From positions 372,001-436,000 of the forward strand of contig CP120455.1 in the NCBI GenBank assembly GCA_034226945.1: a DNA stretch of 64,000 bases, in the 5' to 3' direction. The notes under the pieces are model-generated. The model was not told the DNA's origin, ran no database searches, and saw nothing but the letters and a program-made list of their open reading frames with translations. The stretch's first letter is position 1. Each line of letters begins with the position of its first letter. Shown here one piece after another: positions 1-64,000 of the stretch. The DNA is from Picochlorum sp. SENEW3 (lineage: Eukaryota). A program made the position numbers and the translations under genes.

Positions 1-712
1 GTGCAACAACCAATCGTGACTTGACCTCCTCAATCCCTACAGCAACATCATATCCTCTACATCATACGAAACACAAAAAGAGAAGAAAAGACGCAAGAAT
101 CACGTACCTTTACGCATCATATTCAATGCATCTGCCTCGGTCAAATCTTTCCTCCAAAGCTTGTCAAACAGAGACAGAACAAAGTACGATCCATACCCAC
201 TTCCACAAATATTCTGCTCGTGCATGGTTGCCAGATAATCACACCAATACAGAGAAGGACCACAGTGCTCATCATACCCCCCAATCAATAAGTTTGTCTG
301 ATACGGGGACTTTCTGAGAGCTGTGGCCAACTCATTCCTTGTAAAATTAGCCACTGCCTTTGTGCTCAAATCCACACCGTTTCTAAACGCGTATAATCTA
401 ACATTTGCTGTGATGAACTCTGTAAAATTGACACGATCACCGGCCTCTCCACTGATGGCAAAGAGCTTGTGTGAATCAATTGGGACAAGTTTGTCCTCAT
501 CCTGCTTCATTGTGACAATGCTTTGAACAGCCGAGGTGTCACTGCATAGCATGACGAAATCCGGTCCTCGAATACCTACAGGCATATCACAGTCATGATG
601 AAAAAGAAGGCGTGAGGCAGAAGAAGAAGGAAAGAAAAAAGAACCTGCTGGGTTCTTTTTTGCCACTGGACCATCCGGTTGGTTTTCCAAACACACCTGC
701 CAAGAAATCCAT
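1..712 (-). CDS. PSMB2: 20S proteasome subunit beta type-2 (3' end outside window)
   Basis: Exon 1 712-697 (MDFLAG), GT-AG intron 696-576, exon 2 IRGPDFVMLCSD...GEAGDRVNF...PYQTNLL...GYGSYF, second intron ~107-38, then GIEEVKSRLVVA running off the window. Confidence 0.95.
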
Positions 713-903
713 ACTCTATTATTAATATTGTTTTATACTCGTGTTTATATCCTATCCTATCGCTTTCCTGGTCCAAGAAGAAAGCGATCGACAAATCAAA
801 CAATCAGTCAGTCAGTCGCGTTGGCACCGACGGTCGGAAAGAAGGACTACTATTTTGTTTGCTCAATGGTTTCGTTATTAGATTTATATATCGACGCATC
901 AGT

Positions 904-1138
904 GCTCGTGCTGTTGACTCGTATCGTCGGTTGCCTTCCCGATGTTTTTAATGTCTTGTTTAGGGACCATTGTCTCCTTAAAAAGGACAAAACGGAGCAT
1001 ATGCTCTCTTCTCCTCTGCATTGGTACAAGACACGTTGAAGGTCTTCTGTATCCGGTCATTCAATTGAAACAAATTAAGTTGACGACTATGTCGTTCTGA
1101 CAAGGAACCATACGAATGAAACACGGGCCTTGTTTTTT
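904..1138 (+). ncRNA. Candidate structured ncRNA of unknown family
   Basis: TATA-like TTTATATA 883-890. End-to-end pairing 904-910/1122-1128 and 919-924/1110-1115; internal helix 952-959/1026-1033; T6 run 1133-1138. No convincing ORF. Confidence 0.35.
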
Positions 1139-1246
1139 CTAGCCTCACATGGAAACGTTTGCCTTTCCTGTCGAGACGCTGTTATATTACGACGACAATT
1201 GCCACTACTTTCAGAATTAATAACAAACAGTAATACGTGAGGACTG

Positions 1247-2203
1247 ATGGCGGAAGCGTCTCCGAGTGGGGTTGTGACACCACGGACTCAACGACCAATG
1301 AATAGCAATACGGGACCCCACCTCATGCCTGACGGGCGACCATTTGGCGCCTTTGTGGTGGAGTCTCGTACTCCTGAGAAGCGCGCTCGAACAAAGCATC
1401 AACGTGCTAGGAAGAAGATACCGCAACATGGATGGACGGTGGCATCCAGTGCTGGGGCTTGGCTATCCTGTTTGGATGAGACTGAGGTGAATTCACTGAA
1501 TAAATTAGGGCAGAGGAAGCAGAGGCGCTACGTCAATGACTTTTTACTGAGAGAAATGACGGCCGAGTTGACAGCAGACGGTATTGATGCGTTGTTCAAG
1601 CCCGTTCCGTTTGGTAATGTACATGCCCCAAAGTCTGCTTTTTACCAGGTCTCTCAGGACGATGACGTTCATGTCCTGTGGCAGATGTTTCTTTCTGTGA
1701 ATGCTGACACGCAGGAGAGAATACTTAAGAAATGGGAAAAGCATGTGAGGGAGCTTCGAGAGGAGATGCATCATCATGGCACTGCTCAAGATGATGGCCA
1801 AGAACAACAACCATATCCAAGTCTGGAGGAGAGGAAGAAGGCCGTGGCGCAGGATTATGCACGCCGATGGCGGAAGAATGTATCATTGAGCGGCAAATCT
1901 GCGTTGAAAAAGACGCATCGACAGACTTTGTATGATATAGAATCATATATGTTGCCATGTCTCTCGGGAGAGGTATCTTTTGCGGATGTGCATGCTGAGG
2001 ATGGTTTTGGGCGTTTGTTGACACATTCCATTGCCACGTTGCATGGGTTGGAGTCGAGAACACTAGAGAGGACGGATGATGGACAGCGATTTGTCCGAGT
2101 GTCGGGTCTGCACGAGTCTCATGACGGCGACTGTCATCTGTATTGTAGCATAGGGGATTTTGTGTCAGCTATGCCAAACCAATGCCGTGTTCAGATTTTG
2201 TAA
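1247..2203 (+). CDS. R3H domain-containing protein 4-like (R3H-associated N-terminal domain + R3H)
   Basis: GQRKQRRYVNDFLL resembles the R3H-assoc motif; GFGRLLTHSIATLHGLESRT is an RxxxH domain. Confidence 0.75.
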   Translation: MAEASPSGVVTPRTQRPMNSNTGPHLMPDGRPFGAFVVESRTPEKRARTKHQRARKKIPQHGWTVASSAGAWLSCLDETEVNSLNKLGQRKQRRYVNDFLLREMTAELTADGIDALFKPVPFGNVHAPKSAFYQVSQDDDVHVLWQMFLSVNADTQERILKKWEKHVRELREEMHHHGTAQDDGQEQQPYPSLEERKKAVAQDYARRWRKNVSLSGKSALKKTHRQTLYDIESYMLPCLSGEVSFADVHAEDGFGRLLTHSIATLHGLESRTLERTDDGQRFVRVSGLHESHDGDCHLYCSIGDFVSAMPNQCRVQIL

Positions 2204-2468
2204 CCCTTGTTCTTGTTGCTGTACTATACTCAGTTTATTTGATTCATTTATATTCTTATGTAAATAGAGACGTGATTGTGGATCACTGGTGCCTATGTAC
2301 GAATACGTCTATCCCATCAGTCAGAAATAATGGCACACAGTTGATGAGGAGGGACAGGATAGAATATCCACCTGGGCTGATGTCCCCACATCCATTCGCT
2401 TGGAGTCCTATGTAAATTTAACCAATCTGTCTTGGCAATAGTAACAGTAAAATCCTTTTCTTTTCATC

Positions 2469-3799
2469 ATGGATGTAAATGTGTTTGGATTGAGTAGCCT
2501 ACGAGAAGAGAAGAAGAAGGAAACCAAAAAGAAGGATCCTGACAAAGTCAAAAAGTTACAGGACTACCTCAGTGCGCAATATGGATCAAACCAGGGCGAT
2601 GAAAAGAAGAGAAAAAAGAAGAAAAAGAGTAAGAAGAAGCTTGTGGCTGGTTCAGTCGCTATTGTGGATGAGGATATAGACTTTGTTGCGAGAGATGCCA
2701 AGAACGATGTCAATGCAGGCGCTATGGAGGACGACGGTGCGTGTATATCACTCAAATACGACTTTATATGTTTTATAATGTGTGATTGAATTCTGTAGAT
2801 GGGCCTGTTGTGGCCAATGCTGATGAGTTTGAACGGAGACAGTTGCAAGAGTTGAGGGAAAGGCAGTTGTTGTTGGATCAAGGGGACGGGCATCGCGGGG
2901 AGGGAGGTGGACGAAGAGAGAGCTCTGAAGATGACATGTCTCCTCCTGGGAGACGAGCATCAGGCAGGCATGATAGTGATGTGGAGGATTCTGATGATGG
3001 TGGTGATGTGTCTCCTCCCAGACGAAGAGCATCAGGGCGGCATGATAGTGACCTAGAAGAGTCTGATGACCAGAGCGATGTATCTCCCCCAAGAAGAGCT
3101 CATGGATCAATAAGCAGTGGCGATGTATCTCCTCCACGGAGGCAGCAGCAGCAAAGTGAGGATGCTGTCAGGATGTCAGATGGTACGCTGGCCGGCATGG
3201 TGTCTGGGAGAGAGTTGCGAAAGGAAATGGAAGAAAAGAGGGCTAGAGAGCAGAGAAGGTTGGAGAAATTAGGTGATGATGTTACTGGAAGGGTAGCGCG
3301 CACTGTCTATAGAACAGAGGATGGGCAGGCCATCTCCAAGGAAGAGTACGAGGAGGCTATGCGGCGGAAACAATCTCAGGAAAAGAAATATCTAGAAGGA
3401 TCTGAGATTCCGTGGGGTAGAGGATTACAGCAATCACATGGTGGTCGCGCTGAGGGATTGCACGAATCCACACGAGCAGCTGCATCCAGGTGGGATGACC
3501 CAATGGCTCACATTCTGGGTACCAAGCAACGCCCCCACCTTAAGAGGGATACCTCGTTATTGGATAGATTTGCAAAAGATTTGAAAAAGGCGGGCTTCAA
3601 CGTCCCATTAGATATACCAAAGCATAGTTGGTTGAACCGTAACATGGGTCCACCTGTGAATAGATTTGGGATCCGACCTGGAAGGCATTGGGATGGGGTT
3701 GACCGGAGCAATGGGTTTGAAAAAGACTTGTTCAGAAGGAAGGCTGAACTGAGACAGAGGGAGCAGATGGCTCATTACATGGCCCAGGAAGATATGTAG
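2469..3799 (+). CDS. BUD13: BUD13 / RES complex pre-mRNA splicing factor
   Basis: Intron 2737-2798 joins two ORFs. C-terminal PPVNRFGIRPGRHWDGVDRSNGFE, RWDDPM and DxSPPRR repeats. Confidence 0.95.
2933..3140 (+). repeat. Coding tandem repeats DxSPPRR(RASGRHDSD) in BUD13
   Basis: Four imperfect copies visible in both DNA and protein. Confidence 0.8.
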
Positions 3800-3805
3800 C
3801 ACACT

Positions 3806-3865
3806 CCACTATATATATAGTGGCCTACTAGGCTAGTGGCCAATATTATTGGCCTATTAATAGGC
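3806..3865. repeat. Chain of four short palindromes
   Basis: CCACTATATATATAGTGG 3806-3823; GCCTA-C-TAGGC 3823-3833; GGCCAATA-T-TATTGGCC 3838-3854; GCCTATTAATAGGC 3852-3865. Confidence 0.9.
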
Positions 3866-3995
3866 AGATGGACCCAGACACTTGTTTGTCAGTGTATTTC
3901 GTATTGCATCATTCAAAATATATGAATACGTGTAATATATTCAACAAAACAATGCGATAGGTATAGAAATCTCTTCCCCGAAGACGAAACAGACC

Positions 3996-6900
3996 ATGGG
4001 CAACAAGAAGAACAAAAAAACAAAGCGGAAGGAGAGTTGGGTGAATACCGATGTCGAAGACGAGAAGCTTGCACTTCAGGCTATTTTTGGGTCAGAATGT
4101 GAGGTGAATGAGGATGATCCGAATCGATGTTCGCTACAGATTGTCCCGCATGAGGCAATGTTGGAAGAAAATCACGTTTCAGTAACCCTGCATCTCGGGT
4201 GCGTTGCAGTATCCATAATATTTGCATGGATAGATATAATACAAGGGTATATCATTCGATTTAATGGGGTTGACGTGGTGTATCTGTTCGGTGTTGCAGG
4301 TTTCCAAAGGAATATCCCAAAGTTCCACTTCAGTTCAAGTTGGATGCACATGACGGAATCCCTGTGATGGAACTGAGGAGGATTTCCAAGTCTTTACACG
4401 AGGCTGTGGAGATGTATGCCCTGTCTGAGGAAGTGTGTTCGTTTCAGATTATTCAGATCTTGCAAGAGGAATTGCAAAAGGTGAATGAAGAGACGCCAGT
4501 TGATGAGCCAAAGTCATTGTGGGAGGAGATGCAAATGAGGCAGAAGGATGCCTCGTCTATGGGGCGGTCAGAGGGACTATCATTTCGATTTAGTGGGGGT
4601 GAGTTGTTCGATGAGTCTCCAGATGTGGTGGCAGATGGGAATGGTAGGACACCAAAGGCAGTTGCTCAGCACAGGAAACAAGAAAGCAAGGAACAAGGCA
4701 TACACGTAGAAGAGAGTGATACAGATATTGCTGGAGATGAAACAATAATACATGGGAATACTACTATAGGTGCCAATGAATCCTCTGAAGCATGTACAAC
4801 AACAACAACAACAACAACACTGGCTACGACAACAACAGAAGGAAGGAGTTTTGGTTCATTGGTGAACAGCTTTCGGCATATCAAAAATATCCCAGATATC
4901 GTGAGACAACTCCTCGATTTGACAAAATCGTCGCATTCAAAAGATTCGCATAGTATCAGAGGCGAAGTCTTTGGAGGCGAAGTGTCCTATACTGATTTAC
5001 AACGGGATATGTTGATTGGAAGATTGTTGTTTGAGATGAGAGATGAAATGTGGTATGGGGATGCCGTTCGAGAATATGTATCGTTAGATCTAATACCGTC
5101 ATGGCTTGGAGGTATATTGATAAAGAATCACAGCATGTTTAAGGTGGCTTTCACGCGGTCTTTTTCTCGCACCAGACAGAGGAATACCTCATTGGACTCC
5201 TTCTGGGGGTGGCTGGACTCATTCGATTCTCGGGTTTTGCAACAAAGACAATCATATGGCGATGTTCATGAGCAGCAATCTCCGCAGCAAGAGAGAGCTG
5301 GTACGACTCCTTTGCTTGGTCGGTATGCAACTGACTTCAATGAGGTGAGGGTGCTTGGGCGAGGTGGCTATGGCAAAGTGTATCTTGCTGTGCACAAGTT
5401 TGATGGGCGATATTATGCCGTCAAACGAGTCACTCTTAATACTCCAGGAGAAGAGTTTGAAAAGATCATGAGAGAAGTGCAGACTCTTTCGCGGATGCAA
5501 CACCAGCATGTTGTTCGCTACTATGCAGCATGGCTGGAGACATCTGTAGGAGGGGTTGATGATACATCCAGTGAAGATGAACTATTCAGTGACGAATCAA
5601 CGAATTCTCAGATTTATTCAGATAATAGTACAAACAGCGACGACAATGACGACGAGGATGGATCCTCAGCAGAGGAATCCAAGGAAGTTCAATGCCTGTA
5701 TATACAAATGGAGTATTGCCAATCGACACTTCGAAAGCTCATGGATGATCATCTGAAAGATGATAAAGAAAGGTGGAAAATAGTCAGGCAGTTGCTATCC
5801 GGATTGATTTACATGCATAAGAAAGGTGTTATTCATAGAGACTTGAAGCCAGCAAATATTTTTATTGATTCACTCGGGGATTGCAAACTGGGTGATTTTG
5901 GCCTTGCCAAGGACCTCACAGGTCAAGAGAAGAAAGTTTTTGAAACCGAAGCAGTTGAAAAGAGCAATAAATATGACGATACTCAGGGAACCACAGGAGT
6001 GTGTGGAACAGGCTTTTATATTGCTCCTGAGATTTCAGAGGCTGGGAGCCATCGCCAATATGATGAGAAAGTGGATATTTTTAGCCTTGGCATCATTGTG
6101 TTTGAACTTTGGAATACATTTGAGACAGAAATGGAGCGATTTGTCACACTGAGAGATTTACGAGAACGTGGAAAGCTCCCCAAACCATTCCAAGAAAATC
6201 ATCCTGATGTTGCGAGACTTGTGTCTTGGCTCCTGTCAAATGACCCTCAAAAGCGGCCGACAGCATATGAGGCACTCAAATCTTCTTACATTCCAGCTAC
6301 TATAGCAAATGATGATTTGACAGACTTGATTAGGTCTCTGCCGGATAATCCCTCTGCGCGGGATAAAATTGTCCTCGAACTTTTCAAATTGAGAAATCAA
6401 GATCAAACCAAGGAAAAGACTTCCTTTGATCTCGTTGAATACCCAGGTGCTCCTGATAGTGATTTGAATCTCAGGCTTGGTCGTCGAACAGAACTCATGA
6501 AGATTTTCAGCAAAGAATTTAGAAAAGCTGGAGCAATTGAAATGGGGTCCAAAGGGGTGGGAGTGTCAGTGGATGCATCAGCAAGTTCTGTTATTGCCAT
6601 GACCTCACATGGTGACTTTATTGCATTACGACAAGAATTGCGCTCAAAATTCGTTGAATGGGCATTGTCGCGCGTCATTGACGGTGAGAGAAGCCCAACA
6701 ATACAGGATGGGTTCAAGCGTTTTGAGATTTCAACAATTTATCGAGACAGCTTACATGGTTCCATGCCAAAGTCGTTCATGTTCGCAGACCTCGATGCAT
6801 TGATTCCATTGGCTTCTACTACAAGTATAAATATTCCTCTTGGAGAAGCTGAGCTCATTTCAGTTGTCTGCAACGCACTGAATGGCATTGACAGCTTGGA

Positions 6901-7921
6901 CACGTGGGAGTTGAGGATAAGTCATTCCCAACTTCTTCACGCGGTGATGACCAGGCTCAACCTACCAAAAGATATGCAGGAAATAGTATATCGACACCTT
7001 AGGGTGGTAGCCATGTCTGTATCCCCTTCAAACACGCAAGCAAGAAGCACAAAATGGACCATGGTTGGGCAGGAACTTACTGCACTGGGCTTGGCTAGAG
7101 ACATCGTGTCAAAGATCAAAGAAATATTTGTACAATGCTCAGGAGATTTCCAGTCTATTCTTCACAAACTAAACGTATTTATCCCTCAGAAAAAATCAAA
7201 AGGGACAGGGCAGACGGTCCACCAAACTCATGCTTGGTTTGAAGAATTAAAGTCCCTATACTCATTCCTGGATTCCTTCGGGGTTCCAAACACTCATGTT
7301 GTATTAGATCCTCTTCTTTCCCCTCAGGAAGATTATTTCTCAGGAATTCTGTTCGAGCTTCATCTTGTTGACGACATGGATGGTTCCAGTACTCTGGTGG
7401 CTGCAGGAGGGAGGTTTGATGCATTAATTCGGGCATCTTGGGCAAGCCAGAAAGTTGCCTTTGGGCAGCAGCATGTAGGAGAGCCCCCATGCGGTGGTGT
7501 CGGAATAACCATAAACATTGACAGATTGGCAGCAAGTGGCCCTCCAAAGCCAACTCCCCAGGTATCATCTGCTGATGTGCTTGTCTGCTCCAAAGGAAGC
7601 GGAGCAACCAACACTGTGGCCACGAAAATAACAGACAGAGCCCTCTCTAGAATTCATGAGAGAGTTAAAATTCTCAGAATGCTAAGGGAATCTGGCATAC
7701 GAGCCGATATGATGTCAGCAATAGCCCCAAGCATGACGGAGCAGTTTGCCTATGCATCAGAGAGGCACATTCCATACCTGGTCATTGTTGATGTCGATGA
7801 TCTACAGATGAGCAGCAACGTGAAGATCAAGCAAATTCATGGCAAGTTTGAGGAGGATGTTGCCCTCGATGAAGCATCGCAGATGCTGATTCGATTATTG
7901 AAGAATACAAAGACTGCATAA
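3996..7921 (+). CDS. GCN2: eIF2-alpha kinase GCN2 (RWD - kinase - HisRS-like - anticodon-binding)
   Basis: Intron 4199-4299 restores the RWD FPKEYP motif. Kinase motifs LGRGGYG, HRDLKPAN, DFG; LYIQMEYC after an acidic insert; HisRS-like AAGGRFD. Confidence 0.95.
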
Positions 7922-8031
7922 AAGAGTGCATAGAAGAGAGAGATGAAAAAAATGTTTAGAATCCAGTACAGATGAGCCTGCTTTGCGACATACCATGTAC
8001 ATTTAAATAAGTTGATCGGATTTAATGAGAA

Positions 8032-9951
8032 ATGAAGGTGTTTGGGTCGACCAAAAGTGGTATTCGGGTGCCATGCACCCACTCGAACAAACACTCTTCT
8101 CGCCAGACTCCCCATCGCCAGGTTTTTCACATTGATGGGCTTCCACAATCAAAAAGAAATACATATTATGGAAATCAGGATAGAGAGGAGCAACAAAACT
8201 GCGTTCGTGTCTTTGCTACAGCTGAGGACGACGGCCCACATGCAATTGCAGAAGGCGGAAGGCCACGATCGACAGTGATTGGCATTCTCGGTGGAGGACA
8301 GTTGGGTAAAATGCTTTCTCAAGAGGCTTCAAAGATGGGTCTTGCTGTCAAAGTGTTGGATCCAACGGCAGGCTGTCCTGCCTCTTCAGTTGCTGAGCAT
8401 GTCTCAGGTAGTTTTGCCAGTGGGGAGGATGTGAAACGGTTTGCAGCTGGGGTGGATATTTTGACCGTCGAGATTGAGCATGTAGATACAGATGCTCTTG
8501 AAGCAGTTGAGGCGTCTGGTGTCGAGGTTCAACCAGCACCTGGGACTGTCAAAGTGATTCAAGACAAATTTCTTCAAAAGGAACATTTTAGTGAGTATGG
8601 GGTCCCGCTGCCAGAGTTCATGAAAATCAACTGCGAGAAATGCGCAGCAACAGCTGGAGAAAAATATGGATATCCTTTTATGCTTAAATCAAGGAGACTT
8701 GCGTACGATGGAAGAGGTAATGCTGTCGTTGGATCTGAAGAGGACTTGGATAGTGCTGTGTCTTCCTTGGGTGGGTATGACAAGGGCTTGTATGCGGAGA
8801 AAATGGTTCCCTTTGTATGCGAACTTGCTGTTATGGTTGTCCGATCTCGCGATGGAAGTGTCGAGTCTTTCCCAGTCGTGCAAACAATCCACAAGGATAA
8901 TATATGCCTGACAACAGAGGCTCCTGCATGTGTTCCAAATGCAATTTTGGCAGTTGCTCAGGAGGCGGCAGAGAAAGCGATTGGATGTCTCAAAGGCGCA
9001 GGTGTTTTTGGTGTTGAATTATTCTTGTTGGAAGATGGAAGTGTGTTGTTGAATGAAGTAGCGCCGAGACCACATAATTCTGGCCATTACACAATTGAGG
9101 CATGTGGAATGTCCCAGTACGAGGCACATTTGCGCGCAATCCTTGGTTGGCCCATGGGAGATACTGATCTCAAGGTGGGATGCTCTATTATGCTTAATAT
9201 ACTAGGAAAAGGCCAGGGTGATGCAGGAATGCGCGCCGCACATACGCTCATGGGAAGAGCGTATGCAACCCCAGGAGCAAGTGTCCATTGGTATGGCAAA
9301 GAGGGCGTCGCACCACAACGCAAGATTGGCCATGTGACCATCATCGGTGATGATAGAGCAACGTGCAGAGAAAGATTACAACGTATTGATTCGGAGACGT
9401 ACCAACTTATGGAAAGCTCCACTCCAGATTCTTCAGTGTTCCCTACCCCAGAGGTGGGAATCATCATGGGATCCGACTCTGACCTTCCAACCATGAAAGC
9501 TGCTGCGGAAATTATGGATGAGTTTGGCGTACGATGTGAAATTACTGTTGTATCAGCACATAGAACTCCTGAACGAATGATGGAGTATGCAAAAACAGCA
9601 CACGAGCGTGGACTGAAGGCCATCATTGCTGGAGCAGGAGGGGCTGCCCACTTGCCAGGAATGGTGGCTGCAATGACCCCATTGCCAGTCATTGGTGTAC
9701 CAGTCATTCCAGCCAATGCAAAATTAGATGGCATAGATGCTCTGTTATCCATTGTACAGATGCCAAAAGGTGTTCCAGTCGCTACAGTTGCAATTGGAAA
9801 CGCTGCCAATGCAGGTCTTCTCGCCGTCCGAATTTTGGCATCATCAGACAAGAAATTGCTCGCGAAAATGATGCAGTATCAGCTTGGAATGAAAGAAATG
9901 GTGCTCGGAAAGGCAGAACGACTGGAAACAAAAGGGTGGAGAGATTATTAA
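8032..9951 (+). CDS. ADE2: Phosphoribosylaminoimidazole carboxylase (PurK-PurE fusion), plastid-targeted
   Basis: [26 protein letters not shown] (PurK); [25 protein letters not shown] (PurE); N-terminal transit-like extension. Confidence 0.97.
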
Positions 9952-10008
9952 TAAAAATGCTACTGTAATTCCATGAAACAAAACGAAACAAAAGCATTTC
10001 TGAACCCA

Positions 10009-10590
10009 TTAGAAAGAAATCAGTGGTGGCAACTCCTCTTCTTTCTTCTCTGTTGTCTGTTGTCGAGCATCATCTTCTGGATGATCACCTGCCTCTGTCT
10101 CCGCAGCAACAGGAGGAGGGGCATCTGCTTCAGCTGCCTCCGGCGGAGCCTCGGGCGGAGCATCAGGCAAAGCCTCAGGCGTCACATTGGCCTCTGCCTG
10201 CTGGACATCACCTTCAAGAGCAGCATTGAGGCTATCAAAAGCCTCCAGTGCATTGCACATCAACACCTCATCCCCTCCATCATAATCGTTCAGCATGCCT
10301 CGAAGTTGAGCTCTGAGCTGCTCTGCCCTCCCTCTCATCTCCTGGACATCACTACCCTGCGTTCCCATCACCACCATCTCCCACAGAATCTCAGCAGCAT
10401 CCTTCGATAACACCGTGAGCTCTCCCAGCTCTTCATACTGACTAGGAACATGACTCACCGCTCGCTGCCTCGCCCTCGTCTCTTCTTCCTCATGCCCGTC
10501 CGCGTGGTCTCCAACGTGTTCCTGGTCTTGACCCTCGGTCGTATCATCTCCATCCACAGCTGACACTAGAGGCCTTTCTAATGTATCCAT
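10009..10590 (-). CDS. GAT-domain protein (TOM1-like fragment without VHS)
   Basis: Three-helix pattern AAEILWEMV...EQLRAQLRGML...DEVLMCNALEAFDSLNAAL; acidic tail ending PPLISF. Start uncertain. Confidence 0.6.
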   Translation of the reverse strand: MDTLERPLVSAVDGDDTTEGQDQEHVGDHADGHEEEETRARQRAVSHVPSQYEELGELTVLSKDAAEILWEMVVMGTQGSDVQEMRGRAEQLRAQLRGMLNDYDGGDEVLMCNALEAFDSLNAALEGDVQQAEANVTPEALPDAPPEAPPEAAEADAPPPVAAETEAGDHPEDDARQQTTEKKEEELPPLISF

Positions 10591-11370
10591 CTCATCATAA
10601 CCCTATAAAATAAGAATAAAAACCGATTTAATGCCCAACCATTCATCACAAAACGTATACAACCGCAGGGTTTCAATCGATCGGAGAAACCCCCGACAAA
10701 AAAGATCCCGACGACCCTTGGTAGCAACGTACGTCATTTTTATTTCCAAATAGTTGCGAAAACCGCGACTTGAAGTCCGCGAAACGACGCCCCAACACGT
10801 CCGTGTTCATCCTTTGTCGTACAGCCCTTCTCAACAGGTAAAACCCACGTTTTTACAATCCTATACGGTAATACAAATAATGGGTTTTTAATATTATGCA
10901 TTAAGCAGGCTTTAGTGCTGTTGAACAAAGACAATGGAAGATTCTTCGACTGGCCAGGCCATGGATCTTCAAGGGACCAGCAGGCGTGCTCGAGATCCAT
11001 GTGCCTCCGCTACATGATGATCAGACAAACACACATGATCATACTCATTGAGCCCATTAAATTGAATCTGAATACTTTATATTTTCTTCCGAGAGCATTA
11101 CATAGACCATCTATAGGTCATCATGGTGCAACCGACTGCATCCCTCTTGCCCAAGGCACGAAAGACGAGCGCTTTGATTGGTGCACCAGATGGCGGATAT
11201 GTTTATGCAAATCGCCCAAGATATCAGCATAGAAATCATCAATCCGGTATTTCCCTGCTCACAGGTATGTTCAGAGTCTGTCTGTCTGTCTGTTTCAATC
11301 TGCTTTCATGTACTCATCAACAGGGCAATCTATTCGTGAGAAATCACCATCGATCTACATCTATTCGAGC

Positions 11371-12831
11371 ATGACATCCACTGAATATACAAAAGGATTA
11401 CAATGTGGTATATTGCACCACGCAGGTAGACAAACATGTACAATTGTACCTCTGACGAGAAAACCCTACGCCCCCACACCAAGCAGCAGCAGCTCCTCTG
11501 CCCTAGCAGCATCCATTCGCTGCTCCGCTGCCTCCTCGATGCCTGGATCATTTGATATTCCTGCTGCACCCATCATGATTCCAGAAAGCCCATCATGGAA
11601 GGAAGTAGACAAGAGCATCTGTGCCCCAAAAGGATTTTCTGCACAGGGCATGTATGGAGGGCTGCGAGCGTCAGGAAACAAGGGCGATCTTGCTCTGGTT
11701 GTATGCGACGAAGAAGCTGTCGCTGGAGGCGTATTTACATTAAATGTCATGTGTGCTGCTCCAGTGACCTACTGTAAAGAGATTTTGGCAAAGCATGATA
11801 CAGTCAAGGCGGTTCTGATCAATGCTGGGCAAGCAAATGCAGCCACTGGCGCTGATGGATATGCAGATTCGTGTGCGAGTGCCGAGGCTGTCGCGAAAGC
11901 ACTCGGCGTGTCATCTGATAAAGTATTATTAGAATCAACAGGTGTTATTGGCAAGAGAATCGCCATGGGTGCTCTCTTGGAATCCGTGCCCACCTTGGCA
12001 GCAAATCTCGGAACCAGTGATGCTGACGCTCACAGGGCAGCTGTGTCAATCACCACGACTGACTTGGTGAGTAAAAGCGCTGCCCTCGAAGTCTCTCTGA
12101 CCAACGGAAGAACAGTATATGTTGGAGGTATTGCCAAAGGATCGGGGATGATTCATCCAAACATGGCCACCATGCTTGGGGTTTTGACATGCGATGCTCC
12201 AGTCGAGGTGACTCTGTGGAGAGCCATGCTGAAACGAGCATCCCAGAAATCATTCAATCAAATCACCGTGGATGGAGATACATCAACCAATGACTGCGTC
12301 ATTGGCTTGGCATCAGGCGCTGCAGGCGGCACTGTGATCAGCGACCCATCCAGTGAGGATGCCCGCATTCTGGAAGCAGCCATGACAGGGCTGCTCCAAG
12401 GCCTTGCAAAATCGATCGCATGGGACGGCGAGGGAGCCACCGTCCTGATACAATGCACTGTCAGCGGTGCCGATTCCGAAGAGGATGCAAACAAGGTTGC
12501 GAAAAGTGTTGTTGGAAGCTCCCTGGTGAAATCTGCCGTCTTTGGCCATGATCCAAATTGGGGTCGGTTTGCTGCTGCTGCAGGGTACTCTGGCGTGCAG
12601 TACAAACAGGAAGATGTCCGCATCACCCTCGGTGGCATCCCATTAATGGAAGGTGGTCAACCCCTCCAATACGATGCCAAAAAGGCAAGCGAGTATCTAA
12701 AATCCAAAGCAGATGTGCATGGAACCGTCGACGTGGAGATTAGCATCGGGTCAGGACCGGGTCAAGGAATCGCATGGGGATGCGATTTAAGTTACGACTA
12801 TGTCAAGATTAACGCTGAATACACGACATAA
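11371..12831 (+). CDS. argJ: Bifunctional ornithine acetyltransferase ArgJ, plastid-targeted
   Basis: [20 protein letters not shown] (autocleavage site), [32 protein letters not shown]. Start uncertain (11123 if spliced, 11308 or 11371). Confidence 0.97.
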
Positions 12832-12881
12832 ATTTGTAAATATATATAAATTCTGTAGCGATCACGAGTAGCGTCATCGAT

Positions 12882-13562
12882 ATGGCCAAGGGGGAAAAAC
12901 AAAAGGGTTCTTCTTCTGTGTCTCAACGACGACGTCGAGGACAGCCACACGATGGCTCATCCAACAAGGATGAGCATTTATATGATGAATCTGAACAATA
13001 TGAACAGATTCAGACCCTGGAGAAGGACATTGGTGGAATGGCAACCAGATCTCGCCGCACAGTGCTTGCTATTGGTATCCCCCTGACCTGTATCTATCTC
13101 GCATCTGCAGGAATTCAGATCATTCGGCCATGGTCTCTCCTCCATCATCGGATCTTTAAAGAATCAATGGATGCCATGTATGGGGAGTCGTCACCAAAGA
13201 GCATCATGAGTTTGGTCATGGGTGATATTGGGTCTGCCTTGACCATTGCCGCCAGCACCATATCAGTCAATCAATTCATCCATCCATACGAGTCAGCATT
13301 CCTACCACGTCTCTCATGGAAGAATGCAGTCAATCTGAGCATGGCATTGATGCTTCTTCAGCTCATCTATTGGTCTCTTGCCACGTATGCTCTCATCCAG
13401 CGTCCCTGGGTGTCTGTGAGGGATCTATGGAGGGTCGTCTGGAAGCCCATCATTCCACTCTTCTGGTTCATCACCGCCACCTATATGATTGATTCAATAT
13501 CAAAATTACAGATCGATATCGCAACGCTGAAGAGACTCAAGTATAGGTATAAAAAACTGTAG
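12882..13562 (+). CDS. Hypothetical membrane protein (~4 TM)
   Basis: 226-aa ORF with hydrophobic segments and a basic C-terminus LKRLKYRYKKL. Confidence 0.75.
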   Translation: MAKGEKQKGSSSVSQRRRRGQPHDGSSNKDEHLYDESEQYEQIQTLEKDIGGMATRSRRTVLAIGIPLTCIYLASAGIQIIRPWSLLHHRIFKESMDAMYGESSPKSIMSLVMGDIGSALTIAASTISVNQFIHPYESAFLPRLSWKNAVNLSMALMLLQLIYWSLATYALIQRPWVSVRDLWRVVWKPIIPLFWFITATYMIDSISKLQIDIATLKRLKYRYKKL

Positions 13563-13563
13563 A

Positions 13564-14142
13564 ATGACGACAACGGCAGTCATACGAGGAGTCACGAGAG
13601 GCCTTGCCTCACATTCTCATACTGTAGGAGTAATCAAGCCTTGTTATAACACATTGAGGGGAGTGGCGAGGCGAGCGAGTGTGTTGCATCGTCCTTCGTC
13701 TCTGGTAGGAGGACACCATATCACCCACGCCACGAAGCAGCACGATACAGTATACAAGCTCATGTCGCGCATTGATAGCAAAGATGTCTCTTCTCTGCTG
13801 TTGTGTGGTGTTTTAGCTGCCGGTCTGTTCTTCTCCGCAGCAGATTGGTCCATGGCAGCAACCTCATCTGCAGGGCAGTATGATTTGGCAGAGAATGAAG
13901 ATTTCTGGGCAAATGTACTCCGTTACGTGAGTTATTTCTTCTCTGTGTTGCTTGGAACGGCATATGTAGCATTCAAGCCTATATTGGAGTTGCTGAAGCG
14001 ACCCACCACGGCAGTGCTTGTTATCCTGGCAACCCTTGGGTTGTACTTTTTTGTGTCCACCACTGTCACCGCCATGCTTGGTGTGGAAGAGTTTGAGTAC
14101 GAGCCATCCAGCATTGTGACGCCCTATGTGGTCTCGAAATAA
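13564..14142 (+). CDS. ycf33: Ycf33 / DUF751 family plastid membrane protein
   Basis: Transit-like N-terminus, then FWANVLRYVSYFFSVLLG...KPILELLKRP...TVTAMLG. Confidence 0.85.
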   Translation: MTTTAVIRGVTRGLASHSHTVGVIKPCYNTLRGVARRASVLHRPSSLVGGHHITHATKQHDTVYKLMSRIDSKDVSSLLLCGVLAAGLFFSAADWSMAATSSAGQYDLAENEDFWANVLRYVSYFFSVLLGTAYVAFKPILELLKRPTTAVLVILATLGLYFFVSTTVTAMLGVEEFEYEPSSIVTPYVVSK

Positions 14143-14336
14143 ATATATCTATTCGCATGAATTTTATATCGAATGAAACATGTTCTTGTGTATCAATTTA
14201 CATGCTGTGTAATACACAGAGAAGGCAACACATTGTCTAGGGGGGAACAGTGCAATCCCATGTGTACCAAAAGAACATTTAAAAAAAAGCCAATCTACTA
14301 CTTTTGTATGGAAATCATTCCTTATCTGACGATGTA

Positions 14337-14591
14337 TCAATGATGAGCTCCCTTGGGGTTGGCAAATTTGCTCTTTTTCACATCCTCATCTGTGATTCCT
14401 GAAGACACCTTGAGAATCAAGTACCCTGTCAATGCAAATCCAGCAACGAATGGCCACCTGTAATATTAAACAGTTGATGAATTCTATAGTGGATGAATTA
14501 GGTTATGCCAGTTTACGTACATTTGCTTGGCACTCCGCAGGGCCGTGGTCATTCCAGGTTCGGTCGAAATCTCTGGCAACGGGTACTTCAT
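14337..14591 (-). CDS. Mitochondrial ATP synthase 6 kDa subunit (subunit i/j family)
   Basis: Exons 14591-14521 and 14457-14337 give MKYPLPEISTEPGMTTALRSAKQMWPFVAGFALTGYLILKVSSGITDEDVKKSKFANPKGAHH, matching the plant 6 kDa WPFxxGFAxTG...GxTxED pattern. Not in the ORF track. Confidence 0.85.
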
Positions 14592-14847
14592 CTCACTTTG
14601 GTTGTTTTGTTTTTTCTACTTGTGATTGTATTGGCGAGAGTTGACGTAGGCCAGGCGTCTTTGGCACCCGGGCATGATTGATGAAATGCGTTTTTTAATG
14701 CTCTTTTTACAGAGTAGCCACTACTGTGAGCTAGTGATCCAGTGGGATGATTGCCCTTGAAAGGTGTACAGACCTCTTTTTGCCTTTCATTTTTCTTTAT
14801 TAGTAATAATACTACTTGTATTTCGCAGCCATAGAGAATAGTCATCG

Positions 14848-15595
14848 ATGACGACAATACGGCGTTTCTCTTGCAGAGATTTGTTCAAATTTGCTCAAGT
14901 GAATCTGGATTATTTCACAGAAACTGTGCGTCTATTCTTTCTTACTTAACTACACACATTTATAGCAACATGTGTGATATATTTCCTATGCATATGTAGT
15001 ACAATGTGTCGTTTTATCTTCAATATCTGGCAAGGTGGCCAGAATATTGCCTCATGGCTGAGAGTGTTGGATACCAACGGACAGCGTACAGTACGTCCTT
15101 GTATATTCTGATCATTGGAATGATGACATGAGTTTCCTGATGTTTTCTATCGATATAATGATGATGCAGTCTTGGGCAAGGTGGAAGGGGAAGGAAAGAG
15201 TTGGCATGGTCATGTGACTGCTGTGACTGTGAGTCCAACCTATAGAAAACAAGGGATTGCTCGTCAGTTGATGGATACATTAGAAGATGTGACGGCGAAT
15301 AGGCATAATGGGTATTTTGTGGATTTATTTGTGCGGGCGTCGAACAAGGCGGCTATTTCCATGTATGAAAAGGTATTGTTGTTGATTGTGTTCTTGTGGT
15401 TGTAGATGCATCCAGGTTGATGATGTGTATCCATGTGTGCAGTTGGGGTATAGTACCTATCGGACTGTGCTAGGATATTATAGTAATGATGAAAATGCGC
15501 TTGATATGAGAAAGGCGATGCCGAGGGACGTGCGGAAGGAATCCATTGTTCCCCTGAGCAGGCCTGTTCGGCCAGAAGAGTTGGAATTTGATTGA
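14848..15595 (+). CDS. NAA20: N-terminal acetyltransferase B catalytic subunit
   Basis: Four exons (14848-14925, 15000-~15090, 15170-15372, 15443-15595): MTTIRRF...VNLDYFTETY...WHGHVTAVTVSP...FVDLFVRASN...DMRKAMPRD. Confidence 0.95.
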
Positions 15596-15630
15596 TGCAG
15601 TTGTGTGTATGAGAGAACAAATATATATTA

Positions 15631-16470
15631 TTATGAAATAGTGGCATTGAATAATCGTGTGGCCTTGACTGGGCCAGTAGTCGTCATCATGGGGTTGGAT
15701 TCATTCTGGAAGGTGGCGACACCTGATGCGTCAGTCTTGAGCAATGGTTGGCACTTTTCCCAGAACTTTTTCTTCTGAAGCTGGTTTGGCAGCGCCGCAT
15801 CTCCTTGTTCTTGATCATCGCCAAAGAAAACTCGCTCTCCATTGGGAACATCGGCTGGGGCGGAGAGAGGTTCCACCTCGGTGTGATCACTGTTGGAAGC
15901 GCACAGCAACATGCCATGGCTCTTGATTCCCCTCATGTTCCTGGCCTTGAGGTTTGCAAGGACCAAGACTTTCCTTCCAGTCAGATCCTCGAGAGATACG
16001 TATTTCTTCAACCCTGATACAATCGTTCTAGGACCTTCCTCCTCACCAAGGTCGATGCTTTCTACGTACAAGCTGTCTGCTTCTGGGTGATCCTCAGCGG
16101 AAAGAATGGTCCCCACTCGAATATCAAGCTTGGATACGTCTGGAATCTCCTCCTCGGTCTTTTGCGTTCCTTCTTCACTTTGACCTACATGTGTTTGAAA
16201 CATATATACATGGTTGATGGCAATGTCATGTGTGGATGTCGAAACAAACAAACAACCCCAGTGTGTGTGTATATATATGTATAGGTGTGGTAGCATCGTA
16301 CCTGGGGTTGCCTCTGCAGCGTAGACAGCGAATTGCGTCTTCTTTCCAAATGATCTGCACAATGTGGCACGTTGCTGCTGAAAAGGCATGACCTGTTGGA
16401 AGGACCGGGCAGCGCGAATAGTCACCACTCGGCGAGCCGTGGTGGCCATGGAAGATGCCAACATTGCCAT
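15631..16470 (-). CDS. tRNA-binding OB-fold protein (Arc1p/EMAPII/MetRS C-terminal-like) with transit peptide
   Basis: LDIRVGTI...HPEADSLYVESIDLGE...TIVSGL...NLKARNMRGIKSHGMLLCAS; intron 16301-16185. Confidence 0.9.
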   Translation of the reverse strand: MAMLASSMATTARRVVTIRAARSFQQVMPFQQQRATLCRSFGKKTQFAVYAAEATPGTMLPHLYIYIHTHWGCLFVSTSTHDIAINHVYMFQTHVGQSEEGTQKTEEEIPDVSKLDIRVGTILSAEDHPEADSLYVESIDLGEEEGPRTIVSGLKKYVSLEDLTGRKVLVLANLKARNMRGIKSHGMLLCASNSDHTEVEPLSAPADVPNGERVFFGDDQEQGDAALPNQLQKKKFWEKCQPLLKTDASGVATFQNESNPMMTTTGPVKATRLFNATIS

Positions 16471-16736
16471 CGCTCGTATTCGTTTGCTATGTGGATGAGA
16501 TTTGTTAATTTTTTATCAGTGACTGATGATCGGCATCAGGCCTTTGAGGAAAAACGATCGACTCATGGTGAGATGTCTTACAGATCTAGATCTCTTAATT
16601 AAGAGATCATTTTGTTGAATGCCTCAGGCATACCAGGGCCTGGTATTTGAATGTCGTGCTTTGTATGCAGAAATTCAATGTGGATACACAGAGAATTTCG
16701 AGCCATGATTGAGCAGAATTTATAGCAACAGGAGAA

Positions 16737-17491
16737 TGCATCGCAGAAGACTTCAGCAGGCAGCTGTGATTGCTTGGAAACAGTGCTGGTCGGTGGGACC
16801 AGAACACGCGGTACCTTGTTTGTCTCAGGGAAGCACAGCGACGAATTTGGCTGCAGATGAGTATTATTATGCGTTTAATAATACTATATGGAGACGATGG
16901 GCACATCAAAAGAAGCAGGCGAATGATATTCGAACAGGACAAGTGATTTCACTTCAGGGTGGAAAACAGTTGGTACGGGTGACAAAGTACGCGTATACCC
17001 AAGGCCAAGGAAGACAGTTGGGTTCAGTTCTCATAGAGGCGAAGGACGTATCCACCCATGTCAATGTGCCATTGCGATTCAAGACAAAGGATATGGTGGA
17101 TGTTGTTCGAATGGAGGAAAAGAAGTATCAATATTTGTATAGAGAGGAGGATACCTTGCATTTTATGCATCCAGAGAGTTTTGAACAAGTTACTGTAGAC
17201 GTCAATATGCTGGATACCGTTGATTTATTGAAAGAAGGCGATGATGCCCTCTTGGAGTTTTATGAGAATACACTCATTTCAGTGTCATTGCCCCAAACAG
17301 TGTCGCTGATGGTGTCAGAGGCAGCGCCTCAAATGAAAAATGCGACAGCTGCGCCTCAGTATAAGAAGGTACGGTTGGAGACTGGTGCAGAGATTACTGC
17401 GCCGGCATACATCAAGGTGGGAGATGTCTGTATTGTGGATACAAGCACAAGGGAATTTGTCAAGAGAGCATCTTCGTCGTCGTCGTCTTGA
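16737..17491 (+). CDS. efp: Elongation factor P, organellar (probably mitochondrial)
   Basis: ANDIRTG, YQYLY, FMHPESFEQ, LETGAEITAPAYIKVGD..VDT; long N-terminal presequence; start uncertain. Confidence 0.9.
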
Positions 17492-17580
17492 GGCGTGTGC
17501 TGCTATCATTATTTGTTATTTTTGTATTATTATTATTACACACAGTATGTATGTGTCAATGTCTTTGGAAGCCATTCATA

Positions 17581-18300
17581 CTAGACAGTGTGTGGCTGGA
17601 GTGCTGCATGCGCTCTGTGCAAATCAAGTATCATACCATCCAGGAACGATTTCTTGACCGACACGGACGGATACGCGACGACCGAGACAACCATACTTTC
17701 TCCATCTTCAGATTCGACGGGATCACTGTCAAACTCAGCCATGGTCACCAGCATTCTCCTCTCTGGATCCACAATCTGGCCCAATTCTCGTACAGCCACA
17801 ACAGTCTCCCATCCATCCACTTTTGCAACGAGACGAAACTCTGTTCTTGCAGCCTCACTTGGAAGGGAAATAAAATCTTCCTTTGGCGTAAACAGATAAT
17901 ACTCGTCAGATGTAAGATATTCTGGCAAATGACCAGGGAATGCAGATTCCAGCAGTTTACGAAACAATGATTTCAGCATTGTCACACTTGACACTGCCGT
18001 GAGATCCAAACGCACAACTTTAATCAAGCCATCGCATGTCGTACGATGCACATGAAGACTCAGAGTATACTCTGATCCAGGAACACGCTGTTGCTCCCTC
18101 ACCACACTGGACTGCTCGTGGGATTCAATATGCGGAGATAGCAAATACCTCGTGCTAGCACGCCTCTTTCTCGTATTCACGCCACCTTTATGTTGTCTGT
18201 GACTCACTGAATCTTGATCATTCTCCTGTCCATTCTGACTTTCAACCAACACATCAGCATCAATCAGCTTCTGAGCATCCACATCCAGTGTCTCTGTCAT
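17581..18300 (-). CDS. Hypothetical protein
   Basis: 239-aa ATG ORF with protein-like composition; no recognised motif. Confidence 0.6.
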   Translation of the reverse strand: MTETLDVDAQKLIDADVLVESQNGQENDQDSVSHRQHKGGVNTRKRRASTRYLLSPHIESHEQSSVVREQQRVPGSEYTLSLHVHRTTCDGLIKVVRLDLTAVSSVTMLKSLFRKLLESAFPGHLPEYLTSDEYYLFTPKEDFISLPSEAARTEFRLVAKVDGWETVVAVRELGQIVDPERRMLVTMAEFDSDPVESEDGESMVVSVVAYPSVSVKKSFLDGMILDLHRAHAALQPHTV

Positions 18301-18879
18301 CCTGTCCAGTATGCTCTTTCAAGGCTATTCTCCTTTTTTAACCTTTGTATCTCTTCTTCTTCTTCTTTCCAAAACACGCAAGCTCCTTAGCGATAGAGTA
18401 TTCTAGTACGACTGCCCTCCCACACGAAATTAGTGCTGTTGAAGAGCCATTGTCACGTTCACACACCCTTCTCTCTCTCTTCTTCTTCTTCGTCGTCGTT
18501 GTCGTCTGCTGCAAACTCTTTAATCTGTGACCATGTAACGATGCGTCTCGTATGCAATAATGGTATCTCAATATGCAACTCGTTTCTCCTACACCAAGTA
18601 CACACAAACTCGAGTGTCAGCAGACGACTAGAAACTCCAGAACGACCGAAACACGACGAACACTATAACGCCTCTTTTGCTCGTTTAAAATACCCAAATA
18701 TATTTTATATGAAAATTATGAGACCCATAGGACCACAGAGGCATCAACAAACGGTGTTGACTTCTGAAACGTACTCACCCGACAGTCAGCAACTCGCGCC
18801 CTTGTTTCCTCCCAAATCACCAAAACAATAACCTGGTGTATCAAAATTATATCAACAATATATCAGAATAATAGTGTAC

Positions 18880-19200
18880 ACTCCTCCATGGTTCTCCGGT
18901 TGGATATGGTCCGTTTGGGCATTTTTCACTCGCTCCGTGGTCTGGTGCATACGAGGCTAGCCTGCGGCAGGCTGAAGGGGGCTTATCATCATGAGGGAGG
19001 CATGCCCTGGAATGGCACCCAAGCGGACTTCTCGATATCGCCCCCTCTCTGATCGGAAAGATGGATTCCGTAGTTTTGGAGTCATCTGTGGATGTGATTC
19101 GGTTCCACGTGAGACTAGAATAGAAGCCATGTTTGAGGATGGAGCCTTCTGCAACCAACATGCGTTCGTTGCACCCACATGTCTCTCATCCGGGACACTT
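18880..19200 (+). ncRNA. Candidate structured ncRNA (long fold-back plus ACA-tailed hairpin)
   Basis: Nested helices 18880-84/19078-82, 18895-901/19051-57, 18908-19/19018-29, apical 18959-64/18968-73; separate hairpin 19137-19191 followed by ACA. Confidence 0.4.
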
Positions 19201-19380
19201 GCACGTATAGCAAAACTCTTTCAAGGCTTTGGAGAACATTATTACCAGTAAGCTGCCATGTCATGTTTCATTGTGTAGATTACAAGGTGGAGAACAGAGA
19301 CTTGTAAAATATGATAAAAAGAAGTATTTTACAGAAACCTGAGATCTGAACTGTATTTGTAGCTGGATGATTTCCGGATA

Positions 19381-20310
19381 TTAACTGTTATAATCGTAAT
19401 CATAATCTCTCATGTAATCTTCTTCATACCACAAATATCCAGAAGTGTACGCTATGTTTTCACACCACTTTGTTTGACCAGTGTTCTCCTCATCATATGG
19501 GTCAGGTGCCTTGGCTTTGCTCAGTAGACATCTTCGTTTTACCTGTCCATACGAAAATGCCTTGCATTTTGATTTCTCCATAGCACACACGTGGAAACAT
19601 TCCTTTGCCGAGTAGACACCTTTTACTGTCTTGTACATTTTGGCTGCTTGTTTGTAGTTTCGTTTCACATATCCCCACATTCCATTGAACAAGTTTTCAT
19701 CCCCTCGAGAATCTTCCTCACCATAAGCCGTTTTGAAACCAACCCATTTGCCTTTTGGTGGCATTTTCCCCATGGTGCAATGGCTCCCGATTTTTGCCGC
19801 GACATTATAACAGTAGTCGGATGGCAGATTTGGAAGCCAACATGTAGCCGTGTACTTGTATGCTATTGTCGCAGCAGTATACCGGTGTTTGTCTTTCTTC
19901 TTACTCTTACAAATCTTCACCTGAGGAACAGTGTCATCCTTGTATGACAAGGCACTATACAAAGTACACACCTTCTTCTTTGAATCGTACTGGAAAGAAC
20001 CACATTCCTCTGTAATGTCAAGGTCTTCGAGTGTTTCCCAATTTCCTTCACTCCTTTCAGCACATGCGGCGTAGCAGTCATAGAAAGATTTGATATTCTT
20101 CAGTTTCAGGTTGGCCTTGTTCCGAACCTGATACCCTGTGAACCCAACAATTTCAACAAGGTATACATCTTGTCCCGCCTCGATTGATACGTCGTGTGAT
20201 TTTGGACCCTTGCATTTTTTCTTCTTGGCGTCGACTCCATCATGTCGGAGGACTATGAGGATGACGACTGTTGTGAGAAGCACTGAACGACGGTACAATG
20301 AGGTAAACAT
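19381..20310 (-). CDS. Secreted protein with two PAN/Apple domains
   Basis: Signal peptide; CYAAC...CGSFQY...CTLYS and CFHVC...CKAFSY...CLLSK; intronless. Confidence 0.8.
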   Translation of the reverse strand: MFTSLYRRSVLLTTVVILIVLRHDGVDAKKKKCKGPKSHDVSIEAGQDVYLVEIVGFTGYQVRNKANLKLKNIKSFYDCYAACAERSEGNWETLEDLDITEECGSFQYDSKKKVCTLYSALSYKDDTVPQVKICKSKKKDKHRYTAATIAYKYTATCWLPNLPSDYCYNVAAKIGSHCTMGKMPPKGKWVGFKTAYGEEDSRGDENLFNGMWGYVKRNYKQAAKMYKTVKGVYSAKECFHVCAMEKSKCKAFSYGQVKRRCLLSKAKAPDPYDEENTGQTKWCENIAYTSGYLWYEEDYMRDYDYDYNS

Positions 20311-20642
20311 GCTTTCGACCAGTGGATGTGTGCGTGGCCTATCAAGCGTCGGGTTGGATTAAAAAACAATCTTTTTATGTGTTTTTTCTGAATTATGCAG
20401 TACAAGAGGCTGGCATCGACCTTCTGGTCGAAGAAGAAAAGGAACATGCATGGCGCCATATGGCGCTCTGGAAAGTGCAGATCTCCAGATCTGTTCAAAA
20501 ATACTAATTATGGCATTCAGAGGGTGCTGTTGAATTCAATCCAATCACGCCCATTATCTTCAAACAGTCGAACCGCGCATTATTATCCGATAAATTTACC
20601 TAATGAATCATATAACGACGTACCCATCATCCAAATCGATAC

Positions 20643-22118
20643 ATGAGGCAAGATATCTCTGTTAGAGTTGCAAGCGACCTTCCGTCCGGGAGGGCGATAT
20701 ACCGGACTTTAGAAAGCTTTTTAGACAACGAAGTGTTCTTGTATGATGATGAACATTTAGCAGATGTATATTATGGCCATTTTCATGAGAGCATTGATGT
20801 AACGAGCGTGGTCTTGTACACGTTTGAACCTGCTCCTGAAAACCAAATTGTGACCTGTCTCCAACGTACCATTGAACGGGCGAGATTTTTGATAGACGCT
20901 GCCGTAAATTCGACTGAATACATATCTGGCTGCTACGGTGGTGCTAAGGGATTTATTGATACAGCTGAACGAGTCCATACCTTGGCAGAGGATTTGGTCC
21001 CCTCCCCTGAGGAAAGTTCAAATCGGCGCTGGCTTGTTCAGCTCCTGAACGACATAGTGAGTGACTTTGATCCCGAAACAGATCTGTGTTGTGAAGTATT
21101 CGGGTCGTACGCGAGTCAACTGAATACAGAAATGAGTGATCTTGACCTTTCCCTTGAAGGCTTAGTTGATTGTGGGCCAGGGGGATGGGTTGACATATCT
21201 GAAGTTTCTGGATCAACAAAAAAGAATATACTCCGTCATCTCGGGTCTGTATTGAGGCAAAACAATGAATTTCAGGTGAAAGTCACAATACATGGGAGGA
21301 TCTCTATTTTGAAAATATTCCATCGCCCCACCTGTATTCATTGTGACATTTGTCTGTCGGAAGATTGCACCGCGTGGCCAAAAGCGCAGCTTTTTTTGTG
21401 TTTAAATATGATTGACGAGAAATTTCGGTTGCTCGTGAACCTGGTGATGCGATGGGCGACGGAGTTTGGAATTAAGAATGGAGCTGAGGCAAAACTGAAC
21501 TCGTTCACTTTGACACTGCTTGTGATTTTCCATCTCCAGACGCGACCAGATCCGGTATTGCCTGCATTAAAAAGTATCATGCCTGGAGAAAAACGTGGGT
21601 TGCAGAGCTGGAGTCGTTTCGAAGTTGCAAGGGGTGGGCGTAGCAAGGCTATAAAAACAATGGCATGGAAAACACGTGTTTGGGCAGAAAAGCATGGTGG
21701 TCAAAATGACGAATCTTTGCTCGAGCTATTTCTATCATTCATGGCTCTCATGGACGGATTGTTTCGGACGTGGAACGTTCGCATTCATGAATCTGCAGGC
21801 CGGTTGTTACGAGTAAGTGCATATCATTCATGCATCTACCTGGGAGAAGACCCCTTGAACAACAACGGTCACCGCAGCAACCAACGTGCTCCGGGTGTCA
21901 TTTTCGTAGAAGATCCATTTGATAAAGAGATTAATAGTGCCAGATCGGTATCTAAAGCATGTGTGAACAGTGTCATAGATGCTGCAAACAGCACCTTGCA
22001 ATCCTTCCAGCAGTGTCCGCCTCCTGAATTTATGTGGGATGCATTTGGCTGTGAATCGAATAGTGGTGAGAACTGGGAGTATAGTAGTAGTAGTAGCAGT
22101 GACTACGTCTACTTGTAA
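20643..22118 (+). CDS. Terminal uridylyltransferase / non-canonical poly(A) polymerase (HESO1/Cid1-like)
   Basis: VFGSYAS...SDLDLS, CDI, LNSFTLTLLVIFHLQ, and PAP-associated IFVEDPFD..NSARSV. Confidence 0.88.
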   Translation: MRQDISVRVASDLPSGRAIYRTLESFLDNEVFLYDDEHLADVYYGHFHESIDVTSVVLYTFEPAPENQIVTCLQRTIERARFLIDAAVNSTEYISGCYGGAKGFIDTAERVHTLAEDLVPSPEESSNRRWLVQLLNDIVSDFDPETDLCCEVFGSYASQLNTEMSDLDLSLEGLVDCGPGGWVDISEVSGSTKKNILRHLGSVLRQNNEFQVKVTIHGRISILKIFHRPTCIHCDICLSEDCTAWPKAQLFLCLNMIDEKFRLLVNLVMRWATEFGIKNGAEAKLNSFTLTLLVIFHLQTRPDPVLPALKSIMPGEKRGLQSWSRFEVARGGRSKAIKTMAWKTRVWAEKHGGQNDESLLELFLSFMALMDGLFRTWNVRIHESAGRLLRVSAYHSCIYLGEDPLNNNGHRSNQRAPGVIFVEDPFDKEINSARSVSKACVNSVIDAANSTLQSFQQCPPPEFMWDAFGCESNSGENWEYSSSSSSDYVYL

Positions 22119-22304
22119 TAACATGGCACGAATGAATCCAGGCTACTCATAACAATGTATCAAAACAATGTCAGTCATGATGTGTGTGGGTACCCATAGA
22201 TGTATCATGGGCCCATCAATCGACCCATTTGTTCTTCTTCTTCTCCGTCCTCTGCCTCTCGACAAGACCTTGTCAAACAAAAAAGGCCAAAGAGTATCAC
22301 AACA

Positions 22305-23459
22305 ATGTTTGAATGGTGGGTCAAGCGGAGGAGACTCGTGCTTGCTGGCCTTGCCGGGTGCGGAGCTGCTGCGTATGTGGCCTATACGTATTACTACCAG
22401 AACGAACCAGACGATAAGAACACTCAGCAATCGTCTGATGCTGATGACATAAAAAAGAAACATGTAGATGACGATACGGGTATTGAACAGAGGGACGCAA
22501 ATGCCCACATGGAACATCATTTTAATTCAATTCAGGAGATTGCACGGACAACGACGATACCCAGTTTGATGACTCAGTTATTTCAAAGTATTATAGAATA
22601 TGATGGTGTGGAGGATATGGTTGATCGACTGAAGACGGCTGCACAACAAAAGCATGGTTCCTTGACACTCAAGGACAAGTTGGACTTGTGGAATGGAGTC
22701 TTGGAACGCGTGGTTGCTCGATCTGTGGCGACTGTGTGGTTGGTTCCGATGGTTCATGCTCAGGTTCGAGTGCAGCTGAATGTGCTTGGAAGAAATCTGT
22801 ATGTTCAGTCGATGCTGTCTGAATCTGAATCTCATCGGGGTGTGAGCAGGCTGTCTGCAGCATCTCAGGAAGGGTTTTTGTCTATTGCTGAATACATAGG
22901 TAGTGAAGGGTATAGAAATATCATGGATTATGCAACTGAAGTCTCTAGAAAAGCGTTAGAAGGGGTGCAGAGTGCTGCAGACCAGGTTACTGTTGTGGAA
23001 TGGAATACAATTGTGTCTCAGGCATTGAGAGAGTTTGAAAATACATGTGCCAAGAATAAATGGTGGAGTGGCGCGATGTTGCCGCCTTCAGAGTATATTA
23101 GAAAACATGTGTTGAAATTAGATCGGCCTGATAATGCAGCGCTCATGTCTGGGTATCAGAATGGAGCATTAGATATTGATGCAATAGAAGCAATGTATAA
23201 AGAAACGGTGCATATTGTGCAGTCGGATGCCTGCTTTGAGTGTATTCGTACATCTGCGATGGTACTGTCTTCGATGATGTCAAAACATGTGATTGAACAT
23301 TTCGGGGGTAAGGGTGAACGATTTCCATTGGTGAAGATTGTGCCCGTGGTGGCAAATCACATCTCTAGTCTGTTGAATCAACAGGGTGAGTTTTATAGTG
23401 CTGTTGATCAAGAGATATCCCGGCTTGGCGCCATGGTGTATAGTGCGGGTGTTTCATAA
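22305..23459 (+). CDS. PEX3: Peroxisome biogenesis protein 3
   Basis: MFEWWVKRRR + TM segment; HFNSIQ, KLDLWN, RVQLNVLGRNLY, PLVKIVP. Confidence 0.92.
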   Translation: MFEWWVKRRRLVLAGLAGCGAAAYVAYTYYYQNEPDDKNTQQSSDADDIKKKHVDDDTGIEQRDANAHMEHHFNSIQEIARTTTIPSLMTQLFQSIIEYDGVEDMVDRLKTAAQQKHGSLTLKDKLDLWNGVLERVVARSVATVWLVPMVHAQVRVQLNVLGRNLYVQSMLSESESHRGVSRLSAASQEGFLSIAEYIGSEGYRNIMDYATEVSRKALEGVQSAADQVTVVEWNTIVSQALREFENTCAKNKWWSGAMLPPSEYIRKHVLKLDRPDNAALMSGYQNGALDIDAIEAMYKETVHIVQSDACFECIRTSAMVLSSMMSKHVIEHFGGKGERFPLVKIVPVVANHISSLLNQQGEFYSAVDQEISRLGAMVYSAGVS

Positions 23460-23470
23460 ATTATATTCTA

Positions 23471-24388
23471 TTATTGTAAGTCCATGTTGACTTGGCACCA
23501 TGCATCGTACCGTCGTTTCTTCTTCTTCTTCTTCTTCTTCCTAGTCTTCTTCTTGCCAGGCATGCTGCTGCTGTTTGGACACTCAACATCTCCATCTGCT
23601 TGGTGTTCCCAGCCAGTAGCTTCTTCTCCTCTCGTTGCGGAAGAATGAGTATTCTCAGGGAGTTGATCATCAGGGGAGGAGTTTGTATGACGGCGATGTG
23701 CATCAGTTCCATACAGCGATAATCCCCCTTCATGCCGAGAACTGCCTCCTACTGTGGATCCAGACAAAAGTCCTGACGTGGTCTGATGCCTGTGTGTCAT
23801 TTCCTCTCCCACCGACATGCTTCGTTCTAAATGTGTTCGCTGGATACCCAAATCCTGAGGTCGTACTTGTATGGCAGAGTCCTTGAGCCTCTGTGATATC
23901 CCCAGGGAATAATGCTTCCCATCTGGTTCGAGGATGCATATGGTCTGCTTGACCGGAATTATTATACTGGACTGGTCATTTGCCCCCCTCGAAGGGCTCG
24001 ACGGTGGAGCAAAAGACGACCTATCTCCTGACATCATGCGCTGTGCCCATGATATTGCCTCCCCTTGGGCCTGGGCATCTGGCACAGAAATGATGACGCT
24101 GCCACTCCGTGCAACACTCCCATAGCGATGCACGTGATTGTCATCCTCGACCACTTCAAACGGTGGTAAATGTATTTGGTTAGCACGGAGCCTATGTTGA
24201 GCTGAATATGAGGCGGAATCCATAGCAAGGTGTGATCTGCGATACAATTTGCAGGTGTGATACAGACCATACAGCATAACCAACACAAGCCCGGATCCAA
24301 GGATGCATAGGAGGACGATAATCGCTACGTTGGAAACATATGGATCGTCTTGGGTTTCACTCGGTGTAGCATCCGTTGTATTCTGCAA
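23471..24388 (-). CDS. Single-pass membrane protein with disordered tail, hypothetical
   Basis: One strong TM (VAIIVLLCILGSGLVLVMLYGLY); poly-K near the C-terminus. The ORF 5' end looks like a splice acceptor; first exon unresolved. Confidence 0.7.
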   Translation of the reverse strand: MQNTTDATPSETQDDPYVSNVAIIVLLCILGSGLVLVMLYGLYHTCKLYRRSHLAMDSASYSAQHRLRANQIHLPPFEVVEDDNHVHRYGSVARSGSVIISVPDAQAQGEAISWAQRMMSGDRSSFAPPSSPSRGANDQSSIIIPVKQTICILEPDGKHYSLGISQRLKDSAIQVRPQDLGIQRTHLERSMSVGEEMTHRHQTTSGLLSGSTVGGSSRHEGGLSLYGTDAHRRHTNSSPDDQLPENTHSSATRGEEATGWEHQADGDVECPNSSSMPGKKKTRKKKKKKKKRRYDAWCQVNMDLQ

Positions 24389-25397
24389 TCAACCATGTTT
24401 GTGTGAATACTATCAACAAGCACCCTCCAAAGAACAGGAAGACACGCACATCAACATCCATCATCACTGTGGCACTCGTCTCGTGATGAAATTATTCACT
24501 TAATTGTAGTAGTAGATGTACATAGTATCACATGCGCGAGGGTAGCTGCGAAACCGTCAACACGGGATGAGTGGCACAGGAAAGACGACACTGGTAGTTG
24601 GGAAACCTACGTCACGATGAACAACATATGGTTCTCCTCAATACCAGACAAAGAAACCATCTTTCAGTGTAAAATAATCTATCAGATTTTCTATCCATGT
24701 ACAAGACGATCGGCAATTGTCACAAGGTTCACCTGATGGTGCAATATTGCATTAATGCAGGGGCGGATCATCCAAATCTTGTAGATTGACATGCTTCACA
24801 GGGCAAGTTTTTTTTTATCGGGACATAGTCTGTGATCACTAGGATCAGATGACCAAACCTTTCTCTCACTTGAGTGTCTTGGATGAGTTGTTGCGTTGTT
24901 AAAGTCACTTTGGGAGCATGCATGCATGCATCTCGATGAGAACTCACAAAGAATAGCACTGTCAACCCATTGTTGTTTGGACAGATGATTCATTCACCAA
25001 AGCAAGATCCCTTCGTGGCGATAGAGCAGATAATTCGCTCCGTGTATCTTCTGACCCGTGCTTCTCATTCGCCTTGTGTTCCTTGCATCTCTCGGAGAGC
25101 TCGTGCGTGTGCAGGTGCTCTTAAGTGCGGTGCCTTGAGTAATGTTGGCCATGTGGTGCTAGAGGTACTAATGCACAGTGCCTTACACCTTCGTAGCTCC
25201 TGGTATCAGAATAGATAAGCCTTCTGTCTCTCGCAATTGCTCGCAATCCATAGTGCGCATAGTATCCCGAGACAAATGCATGCATTTGTACATTTTGAAA
25301 TTCAAATTCTGACCTGATTCTCAGATCCATTAATTCCGCACAGACAGACCGTCCATCCATACATTCAAATATATATGTATATTTTTTGCAAATTATC

Positions 25398-26633
25398 ATG
25401 CCTACAATACGAATAAAGCACACATCCCGGGAGGGGCCATGCTTGGAACTCCAGGCCACCGAGGCAGGGCTAACTGACGATGAATTTTGCAAGCAAACGA
25501 CAGCATTCAGAGAGCGAGAGGGCATTCAAAATGATATTATTATTATTTCAAAGGCAGAATCAGGAGTACGAGTCTGCCCAAATCGTATCAAACCCAGCCT
25601 GGCGGATGCGTTGTTATTTCGCTGGAAACAGAGTGTCCCAAAGGACAGACCTGTCTATGACGATGCCAACGCGTCTCCGCGTGACGTTGGTGACGAGAAC
25701 TCTTCAATAGATAACAGATCCAAGCCTCTATCTGGAGGTGATGAGCCTACAGAGAAACTCGCGCGAGATGTGTGCATGAAGTATTGGGCCAGGGCTCCTG
25801 TTTATGGTGACTTTGCGCTGTGTCGATCGTACCTGTCCAAGGAGGACGGCATGAAGAAAGCGCACGAGCTTGTTTTCCAGTTATGCAAGGAGAAGACATG
25901 GTTCGAGTGCAGAGAGTTGGCGAAGAATTCGACATTTTATACGACAGAGACACTCATGGAATACCTCACTTCGAGTCATATGACCGACTACAATAGACAG
26001 TCTAAAGCCAGTGTCCAGGAGACCATTGATTCAGATGGTCTCTGGTACTATAGATTCGGGCGTCATATTTTCGGCGCCGTCAAAAAGTACTTGAAGGGTC
26101 AAATGATGTTTCAAACTGTAGGGAAGGAGAGTCAGGATAAAAGCTTGTGGAAACTGAGACTCATGGTGTTGGAGAAGCTCCCTAAATGGTACGTTCCAGA
26201 AAAGTATTTGCCTGACTCTATATCGACAGATCCGTTTTCCGTGAGCGAGGAGAATTCGACGGCGAATGGTTCACACAACACTTCAGACATGCATCCCAAC
26301 TCTCATGGGAATTGGAGCATGTCCACGGATGACCCATACACCGATGAGCTACGTCGTCAATTGAACGAGGCACTCGATGAAAGAGATGATTTGTGGTTGA
26401 AACTCTACAACTTGGATTTGTTGTATGAAAAAACCAAATCTGAGCGGGATGCCTTGAAGAAGAAGAAGAATGAACTCGAAAAAGAATTGGAAAAACTCAG
26501 GAGACCACCACCTCCTCGTAAAAAACCACGACGAAGCGTACAAGAACGTGGTAACGCGTATGCTAAAAGGTACTTTACAGGGAGTGAGAGAAGGAGGAGG
26601 CCTCTGGAGCAAATACAGGAGCAAGGCAATTGA
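25398..26633 (+). CDS. Hypothetical protein with C-terminal coiled coil and NLS-like motif
   Basis: ~411-aa uninterrupted ORF; heptad-like ELRRQLNEALDERDDL...LEKELEKL; PPRKKPRR. Confidence 0.75.
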   Translation: MPTIRIKHTSREGPCLELQATEAGLTDDEFCKQTTAFREREGIQNDIIIISKAESGVRVCPNRIKPSLADALLFRWKQSVPKDRPVYDDANASPRDVGDENSSIDNRSKPLSGGDEPTEKLARDVCMKYWARAPVYGDFALCRSYLSKEDGMKKAHELVFQLCKEKTWFECRELAKNSTFYTTETLMEYLTSSHMTDYNRQSKASVQETIDSDGLWYYRFGRHIFGAVKKYLKGQMMFQTVGKESQDKSLWKLRLMVLEKLPKWYVPEKYLPDSISTDPFSVSEENSTANGSHNTSDMHPNSHGNWSMSTDDPYTDELRRQLNEALDERDDLWLKLYNLDLLYEKTKSERDALKKKKNELEKELEKLRRPPPPRKKPRRSVQERGNAYAKRYFTGSERRRRPLEQIQEQGN

Positions 26634-26773
26634 GCCAAAGCATTGCATGAGGCATACGGTTGTTAGAGCATGCAAGCAAGCAACCTATTCTTGATTTTTT
26701 TGTTTCAAATATTATTTTATTGCACAATATGACATAGTATCAAGTTGTAGTCCCTCTTTTCGACAAGAAAAGG

Positions 26774-27736
26774 ATGACGAGTTTTGTAATAATAACGACG
26801 AGGCCAGTCTTTTCGTTTGCTCCAAAACCCAGACATTCGTATCGCCCATGCATCTGTACACTACATGGAGAAATTAATAGAAGCAGAGCCAAGAAGAAGG
26901 GGCCACGGGAGAGACTAGAGCAACTGAGGACATTCCAAACGGAACATGGCCATGTCTCTGTTCCGTATTCTGATCCTTCTGGTCTGGGGCGGTGGATTGC
27001 TGAGCAAAGGCACAAGTATCAGAAGGGTCTTCTGGATGACGTCTTATACAGAGAGCTGATTTCACTTTGGATAGTATTGCGTCCTCTGGAAGCTCGTTGG
27101 GATGTCCGTTTCAAGCAGATTGGGGAATTTCATTCCAAGCATGGTCATTCCTTTATACAACAAAGGGACAATGTTCCTGATGGACTATATGGGTGGGTGT
27201 TACAGCAAAGACAGTTGAAAAAACAGGGTAGGCTGGATGAGTCAAGGGTGAAACGCTTGGATGCATTAGGTTTTGTTTGGGATGTTCAAGCTCATATTTG
27301 GCGACAGAATATGGAGTGTTTGAGAGAGTTTTATGAAGAGCATGGGCACTGTCGTGTTCCTACACGATGGAAGAATTCTCCGCGATTGTATTCTTTTCTG
27401 CGGAGGGTCCAGAGTAGTAGCAAAAAGGGATTTGAGGATGTGCCATATGCAACACAGGAGGATGTGAAGAAACTGCATGCTTGGGGGGCTGTAAGAAGGT
27501 ATCGTAAGTCATGGCATCAACGGTATGAAGACATGTGTCGTGTCAAAGCAGAATGTCAGAAGAGTGGGAGAATACCATACCAGTATTTGAAAGATAGCGG
27601 ATTGGCAGCATGGGCTAGGAGTCAACGGTTTGTCCACAGACAAGGGCTCCTGTCTCAAGAACAGCACAAGCTGTTGGATACTATGGGCTTTGATTGGGAG
27701 GGTTCTGACTGGTCCTGGTTGACAAACCGGTCATAA
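26774..27736 (+). CDS. Helicase-associated (HA) domain repeat protein, probably organelle-targeted
   Basis: About four repeats of F..EHGH..VP...L..W...QR...L...L..LGF.W; no helicase core. Confidence 0.88.
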   Translation: MTSFVIITTRPVFSFAPKPRHSYRPCICTLHGEINRSRAKKKGPRERLEQLRTFQTEHGHVSVPYSDPSGLGRWIAEQRHKYQKGLLDDVLYRELISLWIVLRPLEARWDVRFKQIGEFHSKHGHSFIQQRDNVPDGLYGWVLQQRQLKKQGRLDESRVKRLDALGFVWDVQAHIWRQNMECLREFYEEHGHCRVPTRWKNSPRLYSFLRRVQSSSKKGFEDVPYATQEDVKKLHAWGAVRRYRKSWHQRYEDMCRVKAECQKSGRIPYQYLKDSGLAAWARSQRFVHRQGLLSQEQHKLLDTMGFDWEGSDWSWLTNRS

Positions 27737-27774
27737 TATCCAAGGGCATCTTCTTCTGCCTCTTGGATATTATG
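27732..27774. repeat. Inverted repeat spanning the HA-gene stop codon
   Basis: CATAATATCCAAG/CTTGGATATTATG (13 bp perfect) plus GGCA/TGCC. Confidence 0.9.
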
Positions 27775-28481
27775 CAGAGAAGTGGAGGCAGCGTGGCCCT
27801 ATCATGGGCGCCCGAAACGGTGCCTAGGGCTTGACAGCAAAGTTTGTCCCTGGAGCGTCTGCTGACTCAAGGATCCGGTCAAGGCACCGCTTCGATAGGA
27901 CCCCGTTGATGAATAATCAATCACATCTTGGACTAGGGCTAGGGTAATTATGCATCCCTTCTGCAGGGTTGATGGATTTCCGTGGAGACGGCACCACTGC
28001 ATAATAAATTATTATATCCTCGTAGATTTGCAACATTCTGCAGTAATTAGCAAGAGAATACCTGCTATTCTTGAGGCATTCGTGTTGCAACGTGTAAAAT
28101 AGTGTCAACTGCAAGTGACACAGAGATTATCCCAAGGAGTGAAAGGTATGTCTTCGATGCGAAATAGAACTTGATGTGCACATAGTGTGTGCATATGATA
28201 CTGTAAGGAAGCATTTCGCTCAGCAGTGTGAGGAATTGCCGCCATCCTCAAAAGCCCTAGATTTGCCAATGCACAAGGGCATGGCACGAGGTTGCCGACA
28301 CGCATTTTGCTCCTCCCCGCCCGCATTGAATGTTTTTGAGGGATGACATGATGAAATTAGTACATGCATATGTGCTATATTTGGGTTCGAGACTTTGAGG
28401 CCGATGGAACCCTAACCCTAGCAACTGTATGCTTGCAGAGTTAGTTTGACGTCACGTATTCGCAGAAAATAAGTTACAGCC

Positions 28482-30137
28482 ATGTCTCTCTCCGAGAACG
28501 TAACCGCTACGTACTTTACGGACACATATGGTGGCTCCTACGCTGGGGCCGCCGTCATGGATGCCACTGATGCTGACAACGCGTGGATGCTCCAGTCCGG
28601 TTACATGGTGTTCTTTATGCAAGCTGGATTCGCTATGCTTTGTGCTGGATCTGTCCGTGCTAAGAACGCCAAGAACATTATTCTTCTGAATATTTTGGAT
28701 GCATGCCTTGGATCCCTTTGCTGGTATGCCACTGGATATGCATTTGCATATGGTGACCCTGTTGAGAAGACATGGTACACTGACTGCGCCACTGGAACAA
28801 CCACAACTGACGAACTCCCAGATGCCGAGGCCTACGAAGGTGACTGTACCAATGCTGAAGCTTCATGTGTTTGCGCTGACACCAACACTGGTGTTTTCAC
28901 TCTGACAACAAGCGTACCACCAGGAGGTTTCACATCCACTCAGAAATTCATCGGAAACAGATACTTCTTCTTGACCAACACCGAAGATGTCGCTGATTAC
29001 GCCTTCTGGTTCTTCCAGTTCACATTCGCTGCAACAGCCGCTACCATTGTGTCTGGAGCAGTCGCTGAGAGATGCAGACTCTGGGCCTACCTTTCATATG
29101 AGTTGATCCTTGTGTGCTTTGTCTACCCAGTGGTTGCTCATTGGGTCTGGTCTGGATCTGGATGGGCTTCCGCCTTCAATGTCAATAAGCGTCTTTTCGG
29201 AGTTGGAGTACTTGACTTTGCTGGTGATGGACCTGTTCACATGGTTGGTGGATTTGCTTCCCTTGCTGGTGCCTGGATTCTCGGTCCACGTATGGGTCGT
29301 TTCGATGCTGACGGTAAGCCAGTGGATATGCCAGGACACAATGCTTCATTGACCCTTCTCGGTGTGTTCTTCCTGTGGTTCGGATGGTTCGGTTTCAACC
29401 CAGGATCCACTCTTGGCATTGCTGGATACTCTGGACTCGCTGCCCGTGTTGCCATCAACACCACCTTTGGAGCTGCCACAGGAGCCCTTACCACTCTGTT
29501 GATCGTCATGGCCTGGACCAAGGTGACCACCGGAACATCTGTTGTTGATCTCATCATGGTTGGAAATGGAGCACTTGCTGGACTTGTGTCTGTTACTGGA
29601 CCATGCGGATGGATGGAGGTCTGGGCTGCCATTCCAACTGGAATCATTGGAGCTTTCGCCTACGTCGGATCCTCCAAGTTCATCCTCAATGTTCTGAAGG
29701 TTGATGACCCATTGGATGCCATTGCCGTCCATGCTGGAGCTGGTATCTGGGGACTCCTCGCCACATCAGCCTTTGCCACTGAAACTCTTGCTGCTGCTGG
29801 AAACAACTACGGTTTCATCATGGGAGGAAACGGAAACCTCCTCGGATGCCAGATCGTCATCATCTTGGCCATCTTCGCCTGGGTGATGGGTATCATGACT
29901 CCATTCTTCTTCCTCCTCAAGAAGGCCAACATGTTCCGTGTCCCACCAGAGGTTGAGTCTGCCGGTTTGGATGTGTCTCATCACGGAGGATCCGCTTACC
30001 CACATGACCCAGAAACCGCAAAGGGTGCTGGAGCTGGTGTGTCAGTCACAGCTGAGATGATTGACAAGAAGATTGAAGAAGCTCTCGCCCGCAATGCTGG
30101 TGTCAAGCCACATGAGAGGGCAACCATGGAGGCATAA
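28482..30137 (+). CDS. AMT1: Ammonium transporter, AMT1 family
   Basis: FFMQAGFAMLCAGSVRAKN, FQFTFAA, YPVVAHWVW, DFAG..VH, WFGWFGFNPGS, DDPLDA..VH; strong codon bias; intronless. Confidence 0.98.
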   Translation: MSLSENVTATYFTDTYGGSYAGAAVMDATDADNAWMLQSGYMVFFMQAGFAMLCAGSVRAKNAKNIILLNILDACLGSLCWYATGYAFAYGDPVEKTWYTDCATGTTTTDELPDAEAYEGDCTNAEASCVCADTNTGVFTLTTSVPPGGFTSTQKFIGNRYFFLTNTEDVADYAFWFFQFTFAATAATIVSGAVAERCRLWAYLSYELILVCFVYPVVAHWVWSGSGWASAFNVNKRLFGVGVLDFAGDGPVHMVGGFASLAGAWILGPRMGRFDADGKPVDMPGHNASLTLLGVFFLWFGWFGFNPGSTLGIAGYSGLAARVAINTTFGAATGALTTLLIVMAWTKVTTGTSVVDLIMVGNGALAGLVSVTGPCGWMEVWAAIPTGIIGAFAYVGSSKFILNVLKVDDPLDAIAVHAGAGIWGLLATSAFATETLAAAGNNYGFIMGGNGNLLGCQIVIILAIFAWVMGIMTPFFFLLKKANMFRVPPEVESAGLDVSHHGGSAYPHDPETAKGAGAGVSVTAEMIDKKIEEALARNAGVKPHERATMEA

Positions 30138-30460
30138 ATTGCATGCATGTATCAAGATGCCAAACACAACCAAGAGATTATTATTATTTGATTTTCTCAA
30201 TCACATTGTCCATCAGGGAATGATCATGTGAGACAGGTTGTTGTATGTATGTGTACCATCATGTACAATTATACAACTTCTTGATTTTTTTTGCAACAAC
30301 TTGTAACATATATACCATTTTAATTCCCGTCCACACCAAGTGTTTTATTATTATTATTGTGTGCATGGAGTCTATCTGGTGATTACATGAGGATTAGAAT
30401 TCTGCATATATATACCTACTATGTGATGATGATGATGACATCATTGTGATGATTAGAGCA

Positions 30461-31602
30461 TTACTCGGTCGCCTTCTCCTCCTCACGCCCATCATTGTCT
30501 TGCAAATCAGTCGTCCACAGAGTAAGGTTATCTCGCAACAACTGCATAATCAATGTGCTGTCCTTGTATGACTCTTCTCCCAGTGTGTCCAGCTCAGCAA
30601 TTGCCTCATCAAATGCCTGCTTGGCCAAATGGCATGCACGCTCTGGAGAGTTAAGAATCTCATAATAAAACACTGAGAAGTTCAATGCCAATCCCAATCG
30701 GATAGGATGGGTTGGTGGAAGATCCACCAGGGCAATATCCTGAGCAGCCTTGTATGCCAACAGTGTCTGCTCCGCAGCATCCTTTCTCTCCCCTCCAGTC
30801 TTGAACTCGGCCAGATACCTGTGATAATCTCCTTTCATTTTCAAATAAAACACCTTGGACTCCCCATTCGATGCTGTTGGAATCAAATATTCATCCAACA
30901 GAGACAAGATGCTGTTGCAAATATCCTGCAACTCCTTCTCAACAACCTCCCTGTACTTTTTGATTCTCTTAACATGCTCATCATTCCCTTTGGATTCCTC
31001 CTTCTGCTCAATACTTGAGATAATCCTCCATGACGCACGACGAGTCCCAATCACATTCTTGTACGCAACAGACAACAAGTTTCTCTCCTCCACGGACAGC
31101 TCTTGCTCTTGCACCATCATGGCCACCTTTTTCATCTCAGTAACCTGAATGTCATGACATGTACATAAAATCATTGAGTATATATCCTCCAGCACAGAAA
31201 AGAAAACGGTCCAACGCCAACGCTCCGGTCGTGCCAACAATCACAACCCAAACGACGTGTACCCACGTCACAACCACCCAACCCATACAGTCCGCAATGT
31301 AAAAATATCCATAGTAAATCATGAAACAACCTGATGGCGATCCCATGGAGGGGACACAGAACCAAGGAATGATTCCTCAGGGATCCGTGTTTCCGAGGAC
31401 AGACCATCCTGTTCCCGCATGTACACCCCAAACCACATCCAATACCACATAGAAAATCACATGGGCGAGCAGTCAACACCAACAGAGAACCAGGTCTCAA
31501 CGGAGGCCAAATCAACGGCTACCACGCACGCACCATCTCATCGTATCGCTCAGCCTGTTCGGCCAACTTGGCCATGTACACGCACTCTTCTCTATCAGCC
31601 AT
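30461..31602 (-). CDS. 14-3-3 protein
   Basis: Exon 1 31602-31534 [23 protein letters not shown]; intron 31533-31145; exon 2 with [12 protein letters not shown] and [18 protein letters not shown]. Confidence 0.98.
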
Positions 31603-31881
31603 TGTAAATAAATGTGTATTTACATACTACTGCATCGACGGTATCCCTGGGACCTGATTGATCTGATTTCTCGGTTACTCTGTGTCAGATCGTCCGATCA
31701 AATCATTGGTTGAAGGGACATGGTGCTATCGATTGATTCTGGAAGAGAGATGCCAACACTTGTTCTTCTTCTTGTTCTTGTTCTATTTACAATCATCACA
31801 CATACACGTTTACATAACATATCAATGGCGATCCCATCTCCATTCAATCATTAGAAGATTGGGGTTTCGTACTAGGTATAC

Positions 31882-32321
31882 TTATTGCTGCTTGGGAAAT
31901 GACTGTGGTGCCCAGCGCTGAGAAGGAATTGGTCCTGCAGGCGTGGCATGACGAACTTCCAGAGATGTGCTCTTGGCAAACACGAGCGATCCTACTGCAG
32001 CAAGACCTCTGCACAGCATTTTCACATACAATCATGGTCAGTCGTTGGATCCATATAGGGGCAGGGTAGATATTCACGTACATGACGGCAATCAGGGTAT
32101 TCCTCCTCCAGTGTTTTGGGTCTGGAAAGAAACCTCCCGCTGGGGACCAAATCTCTGCACATGATACGGATGATCCCACTGTGATGAATTCTCTCATATG
32201 ATTGGATGCTATATGCTCTTGAATTAGTTCACTGTATACATGAGACAAGGAAAAATAGAGCAAGGAAGAAAAATCACGACGGACCTTTTGGTGCGTGTAA
32301 ATCTCCTCCACCGCCTCCCAT
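31882..32321 (-). CDS. Mitochondrial complex I accessory subunit KFYI/NDUFC1 (NUUM-like)
   Basis: Exons 32321-32285, 32154-32082 and 32008-31882 give MGGGGGDLHAPKEIWSPAGGFFPDPKHWRRNTLIAVIGLAAVGSLVF...PIPSQRW. Confidence 0.85.
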
Positions 32322-32700
32322 GGTGGTGCAAGAGTAGTCTCTAGGTATAAATATTTAGTATTAATGGGGTTTCTGTCGGCGTGATGGGGAGGATATGCAT
32401 GGAGGGATGGACTCGAGAATCGCAGTTGTTTTAATTCCGAACTCTGGGATTAAGATATTCGTTGTTTTCCCAATGGGATCCCATGAGTGACTTGTGCAAG
32501 CACTGTTGCTCAGGTCTTGGCATTCGTAATTCACTAGACGTAGCACAACAACAACAACAAGAAGAGTAACGTCAAGGTGGCGGTCTCCTTGGACGAGGGA
32601 GTACATGTATTGATTTGATTTCAACAGTGCTTGCCTTTATTATTTAGAGCATTATCTAGAGTATCTGGTATTTGGGTCATTTATTGATTGATTTGAACCA

Positions 32701-33271
32701 ATGGATGGGCTTCCGAGAAGAATCATCAAGGTATGTTGGTTGCAGGGTTTTGTCTTTCTTCTCAACCCTGGTTGAAGGTGTTGTTCTTGTACATATCCTC
32801 AAGATGGGATGCGTCTTGATACGGACCAGTATGAATGGTATGCAGGAGACGCAGCGCTTGATTAGTGAGCCAGTGGAAGGTATTAGTGCTGCTCCAACAG
32901 AGGAGAATATGAGGTATTTCAATGTGATTATATTGGGTCCAGGCTCATCTCCCTATGAGGGAGGTGTGTACAATCTGGAGCTATTTCTTCCAGAAGATTA
33001 TCCGATGGCGGCACCAAAAGTACGGTTTTTGACCAAGATTTATCATCCCAATGTGGACAAGCTGGGGAGGATATGCCTGGATATATTGAAGGATAAGTGG
33101 TCTCCTGCATTGCAAATTAGGACAGTGTTGTTGAGTATTCAGGCGTTGATGAGTGCTCCGAATCCAGATGATCCATTGGATGAGAATATTGCAAAGCATT
33201 GGAAGACAGATGAGGCAGGTGCGATGGAGACGGCACGGGAATGGACCCGTATGTATGCATGCAAACAGTAG
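32701..33271 (+). CDS. UBC13: Ubiquitin-conjugating enzyme E2 N
   Basis: Exon 1 [10 protein letters not shown] 32701-32730; intron 32731-32845; [32 protein letters not shown]. Confidence 0.97.
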
Positions 33272-33368
33272 TAGGTGTTATTATTACAGTAAAAAATATT
33301 GCGTGTTTACATTCTTTTCGTGTAAGTGACTACAATGATGCTATTTCATGCGTGTATATCTATCCTGT

Positions 33369-35919
33369 CTATGTGTGTTCTGTATCATCAGTGGCAAGAG
33401 ATTTGTCAGTGATGGTTTCTAATGGTGACATGAATTCTGCTGCCGATGTTGGTGTCCTATGAGGAGACGATTCTGTTCGGTCCATGGATGATTCTGGCCA
33501 CAGATGAGATGATGTCTTGGAATACGATCTGTGAGATTGTAGAATAGAGGTGGGGAATGAGTGGATGGAATTCAAGTCTCCAGATCCTCTTTCTGTGAGA
33601 GAGTTGCCTGATGACTGAGACATCAACACATCTACTGAAACCCATTTGCCATTATTGAATACGAGTTCAACGACACGCGTGTCATCTGTGTTTCTACTCG
33701 AGGTAAAACGCCGGACGTATGATAGTGGGAGAGAGAAGAAAATGTACACCAGCGAGACACCGATAAAGAAACACAGAGAGTACGTGTAGACAAAGTCTGG
33801 TAAATCCGAGCACCTGCAAAGGCATCACCATTGAAGAAGGTAAATATCTATTATGTATATCATGGAAACATACTCAGATCACGTACACAAAGATGATGGC
33901 TAGAATGGCAAAGGAGGGAACCCATGGGAGCAGAATTGAGGGCACCTTCCATGATGTTGGTTCATACTCTAGAGGGCAGAGAATTAGCATGGACAGTGTG
34001 AGCACGAACCAAGCTACTGCGAAATAGATAGAATCAAGCCGCCGAGTGAGTCTGTAGAAAATACCACATCCAATGGATACCCCATTAATGAGCAGTATAT
34101 GGGCCCAGACAAGTAAACGATGCGTCTTCTTTGTCATTTTATGCTGTATTTTGCCAAGACCAAAGTTTTGAAATCTTCCAGGAGTTGCTTCCACTGTTCC
34201 ATATTGTGTATATTTTAATTTGATGTCTGGATAGTATCTCCTTGCTAGGAATGCATTGCATACAAGCCACAGCGTTGCGAGGTAAATAAATGATGCAAGC
34301 TGCGCCAGGTCTCCATACGAGATGAATAGGGCAAAAACACCAGTTGCTATTCCCATGATTATTTGTGCAACCAAGGGGGTCTGCGTCTTTGCGGAAATGT
34401 CAGACATGATTGGAGGGAGCATCCATTCTCTAGCACCAACCATGAGGGTACGAGCGCCCGAGTACAATCCTACCAGAAGAGTTGTTGATATAGCAAATAC
34501 ACCAGCTAAAGCAACGATATACTGCATCCAACCTAAACCACGAAGGGTAAACCCGTAGACAAAAGCATCTTCATAGGCTCTTGCAGAATCTGGGGCACTG
34601 CATGGCACAGGATTTCCTGTGACTGTATCGCTGCATGCTTGCAACTCTCGCACGGTCACAAGGAATGACAGAGACAATGATAAGAAAATATAAATAGCTC
34701 CACTGATCCCGACGGTTGACATGATGGCTTTGGGGGTATCACGAATGTCCCTTGCCTGCAGCACACAATCTGAATCAATCATATCAATCCTATCATTATG
34801 AGACATTGCAACACGTACTTCCTCCACAGCATTACAAATGGCATCAAATCCAGTGTATGAGAACGCTAGAATTGCAAATGACTGGAATAAGCCATCTGCG
34901 CCATTTGGCAGAAAGTCATCAGTAAAAAAGTCAGCCCGCGATTTAGCAAAAGCAGCAATCCCAGTGAAGATGAAAAAGAACAGTGCTGTTATATTGGCGC
35001 ATGTCAGAAACAAGGAACTCTCTTTCATACCGAAACAGAGAGCAACGGTCATGATGAGGACAAATGTGAAGGCCAAAAAGTCCAGTGTGACACCATTCAC
35101 TTCTACAATGATGTCTGATAAAGGCACATTAAACAACAGTCCAAAATACGCTACCAGTCCTCGTGCAACAGCTCCTTCTCCAAGCACATAAAAGATGATC
35201 AGAAACCCTAGTGCAATTGCCGCAGGATACTCCCCAAGTGTTGCAAGTGCGTATGTAAATGCACTTCCAGCAACAGGATACTCCTGTATAATACAATCAC
35301 ACATTGAATCACAGATATCACGAACACACACACATGTGAAGTAGAATGCAACATACATTAGAAAACTCGGCATAACAGGCTGCAGCCGCCAAAAGAGGAA
35401 TTCCAATTAAAGCATACCCAAGGAATGTTGCTGACCTGCATAACACATAGACTCGTTATGCCTGAACACAAACGCCAAGCCCATGCCAACCCACGTACCC
35501 TGCTATTTGACCTTGAACTTCACCAGTCACAATCAGAACGCCGCTACCAACAACCAATCCTGTTCCAATCATGATCAAATCAAACAAGGTGAAGGACCTT
35601 CTTAGGTTGCCTTTCAACATGGACTGCAGCCAAAAGTAGCACATTACAGCGCTGAACGATTCTTCTCTCCATCCTCCATATGTAAACATACCTGATGAAG
35701 CTGTTCCTCTAGGGTTCGTGTCTTAAATGCCAGAGAACTTAACAAACGTGGCAAATGCCGGAATGCCTGCCCAAACTCCCATATCATCAGGTGCCTTCCA
35801 AGGTCCTCTTCATCTGGCTGAACGAACAAATCGTGAATTAAGGTTGGGAAAAAGAGGACGATGGCCATGAAGAACTTTGACAGGCGTTCTGAGCCTGGGA
35901 TTCTGAAACAAAACGACAT
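33369..35919 (-). CDS. Cationic amino acid transporter (APC family)
   Basis: Multi-exon: LRRSFTLFDL..IG.G.VVGSGV, PVAGSAFTY, FSYTGFD, VPSILLPWVP. Confidence 0.92.
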
Positions 35920-36095
35920 TCCAACTTCTGTTTCGTTTATTCAGGTCATCTTTCCACCAATGCCATGATTTGGTACATATTTACAATAAATATTTGAAGC
36001 AAATTTTAGAGAATGCTTCTGCGCCTGTCTTTGCGCCAGCCGAAGAAGAATTTCTATGGCGATGCCTCTTTCTGTAGAATACAGAGGTTTTTATT

Positions 36096-37899
36096 TCAAG
36101 ATTCATACAGTCGAGGGTCCACGAGGCACGTTGAGAAAGACTTGACATCGCACACGAATCCAGTATCTCTCCATTTCTTGAATCGCTGGCGTAAATGATT
36201 CTTTGGAATGGAAAACACCCCAACACTGTCTTCATAATAGAGAACCCTTGAATGAGACAAGAATTCCCTCACGACATCGATTAGCGATAATTTATCACCT
36301 TTCAAGGACTGCTTATGCCCTTTGCCTTTTCCAGAGATGAATTTCAGTGCCATCGTGTCTCCACGCTCCACATAATCTGCAAACATTTCCTCCCAATGCT
36401 TGATGATGGCAAACTGGCATGCCCATAGTCCTGTGCGATGGAGATCTGCGTGAGCCGTGAAGCCACGCTGCGAGGTTGTTCGGCTTTTCCTTGATCCATG
36501 GATACTGTGAAAGATTCCTTCACCCCAAGCCTGATCGAAGATTTTGCACGCCCGCTGCAAGAACTGGTCTTTCTGAGATGATGATTCAGCATCACACCAG
36601 GCTGACATGACTTCATCCAGCATAATATTGTACAGGCCCCTATCTGGGCTCATATTGGATTGTTGAAGAGATTCAAAGAGTTTTATCGCTTCATCAATAT
36701 ATCCTGCTGCCGTGTACAATCGAATAGCCTCTGTCATGAGCGATACATCTGGGGGCTGTATTGTTGGCAGCATACTTTTCAGCATTGCGAGTCCCTCTTC
36801 CACCCGATCCGATTCTCTATACGCTCTCACTATTGCTGTATAATCTCTTGCATTTAAAGTGATACCATTCACAGTGCTCATCTCATTCGCCGTCTCGAGG
36901 ACATGATTCAAATCTCTAGCTGATGCATATGCCATGAGAATAGAACTCCACAGCCTATGTGGCATCTTGATCCGCCCTTGCTTCATCTCACCTACCAATT
37001 TCGTCACTACTTCGGAATCATTGATTGTCCGAATACATGTTTTCATCAGCGTCGAGTATGTATGTGCATCAACTGACATGCCATTCCGTCTCATTTCCTT
37101 GACCACATTAAACGCTTGATCTGGCATATGATTCTCTGCATACACATCCATCAGCAATTTCATCATCTTTTTCGAGGGTTTGATGTTCGCATCACGCATT
37201 ATCTGAATCACAAAAGTACAAAATCTTGGTCGCCGAGCCTTTTTTCCCTGTTCCAACAAAAGCATCCACATGGAAGCATGGGGCAATGGGCTGCGGTCTC
37301 CGTGTATATACTCCTGGAGCATATACTGACAATTATCAAACATGTCTGCCTTTGCATACATCTCTATTATCCTATATTTCATGTATATATCAGGGTGGGT
37401 GGGCCGCAACACATTCTGAAAAGCAATACTGTATACCCTTAGTGCATCTGTAGGATCAGACTGCTGTAACCACTCGGTCATGCGTGTCACAGCTTTTTCT
37501 TGAGACGGAAATCCTTCATAGAGTCCTCGAAGAATCCACATCGTTTCAATATCCCCTGCACAGCAATACAGCATGGCCATTGTATTGCAACTCCTCACAC
37601 ACACCCAAAAACAGTATTATTATTACTATGACTGCTACAGAGCTCTCAATTCACATACCTGCGCCAGCAGATTGACGTAAACCACTGATAAAATCATCAT
37701 CTTCGTGAGGAATCCCAGAAACGCGAGTGCCCACTTCCTTGCTTTGGCTTTTTGACTCTAGACTCCTGTATTGCTCAGGAATACTGATGGTGGTGTTTCT
37801 CACGACACCCTCGTGGATGCTTCTGATTGCAGTCACTCGTGGATCATTCAAACCACCCTTCACAATCACATGATAGATACACAGGCTCCTCCGCATCAT
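36096..37899 (-). CDS. PPR protein with C-terminal SMR domain
   Basis: 35-aa PPR repeats (DAHTYSTLM, PDRGLYNIML); SMR ADLH...FISGKGKGH; intron ~37658-37556; start uncertain. Confidence 0.88.
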
Positions 37900-38304
37900 T
37901 CTCTGACTCCTTGTACATGAACCATGGCATGCCACTTGGGAGCCTCTTCAGGATACTCTTGGGTTTTCATTGGACATCCATCGCCACTTTATATTTCTTA
38001 AACAGTATAGATGCTCCGCATCAAGGCCAATAGTTGTCAAAACACGTAGGCATTGTTTTGTTTTATTCTGGGAATGCAAATGAGTCCATAAATAGAACAT
38101 TATGTAAACATAAAGCAAGATGCTCTTTCGACTCGTATGCTCCTCGCAGGCCAATCGATTTGTGTTATTAATGCAATATATATGTATGAAAATACCATCG
38201 TGGGCGCAGCGATCGTATAGATACGTGAGGAGGCCACGTGTATGTTTTTTCCAATTCATGTTTCAATGACGACGCACTGAGAACAGATATCGTTATCGAT
38301 TACG

Positions 38305-38930
38305 ATGTTTTATACGCTTGATTTATCAAAAGAATTAGAGATTCATCCTCGATTCTTAGGACCAAAGCTCAAGGATGAAATTTATGATAGGCTGCGGCAA
38401 GAAGTAGAGGGGTACTGCACTGGCAAGCACGGTTTCGTCTTGGCAGTGACGAGTTTGTTCTCGATTGGACAGGGATTGATCAGAGAAGGAGCAGGATATG
38501 CTAGATTTAATGTTCAGTACCGATGCATCACGTTCATGCCCCATAAGGGGGAAGTGCTGGATGCAACTGTAAAGTCTGTGAACAAGGTGTGTGTTGTTTT
38601 TCATTTTTGTGACACCAAGGCGGTGTTGAAAGAATACGCTGGGATTGATCCATCGTGACAATTGGTTGTTTTAATGATGTATCTCTGCAGATGGGTTTTT
38701 TCGCAGAGGCTGGTCCTTTGCAGTTGTTTGTCAGCAACCATCTTATTCCAGAGGAATTTGAATTTGATACGTCACATGAACCTGCGTATGTGACGAGTGA
38801 AGGAGACAAAATTATTTCTGGGAGTGAAGTAAGGGTTCGCATTGTGGGTACTCGTGTGGATGCAAATGAGATTTTTGCCGTTGCAACTATGAGTGATGAC
38901 TTTTTGGGGTTGATGAGCATATCAACATGA
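38305..38930 (+). CDS. RPB7: RNA polymerase II subunit RPB7
   Basis: HPRFLGP, VEGYCTGKHG, GEVLDA.V, MGFFAEAGPL, VRVRIVGTR; intron 38587-38690. Confidence 0.97.
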
Positions 38931-39507
38931 TGATTGTAGTACTGAATGCACCGGGTGTTGATGTGAGATACATACATCTCGACCATTGATTGGCAATTTC
39001 TTGTGTGTATACAAGAGTGAGATGCTAGCGTAAAAAACATATAGGGTGCATGGTAGTAGTTTGTGTATGTATGGAGAACCCTCTGGAGCCAAGGCTTCAA
39101 AGGAAAAGAACCTTCTCATGGGGGATAATCATCCGCTTTAGTATTCTATTCAAATGGTATTTATGACAATCCAGTTTGTAAAAACTGTCCATCAAGGTGT
39201 CGAAGTAGTATGCATCTCCAGCGAGTATTTTTACACAGTCTGTGGCATTGCCTTTCAGCCATATGCTGGCTTATAAGCCACAATTATGCCATGCGAGCAA
39301 GGGGGGAATAGTGATCTGCCTGCCCGAGTGTGGTAGATTGACGGGGATATATGATGCTATTCCACGATCGCGTCCATTTTATCTTTATAAGTACTGATAT
39401 TTTGGGGTTCGACAGTGAAAAGACCGAGAAGATTCAAAGGTCGCTTGGGCATTGAAGAATTCGACACCAGCGGTGTGATCTGCTCCCGAGACTCGAAAGC
39501 TTCCCAA

Positions 39508-41541
39508 ATGACCATGGTATGTTTATGGAGACTAGTTCAAGAGATTTTGAATGATACTATAGTACCTTAGATCATCGTGCATTATTTATCAGAGGTTTGT
39601 TGTATTGATCGGGGACTCGTTTCTGCAGCGACTGCCAAGGCAGCTTCTTGTGGGGCTCTTGTTGGGATTTCTGTGGTGCCGCCATGTGCGGGCGTACGAA
39701 GGGGAGGACTATAACCTTGATTATCTCGAGGAGTTTTCGTCCGAAGAGCTGCAGGTGCGTGAATTCCTACAATCGTTCTAGTTGGGGACACCAAGGAATG
39801 CTTCTTCCCCCCTCCCTCAATGTGTGTGTTGATACCGTGTGTGTTCCTTCTTTTATTCAGGCGCCTTCAAGAATGGGCGATACCCGATTATCAGCTGTAG
39901 AGTCCAAATATAGAGTACGGAAGGGTATTAAAATCAATCCAGAGCCTGGTGCATGGATGGTTTTTGAAAACTCCAGCAGGAAGGTAAAGAATGGAGTCAA
40001 CACACGGTTGCATCTGCTGGAACGATGGACTGGGTCGATCCGCTTGAATTATCGTTTCAAATTTTCTTCCAATTTTGAATGGGCCTCTGGTGGTATCCTC
40101 CCTGGGATCCTGGGAGGCAGGTGGTGGTGCACTCCAAATCACAGGAGTTCCCAGTGCTGGAGAGTACAGCTTGGCTGGAATGAACGGGGCGAAGCAGACA
40201 TTGTCAGCCGTATTCCTCAGGCAAAGTCAGATATTTCAAAAATTAGTACTCTTAAATTCCAAAAATCTGCGTGGAATCGTGTGTCAATCGTTGTTCGAGT
40301 GAATACAGGGAGATCCAGTAATGGAGAGGTGGAAATATCTGTGAATGACAAGGTGCTTGCTCTGGAGAGTGGTATCCTTTTCAGTGCTGACAAGACTCGA
40401 AGCGTCTACTTGATGCTGAGTGGAAAGTATCTGAATAAACAAACCATACCAAAGAGCTCTGAGCCTGGAGAAATGATGTACATTTTGGGAAAGGACTATG
40501 AGGTGCAACAGGTGAAGAAAATCCCACCACCACCACCTCCTTCTCCTCCTCCTCCTTCTCCTCCGCCTCCACCACCACCTTCTCCACCACCTCCAATGAT
40601 TATTCCATCACCATCTCCAGTCCCTGCGGAACCAATACCACAACCCATTCCTGATCTCCCATCTGTTCCAACACCAACAGGGCCATACCAATGGCAGGAT
40701 ATGACTCCAGACCAGTATAGAAGGGCACTGATGCTGACATCTATCTTTGAGAATGCAAAGTTAGAACTTCAGTATGGTTTCTGCAAAAACATCAATGATG
40801 GTCGGGGATTCACGTTTGGATTCTGTGGTTTTGTCACAAAGCATGCTGATGGACGACAGGTCATCCAAGAGTACTTGAAGATGCGGCCAGACGATGTCAT
40901 TATGGCAAACTACTTGGAGATTATGAGGCAACCATCACCTGGTAACGACGGCACAAGTCAACTTGTTGGATTCTGTGAAGCTGTTGAAGCTCTTGGAGAT
41001 GATGAAGCATTCAGAAAGGCCCAGGATATAATACAGCAGAGACGGTATTATGAGCCCTCAAGGGTATGGGGCCAGAGGATTGGGGCTCGTTATGGGCTTA
41101 CCAAGGGACAGATATACGATGCTATGATCAACCATGGTCAGGGAAGACAAGATCCATTCTCCATCGACCACATAGTGGAGAAGACAGCACAACAAATGGG
41201 TGGATACCCATTGGATGGAGTTGACGAAATGCAATGGCTCGCCAAGTTTTTAGAAATAAGAGACGTGACGATCAAAGGCGATGGTGATATTTACACCAGA
41301 CGAATTGAATTCTACAAAGCTCTCTTGGACGCTGGGAACTATAACCTTGATGGTGCGTGTCACTGACCAGCTGCTTTAAATTCCCTTCATGTTCATGTGT
41401 CTGATACATTATTCTGTTCTTTGCTCTGCAGGGCCTATATACATTACTACAGAAAAGAGAGGCAATGGGTACACAATCACCAACGTGTACTATGGAAGAT
41501 TTGAAATTTACAGCCTGAAAGAATATAGCATAATTGAATAA
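39508..41541 (+). CDS. Secreted PL14-lyase-like domain + Pro-rich linker + GH46 chitosanase
   Basis: Exons 39508-39516, 39629-39754 (signal peptide), 39861-41352 and 41432-41541 join in frame. FEWASGGILPGILGG (PL14-like); SPPPP repeats; SIFEN...QYG...DGRGFTFG..GF and YDAMINHG (GH46). Confidence 0.88.
40524..40682 (+). repeat. Extensin-like Ser-Pro(n) low-complexity linker
   Basis: PPPPPPSPPPPSPPPPPPPSPPPP encoded by CCA/CCT runs. Confidence 0.9.
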
Positions 41542-41676
41542 AACTGTTCAAGGTAATATCGTTGTTCACCATTACCTTGGCTACAGCACGACAAAATTGT
41601 TCTGAACTCGTATTTACATTCTCTTTGTCCCTGAATTCACTCTTTTTTTCTAAAGACGACACTGTAATACATCACA

Positions 41677-43270
41677 TTATTTGACCTTTTTATCAACGTC
41701 TGTTGCTTCTAACCAGGCTACGTGTCTCTCATCCACATTGTTCACTGCCTTCCACACAGCACTGTTGCACTTGAATCCAGACCCAAAAGCAATCTGCCAC
41801 ACCCTTTCTCCCTTCTTGACACCCTTTTTCGTCTCTATATTCGACAGCACGTACCAAATAGACGAGGAAGAGATGTTTCCATACCTATATAATGTTTCTC
41901 TGGATGGACCGACCATATCATGTGTCAATTCCAACTGCTTTTCTATCGCATCAATGACTCCACGCCCACCAGTATGAATGCAGAAGTGCTCGAATGCAAG
42001 TTTAAAGTCAGGAATGTAGGGCTTAACTTTCATCGACAACACTTTGCGTGCGACTAAATTGACGAAGAATAAGAGCTGCTCTGACAATGGAAGTGTCAGA
42101 GGACCAAGCGTGGTAATATTTGCCTTCAACGCATGCCCCGCGATTTTCATCAAATCTTTCGACAAAAACACACCTGTCTCTTTATTTGAATCCTGCTTTT
42201 GATACACACACTCATAATGTGCATCATCTTGCCCCATATGCGTCCTGACAACATGCATCAGCTGATACTTGGCCCTCTTCTTGTGCCTCCGTCTATTGGA
42301 AAGCACAATGGCAGCACCTCCAACCCTAAACAGACAATTCGGTATCAGCATTGATTTCTCGTTACCAAAGTACCAATTTTGTGTGATATTCTCCGTCGAC
42401 ACCACGAGTGCTGTCGAATTAGGGTACACCTGCAACAGTTGCTCTGCCAAACCAATTGAAATCACTCCAGCGGAACACCCCATTCCAGCAAGATTGTATG
42501 TGATCACATTCGACCTCATCTTGAATTTATTCACAATCATAGCAGACAGAGAAGGCGTGGGATTGAACAAGGAGCAATTTACAATCAAAATATCCACCTT
42601 TTGAGGCTTGATGCCCGTCTTTGCAAGAGTCTCTTCAACACATGTAAACAACACTTCCCGCGCCTCGTCTCGTGCAGCTTCCATGGACGCATCCACCGGA
42701 TCAGACATGATTCCCTCTGGTATATACGTTTCATCACCCAAACCTCCTCGATGAAGCACCTTCTCTTGGAACGTTACAGACTCTTCGGTAAACACACCCT
42801 GCTGCTCCTTCTTCTTGGTCATTTCCATGAACAATTCCTTTGATAGTTTCAAATGGGGCTGCCCCTTATAGCAATGATACCCCAAAAGATACACAGGAGG
42901 CGATCGCTTGGCAAAGTACGTCGCGATGATACTCACAAGCAACAGACAACTCAAGATGAAAACCAGCAAACTGACAGTCACTTCAGTCTCCCGTGCAGTA
43001 AACCAAAGCCTCTCCAGATCACCATTGTGATACATAGATGTCAATTCCAACTACAAAGATCGATATAGACCCGTCAACGCCCTGATCAGGGTACATCAAA
43101 GAGAATGAAAACGTACAAATCCCATGGCAGCAAAAGGCGCCAACGTCAGCACAAGAGCATGGCGTACCAACAAATGATACCCTGCGCGATAGAATTGAAA
43201 ACTATACGTTTAAGAAGACAGATATATCCCATCGTCACGCTGTATAGATCGCTCATACCTCGTTTGACAT
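41677..43270 (-). CDS. KCS: 3-ketoacyl-CoA synthase (FAE1-type very-long-chain fatty acid elongase)
   Basis: NLAGMGCSAG, HFCIHTGGR, YGNISSSS, QIAFGSGFKCNS; two short 5' exons (MSNE; FQFYRAGYHLL...). Confidence 0.96.
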
Positions 43271-43803
43271 ATTTCAACGCAATTGGGGCTCCATGGCGAT
43301 AATCTGCACCAAACGCATACCATGGTCAGATACTGGAATATGAATATTCGTATAACAGTAGTCATTAAGTACCTGGTATATCATCACCAGTTCTATGGTG
43401 AACTCTGCCGTTGCCGTTCATGTCTTGTCAACGACTGCACTGCAGAACTGTCGGAGGAAAGTTCCTGTCAGAGTGGAATAATCAAGACTGAAGCACAATC
43501 TGTGCACAAAAATATAAAATCAGAACTTTTTGAACAGCATGGTGATCACGTTGGGTTGCTGATCAAGTTGCCAGCGGAAGATTCGTGGTTGCTCGTAACG
43601 TGTTAACATGGCAACCGGTCCCATCGACTTTTCAATGGATGGACATGTTTGGTATCGATGGATCCAAGGACCATGGTGTTTTCAGAGGCACCTTCCAAAT
43701 CTCAATCTACTACTACTACTACTACTTGTCGTCAGGGGATATATAGTGGCATGAAGGACGTATACCATCAGGTAGTTACACGATTATATTGTGTTCTAAC
43801 TAA

Positions 43804-45242
43804 TTAGTGATCCTCCTTGTGGCTATCTCGACTACGGCTTGGTGGATTTGCATCCGTGTCAGGAACAGGTGCATGGGGTCCTCCAACCATGGGCATCATC
43901 ATTGGTGCGCCAGCATAGGCAGGGCTGGGCATGTACATATTTGGGGGCCGAGGCATAAAGTGGTAATACCCAGGGCTTGCCATGCCCTGAGGACTTGCCA
44001 TGCCTTGAGGCACCATCATCATGTGCGGTGCCATGAAGTTTGGACGGGCTGATGGCATCCCCTCTGGAGGTGGGGGTGGTGGCGGCGCACTTTCTATTTG
44101 ATATTTCTTGGTCGTTGATCTTCGCTCTTCATTTCCTGCTGGGGCGAATGATGATGGGTTGAACTCTTTGGCATTCACATTAAAGCTGAATGACTTGGCA
44201 TTTGGATTCAGAGTGGACTTCTTCTTCTTGTCTTCCCCTCCGCTGCTATCTATCTTTTGACTATTCTTCAGCTTGAATTCTTCGAATTGACGCCTCGTTT
44301 CATCGTCCACCTTTGGAACCCCGGGATCCAGGTTGAGAGCCTCAAGATTTTTCACATCACCAACAAGAGGCGAGTCCAACTTTGGAGAATTCGTCTTACT
44401 CCCAGTGATATGTGCCCTGACTTTGTTCGCCTCCTTTCGAGCATCGATCGGAATGGACTTTGTCGCTGCCACTCGCTGCGAGTCGCTCAGCACAGCACCA
44501 TATCGCGCCTCTTCATCTACATCATCAACAGCAACACCACGCTCTTCCAACACGTGTATATTTGTTGTCGACGAACTTCCTTTTTCAATTTCTCTTGCAA
44601 TCCGATTGGCTTCTTCCGCACTAATCTTTGACTTTGAATAGTCCAACTCTGTCGTGTACAACTCTTCCTTGTAATCAGACTTGACCCCAAACCGCGCCTC
44701 ATTCAATGCAAACTGATCCCATCTCTGCCCCTCATGCGCATTCATATCATCAAGAGCACCAACAATCTGATCATCAGGCTCTGGAGCCCATCGCTCCAGC
44801 TTTCTACCCTCTTTCCCTCCTCTACCTCGTGAAATCGCAGCATCCGTTCCAAATCCACCAGCATCATCCATGGCCCCAACAGGTCCCAAATCCGCCCCAC
44901 CAATCTTCACATCAACAGCCTCAATCATCTTCCATACAGACGACGACACACTCTTGATCTTTTCAGGCTTGGCAAACTTGACCTCCTGACGGCCATCAAA
45001 TATCAAACTTGCAACCTTGAGGCAAAGTTCTTTCGAGTCAATCGTACTCAGTACCCCCCTGTACTTTGACCCATCCATCATCTGCATAGCCATGAATATT
45101 ATCATTATCGGGGAGAGGTTGTTTCAGAATTGAATTCAGTGAGAACACGCACCGTCACAATCACATCCTGCCCAATCAACACAGAATACACAAAATCCCT
45201 TCTCTTCGCTTCCTGCCCAGAAATATTCTGTTCTCCAACCAT
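43804..45242 (-). CDS. Ataxin-2 / Pbp1 / CID3-4-like protein (Lsm, LsmAD, PAM2)
   Basis: WDQFALNEARFGVKSDYKEELYTT; tandem PAM2 LNPNAKSFSFNVNAKEFNP; one intron near 45152-45085. Confidence 0.93.
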
Positions 45243-45765
45243 GATATGAATATAAATATACTACTGCAGATGCAAGAATGCTCTTGTGGGTAAAGTGCCA
45301 ATCTCGAGTTTCGAAATCAGTCTCCTGCTAGACACACCCACGCTGTATTGCTGTCCCGATTTTCGACAGGTAAGTAAATATAATCAAGTTGGGATGTGTA
45401 TCTACCACGTATCACGTGAAGGCGAACACGGTAGAGAGCGGATGCCAGCTATAGGCGGAATCTCGTATACTACTGTCCCAATTCTACTGCAGAAGAGGGT
45501 CGTTGATGTAAAAATTACATATAGATTCTGCAAATGGTGTAAAAGATGGAGTGGTAACGAAGGATACATGACATGGGATCAACATGGCCATGTGCCATCG
45601 ATCGACCGGTCAAAGGCCATGTGTACTGGGCATACACAAACTGTAAACCTCCTGCTGCTCTAGTACCGATGTACAACAGTGGTACTCGCACGGTCATCAG
45701 TCATGATGGCATCGTCATCTATTTACTACAGTGTTTCAACATGTTCTCAATCAATCAAAATGAGC

Positions 45766-46293
45766 CTAGACCCCAAAGACGCTCTTGGATAGCCTTCTAA
45801 CTCTGGAATAAAAATCTACAGAGTGTATTCGTTTCTTTGGCAAGAAGAATGGGTTGAGCACCAACGGCACCAACAGCTGATGCACCCCTCTAAAAAATGT
45901 CTTGACATTCTCCTCAGATCTCCCATCATGGAGCAGCATCAGTCTCAATCTATTCCCTGGGGTGATGTACCCAGACACTTGTAAATTGTTAAATCTATCA
46001 ACAATCCCTAAAAATGCATCCTTTGTGGCCCACTCGGCATCATCCATAGCGTCCAACGCCGCATGGAGGACAAAATGATATAAATACTGCGGGCGCTGGG
46101 GTTCTTGAGCAGCGTCACCAGGAGCAGGCTTGTGCTCCTGATCATGCTCTGCAGTCACACCTGCAGTGCTGGTAGAAGACACTGATTGTGTAAACCTGGT
46201 CGTGAGGTCTGCATCAAAGATTGGAACATCATCCTTTCCTACGATCACAAGTTGAAGCACTTGAATGGGGCCTTGAGCTTGCATCTGAGCCAT
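45766..46293 (-). CDS. TRAPPC2: TRAPP subunit 2 (sedlin/Trs20)
   Basis: IVGKDDVPIF, FVLHAALD, VDRFN, LMLLHD, VLNPFF. Confidence 0.92.
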   Translation of the reverse strand: MAQMQAQGPIQVLQLVIVGKDDVPIFDADLTTRFTQSVSSTSTAGVTAEHDQEHKPAPGDAAQEPQRPQYLYHFVLHAALDAMDDAEWATKDAFLGIVDRFNNLQVSGYITPGNRLRLMLLHDGRSEENVKTFFRGVHQLLVPLVLNPFFLPKKRIHSVDFYSRVRRLSKSVFGV

Positions 46294-46605
46294 GTGCTGT
46301 TTATGTATTTCCAAGAGGACTAGTACTTTCGCAGAGCCATGGTTTGTCAATATCGCTGGGATCAAGTAAATAAATACAGTAAATGTAGTTTTTGTTTTCA
46401 AGACAACGTCGGCGTGGCATCCATGGAACAACAACAACAACAAGAAGAAGAAAACAAAAACTAGAGCACCGTGCTGTCACAGCGTCGTTTTTTTTCCTTT
46501 TTTGGGACTCCCTATTTAGAACAATTTCCAGGATTTCAGATCTGTATTCAGCCACATACGTGCACTACAGAAATTATTAAATTACGACAGTAGTATTTGT
46601 TGTTC

Positions 46606-48585
46606 ATGATGGACGCAGTGCGTTGGAGTGGGCTTGTCTTGTTGCTCATTCTGGTGGGAGTTCAACGGTTTGAGATTGCCGAGGCGTTCTATTTGCCAGG
46701 TGTTGCCCCTCAGGACTTTGCAGTGGTGGGTTAATGATAAATTTATACCATGCAAAATGTGCCATGGTTTTGTACGAGAGGAGTATCCTTGTTGCTGTAG
46801 GGTGATGAGATTGCCATCAAGGTGAACAAATTGAGCTCTTCGAAGAACCTTCCGTACGATTTCTACTCTCTGTATGGATTTTGTAAACCCAAGGATGGTA
46901 TACACAAGTTTGTGGAGAATTTAGGGGAGGTGCTGAGGGGGGATCGGATTGAGAACTCTGTGTATACTGGGGCTTTTAGGCAGAATAGTCGGTGCCAGGT
47001 GGCATGTGGGAAGCATGTGCTGACGAAGAAGGAGGCGCATCTGATGGAGTCTAGGATTGATGATGAGTACAAAGTCAATATGATATTGGATAATCTTCCT
47101 GTGGGTATGGTGCGGGTGAAGACGACGAAGAAGGGGTCAGTCTCTGTGAAGACGTATGAGAGAGGGTTTCCAGTGGGGAAGAAGGAGAAGGACGAGCATT
47201 ATGTGTATAATCATTTGGTGTTCAAGGTTTTGTATCATGAGAATGAAGCAACTGGGTTGTCGAGGATTGTTGGATTTGAAGTGGAGCCTCACAGTGTGCA
47301 GCATTCGGTGGATGACAAGGGCAAGTTGAAGGGGTGTGACGACAAGGTCGGTATTGATCCGGGGATGAAGAAGCAAGAGGTTGATGATGATGAGCAGGTT
47401 GTATTTTCGTATGATATCGTCTATGAGCCGTCTGATATTACGTGGGCTTCGAGATGGGATACGTATCTGATACAGACGGACAAGGAGGTGCATTGGTTTT
47501 CAGTCATCAATTCTCTCATGATTGTGTTGTTTTTGACTGGTATGGTGGCACTGATTATGATACGGATTCTCCGGAAAGATATCTCAAGATATAATGATTT
47601 AGAAACGGCTGAGGAGGCTGCAGAGGAGACTGGGTGGAAGCTTGTCCATGGTGATGTGTTTAGGCCACCAGCGTATGCATCGTGGTTGGCTGTGGCCGTT
47701 GGAACTGGCACGCAGTTGCTGTCCATGACGATCGTGACTATACTATTTGCTGCTTTAGGATTCTTGTCGCCGGCAAATAGAGGTGGATTGACAACTGCTG
47801 CGTTGTTCATGTTCTTCTTTTCTGGTGTCTTCAATGGGTATGCATCTGCTCGGCTATACAAGTCTTTCAGGAAAGAACAGAAGAGGATTACGACGATACG
47901 ATCTGCCTTGGCATTCCCTGGAATTGTATCGTGTATTTTCCTGTTTTTGAACCTCATGGTATGGGGACAGAAGAGTTCTGGAGCTGTGCCGTTTGGAACA
48001 ATGATTGCACTGATTTTCCTGTGGTTTGGTGTTTCTGTACCTCTGACATTCGTTGGAGCATACTTTGGATATAGGAAGGAAGCGATTGAAGAGCCGGTTC
48101 GAACGAATAAAATTCCAAGACAGGTTCCAGACCAGCCATGGTATATGGGGACGCTTGCATCAGTGGTGATTGGGGGCATTTTGCCATTTGGTGCAGTGTT
48201 TATGGAACTATTCTTCATCTTGGGGTCTGTATGGCAGCAGCAAGTGTATTATTTGTTTGGAATATTGAGCATTGTTCTGGTCATACTGCTGCTGACGTGT
48301 GCAGAAATCACCATTGTCTTGGCATATTTCCAGCTTTGTGGAGAGAATTATAAATGGTGGTGGAAAGCGTTTGTGACGTCCGGATCATCCGCTTTTTACA
48401 TTTTCTTCTACTCCATGTTTTATTTCTCGACTCGATTAGATATCACAAAAATAGTTCCCGCATTGATGTACTTTGGGTACATGTTTATTGTGTCTTTGGC
48501 ATTCTTTGCACTAACAGGGACTGTGGGATTCTATGCATGCTACATGTTTATACATAGAATTTATGCGTCTGTCAAAATTGATTGA
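46606..48585 (+). CDS. Transmembrane 9 superfamily (EMP70) protein
   Basis: Signal peptide + FYLPGVAP; intron 46726-46800; HWFSVINS, EETGWKLVHGDVFR; C-terminal KID. Confidence 0.97.
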
Positions 48586-48609
48586 TGTGTTGTAAACGAA
48601 AATGTTGTA

Positions 48610-51117
48610 TCAATCATGGTAGGCCTGTTTCTTGCTGACTCTAAGATTGCCAAGATGGTCACGTCCCAAGTATTTCACCTGTATTTCCTCCCCAGGTGAT
48701 AGTTCATCCTCCACGGAAGCAATGCGCTCGGGGGAAATTTCACTTATATGAAGCAAGGCTTGAATATCAGATCCTGGGAGCGTGACGAATGCTCCAAAGT
48801 CTTTAATTGTGGCAACTTGTGCAGTGTACACACGTCCAGGAACAAGATGTGATCCTGCTGCAGATGTGATGGCATCCTCCAAGGCTGTGTACTGTTCTAT
48901 CGAAGGAGCGAACAATTTGATTACTCCATCATCCCTCACATAGATTTTACCACTCGTTGTCTCCTCAATTTGCTGCAATGTGTTGTCTGATAAAAGTTTT
49001 GGTAGAGTGGATGGTGGAATGGCTGTTTCACCAAACTTGGCTCTGGTCTTTTGTTTTTGGCCCCTCAAAATCTTTGCCATATTTCTCTTATGATCCTTTT
49101 GTGCTTCAAAAGACTGATCGAACATGCTTTTCAGCATCGCGATGGAGATCTTGCCCGGCCTCAACGTCTGAAAGCGCCATGCAGATGCTCTTTTTTCACT
49201 TCCACCAACAACAAGCTCTGCATCCAAGAACAGACTCTCCAGGCCAGTAGGATCTGTCACGCACGTGTGCTTTTCTGGATCACTCAGGATACATGCACCG
49301 GTATCATTATCGACATCAATGATGTGGGTTTCGCCTCTTACTGGCGAATGGCTGTATGAGCAAGATAGACCGACAGTTGAAGACACCACTGGAAACTGCA
49401 GGGATAGGCCAATGTTCTGTAGAGCGCTAGACACACCATTAAGAGAGGTTGAAACCACAGAGCCATCTATATTTATTACGTCAACATTCGTTCTAAATGA
49501 GAAGGGAACATCGTCCTCTGATGGCAAGGCAGGTGTCACAGCAGACTCTATGAATGCTGCATGCACCATATCTTCCCGCAACAAGGGTGGCCCACTGTGC
49601 CTTCCATCCATTCGTGAATGGTGATTCGACGAATATAGGTTTGACAGCCTACTTGAATGTGATCCATGAATTGTGTGTTCCAAATGTGTCTGCTCTTGTA
49701 AGGATGCACACGTCACTGCATTCATCACCATTGTGTGACCAGCCTTGTAGCTCGAAGAACCATGGGAGAGAGGTAGTGATCCCAATTGAAAGGAGCCTTT
49801 TAATATATCTTTGGACTTTCTGCCGTCACATCGCTTTGTTGAAAGCATAGACTTCACCATCTCCTCCACAGCAGCACCCAACAAAAACTCGATGTCAAGC
49901 GCAGTAGCACACCCAGATCCTGGTATCCTGGCCTGTTCGGACCTCCATCGCCCTTCGTGGGAACATTTTTCTTTCACACTAGGCTTGATATACTCCTCAG
50001 CGTACTTTGAAAGATCATATATGTGTACTGGAGAGTCATTGAAAAACTTCTGAACACGCGTCATGACATCACTGTACATTCTTCTAGCTGCAGCTGGGTC
50101 TGCTCCTGCAGCGCAGATATGCTGACCCTGTTCTGCCCTCGTCATACTTGAATACTTCATCTGATACTTCAAGAGACTCTTGTCAATCACCCCTCGAGCA
50201 ATCTCCAGTCCTTTTACAATTTGCTTTGGACTCATCCCTTGCCCCGATTGCCCTGATGCATGAACAAACCCATCTTTTGAACATACAACAAGCATACTTT
50301 CGTCATGTAATCCCATTTTCATCGATGGCATACATTGATTGCCTTGAAAAACTACTCGAATAGCTCCTATCGGACCATACCATGGTATATGTGGTGCTGT
50401 TGCAAGAGCTACAGAAGCAGCATTCACTGCGACAACCTCCGGATCATATGCTCTATCCGCACTCAGCACTGAGATTTTTATTTCTATGTCATTAGGAGAA
50501 ATAACAGCATTCTGCAAAATACTTTGAATCCTGCTGGATATCCGCATTTCATTCTCTCTCATTGCTACTTCCCTCTTGTGAAATGGTGGAGGAATCCTCC
50601 CAGCAGCATAATACTTTTCTCTATAGTCCACCGATACTTTGCTAGAATATCTTTCATTCCATCGAAACTGCCTACTCCCAGTTCGCGTCGCTGCTACCAT
50701 AACTGTCGCAAGGACGACTGTTTCTCCACATGAAATCATACATGACCCATCTGCAAATGTGGTGGGCACGGGCTCAATTTTCCACTCCGAGTCTACTGCA
50801 TGAAAACTCGTCTCTCTCAGTCGAAAACGTTGCCGACTCTCCCCATCACGACTGGAAGATGTGCCCACCGAAGACGCTGCATTTGTTTGTACAGGGTGAG
50901 AAACAACCTCCTCGTCTTGTTCCCCTTCCTTCGTCGAAACCGTTCTGATCAAGGTTCCAAAAGGCCCCACACCATTCCTCGATTTTACCAGGCGATCTAA
51001 TGACGTAGTATCAGTCATAAAACCATCACCAGATGTTGCAGCGGCGAAAGGAAAATCAGCGGCATGCTGATGTCGTTTGAAAACCGACAACCCTCTCGCA
51101 ATGGCTGCTCGTCGCAT
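48610..51117 (-). CDS. Polynucleotide phosphorylase-like protein, organellar, degenerate active site
   Basis: Two RNase PH cores (VDYREKYYAAGRIP; RCDGR..HGSS), KH-like and S1 (DFGAFV..LLHISEI) domains; presequence. Confidence 0.9.
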   Translation of the reverse strand: MRRAAIARGLSVFKRHQHAADFPFAAATSGDGFMTDTTSLDRLVKSRNGVGPFGTLIRTVSTKEGEQDEEVVSHPVQTNAASSVGTSSSRDGESRQRFRLRETSFHAVDSEWKIEPVPTTFADGSCMISCGETVVLATVMVAATRTGSRQFRWNERYSSKVSVDYREKYYAAGRIPPPFHKREVAMRENEMRISSRIQSILQNAVISPNDIEIKISVLSADRAYDPEVVAVNAASVALATAPHIPWYGPIGAIRVVFQGNQCMPSMKMGLHDESMLVVCSKDGFVHASGQSGQGMSPKQIVKGLEIARGVIDKSLLKYQMKYSSMTRAEQGQHICAAGADPAAARRMYSDVMTRVQKFFNDSPVHIYDLSKYAEEYIKPSVKEKCSHEGRWRSEQARIPGSGCATALDIEFLLGAAVEEMVKSMLSTKRCDGRKSKDILKGSFQLGSLPLSHGSSSYKAGHTMVMNAVTCASLQEQTHLEHTIHGSHSSRLSNLYSSNHHSRMDGRHSGPPLLREDMVHAAFIESAVTPALPSEDDVPFSFRTNVDVINIDGSVVSTSLNGVSSALQNIGLSLQFPVVSSTVGLSCSYSHSPVRGETHIIDVDNDTGACILSDPEKHTCVTDPTGLESLFLDAELVVGGSEKRASAWRFQTLRPGKISIAMLKSMFDQSFEAQKDHKRNMAKILRGQKQKTRAKFGETAIPPSTLPKLLSDNTLQQIEETTSGKIYVRDDGVIKLFAPSIEQYTALEDAITSAAGSHLVPGRVYTAQVATIKDFGAFVTLPGSDIQALLHISEISPERIASVEDELSPGEEIQVKYLGRDHLGNLRVSKKQAYHD

Positions 51118-51497
51118 ACTATACCTGGAATAAATGGACTATGTATCCTGCAATAAAACTACTTAATGGGTACATCAAGCGATCGCCCGTCTCATTATTA
51201 GGATTTGATGTGTGAATATTGTGTTGTCTTATAAGACAATGGTTAATTAACCAAGTCATGAACTCTCCAGGCCTCATTTTAAATCGTAATTTGAATCAGA
51301 TATAATGGTGCGTTCTACCAATACTCCAAAATCATAGAGTATAATCTTCTCATTGTCTCTGGGCCAATAAGAATGGCGCAGCGACAATAGTGAATCGTCT
51401 GTTTTTGACTGCTTGTCAGAACAGTGGGCGTCTTTCCTCGTCCTTTCGCGATACACGCATGATATGCATGCTATGGATTCTTTTTGATATCTTCAAG

Positions 51498-52044
51498 ATG
51501 GCGACAAGAGTGTACGGGCTTCCGAGGATTTGAATTCAAACATTTTTTCTTCTTTTGTCGTTTGCAGGGAGATGCTGAGTTAGAAGCAATTAGACAGCGG
51601 CGTATGGCCGAGCTGATGCAGCAGCAGCAGCAGCAGCAAGGTGGTGGATCAGAAGAAGAGCAAAAGGCCGCAGAGTCTCGAAAGGCAAGAGAAGAAGAAG
51701 AAAGGAGGGCAATGTTGGCTGCCATTCTGCTTCCAGAAGCCAGGGAGAGATGTGCGTTGTTGATACACAAGAGTCACGTGTCCTGATTGATCTGTATGTG
51801 AGCAACATCATGTTGTTATGCAGTGTCTAGAATAGGATTGGTGAAGCCAGAGAAAGCTCGTGCTATAGAGGACATGATTATAGGTGCTGCACGGCGAGGA
51901 GCCCTGTCTGAAAAGGTCAGCGAATCGCGGCTCATTGAATTATTGGAGCAAGTGAACGAGCAGTCTGGCCAGCGTAAAACCACAGTAACTATACAGCGTC
52001 GTAGGATGGCATTCGATTCCGATGATGACGATGATGACTTGTAA
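51498..52044 (+). CDS. PDCD5: Programmed cell death 5 / Sdd2 DNA-binding protein
   Basis: DAELEAIRQRRMAEL, ILLPEARERLSRIGLVKPEKA, SESRLIELLEQ; two introns; first exon uncertain. Confidence 0.92.
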
Positions 52045-52058
52045 TAATGATTACATTA

Positions 52059-53070
52059 TTATTGTACACCAGATGGATCCCAACAGAACTTTTCAACTCC
52101 ATGTCTTTCTGTTATTCTTGACAATATCCTTTTGTGATCATCGCTGAGATAATGGACTTGTTTGGTGGCTTCATCGAGCCGTATTGGCTGCATCCCAGGA
52201 GCTTCTGGAGAGAACTCTCGAATTCTTTCTGGTTGCTCAGACTTTGCAAGCACACAGCAATCATTCTCCAACCCCCAGGCGAGCAACACCTGAGCAGGTG
52301 ATTTCCCCGTCTCTCGCGCCACTTGATATACTTCGGGATATTCTTCTTCGTTGAACAAGGCTCCCACACCAAAACAAGAGTACGCAACCATCTTGATATC
52401 ATTTTCCAAACAGAACCTTTTCAGCTCTGTTTGTGGATACAATGGGTGGCATTCCACCTGATTGACAGTCGGCTTTATTTTTGCATACGATAACAACTCT
52501 TTAATATGCTGTATCTCATAGTTACTCACACCGAGACTTTTGATGAGGCCCTCGTCACAGAACTCCTCCATAACTCTCCATGTTTCATATCGCTTGCCAG
52601 CATTCTCATCACTAGATATCTTCTGTCTAGCCACTCCTGGCCAATGAATAAGCATCAAGTCAACATAACCAATATCTAATCGCTCTAGTATTTGTTCACA
52701 CGCCCGCCGAGCCTTTGTAGTGCCCTGTTCATACGGAGAGACTTTACTTGTGATGAAAATGTCACTCCTCTCAATTATACCATCCCCTATCGCCGACCGA
52801 ACAGCCTCTCCAATCTCCACTTCATTCTGCAAGGAGTTCAAAAGATCAGAGGCATCAGTACCATTGGTTTAAAGAGATACACGCGTCTCCATGAATGCCA
52901 GACAGACTTGTACATGCCAAAACACACACCTTGTACACGCTTGCTGTATCAATGTGCCGTATTCCACACTCAATCGCAGTTCTAACAGATATTTTACATG
53001 ATTCTCCTGTACATCGAAATGTTCCGAGACCGATCGCAGGAGGAATCCGAGAAGTTGCCTCCAGGCCCAT
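52059..53070 (-). CDS. Aldo-keto reductase
   Basis: GLGTF, IDTASVY|NE, FITSK, DLMLIHWP, LGVSNY, NQVECHP; one intron. Confidence 0.95.
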
Positions 53071-53362
53071 GTCTTCTCAAATGCTGGACGAGACCCTCTT
53101 GTTTATTCCATCTCTACCACCCCATCTGGAAGTATCAGTAGTAGTATACTGGTATGATTTTAGGTCAATGTGGGCGAAAGAACGATGTAGATGGTGGTGA
53201 TCCGTCAAAATTCCTTGAAAAGAAAATAAGGGAGAAGATGACCTATTCAAAACTTTTCCACCAATGGATCCTTCCGTGGTGCAGCGCATCGGCACGAATC
53301 AGTCCATTTTTATGTAACTGTTGGATTCATCCTACTTGATTTTGCAATCGAACCAACAAAAG

Positions 53363-54319
53363 ATGAAAGGAGGGTCTTTGGTCCTTCTTCTGACAGTCTT
53401 GTTGGGCTTTCTTCGTCATACCAAGGGCACTGGAGCTGGACATCAACAATGCGCTTCACCAGATACTAGTACTGTGACCAAGAATAATTTTGACTGGAAA
53501 TATGACGCAGTGGTGGCACCTGGCCAGTACAAGTCGATCGAGTTTGATGATTTGCCTGGGTTTACACGTTCAGTGTCCAAAAGGAATTATGCCTTGGTGA
53601 CACCAGAGAGTCATGTGTGGGCACGTAATCCACTGTGGGACAATGCCATGACAGCTCATATCATTAGTCCAGCTGTAGGGTCTAATTTTGCAATGTATAT
53701 GGCCAAGATGAATGCAGATGGCAGGGGCAGAAATCCCCTCAATGATGGCATTGAGAGGTTCATTGTGGTGTTGAATGGTACTGTTTCCGTTACTGCGGAT
53801 ACAGGTGTGGATGAAAAAGGTGTTGTACTCAATGGTGGGGATTTCATGTATTTACCGTGCAACATCTCCCACAACATTGCAACATGGCAGGACAAGAATG
53901 CTGTCCTGCTTGTTTTTGAACGCAAGTATAAAGTCAAGGGGGTTGTTCCTAAATTTCACCATGGCTCCATTGATGCCATGCCTACAGTACCAGCAGCTGG
54001 AGAAGTCTTCACCCTGAGGAAACTGCTGCCTGATGTTTATGACTACGATTTTAATATCCATGTGATGGATTTCATGCCGGGAGAGCATTTGAATGTCAGA
54101 GAAGTACATTACAATCAGCATGGGTTGCTTCTGGTACATGGAAAGGGTATTTATAGATTAGGGGATGATTGGATGCCCGTGAAGAAGGGCGATGCAATTT
54201 GGATGGCACCATATGTTCCCCAGTGGTTTGCTGCCTTGGGGAATGAGCCAGCCAGGTATATTCTGTACAAGGACACCACAGAAGATCCCCTCCACTCCTC
54301 TGAGATGTCAATTGTATAA
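53363..54319 (+). CDS. UGLYAH: (S)-ureidoglycine aminohydrolase (bicupin), with signal peptide
   Basis: LPGFTRSV, ALVTPESHV, DFNIHVMDF.PGE.L..EVHYNQHG, WMAPYVPQW, YILYKD. Confidence 0.95.
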   Translation: MKGGSLVLLLTVLLGFLRHTKGTGAGHQQCASPDTSTVTKNNFDWKYDAVVAPGQYKSIEFDDLPGFTRSVSKRNYALVTPESHVWARNPLWDNAMTAHIISPAVGSNFAMYMAKMNADGRGRNPLNDGIERFIVVLNGTVSVTADTGVDEKGVVLNGGDFMYLPCNISHNIATWQDKNAVLLVFERKYKVKGVVPKFHHGSIDAMPTVPAAGEVFTLRKLLPDVYDYDFNIHVMDFMPGEHLNVREVHYNQHGLLLVHGKGIYRLGDDWMPVKKGDAIWMAPYVPQWFAALGNEPARYILYKDTTEDPLHSSEMSIV

Positions 54320-54400
54320 TTTGTTTTATGTTTACTGTATACTATATCATGCTTCTTATCAAGTCAGTTCTCCCTCAAAACAGGGGATTGTAAATGTACC

Positions 54401-54919
54401 ATGGCCTCCATTGATATTGACATAGCGGTTGACTGTCATGGTGAGCACCAAGCTACTGCCAAGGATTCAGGGGAGCAGATTATTACTATAGAAGTACAAG
54501 GAGAGTTTGATTGTGTGGGGTTGAGGCCACCGCGGGCCATTGGCAAACCCGAAAGCCAACCGGTTGTCACCGAGAGTTCCCGAGCCTTGGAACAATCCTT
54601 GCCTCATGAAGTCTCCTCAGTATGCCAAGGAAGATCAACCCCTCAGCAACCCACTGTCGAGCCAGACGTTTCACAGTGCTTGAGTAAGGAGAATGCAGTG
54701 CATCCGTTTCTTGTACCAAAAGCGAGAGTATCCAAAACCAGGATGCCTCGAGCCAGATGCCAGATTCGTAGTACTGAACAACCAACTACATGGAATCAGT
54801 ACTGCTCTGGAGCAAATCTACCTCAATCTCAATGGAACTATATCCGCCGAACAAAGAAAAATCCAATACTCGAACATTGCTATCTAAAAATAGACGCTCC
54901 ATGTAAAAATACAATGTGA
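54401..54919 (+). CDS. Hypothetical protein
   Basis: 172-aa ATG ORF filling the intergenic space; no motif. Confidence 0.5.
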   Translation: MASIDIDIAVDCHGEHQATAKDSGEQIITIEVQGEFDCVGLRPPRAIGKPESQPVVTESSRALEQSLPHEVSSVCQGRSTPQQPTVEPDVSQCLSKENAVHPFLVPKARVSKTRMPRARCQIRSTEQPTTWNQYCSGANLPQSQWNYIRRTKKNPILEHCYLKIDAPCKNTM

Positions 54920-54935
54920 TTAGAGCACATGTGTT

Positions 54936-56985
54936 CTAATGGCTCCTATGTTTCAGTCCTTTCAGGACTTGCTGAGCAAGATCAAGTTCTATATCCGACA
55001 TCAATTCTGGATATTTGGAAGCATTTCGCATTCCAAATTGGGATGCAATAGAAAACAAATACTTGACATTCCTTGCAAAATTATTTCCCGAACAGTGCGC
55101 AGGACTCGAGCTCTTTGCAAACTGGGCCATGGTCGCCACAAAATCCTCCTCATGTCCTTCTTCCTGCATCTGCAAATTCCCCAACATTTTTGCCAAAAGA
55201 ATAGTACGTTCAAGCGCAAACCGAAGGCCTCGCTCCCTGGCCCTCTTACTCATTTTCTGCAGCACTCCCTTGCTCTCTGGGGGAGGTTCCACCCGTTGCC
55301 AAGCACGCGCAGCTTGCCAATACTCCTTATCTTGAGCATCATACGCTGCATTTGAACTATGAATCTCCATCTCATCATGTCCCATGAGCGCAATAGCGTG
55401 TGCGCCTGGTCCCCAGAAGGCTTTGAAATTATTGGGGTCCATACATGCAAATGTATTTGCCAAATTTGCTTTCAAAATCTTCCGAATCTCCGCTTTAAAA
55501 TTAGAATCATCCGTGAGTGATTCAGACACCCGCAAGCAATTGATCGTAAGCTGCGATTCACCAGGCGAAGGTGGATGAGAATCTGTCAACGGTCTCATCA
55601 ATATCTGGACAAGAATATCAGTAAAACCCTGCAGCATGACCTTGGCCAACAGCGCTCCTTCCTGATCCACTGTACATGCCACATCATAAAACCAGGGGGA
55701 ATGCTCGCATACAGAAAGCAATAATGTACACACTCGTGACACAATATTCTCAGCAATACCTCCAGCTGCATCCGTTGGATAAAATTCAGCCTTGCGCCGC
55801 CTGACTGCATTGTAAAAGTGTTTCCCCTCCTTCTCATCAAACATTCGAAGATACGGCGGCATACTAGACTCGTTGGTCACCAGTTCAAATGCACTGCAAA
55901 CAAGTCTCAAAATGGAAGACCCATTCACATCATGCTTCAAATACCAGCAATACACGCTCTCATCCGTGAATAGCCTTTCTATAAACTTCAAGCTACACTC
56001 GGCATTTTGAGCTATGATCTTGGGATCAAACACGCTACACCCATGCCCGCACTCCAATCGTGTACTCAGCATTTGAATAATTGTCCGTGTCGCCTCCAAT
56101 GCTGCCTCCACAAAAAGATGACCCCGCGGATGCAATTGAAGCGCATCAATCACCGCCTCTATGTTTATATCCTCACCACCGCTCGCCCTCTCCGTCGCAA
56201 GACCCATGACCACTTCAATACAATCAGCCACCGCATCCAGCAGCGCAGCAGCTTCTCGACTCTTTGCTGTGATAGTAGTCTGTGACACTGACTGTATAAA
56301 ATTCCGTTTCGCAATCGACGAGATTGTCAAAAGCATCATTGTCATACTATCAATCATCTGACGCATAAACGTCGCATCCAGCCTCACAAGAGACGATGGC
56401 ATGGCAGCACACGCTGGTGACAATGCCAACAACAACTTTACTGCGCTACACACATACTCCCCCGACGTCAATGCATCCATCCTCTCAATATCCCGGATCA
56501 GAGCTGGAAGAGGATGGTACCCTTGCTGCCACACAAACAAGGAAGAAAGTATATGCAGCGGAAGCTCCCTGATAATCTGCATGGTATGAATCTGCACATG
56601 ACCTTGCTCATCCGTAGAAGCATCCGACCTCACACGTATTCTCACATACGGCCCCACGCCTGTATCATCCTCGTCCTCAGCAGGACTCGCGCCCCGTCGT
56701 TGACCACTACTCGTCTGCCCTTGCTGCACATGGATGCGCAGCACGCCGCCATAATCCTCATCAAATGTAATATATCGACGAGATTCTGACCTGATGGAAG
56801 CATCCGTCGACGAAAGCTGCCCATGAGCAAATGCCAATATCACTGCAGACAGCCTCGTGTTTGTTGTAGGTGTCCCAGACCCAGACCCTGCAATCCCACA
56901 CATAGACAGTATCCGTTACATAATTGAAAAGCGAATGGGTTTCTGAAACAGCGCAAGGAGCAGCACAGCCGTTTGACGTACTCAT
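54936..56985 (-). CDS. Helical protein resembling the Nodulin homeobox (NDX) N-terminal region
   Basis: 655-aa ORF; QLTINCLRVSESLTDDSNF recalls the NDX LNAMR.AD..xDDSNF motif; 5' exon inferred from ATG 56985. Confidence 0.6.
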
Positions 56986-57366
56986 TTAAAAACCTTTTTC
57001 TCTTGTCTGTCGCCCTACAATCGCGACGACTTCTCTTCTCTGTCTCTCAGTATTCTTACTATATTCCAAAATGTTTTGGATAGAAGAAGAAGAAGATCGG
57101 CCTGTCGGGGAAATTCAATTCAAGAAAACAAGAAAAAAGATAATCGAGTCTAGGGTACATAGGGTAATTCAAAGATCGCCAAATATCCATTAAAAAATCT
57201 CAGTGTGTGTCATTTGGCCGTAATGACATGAATGATAACACTGCTGTATTCTCAAGACCGGAATGAACGCCTACTCTGTAAAACATTTTTAAAAACTATT
57301 ACATGAAGTGAGAGCATTGTCGATCTGATTTGAGTACGAAGAGAAGGACGACGGCAATTGAGCAGC

Positions 57367-57906
57367 ATGCCGTTGCACTCAAACAATCCAACAGGCAAAT
57401 TTTTAGAAGCATCGTATCGAGGCGATGTCTTCAAAATGAAGAGAATATTAGATAAGGGAATCGTGGATGTCAATGGGACGGCAATGTTTGTCAAAGCTGA
57501 CACGCACGAGTTGGAAGACTGCACGGCGCTGTGCCTCGCGGCGAGACATGGCATCTTGTACTCGGTCGATTTCCTGATCGAATACGGTGCTGATTTGGAT
57601 CTGCCTTTAGATGATGGGAATACTGCAATCATGGAGGCGGCGAGAATGGGGCATTTGCGGGTGATTGTGTCTTTGATGGAGGGAGGAGCGTCGCTCAAAC
57701 TGACCAACGCTGATGGCAAGACTGCGGCCGACCTGGCCGAGGAGAATGGATATGGATTGGTGGCTCGGGTGTTGAAGGATCCATCTCATGTTACGATGGC
57801 AGAGATTACAGATTATACCAGGGATCATATGAAGAAATGTGCTCGTCGGAATCTTCGGCCGACAGGGTTTTGGGGCATTTTTTGTAGGTGTTGCCTGACC
57901 TGTTGA
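57367..57906 (+). CDS. Small ankyrin-repeat protein with Cys-rich C-terminus
   Basis: TALCLAA, GNTAIMEAA, GKTAADLA; ends FCRCCLTC. Confidence 0.88.
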   Translation: MPLHSNNPTGKFLEASYRGDVFKMKRILDKGIVDVNGTAMFVKADTHELEDCTALCLAARHGILYSVDFLIEYGADLDLPLDDGNTAIMEAARMGHLRVIVSLMEGGASLKLTNADGKTAADLAEENGYGLVARVLKDPSHVTMAEITDYTRDHMKKCARRNLRPTGFWGIFCRCCLTC

Positions 57907-58243
57907 TGAGTGGTGGTCAAGAGACACCAGTATACTATATACGAGACAGCGATAGCTGTTGCTCTTGGTTTTCTTTTTTCTCTTTCCCTGTTGTACACAC
58001 ACATACATGTGTGTGTGTGCATTTTTTTGCGTGGGATGGGATGTCATGTCAAATGGCAATACCCAAAAATAAATCTGCTGCTCTGGTTGAAAGAGCAATC
58101 TCGGGCCAAGCATTTTATGATACATGTATTCGGGCGTCTGTGTTAGACTGAAAATGCAATTTATTCTGTTGCTACGAATGTAATAGTACCGAATGATTGC
58201 TTGATACAGAATTGAATTCTTCGCTTGTCTTGTGTGCTGAAGA

Positions 58244-60449
58244 ATGCCCTGTGCTTCTTCTTCTTCTTCTTCGTCTTCTTTTGAAAACCAAAGTGAACAC
58301 GAGCGACATACTGCTGTTTCAACGTCGAATATTCATTCATTAGTGGCATCTCTGTCAACATTATCTGTGGGAAGAAGAAGGAGACAGGAAAGGAAGAAAT
58401 CTCGTTCCAACGGAATTGACACTGGTGGAGGTCAGGAGAGTGTTGTGGCAGCTGATCAGTTGGAGGATTTATTCAAAATAGCTGAGGAAGCAGTTGATTC
58501 TGGAAAAGGGACAAGAAAAGGCAGGGTGATGGGAGAACCAACTTTTTCCTCGAGATGCATGAGCGACACGACTGCTCTGTTGGCAGATTGTCCTGATAGT
58601 GTGCGGCATATTGATACATTGTTTGTGAAGCAGGCTGATGCGATTGAGCTGGCGGATCAGTGTAATAAAGGGTTGGGAGAGTTGCCTCGGCCCACGTTGG
58701 TTGTGTCAAAGGATTCAAATATTCCCAAGCAGCAGAATGGGTTGTATGTGGGTGATCATCATCAGCGACAGGATGGAGAAAAGGCATCAGCTGAGGAGGA
58801 GGAGGATAAAATAAAAGCAGATGGTGGCGGTGAGGAGGAGGAGGAGAAGATTCCTGCACATCATGTGTTTGACTTTTCACAGGAGGATGCGGAATGTCCA
58901 GATATTTACAGTGATGATGGGGAGGAGGAGGATGGTGGAGAGCGGGTTGATGCGGAGTTGCGGCAGAAATATATGGATATACTATCAGAATTGAATAAAG
59001 GTATTGGAGAAAAGAGTGCTGCTGCTGGGCCCGGGGATGAAGAAAAAGAGGAAACAGAAGAGGAGAAGAAGAAGAGGGAACTGGAGGATGACAAGGCCAT
59101 TCTGTCGCGGCCACGGTATCCGAATGTTATTCGGATTTTCTGTAGAGAATTTTTGAATTCATCAAAAGGGATGTATTATAGAAAATTCAATGCCTGCTCT
59201 GTGGCAGCGGCATGGAAGGTTCATCTGGAGAATGATCCTGCCAAGCTGCATTGGTACGAGGTGATTCGGGAGAATTTTCCATGTCACTTGTACTTTGATC
59301 TCGAGTTTCCTCGAGATGCTGAGGGATTGAATAAAGACGTAGATGGTGATGCGTATGTCGATGTGTTACTTGCATATGTGAGGAAAAGATTACGGTATGG
59401 TTGTGTTCTGCATTGCCACATCATCCCATGCTTGTATTTGTCATGACTTTTTTTGTGCTTTTTGCAGGGAGGGATTTTCTTTAGAGTTTCCTGATGCAAA
59501 TGTATATGAATTAGATTCGTCTTCGGAAGCAAAGTTTTCTCGACATTTGATCGTGAGGATTGAGAATTACGCATTTTATAATAATATTGCGGTGGGTGAC
59601 TTTGTTGCACAAGTTCTTGCAGAGTCTGGAACATCATTGTTCGTGAAGGATAAGAACAAAAAGGACACGTATTTTGTTGACACGGCAGTATATACAAAGA
59701 ATAGACATTTTAGGCTTGTGTATTCGTGTAAAGGGGGGCGGAAAGCTTCGTTGATGCCGACGCATCGGTTTGCCATGGCAAGGCAGCCCTTGCCAACGCC
59801 CGCTCAGATATTCAAGGAGACAATGGTGACGGGCGTCGATCCTTCTGCGACACTCCTATCCGTGAGACCCCTCCATCAATTTTCTTCATCCAAGGTACAG
59901 AAAGCTGGCGTGGGTACCTCAAATATCCGAATAGATCGTGGGATGGTGAAGAAGGATGCCAAAGACATGCTTCCAGACGCTGCTGCTATGAAGAGTACGT
60001 TTTTGGACTTTTCTTATTCAAGTAATCATCTTACATGGCGTGTTGACTATGTTCTATGTTCATGTACAGAACTGCAATCAATTGCAAATGCAGCCATCCC
60101 TTTCATTGAACAGTTTGGAGCAAAGAGGGCAGGGAGACCAACCACTGTTAGGACTGTACAAATTTGTGGTGGGAATGGCCGTGTCGCATACAGCATGCTT
60201 GGTACGTGTTTTCCAAGCTGCAACATCGTTGATCAAACAATATGTATAACATATATTTGGTTTTGAAATGCAGGAGACGGTGCGCATTACTGTGGAAACA
60301 TTGGCAGAGATCACCAGAGTAATTTCATCTACTATGTGGCAAACTTTTCAACGCTTGGATTGGTTCAAAAATGCTATGACCCGGATTGCAGAAAGTACAA
60401 ATCGGCAGTGTTTGATATTCCAACGAAATTTGCATGGAATCCAGAGTAA
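58244..60449 (+). CDS. PRIMPOL: DNA primase-polymerase PrimPol
   Basis: YEVIRE..PCHLYFDLEF, KFSRHL, VDTAVYTKNRHFR, Zn finger YCGNIGRDHQSN...QKCYDPDC; three introns. Confidence 0.95.
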
Positions 60450-60454
60450 ACAAA

Positions 60455-61654
60455 CTAATGTATTTTCGCCGTCTTCTCGACAAGTTCCAGCAGGCCAGAT
60501 TTCAACCTGGCTGCTGCATCACGACAAGCATCTTCTGGCAAATTCCCAAAAGCTATTCGAATGTATCCCTTGCACCCACAGGAGCTTCCTGGTATAACAC
60601 ATATTTTATGCTTTTTAACCAACCATTCAACCACTTTTTCATCGTCTTCATATCCTTCTGGTAACTTGCAAAATACATAAATAGCCCCCTCTGATGGGAC
60701 AAGAGCATCTTCTCCCAAACAGGATACTGCATCTAGCACATATGCTCTGTTTGTGTCCTCCAACATCTTCACTCGCTCGTTCACCCACGATCGGCCCGCC
60801 TCTAATGCCCCTAGAGACATGTACTGACTCAACTGTGTCGCACAAATAGGAACAGTATCTTGAACTTTGAGCAACTGGGCAGCCAAATTTCCTGGTGCAT
60901 CTTTATGGAAGGCAATATATCCCTGCCTCCACCCCATCATGCCAAACGCTTTGCTAAATGAGAATATATGAATCACATGGGGGTCACTGGGGCAGTAATG
61001 CTCGTGTCCTTCGTATGTAAAATGCTCATAGGTATTATCAATCACCAGCCACACATTGTGAGTTCTACAGAGTGCTGCAGCACGATCCAGCTCGTCTTTG
61101 GTCATTACAACCCCTGTCGGGTTGTTAGGATTTACTAATACAACCATTTTTGTGCGCGGATGTTGTGACAAATGTTCCTCCAACCATGCCAAATCTGGAT
61201 GAAATGTGCCTCGAGTGCAAGGCCCAATCTGCATAGCCTCTGTTCCCAAAGTCATGGAGATCATCATGTGATGGTTGAAATAATATGGTGCGAATAGAAC
61301 AGCAGAATCTCCTTCATCGGCAAGTGCAAGAACAATATTCGCAAATGCTTGCTGTGCTCCATGTGTTACATGAGCAATGTAGTCTCGGGACAATGAATTC
61401 TCATTTGCCAACTTGCGTACAAGTTGTTCCCTCAACTCCGGCATCCCTTCATCAGGTCCGTACCCGTGAATTATCGAGTGTTCTGTATCCATATTTTTGA
61501 CAATTGTCTGCACTCGAGAGAGAGCTTGGGGTGGAGGTTCCCAAAACACAATACCTTGGGCCAAACTCAGTGTCCCCTGCGTTGAGGCCACCAGTGCCCT
61601 CATCCTTGTGACCACCGGGTCCTGCGTCGTTTCGATTCGATGTGACACACTCAT
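60455..61654 (-). CDS. Class I/II PLP aminotransferase (ISS1/VAS1-like)
   Basis: SLAQGIVFW.PP, YGPDEG, NPNNPTG, DNTYE, SFSKAFGMMGWR; possible upstream extension. Confidence 0.92.
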   Translation of the reverse strand: MSVSHRIETTQDPVVTRMRALVASTQGTLSLAQGIVFWEPPPQALSRVQTIVKNMDTEHSIIHGYGPDEGMPELREQLVRKLANENSLSRDYIAHVTHGAQQAFANIVLALADEGDSAVLFAPYYFNHHMMISMTLGTEAMQIGPCTRGTFHPDLAWLEEHLSQHPRTKMVVLVNPNNPTGVVMTKDELDRAAALCRTHNVWLVIDNTYEHFTYEGHEHYCPSDPHVIHIFSFSKAFGMMGWRQGYIAFHKDAPGNLAAQLLKVQDTVPICATQLSQYMSLGALEAGRSWVNERVKMLEDTNRAYVLDAVSCLGEDALVPSEGAIYVFCKLPEGYEDDEKVVEWLVKKHKICVIPGSSCGCKGYIRIAFGNLPEDACRDAAARLKSGLLELVEKTAKIH

Positions 61655-62221
61655 GTCCTTCTTTCCTGCAGATGGACGGACGACTGTTCTTGTTCGAGCG
61701 CGTTGACCACAATCCCCAACTCTCTGGCTTTTGACAGTATCCAAAGACGTGAACCAGAAAAAGGACGACAGAAAACTCCCTTCCATCAAAACATGCTACA
61801 ACGAATTCCAATCAAATAATGGACAGATTACTACTATCAATGATAAAAAATAATGTTGACACGAATCTCAGATAGGAATACTTTTTGAATACAGGAGAAA
61901 CGAAATGTCACGGGTTTCTCTGGCAGGAATTTTTCTTCCTTGGAATGGATGAACATCTCTGTCGTCGGTGCCGGTCAACCAATCATCTGACCGATGCGTG
62001 TGAATCTCTCTATGCAGACACACATAGTGCCATTGATCAATGTGTTGCAATCTTTATTCCTCTGCATTCACCGCCAGTTGGTAACTGTTTGGGTCCCTCT
62101 CCAGACTGCCACGTCCCTCAGCGTGCTCTTCTTGACAGCTGCATTCATTGTATCATCATGACACGCGAGTAGCTAGCACATGTTCTAGTGCATGGACCCG
62201 TAATCTTCTAGTATCGATAGA

Positions 62222-63061
62222 TTATTTATCGTGAGCATTGGCCCCTGCTTCTATCAATGCGTTGACCCTCTCAGCATGACCATGGTGCACAGCTGCCCTC
62301 AAGGCAGTCCACCCATCACTGTCACAATAATTCACATCCGCGCCTTTTTCAATCAATGCATGAACCCTCTCAACATCACCATATCGAGACGCCTCCATCA
62401 ACGCAGTCCACCCATGTTTGTCGCAAGCATTCACATCAGCACCTGCTTCAATCAAGGCAAAAATTCTCTCAACATCACCATGTCGAGATGCCTCCATCAA
62501 CGCAGTCCACCCCTCCTTGTCACACGCATTCACATCAGTCCCTGCTTCAATCAAGGCACAAACTCGTTCTACATCACCACCATCACCAGAGGCAGCCATC
62601 AAAGCAGTCTTCCCATCTTTGTCAGGAACATTCACATCAGCTCCTGCATCAATCAAGGCATTGACCCTCTCAACATCGCCACCACCTCCAGAAGCAATCA
62701 TCAATGCAGTCCAACCATGCTGATTTTCAGCATTCACATCAGCCCCTGCGTCAATTAAAGCGCGAACTCTCGCAAGATCGCCACCATCACCAGAAGCAAA
62801 CATCAACGCAGTCCATCCATCATTGTCACATGCATTCACATCTGCGCCTTTTTCAATCAAGGCACAGACTTTCTCAACATCTCCAGCTCCAGAAGCATGC
62901 ATCAATGCAGTCCTTTTATTATCATCATCATGACGAGCATTCACATCTGCCCCCTCTTCGATCAAGGCATACAGTCTCTCAACAGTATCATTTCCAAGAG
63001 CAGAAAACAAGGCAGCCACATCATGCCGTGTTTGGGCACCCGACTCCCTGAATTCTTCCAT
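62222..63061 (-). CDS. Tandem ankyrin-repeat protein
   Basis: About eight repeats of GADVNAxDxxGWTALMxAS..GDVERVxALIE, highly similar at DNA level; intronless. Confidence 0.95.
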   Translation of the reverse strand: MEEFRESGAQTRHDVAALFSALGNDTVERLYALIEEGADVNARHDDDNKRTALMHASGAGDVEKVCALIEKGADVNACDNDGWTALMFASGDGGDLARVRALIDAGADVNAENQHGWTALMIASGGGGDVERVNALIDAGADVNVPDKDGKTALMAASGDGGDVERVCALIEAGTDVNACDKEGWTALMEASRHGDVERIFALIEAGADVNACDKHGWTALMEASRYGDVERVHALIEKGADVNYCDSDGWTALRAAVHHGHAERVNALIEAGANAHDK

Positions 63062-63504
63062 GTTCAATCCCTATCCCCCATATTTCTTTTTTTTTATTTC
63101 AATCTATTGATATGGCTGCTCGAAACCTTCCATATACGAGAGGTTGGCATCTTTTTAATTTTCAAAATTTCAAAATTTCAAATTGGACAGGTAGATGACA
63201 AGGAGCAGATGGGGCCATGTTTGTGAACCACCGCACCGCACGCCAATCATCATCATCATCATCATCATCAGTTCCAGTGTTATGTAGTAGTACTCAAGTA
63301 CTGGGTCGTACTCTAGGAAACCAGTCCGTTGTCAATGGAACGTATGATTGTTTGGATACTGGATGGTGTCATCAGATGTGGATCTGTTGACAATACTCAT
63401 AGACGTACTTACTACTACAGTATAATTTATATAGGACCTAACCAAATAAAGCAGTATAATTTAATTTTTTGGCAGAATTAGGTATCGTTTTCTCATAACT
63501 CAGG

Positions 63505-63914
63505 TCCATTTAAAAAAGGAGCTTGTAACGTCGACCTCAACAACGTCCTCAAACAGTGTCCCAGACCAGAAGGAAGAGCTCGCAAACGAACTCTATGATC
63601 TGTTTTTATTGAAAAAAGAGGTTGAGAAAGAGAAGGAGAGGATTAAAAGAAAATGGAGGCCAATATTGGATATTGATGGGCTGTTGGAGGAGGCCTTCTC
63701 TGAATTTCCAAGGATTCCTACAACTGCGGCAATGGAGCAATAGTTGTACCAACAGACAGAGACACGCAGAGATTCAAAGGAGTTGGATGGAGGGTTTGAT
63801 GCACTTGATGGAAATGAATATGACCGCAGTACGGCTCCCGAGGAGGCACCTGTTTGGCACAACAAGACAATGCCCTGAAGGACAAGGATACACCACCAGG
63901 GTATCATGAGCTAG
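63505..63914 (+). pseudogene. Possible disrupted coding sequence
   Basis: One frame reads protein-like (QKEELANELYDLFLLKKEVEKEKERIKRKWRP...AMEQ*LYQQ...) across an in-frame TAG near 63740 and later stops. Confidence 0.3.
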
Positions 63915-64000
63915 AGAGTCTCAACAATACTCGAGAGCATCAGAGAATCTAAAATAACAGAAGCGCTAGAAGTAAGGAACAAGAAGAGAAAGACTGCTGC

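Follow-up and report, generated by a model that had tools for sequence, protein, structure and literature searches.

The locus at positions 39508–41541 of the analyzed window, a 64,000-nt stretch of the Picochlorum sp. SENEW3 genome, is a real, expressed, and conserved gene, in which a PL14-fold beta-jelly-roll module without a lyase active site is joined through a Pro/Ser-rich linker to a GH46 chitosanase domain. The product is probably a secreted wall-remodelling chitosanase with a polyanion-binding, PL14-derived pseudo-lyase anchor, descended from one old and vertically inherited fusion; moderate confidence was assigned to this reading as a whole. All features described below lie on the plus strand unless indicated otherwise.

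Gene structure and transcripts of the fusion locus

The gene comprises four exons separated by GT..AG introns, with the start codon at 39508 and the stop codon ending at 41541. Its product is open over 578 or 590 aa, depending on the acceptor of intron 1. Exon 1 (39508–39516) holds three codons, including the start codon, before a GT donor at 39517; a Met codon directly before the GT donor was also found in the related loci L018, L019, and L020. Intron 1 (39517–39628) has its preferred acceptor at 39628 and an alternative, in-frame acceptor at 39592, which adds 12 aa; both leave the frame open, with exon 2 starting at 39629 or 39593, respectively. The acceptor at 39628 is more likely, since it is used by the gene model P0025, is conserved in L020, and agrees with P0057 and P0083, relatives whose spliced N-termini join the start Met to the residue equivalent to this junction. 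Exon 2 (39629–39754) encodes the hydrophobic core of a putative signal peptide, extending to about 39694, and then a short acidic stretch (eight Asp/Glu and no Lys/Arg among the 22 residues counted). A Kyte-Doolittle 11-mer peak of 2.3–2.55 and the similar N-termini of relatives support the signal peptide proposed in an earlier note on this DNA, and the fusion protein looks secreted judging from its sequence. Intron 2 (39755–39860; 106 bases) and intron 3 (41353–41431; 79 bases) were skipped in contigs of run X3. Exon 3 (39861–41352) lies between these two introns, and exon 4 (41432–41541) encodes a C-terminal extension of the GH46 domain common to the algal-type clade. The transcript P0274 is without the equivalent of intron 2 that the locus L016 carries.

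The splice evidence was obtained by comparing the contigs of four sequencing runs, and the joints of introns 2 and 3 were found in one of the four, X3. This run is RNA-like, no run found being on record as RNA. Run X1 looks like DNA, runs X7 and X10 have no cover over the coding body, and none of these three bears on expression. No spliced contig across intron 1 was detected in the compared runs, and no X3 contig spans the linker in the window's own organism. In relatives, both domains occur in one ORF in P0274 (598 aa, from a 1,984-base contig) and in P0083, both of which prove to be spliced when set against L016 and L018. A transcriptome ORF of 599 aa, P0057, is likewise complete and has both domains. 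The presence of the PL14-fold and GH46 domains on one transcript, a point the earlier note had set down for checking, is thus supported by the ORFs of relatives and by the splicing of introns 2 and 3 in X3.

From exon 2 onward, the product is identical to the NCBI protein WPT14072.1 (P0023) of Picochlorum sp. SENEW3, and a protein of Picochlorum sp. BPE23 agrees with it at 559 of 575 residues. The open four-exon product, this letter-for-letter match, and the presence of the motifs quoted earlier confirmed the prediction of a spliced multi-domain gene. The locus sits among ordinary nuclear housekeeping genes with a GC content of 43–45%, the same as in the rest of the window, and no second copy of the fusion gene was found within the 64,000 nt. 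The gene order PPR, RPB7, fusion gene, ketoacyl-CoA synthase, and ataxin-2 is shared with L016, L018, L019, and L020 (43–60% GC). A spliced X3 contig over positions 41432–41754 extends past the stop (41677) of the convergent ketoacyl-CoA synthase gene; the 3' ends of the two genes possibly overlap, the contigs carrying no strand. Elsewhere in the window, an ORF at 26738–27736 encodes four helicase-associated repeats (HA, PF03457) and has no other Pfam match.

The upstream neighbor RPB7 (38305–38930; identified by Pfam) is a separate gene. Three independent public Picochlorum models (P0017, P0023, and P0045, the last named RPB7 with 740 aa) merge it with the fusion gene. The RPB7 frame, however, closes with a separate stop at 38930, and the X3 contigs show a poly(A) loose end at 39195; these models were therefore interpreted as annotation merges, and an RPB7-chitosanase fusion protein was rejected. 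As a warning for annotation, the three models hide the chitosanase protein under the name RPB7.

The chitosanase domain and the PL14-fold module

The GH46 domain (40680–41352) matched Pfam PF01374 over model positions 2–206 of 210 (E = 8e-42, 143.7 bits, above the curated cut-off); among solved structures, its best match was the chitosanase of PDB entry 7C6C (E = 1e-42). According to the residue roles in Table 1 of PMC4663542, its key residues are the acid Glu (40749), the base Asp (40797), Arg (40803), Thr (40812), and a subsite Asp (40848), with the Asp/Arg/Arg network encoded at 41118, 41259, and 41301. The catalytic Glu and Asp, the helper Arg, the water-orienting Thr, and the Asp-Arg-Arg network are kept in all 26 algal-type GH46 domains, and the equivalent of the subsite residue Asp57 in 25 of them; two Cys are invariant (26/26). 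The GH46 domain with both catalytic acids described earlier was therefore upheld, and it is most likely an active inverting endo-chitosanase. By eye, no clearly conserved counterpart of the Streptomyces −1 subsite Glu197 was seen in the algal-type alignment, and the enzyme may accordingly act on something other than plain chitosan. With 7C6C and CsnN174 of Streptomyces N174 (1CHK), the domain shares its fold family and the complete set of catalytic and network residues, whereas the algal protein is eukaryotic and intron-containing and adds the two Cys, the C-terminal extension, and the N-terminal PL14-fold module.

The linker (40524–40685) consists of 54 aa, 33 of which are Pro. A Pro/Ser-rich linker is thus present as stated in the earlier note, but its label "extensin" was generous: three Ser-Pro(n) motifs occur in the 54 aa, compared with the extensin/HRGP pattern, in which repeated Ser-Pro(3-5) forms the main domain.

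The N-terminal module (39906–40520) matched Pfam PF21294 (PL14) with an E-value of 6.8e-19, above the curated cut-off. Its AlphaFold2 model, built on 72 sequences (pLDDT 93, pTM 0.88), matched 5GMT in Foldseek (E = 3.7e-11). Structural comparison gave Z 19.8 with an rmsd of 2.5 over 193 residues for AkAly30, the Aplysia alginate lyase (5GMT), Z 18.5 for vAL-1 (3GNE), and Z 18.4 for the PL36 lyase Aly36B. The six best structural matches were PL14/PL36 lyases (Z 18.2–19.8), and the next family was GH16 (Z 13.2). In the Atlas, the domain led to PL14-type clusters only, and the full protein to low scores only (0.78). HMMER and structure prediction on the spliced protein, as recommended earlier, confirmed both domain calls, including the predicted PL14 jelly roll. 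This fold (Z 18–20, rmsd 2.5–3.0, about 190 residues) is common to AkAly30, vAL-1, Aly36B, and the algal module, as is the GGxLPG strand, and the Cys115-Cys124 loop pair of AkAly30 is shared as well. In contrast to these lyases, the algal module has neither the active-site Lys, Arg, Tyr, and Tyr nor the FFGG motif, which is also replaced, and its identity to them is 14–18%.

Four alignment columns were scored (Lys in GGKLPG, Arg in SxRxM, and both Tyr in YxY), which we take to be the active site Lys99/Arg128/Tyr140/Tyr142 of AkAly30 and its counterpart in vAL-1. In the window, these residues are replaced by Ile (40095), Gln (40167), Val (40203), and Arg (40209), and the Cys pair (40128 and 40155) is kept. 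The change of GGKLPG to GGILPG reported in the earlier note is real, but the loss was understated there, as the Arg and both Tyr are also gone. None of the four residues is kept in 26 of the 29 algal-type sequences and one is kept in three (Lys in P0013, Arg in P0018 and P0019); neither Tyr occurs in any of the 29. All four were found in 111 of the 135 other matches of the library search, among which the columns are 84–99% conserved, and in 7/7 chlorovirus-type PL14 domains. Within the algal-type sequences, Gln stands at the Arg site in 27/29, Trp100 is present in 29/29, and the Cys pair in 27/29. The column assignment agrees with the Cys115, Gly118, and Cys124 numbering and with the Tyr/Tyr mechanism given in PMC8618178, where Tyr is both acid and base in PL14 lyases. 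The module would thus be unable to perform beta-elimination by the known chemistry of the family and is probably dead as a lyase, which agrees with the loss of activity suggested earlier. PL14 counts in these algae can therefore be pseudo-enzymes. Eight of the 135 matches that are not of the algal type (P0099, P0100, P0128, P0147, P0158, P0199, P0218, and P0234) also keep at most one residue of the quartet, and PL14 modules may therefore have been disarmed repeatedly.

The same dead module was found with other partners. It occurs with PAN (P0108), with PAN and a PF11790 hydrolase (P0109), and in front of a conserved, Cys-containing C-terminal domain of about 130 aa without a Pfam match (P0021, P0090, P0091, and P0096), which in P0091 we take by eye to be phytocyanin-like. 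A low-confidence model (pLDDT 59) built for the partner-domain question gave structural matches to the N-terminal domain only. PAN is a partner of the module in P0019 as well as in P0108 and P0109, and an ORF with two PAN domains lies at 19381–20358 (minus strand) of the window. The module thus appears as a discrete non-catalytic domain appended to CAZymes (GH46, the PF11790 hydrolase, and others), as carbohydrate-binding modules are defined. Such re-use is the usual pattern for binding modules, and the module is best described as a lyase-derived, predicted binding module, which makes it a clear example of the probable conversion of an enzyme to a binding role.

In the 13 Picochlorum-clade modules measured, the net charge ranged from +9 to +25, whereas the median of 38 canonical domains was +1. 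A net negative charge (−4 to −9) was obtained for four distant copies (P0019, P0104, P0108, and P0109), and polyanion binding may thus be restricted to part of the family. Active chlorovirus-type lyases are also basic (+2 to +14), and charge therefore fails to separate binding from catalysis.

Proposed role and alternative readings

In the favored reading, the GH46 domain, the catalytic residues of which are observed, would cut chitosan as an inverting endo-chitosanase, and the groove of the N-terminal module would most likely bind a polyuronate or another acidic polysaccharide of the wall. Through the stiff and probably glycosylated Pro-rich spacer, the module would tether the chitosanase to places where a glucosamine polymer is complexed with a polyanion. 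The likeliest use would be the loosening of the alga's own wall during growth or daughter-cell release. Chlorella walls are reported to contain 7–15% glucosamine together with uronic acids (PMC9614988), and Picochlorum has a chitin synthase (PMC5122149); the literature searched, partly represented by excerpts, gave no direct report of chitosan in the Picochlorum wall. The fusion protein most likely works, by analogy, like chitosanases anchored by CBM32. The GH8 chitosanase with CBM32 of Paenibacillus sp. IK-5 and CBM32-bearing GH46 enzymes share with it the combination of a chitosanase and a wall-anchoring non-catalytic beta-sandwich (PMC4663542), whereas the algal module descends from a lyase and its predicted ligand is a polyanion, not chitosan. 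The GH46 partner domains named in the available part of this 2015 review are CBM32, a peptidoglycan-binding domain, and a chlorovirus-specific domain, with PL14 absent (PMC4663542).

Secreted glycoside hydrolases of modular build that carry binding modules are already known. A full-text literature search, with most subscription papers outside it, returned no paper on a PL14-GH46 fusion or on a non-catalytic algal PL14 module, and the pairing of a disarmed PL14 binding module with a eukaryotic GH46 domain appears to be undescribed. The Chlorella variabilis genome paper reportedly includes chitosanase genes. In the literature reached, the enzymes opening the glucosamine walls of Chlorella-type algae are not established, and the fusion gene is a concrete and conserved candidate for this step. 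It might also be of use in the gentle lysis or protoplasting of industrial Picochlorum.

A broader proposal is more tentative, and we put it at somewhat below an even chance. It holds that the module represents a new carbohydrate-binding-module family derived from a PL14 lyase, which would have lost its active site completely in the ancestor of a group of glucosamine-walled green algae and have been shuffled onto a chitosanase, a PF11790 hydrolase, PAN, and another domain as a wall address tag. The fusion protein would then be the opener of the alga's mother wall. For the lysis of walls, chloroviruses are equipped with a PL14 lyase as well as a chitosanase (PMC5408694, PMC7019647, PMC8145301, and PMC3602175), and, if the proposal is true, the fusion protein would be the host counterpart of this kit.

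Both enzyme families also meet in a 1,406 aa ORF (L023:379–4596, plus strand) on a giant-virus-like contig with 32% GC, which contains, in this order, a GH18 chitinase, another chitinase-like block, CBM5/12, GH46, and a PL14 domain with its catalytic residues intact, joined by Pro-Thr linkers. It is an independent GH46 and PL14 fusion with a domain order opposite to the algal one, which suggests that both substrates lie together in target walls. Such a pairing would suit attack on foreign walls as well, and an outward-aimed enzyme for defense or foraging, acting on the walls of fungal parasites or competitors with chitosan beside glucuronic-acid polymers, is the main alternative for the biological role. 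The walls of Mucoromycota are described as chitin/chitosan with mucorans containing glucuronic acid (PMC12223506), and the apparent secretion of the protein is in line with this use. However, tabulated GH46 genes center on Chlorella-type algae with glucosamine walls of their own (PMC11126685, rows listed), and the syntenic place of the gene amid housekeeping genes is constant across genomes of 43–60% GC, with no sign of defense-gene turnover at the locus. We regard this use as unlikely.

The retention of enzymatic activity by the N-terminal module, through a rebuilt site (for instance the conserved Gln, a Tyr near the C-terminal strand, and Arg/Lys/His in the groove) with a substrate other than alginate, is distinctly unlikely. 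Conservation of Gln103 in 27/29 and Tyr190 in 26/29 algal-type sequences is compatible with it, as is the Gly-x-Tyr ending of the module, which presumably resembles the catalytic strand of PL7. The same fold has switched its catalyst to Lys in the PL36 lyase Aly36B (PMC8618178). Most groove positions of the algal module (79, 101, 115, 117, 187, and 189), however, vary freely among relatives, unlike a catalytic center.

A module without any sugar ligand, serving as a structural or protein-binding spacer or persisting as a decaying relic needed for folding and secretion, would agree with the most conserved positions being core Gly, Trp, Pro, and Cys residues. It would also agree with the close pair L018/L019, in which 15 non-synonymous and 5 synonymous codon differences were counted in the module (dN/dS about 1, against 0.16 for GH46), pointing to relaxed or positive selection in this pair. 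The dN/dS of the module was low in the two other comparisons, at about 0.125 for L020 and about 0.16 for L016, where dS is saturated and GH46 gave 0.11; the row for GH46 1–138 against L020 was left out, as contig matching stops after residue 72. In addition, none of the full-length orthologues seen has lost the module, and it recurs with three or more further partner domains. It thus seems to be mostly under purifying selection and not simply decaying, and the absence of a ligand is very unlikely. As for the suggestion in the earlier note of a polyuronate-binding module targeting the chitosanase, the catalytic loss, purifying selection, and re-use speak for it, and the binding itself is predicted.

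Distribution and origin of the fusion

The first protein search yielded 21 proteins, 16 of them with both Pfam domains, and later searches added carriers. The distant carriers P0015, P0016, P0018, P0019, P0093, P0104, and P0130 are inferred to be algal from their signal peptides, Ser-Pro linkers, and tree positions. In the GH46 tree, including 71 of 78 rows (L001, L017–L019, L033, L045, and L060 were left out as duplicates, partial, or carrying a long insert), 26 algal-type rows formed one clade (100/97). The nearest branches were cellular sequences in unsettled order, and the chlorovirus-type rows lay on a long separate branch. Of the 29 algal-type rows, 23 entered the PL14 tree, together with 8 viral rows and the 38 other matches of highest similarity; these 23 formed a single clade (100/99), separate from that of the chlorovirus-type domains, a grouping to which shared active-site loss could add. 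Both trees were built under LG+G4, with no mixture model and no outgroup, so no donor is named. Their inner orders broadly agree, which fits one old fusion followed by vertical descent.

Both domains probably go back to an ancient bacterial source. Assembled from bacterial-type parts, the fusion would have arisen once, long ago, and have been inherited vertically in Picochlorum-type algae and more distant relatives. Horizontal acquisition, raised in the earlier note, is thus plausible as an ancient bacterial event and not as a recent one private to this lineage. That note had also asked whether the architecture is widespread and vertically inherited in chlorophytes: descent appears vertical in Picochlorum-type algae, but the gene is not widespread, GH46 occurring in 9 of 141 chlorophyte datasets among the rows listed in supplement 3 of PMC11126685 (two Chlorella, Micractinium, Neochloris oleoabundans, Pseudochlorella, and four Trebouxia). 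GH46 proteins of green algae are therefore on record, and in several of them the domain lies at the C-terminal end of proteins of 483–655 aa; the rows listed give no N-terminal domain call, the comparison being one of table rows (PMC11126685). Picochlorum RCC4223 is scored in this CAZyme table with no GH46 and six PL14, and the method behind it may consequently miss the fusion protein.

The protein is highly improbable as a host-domesticated chlorovirus wall-lysis pair (vAL-1 and vChta-1) fused in the host: although chloroviruses carry both families (PMC5408694) and a clade of algal GH46 with the whole wider cluster-C-like branch, which includes two high-GC non-chlorovirus rows, was not rejected (AU p = 0.31), a clade of algal and chlorovirus-type GH46 was (AU p = 2.4e-7), GH46 identity is 22–28% to the chlorovirus-type domains against 35–40% to the closest cellular (bacterial-type) chitosanases, and the seven chlorovirus-type PL14 domains form their own clade (99/95) inside the canonical lyases. 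The chlorovirus link drawn in the earlier note is thus largely refuted by the separate domain phylogenies that it had called for, each algal clade being distinct from the chlorovirus homologues.

Viral scans, run once with the single domain and once with alignment A2, gave no confirmed relatives. A first motif scan gave nine loci, without chlorovirus-type genes, which were recovered by a second motif scan. Further eukaryotic GH46 sequences outside the algal clade were found in the mite Oppia nitens (P0246) and in Coemansia fungi (P0247–P0249). A viral ORF related to that of L023 (L024:1–4377, plus strand; at least 1,459 aa) combines GH18, two tandem GH46 domains, and another C-terminal domain without a Pfam call, which we take to be PL7-like.
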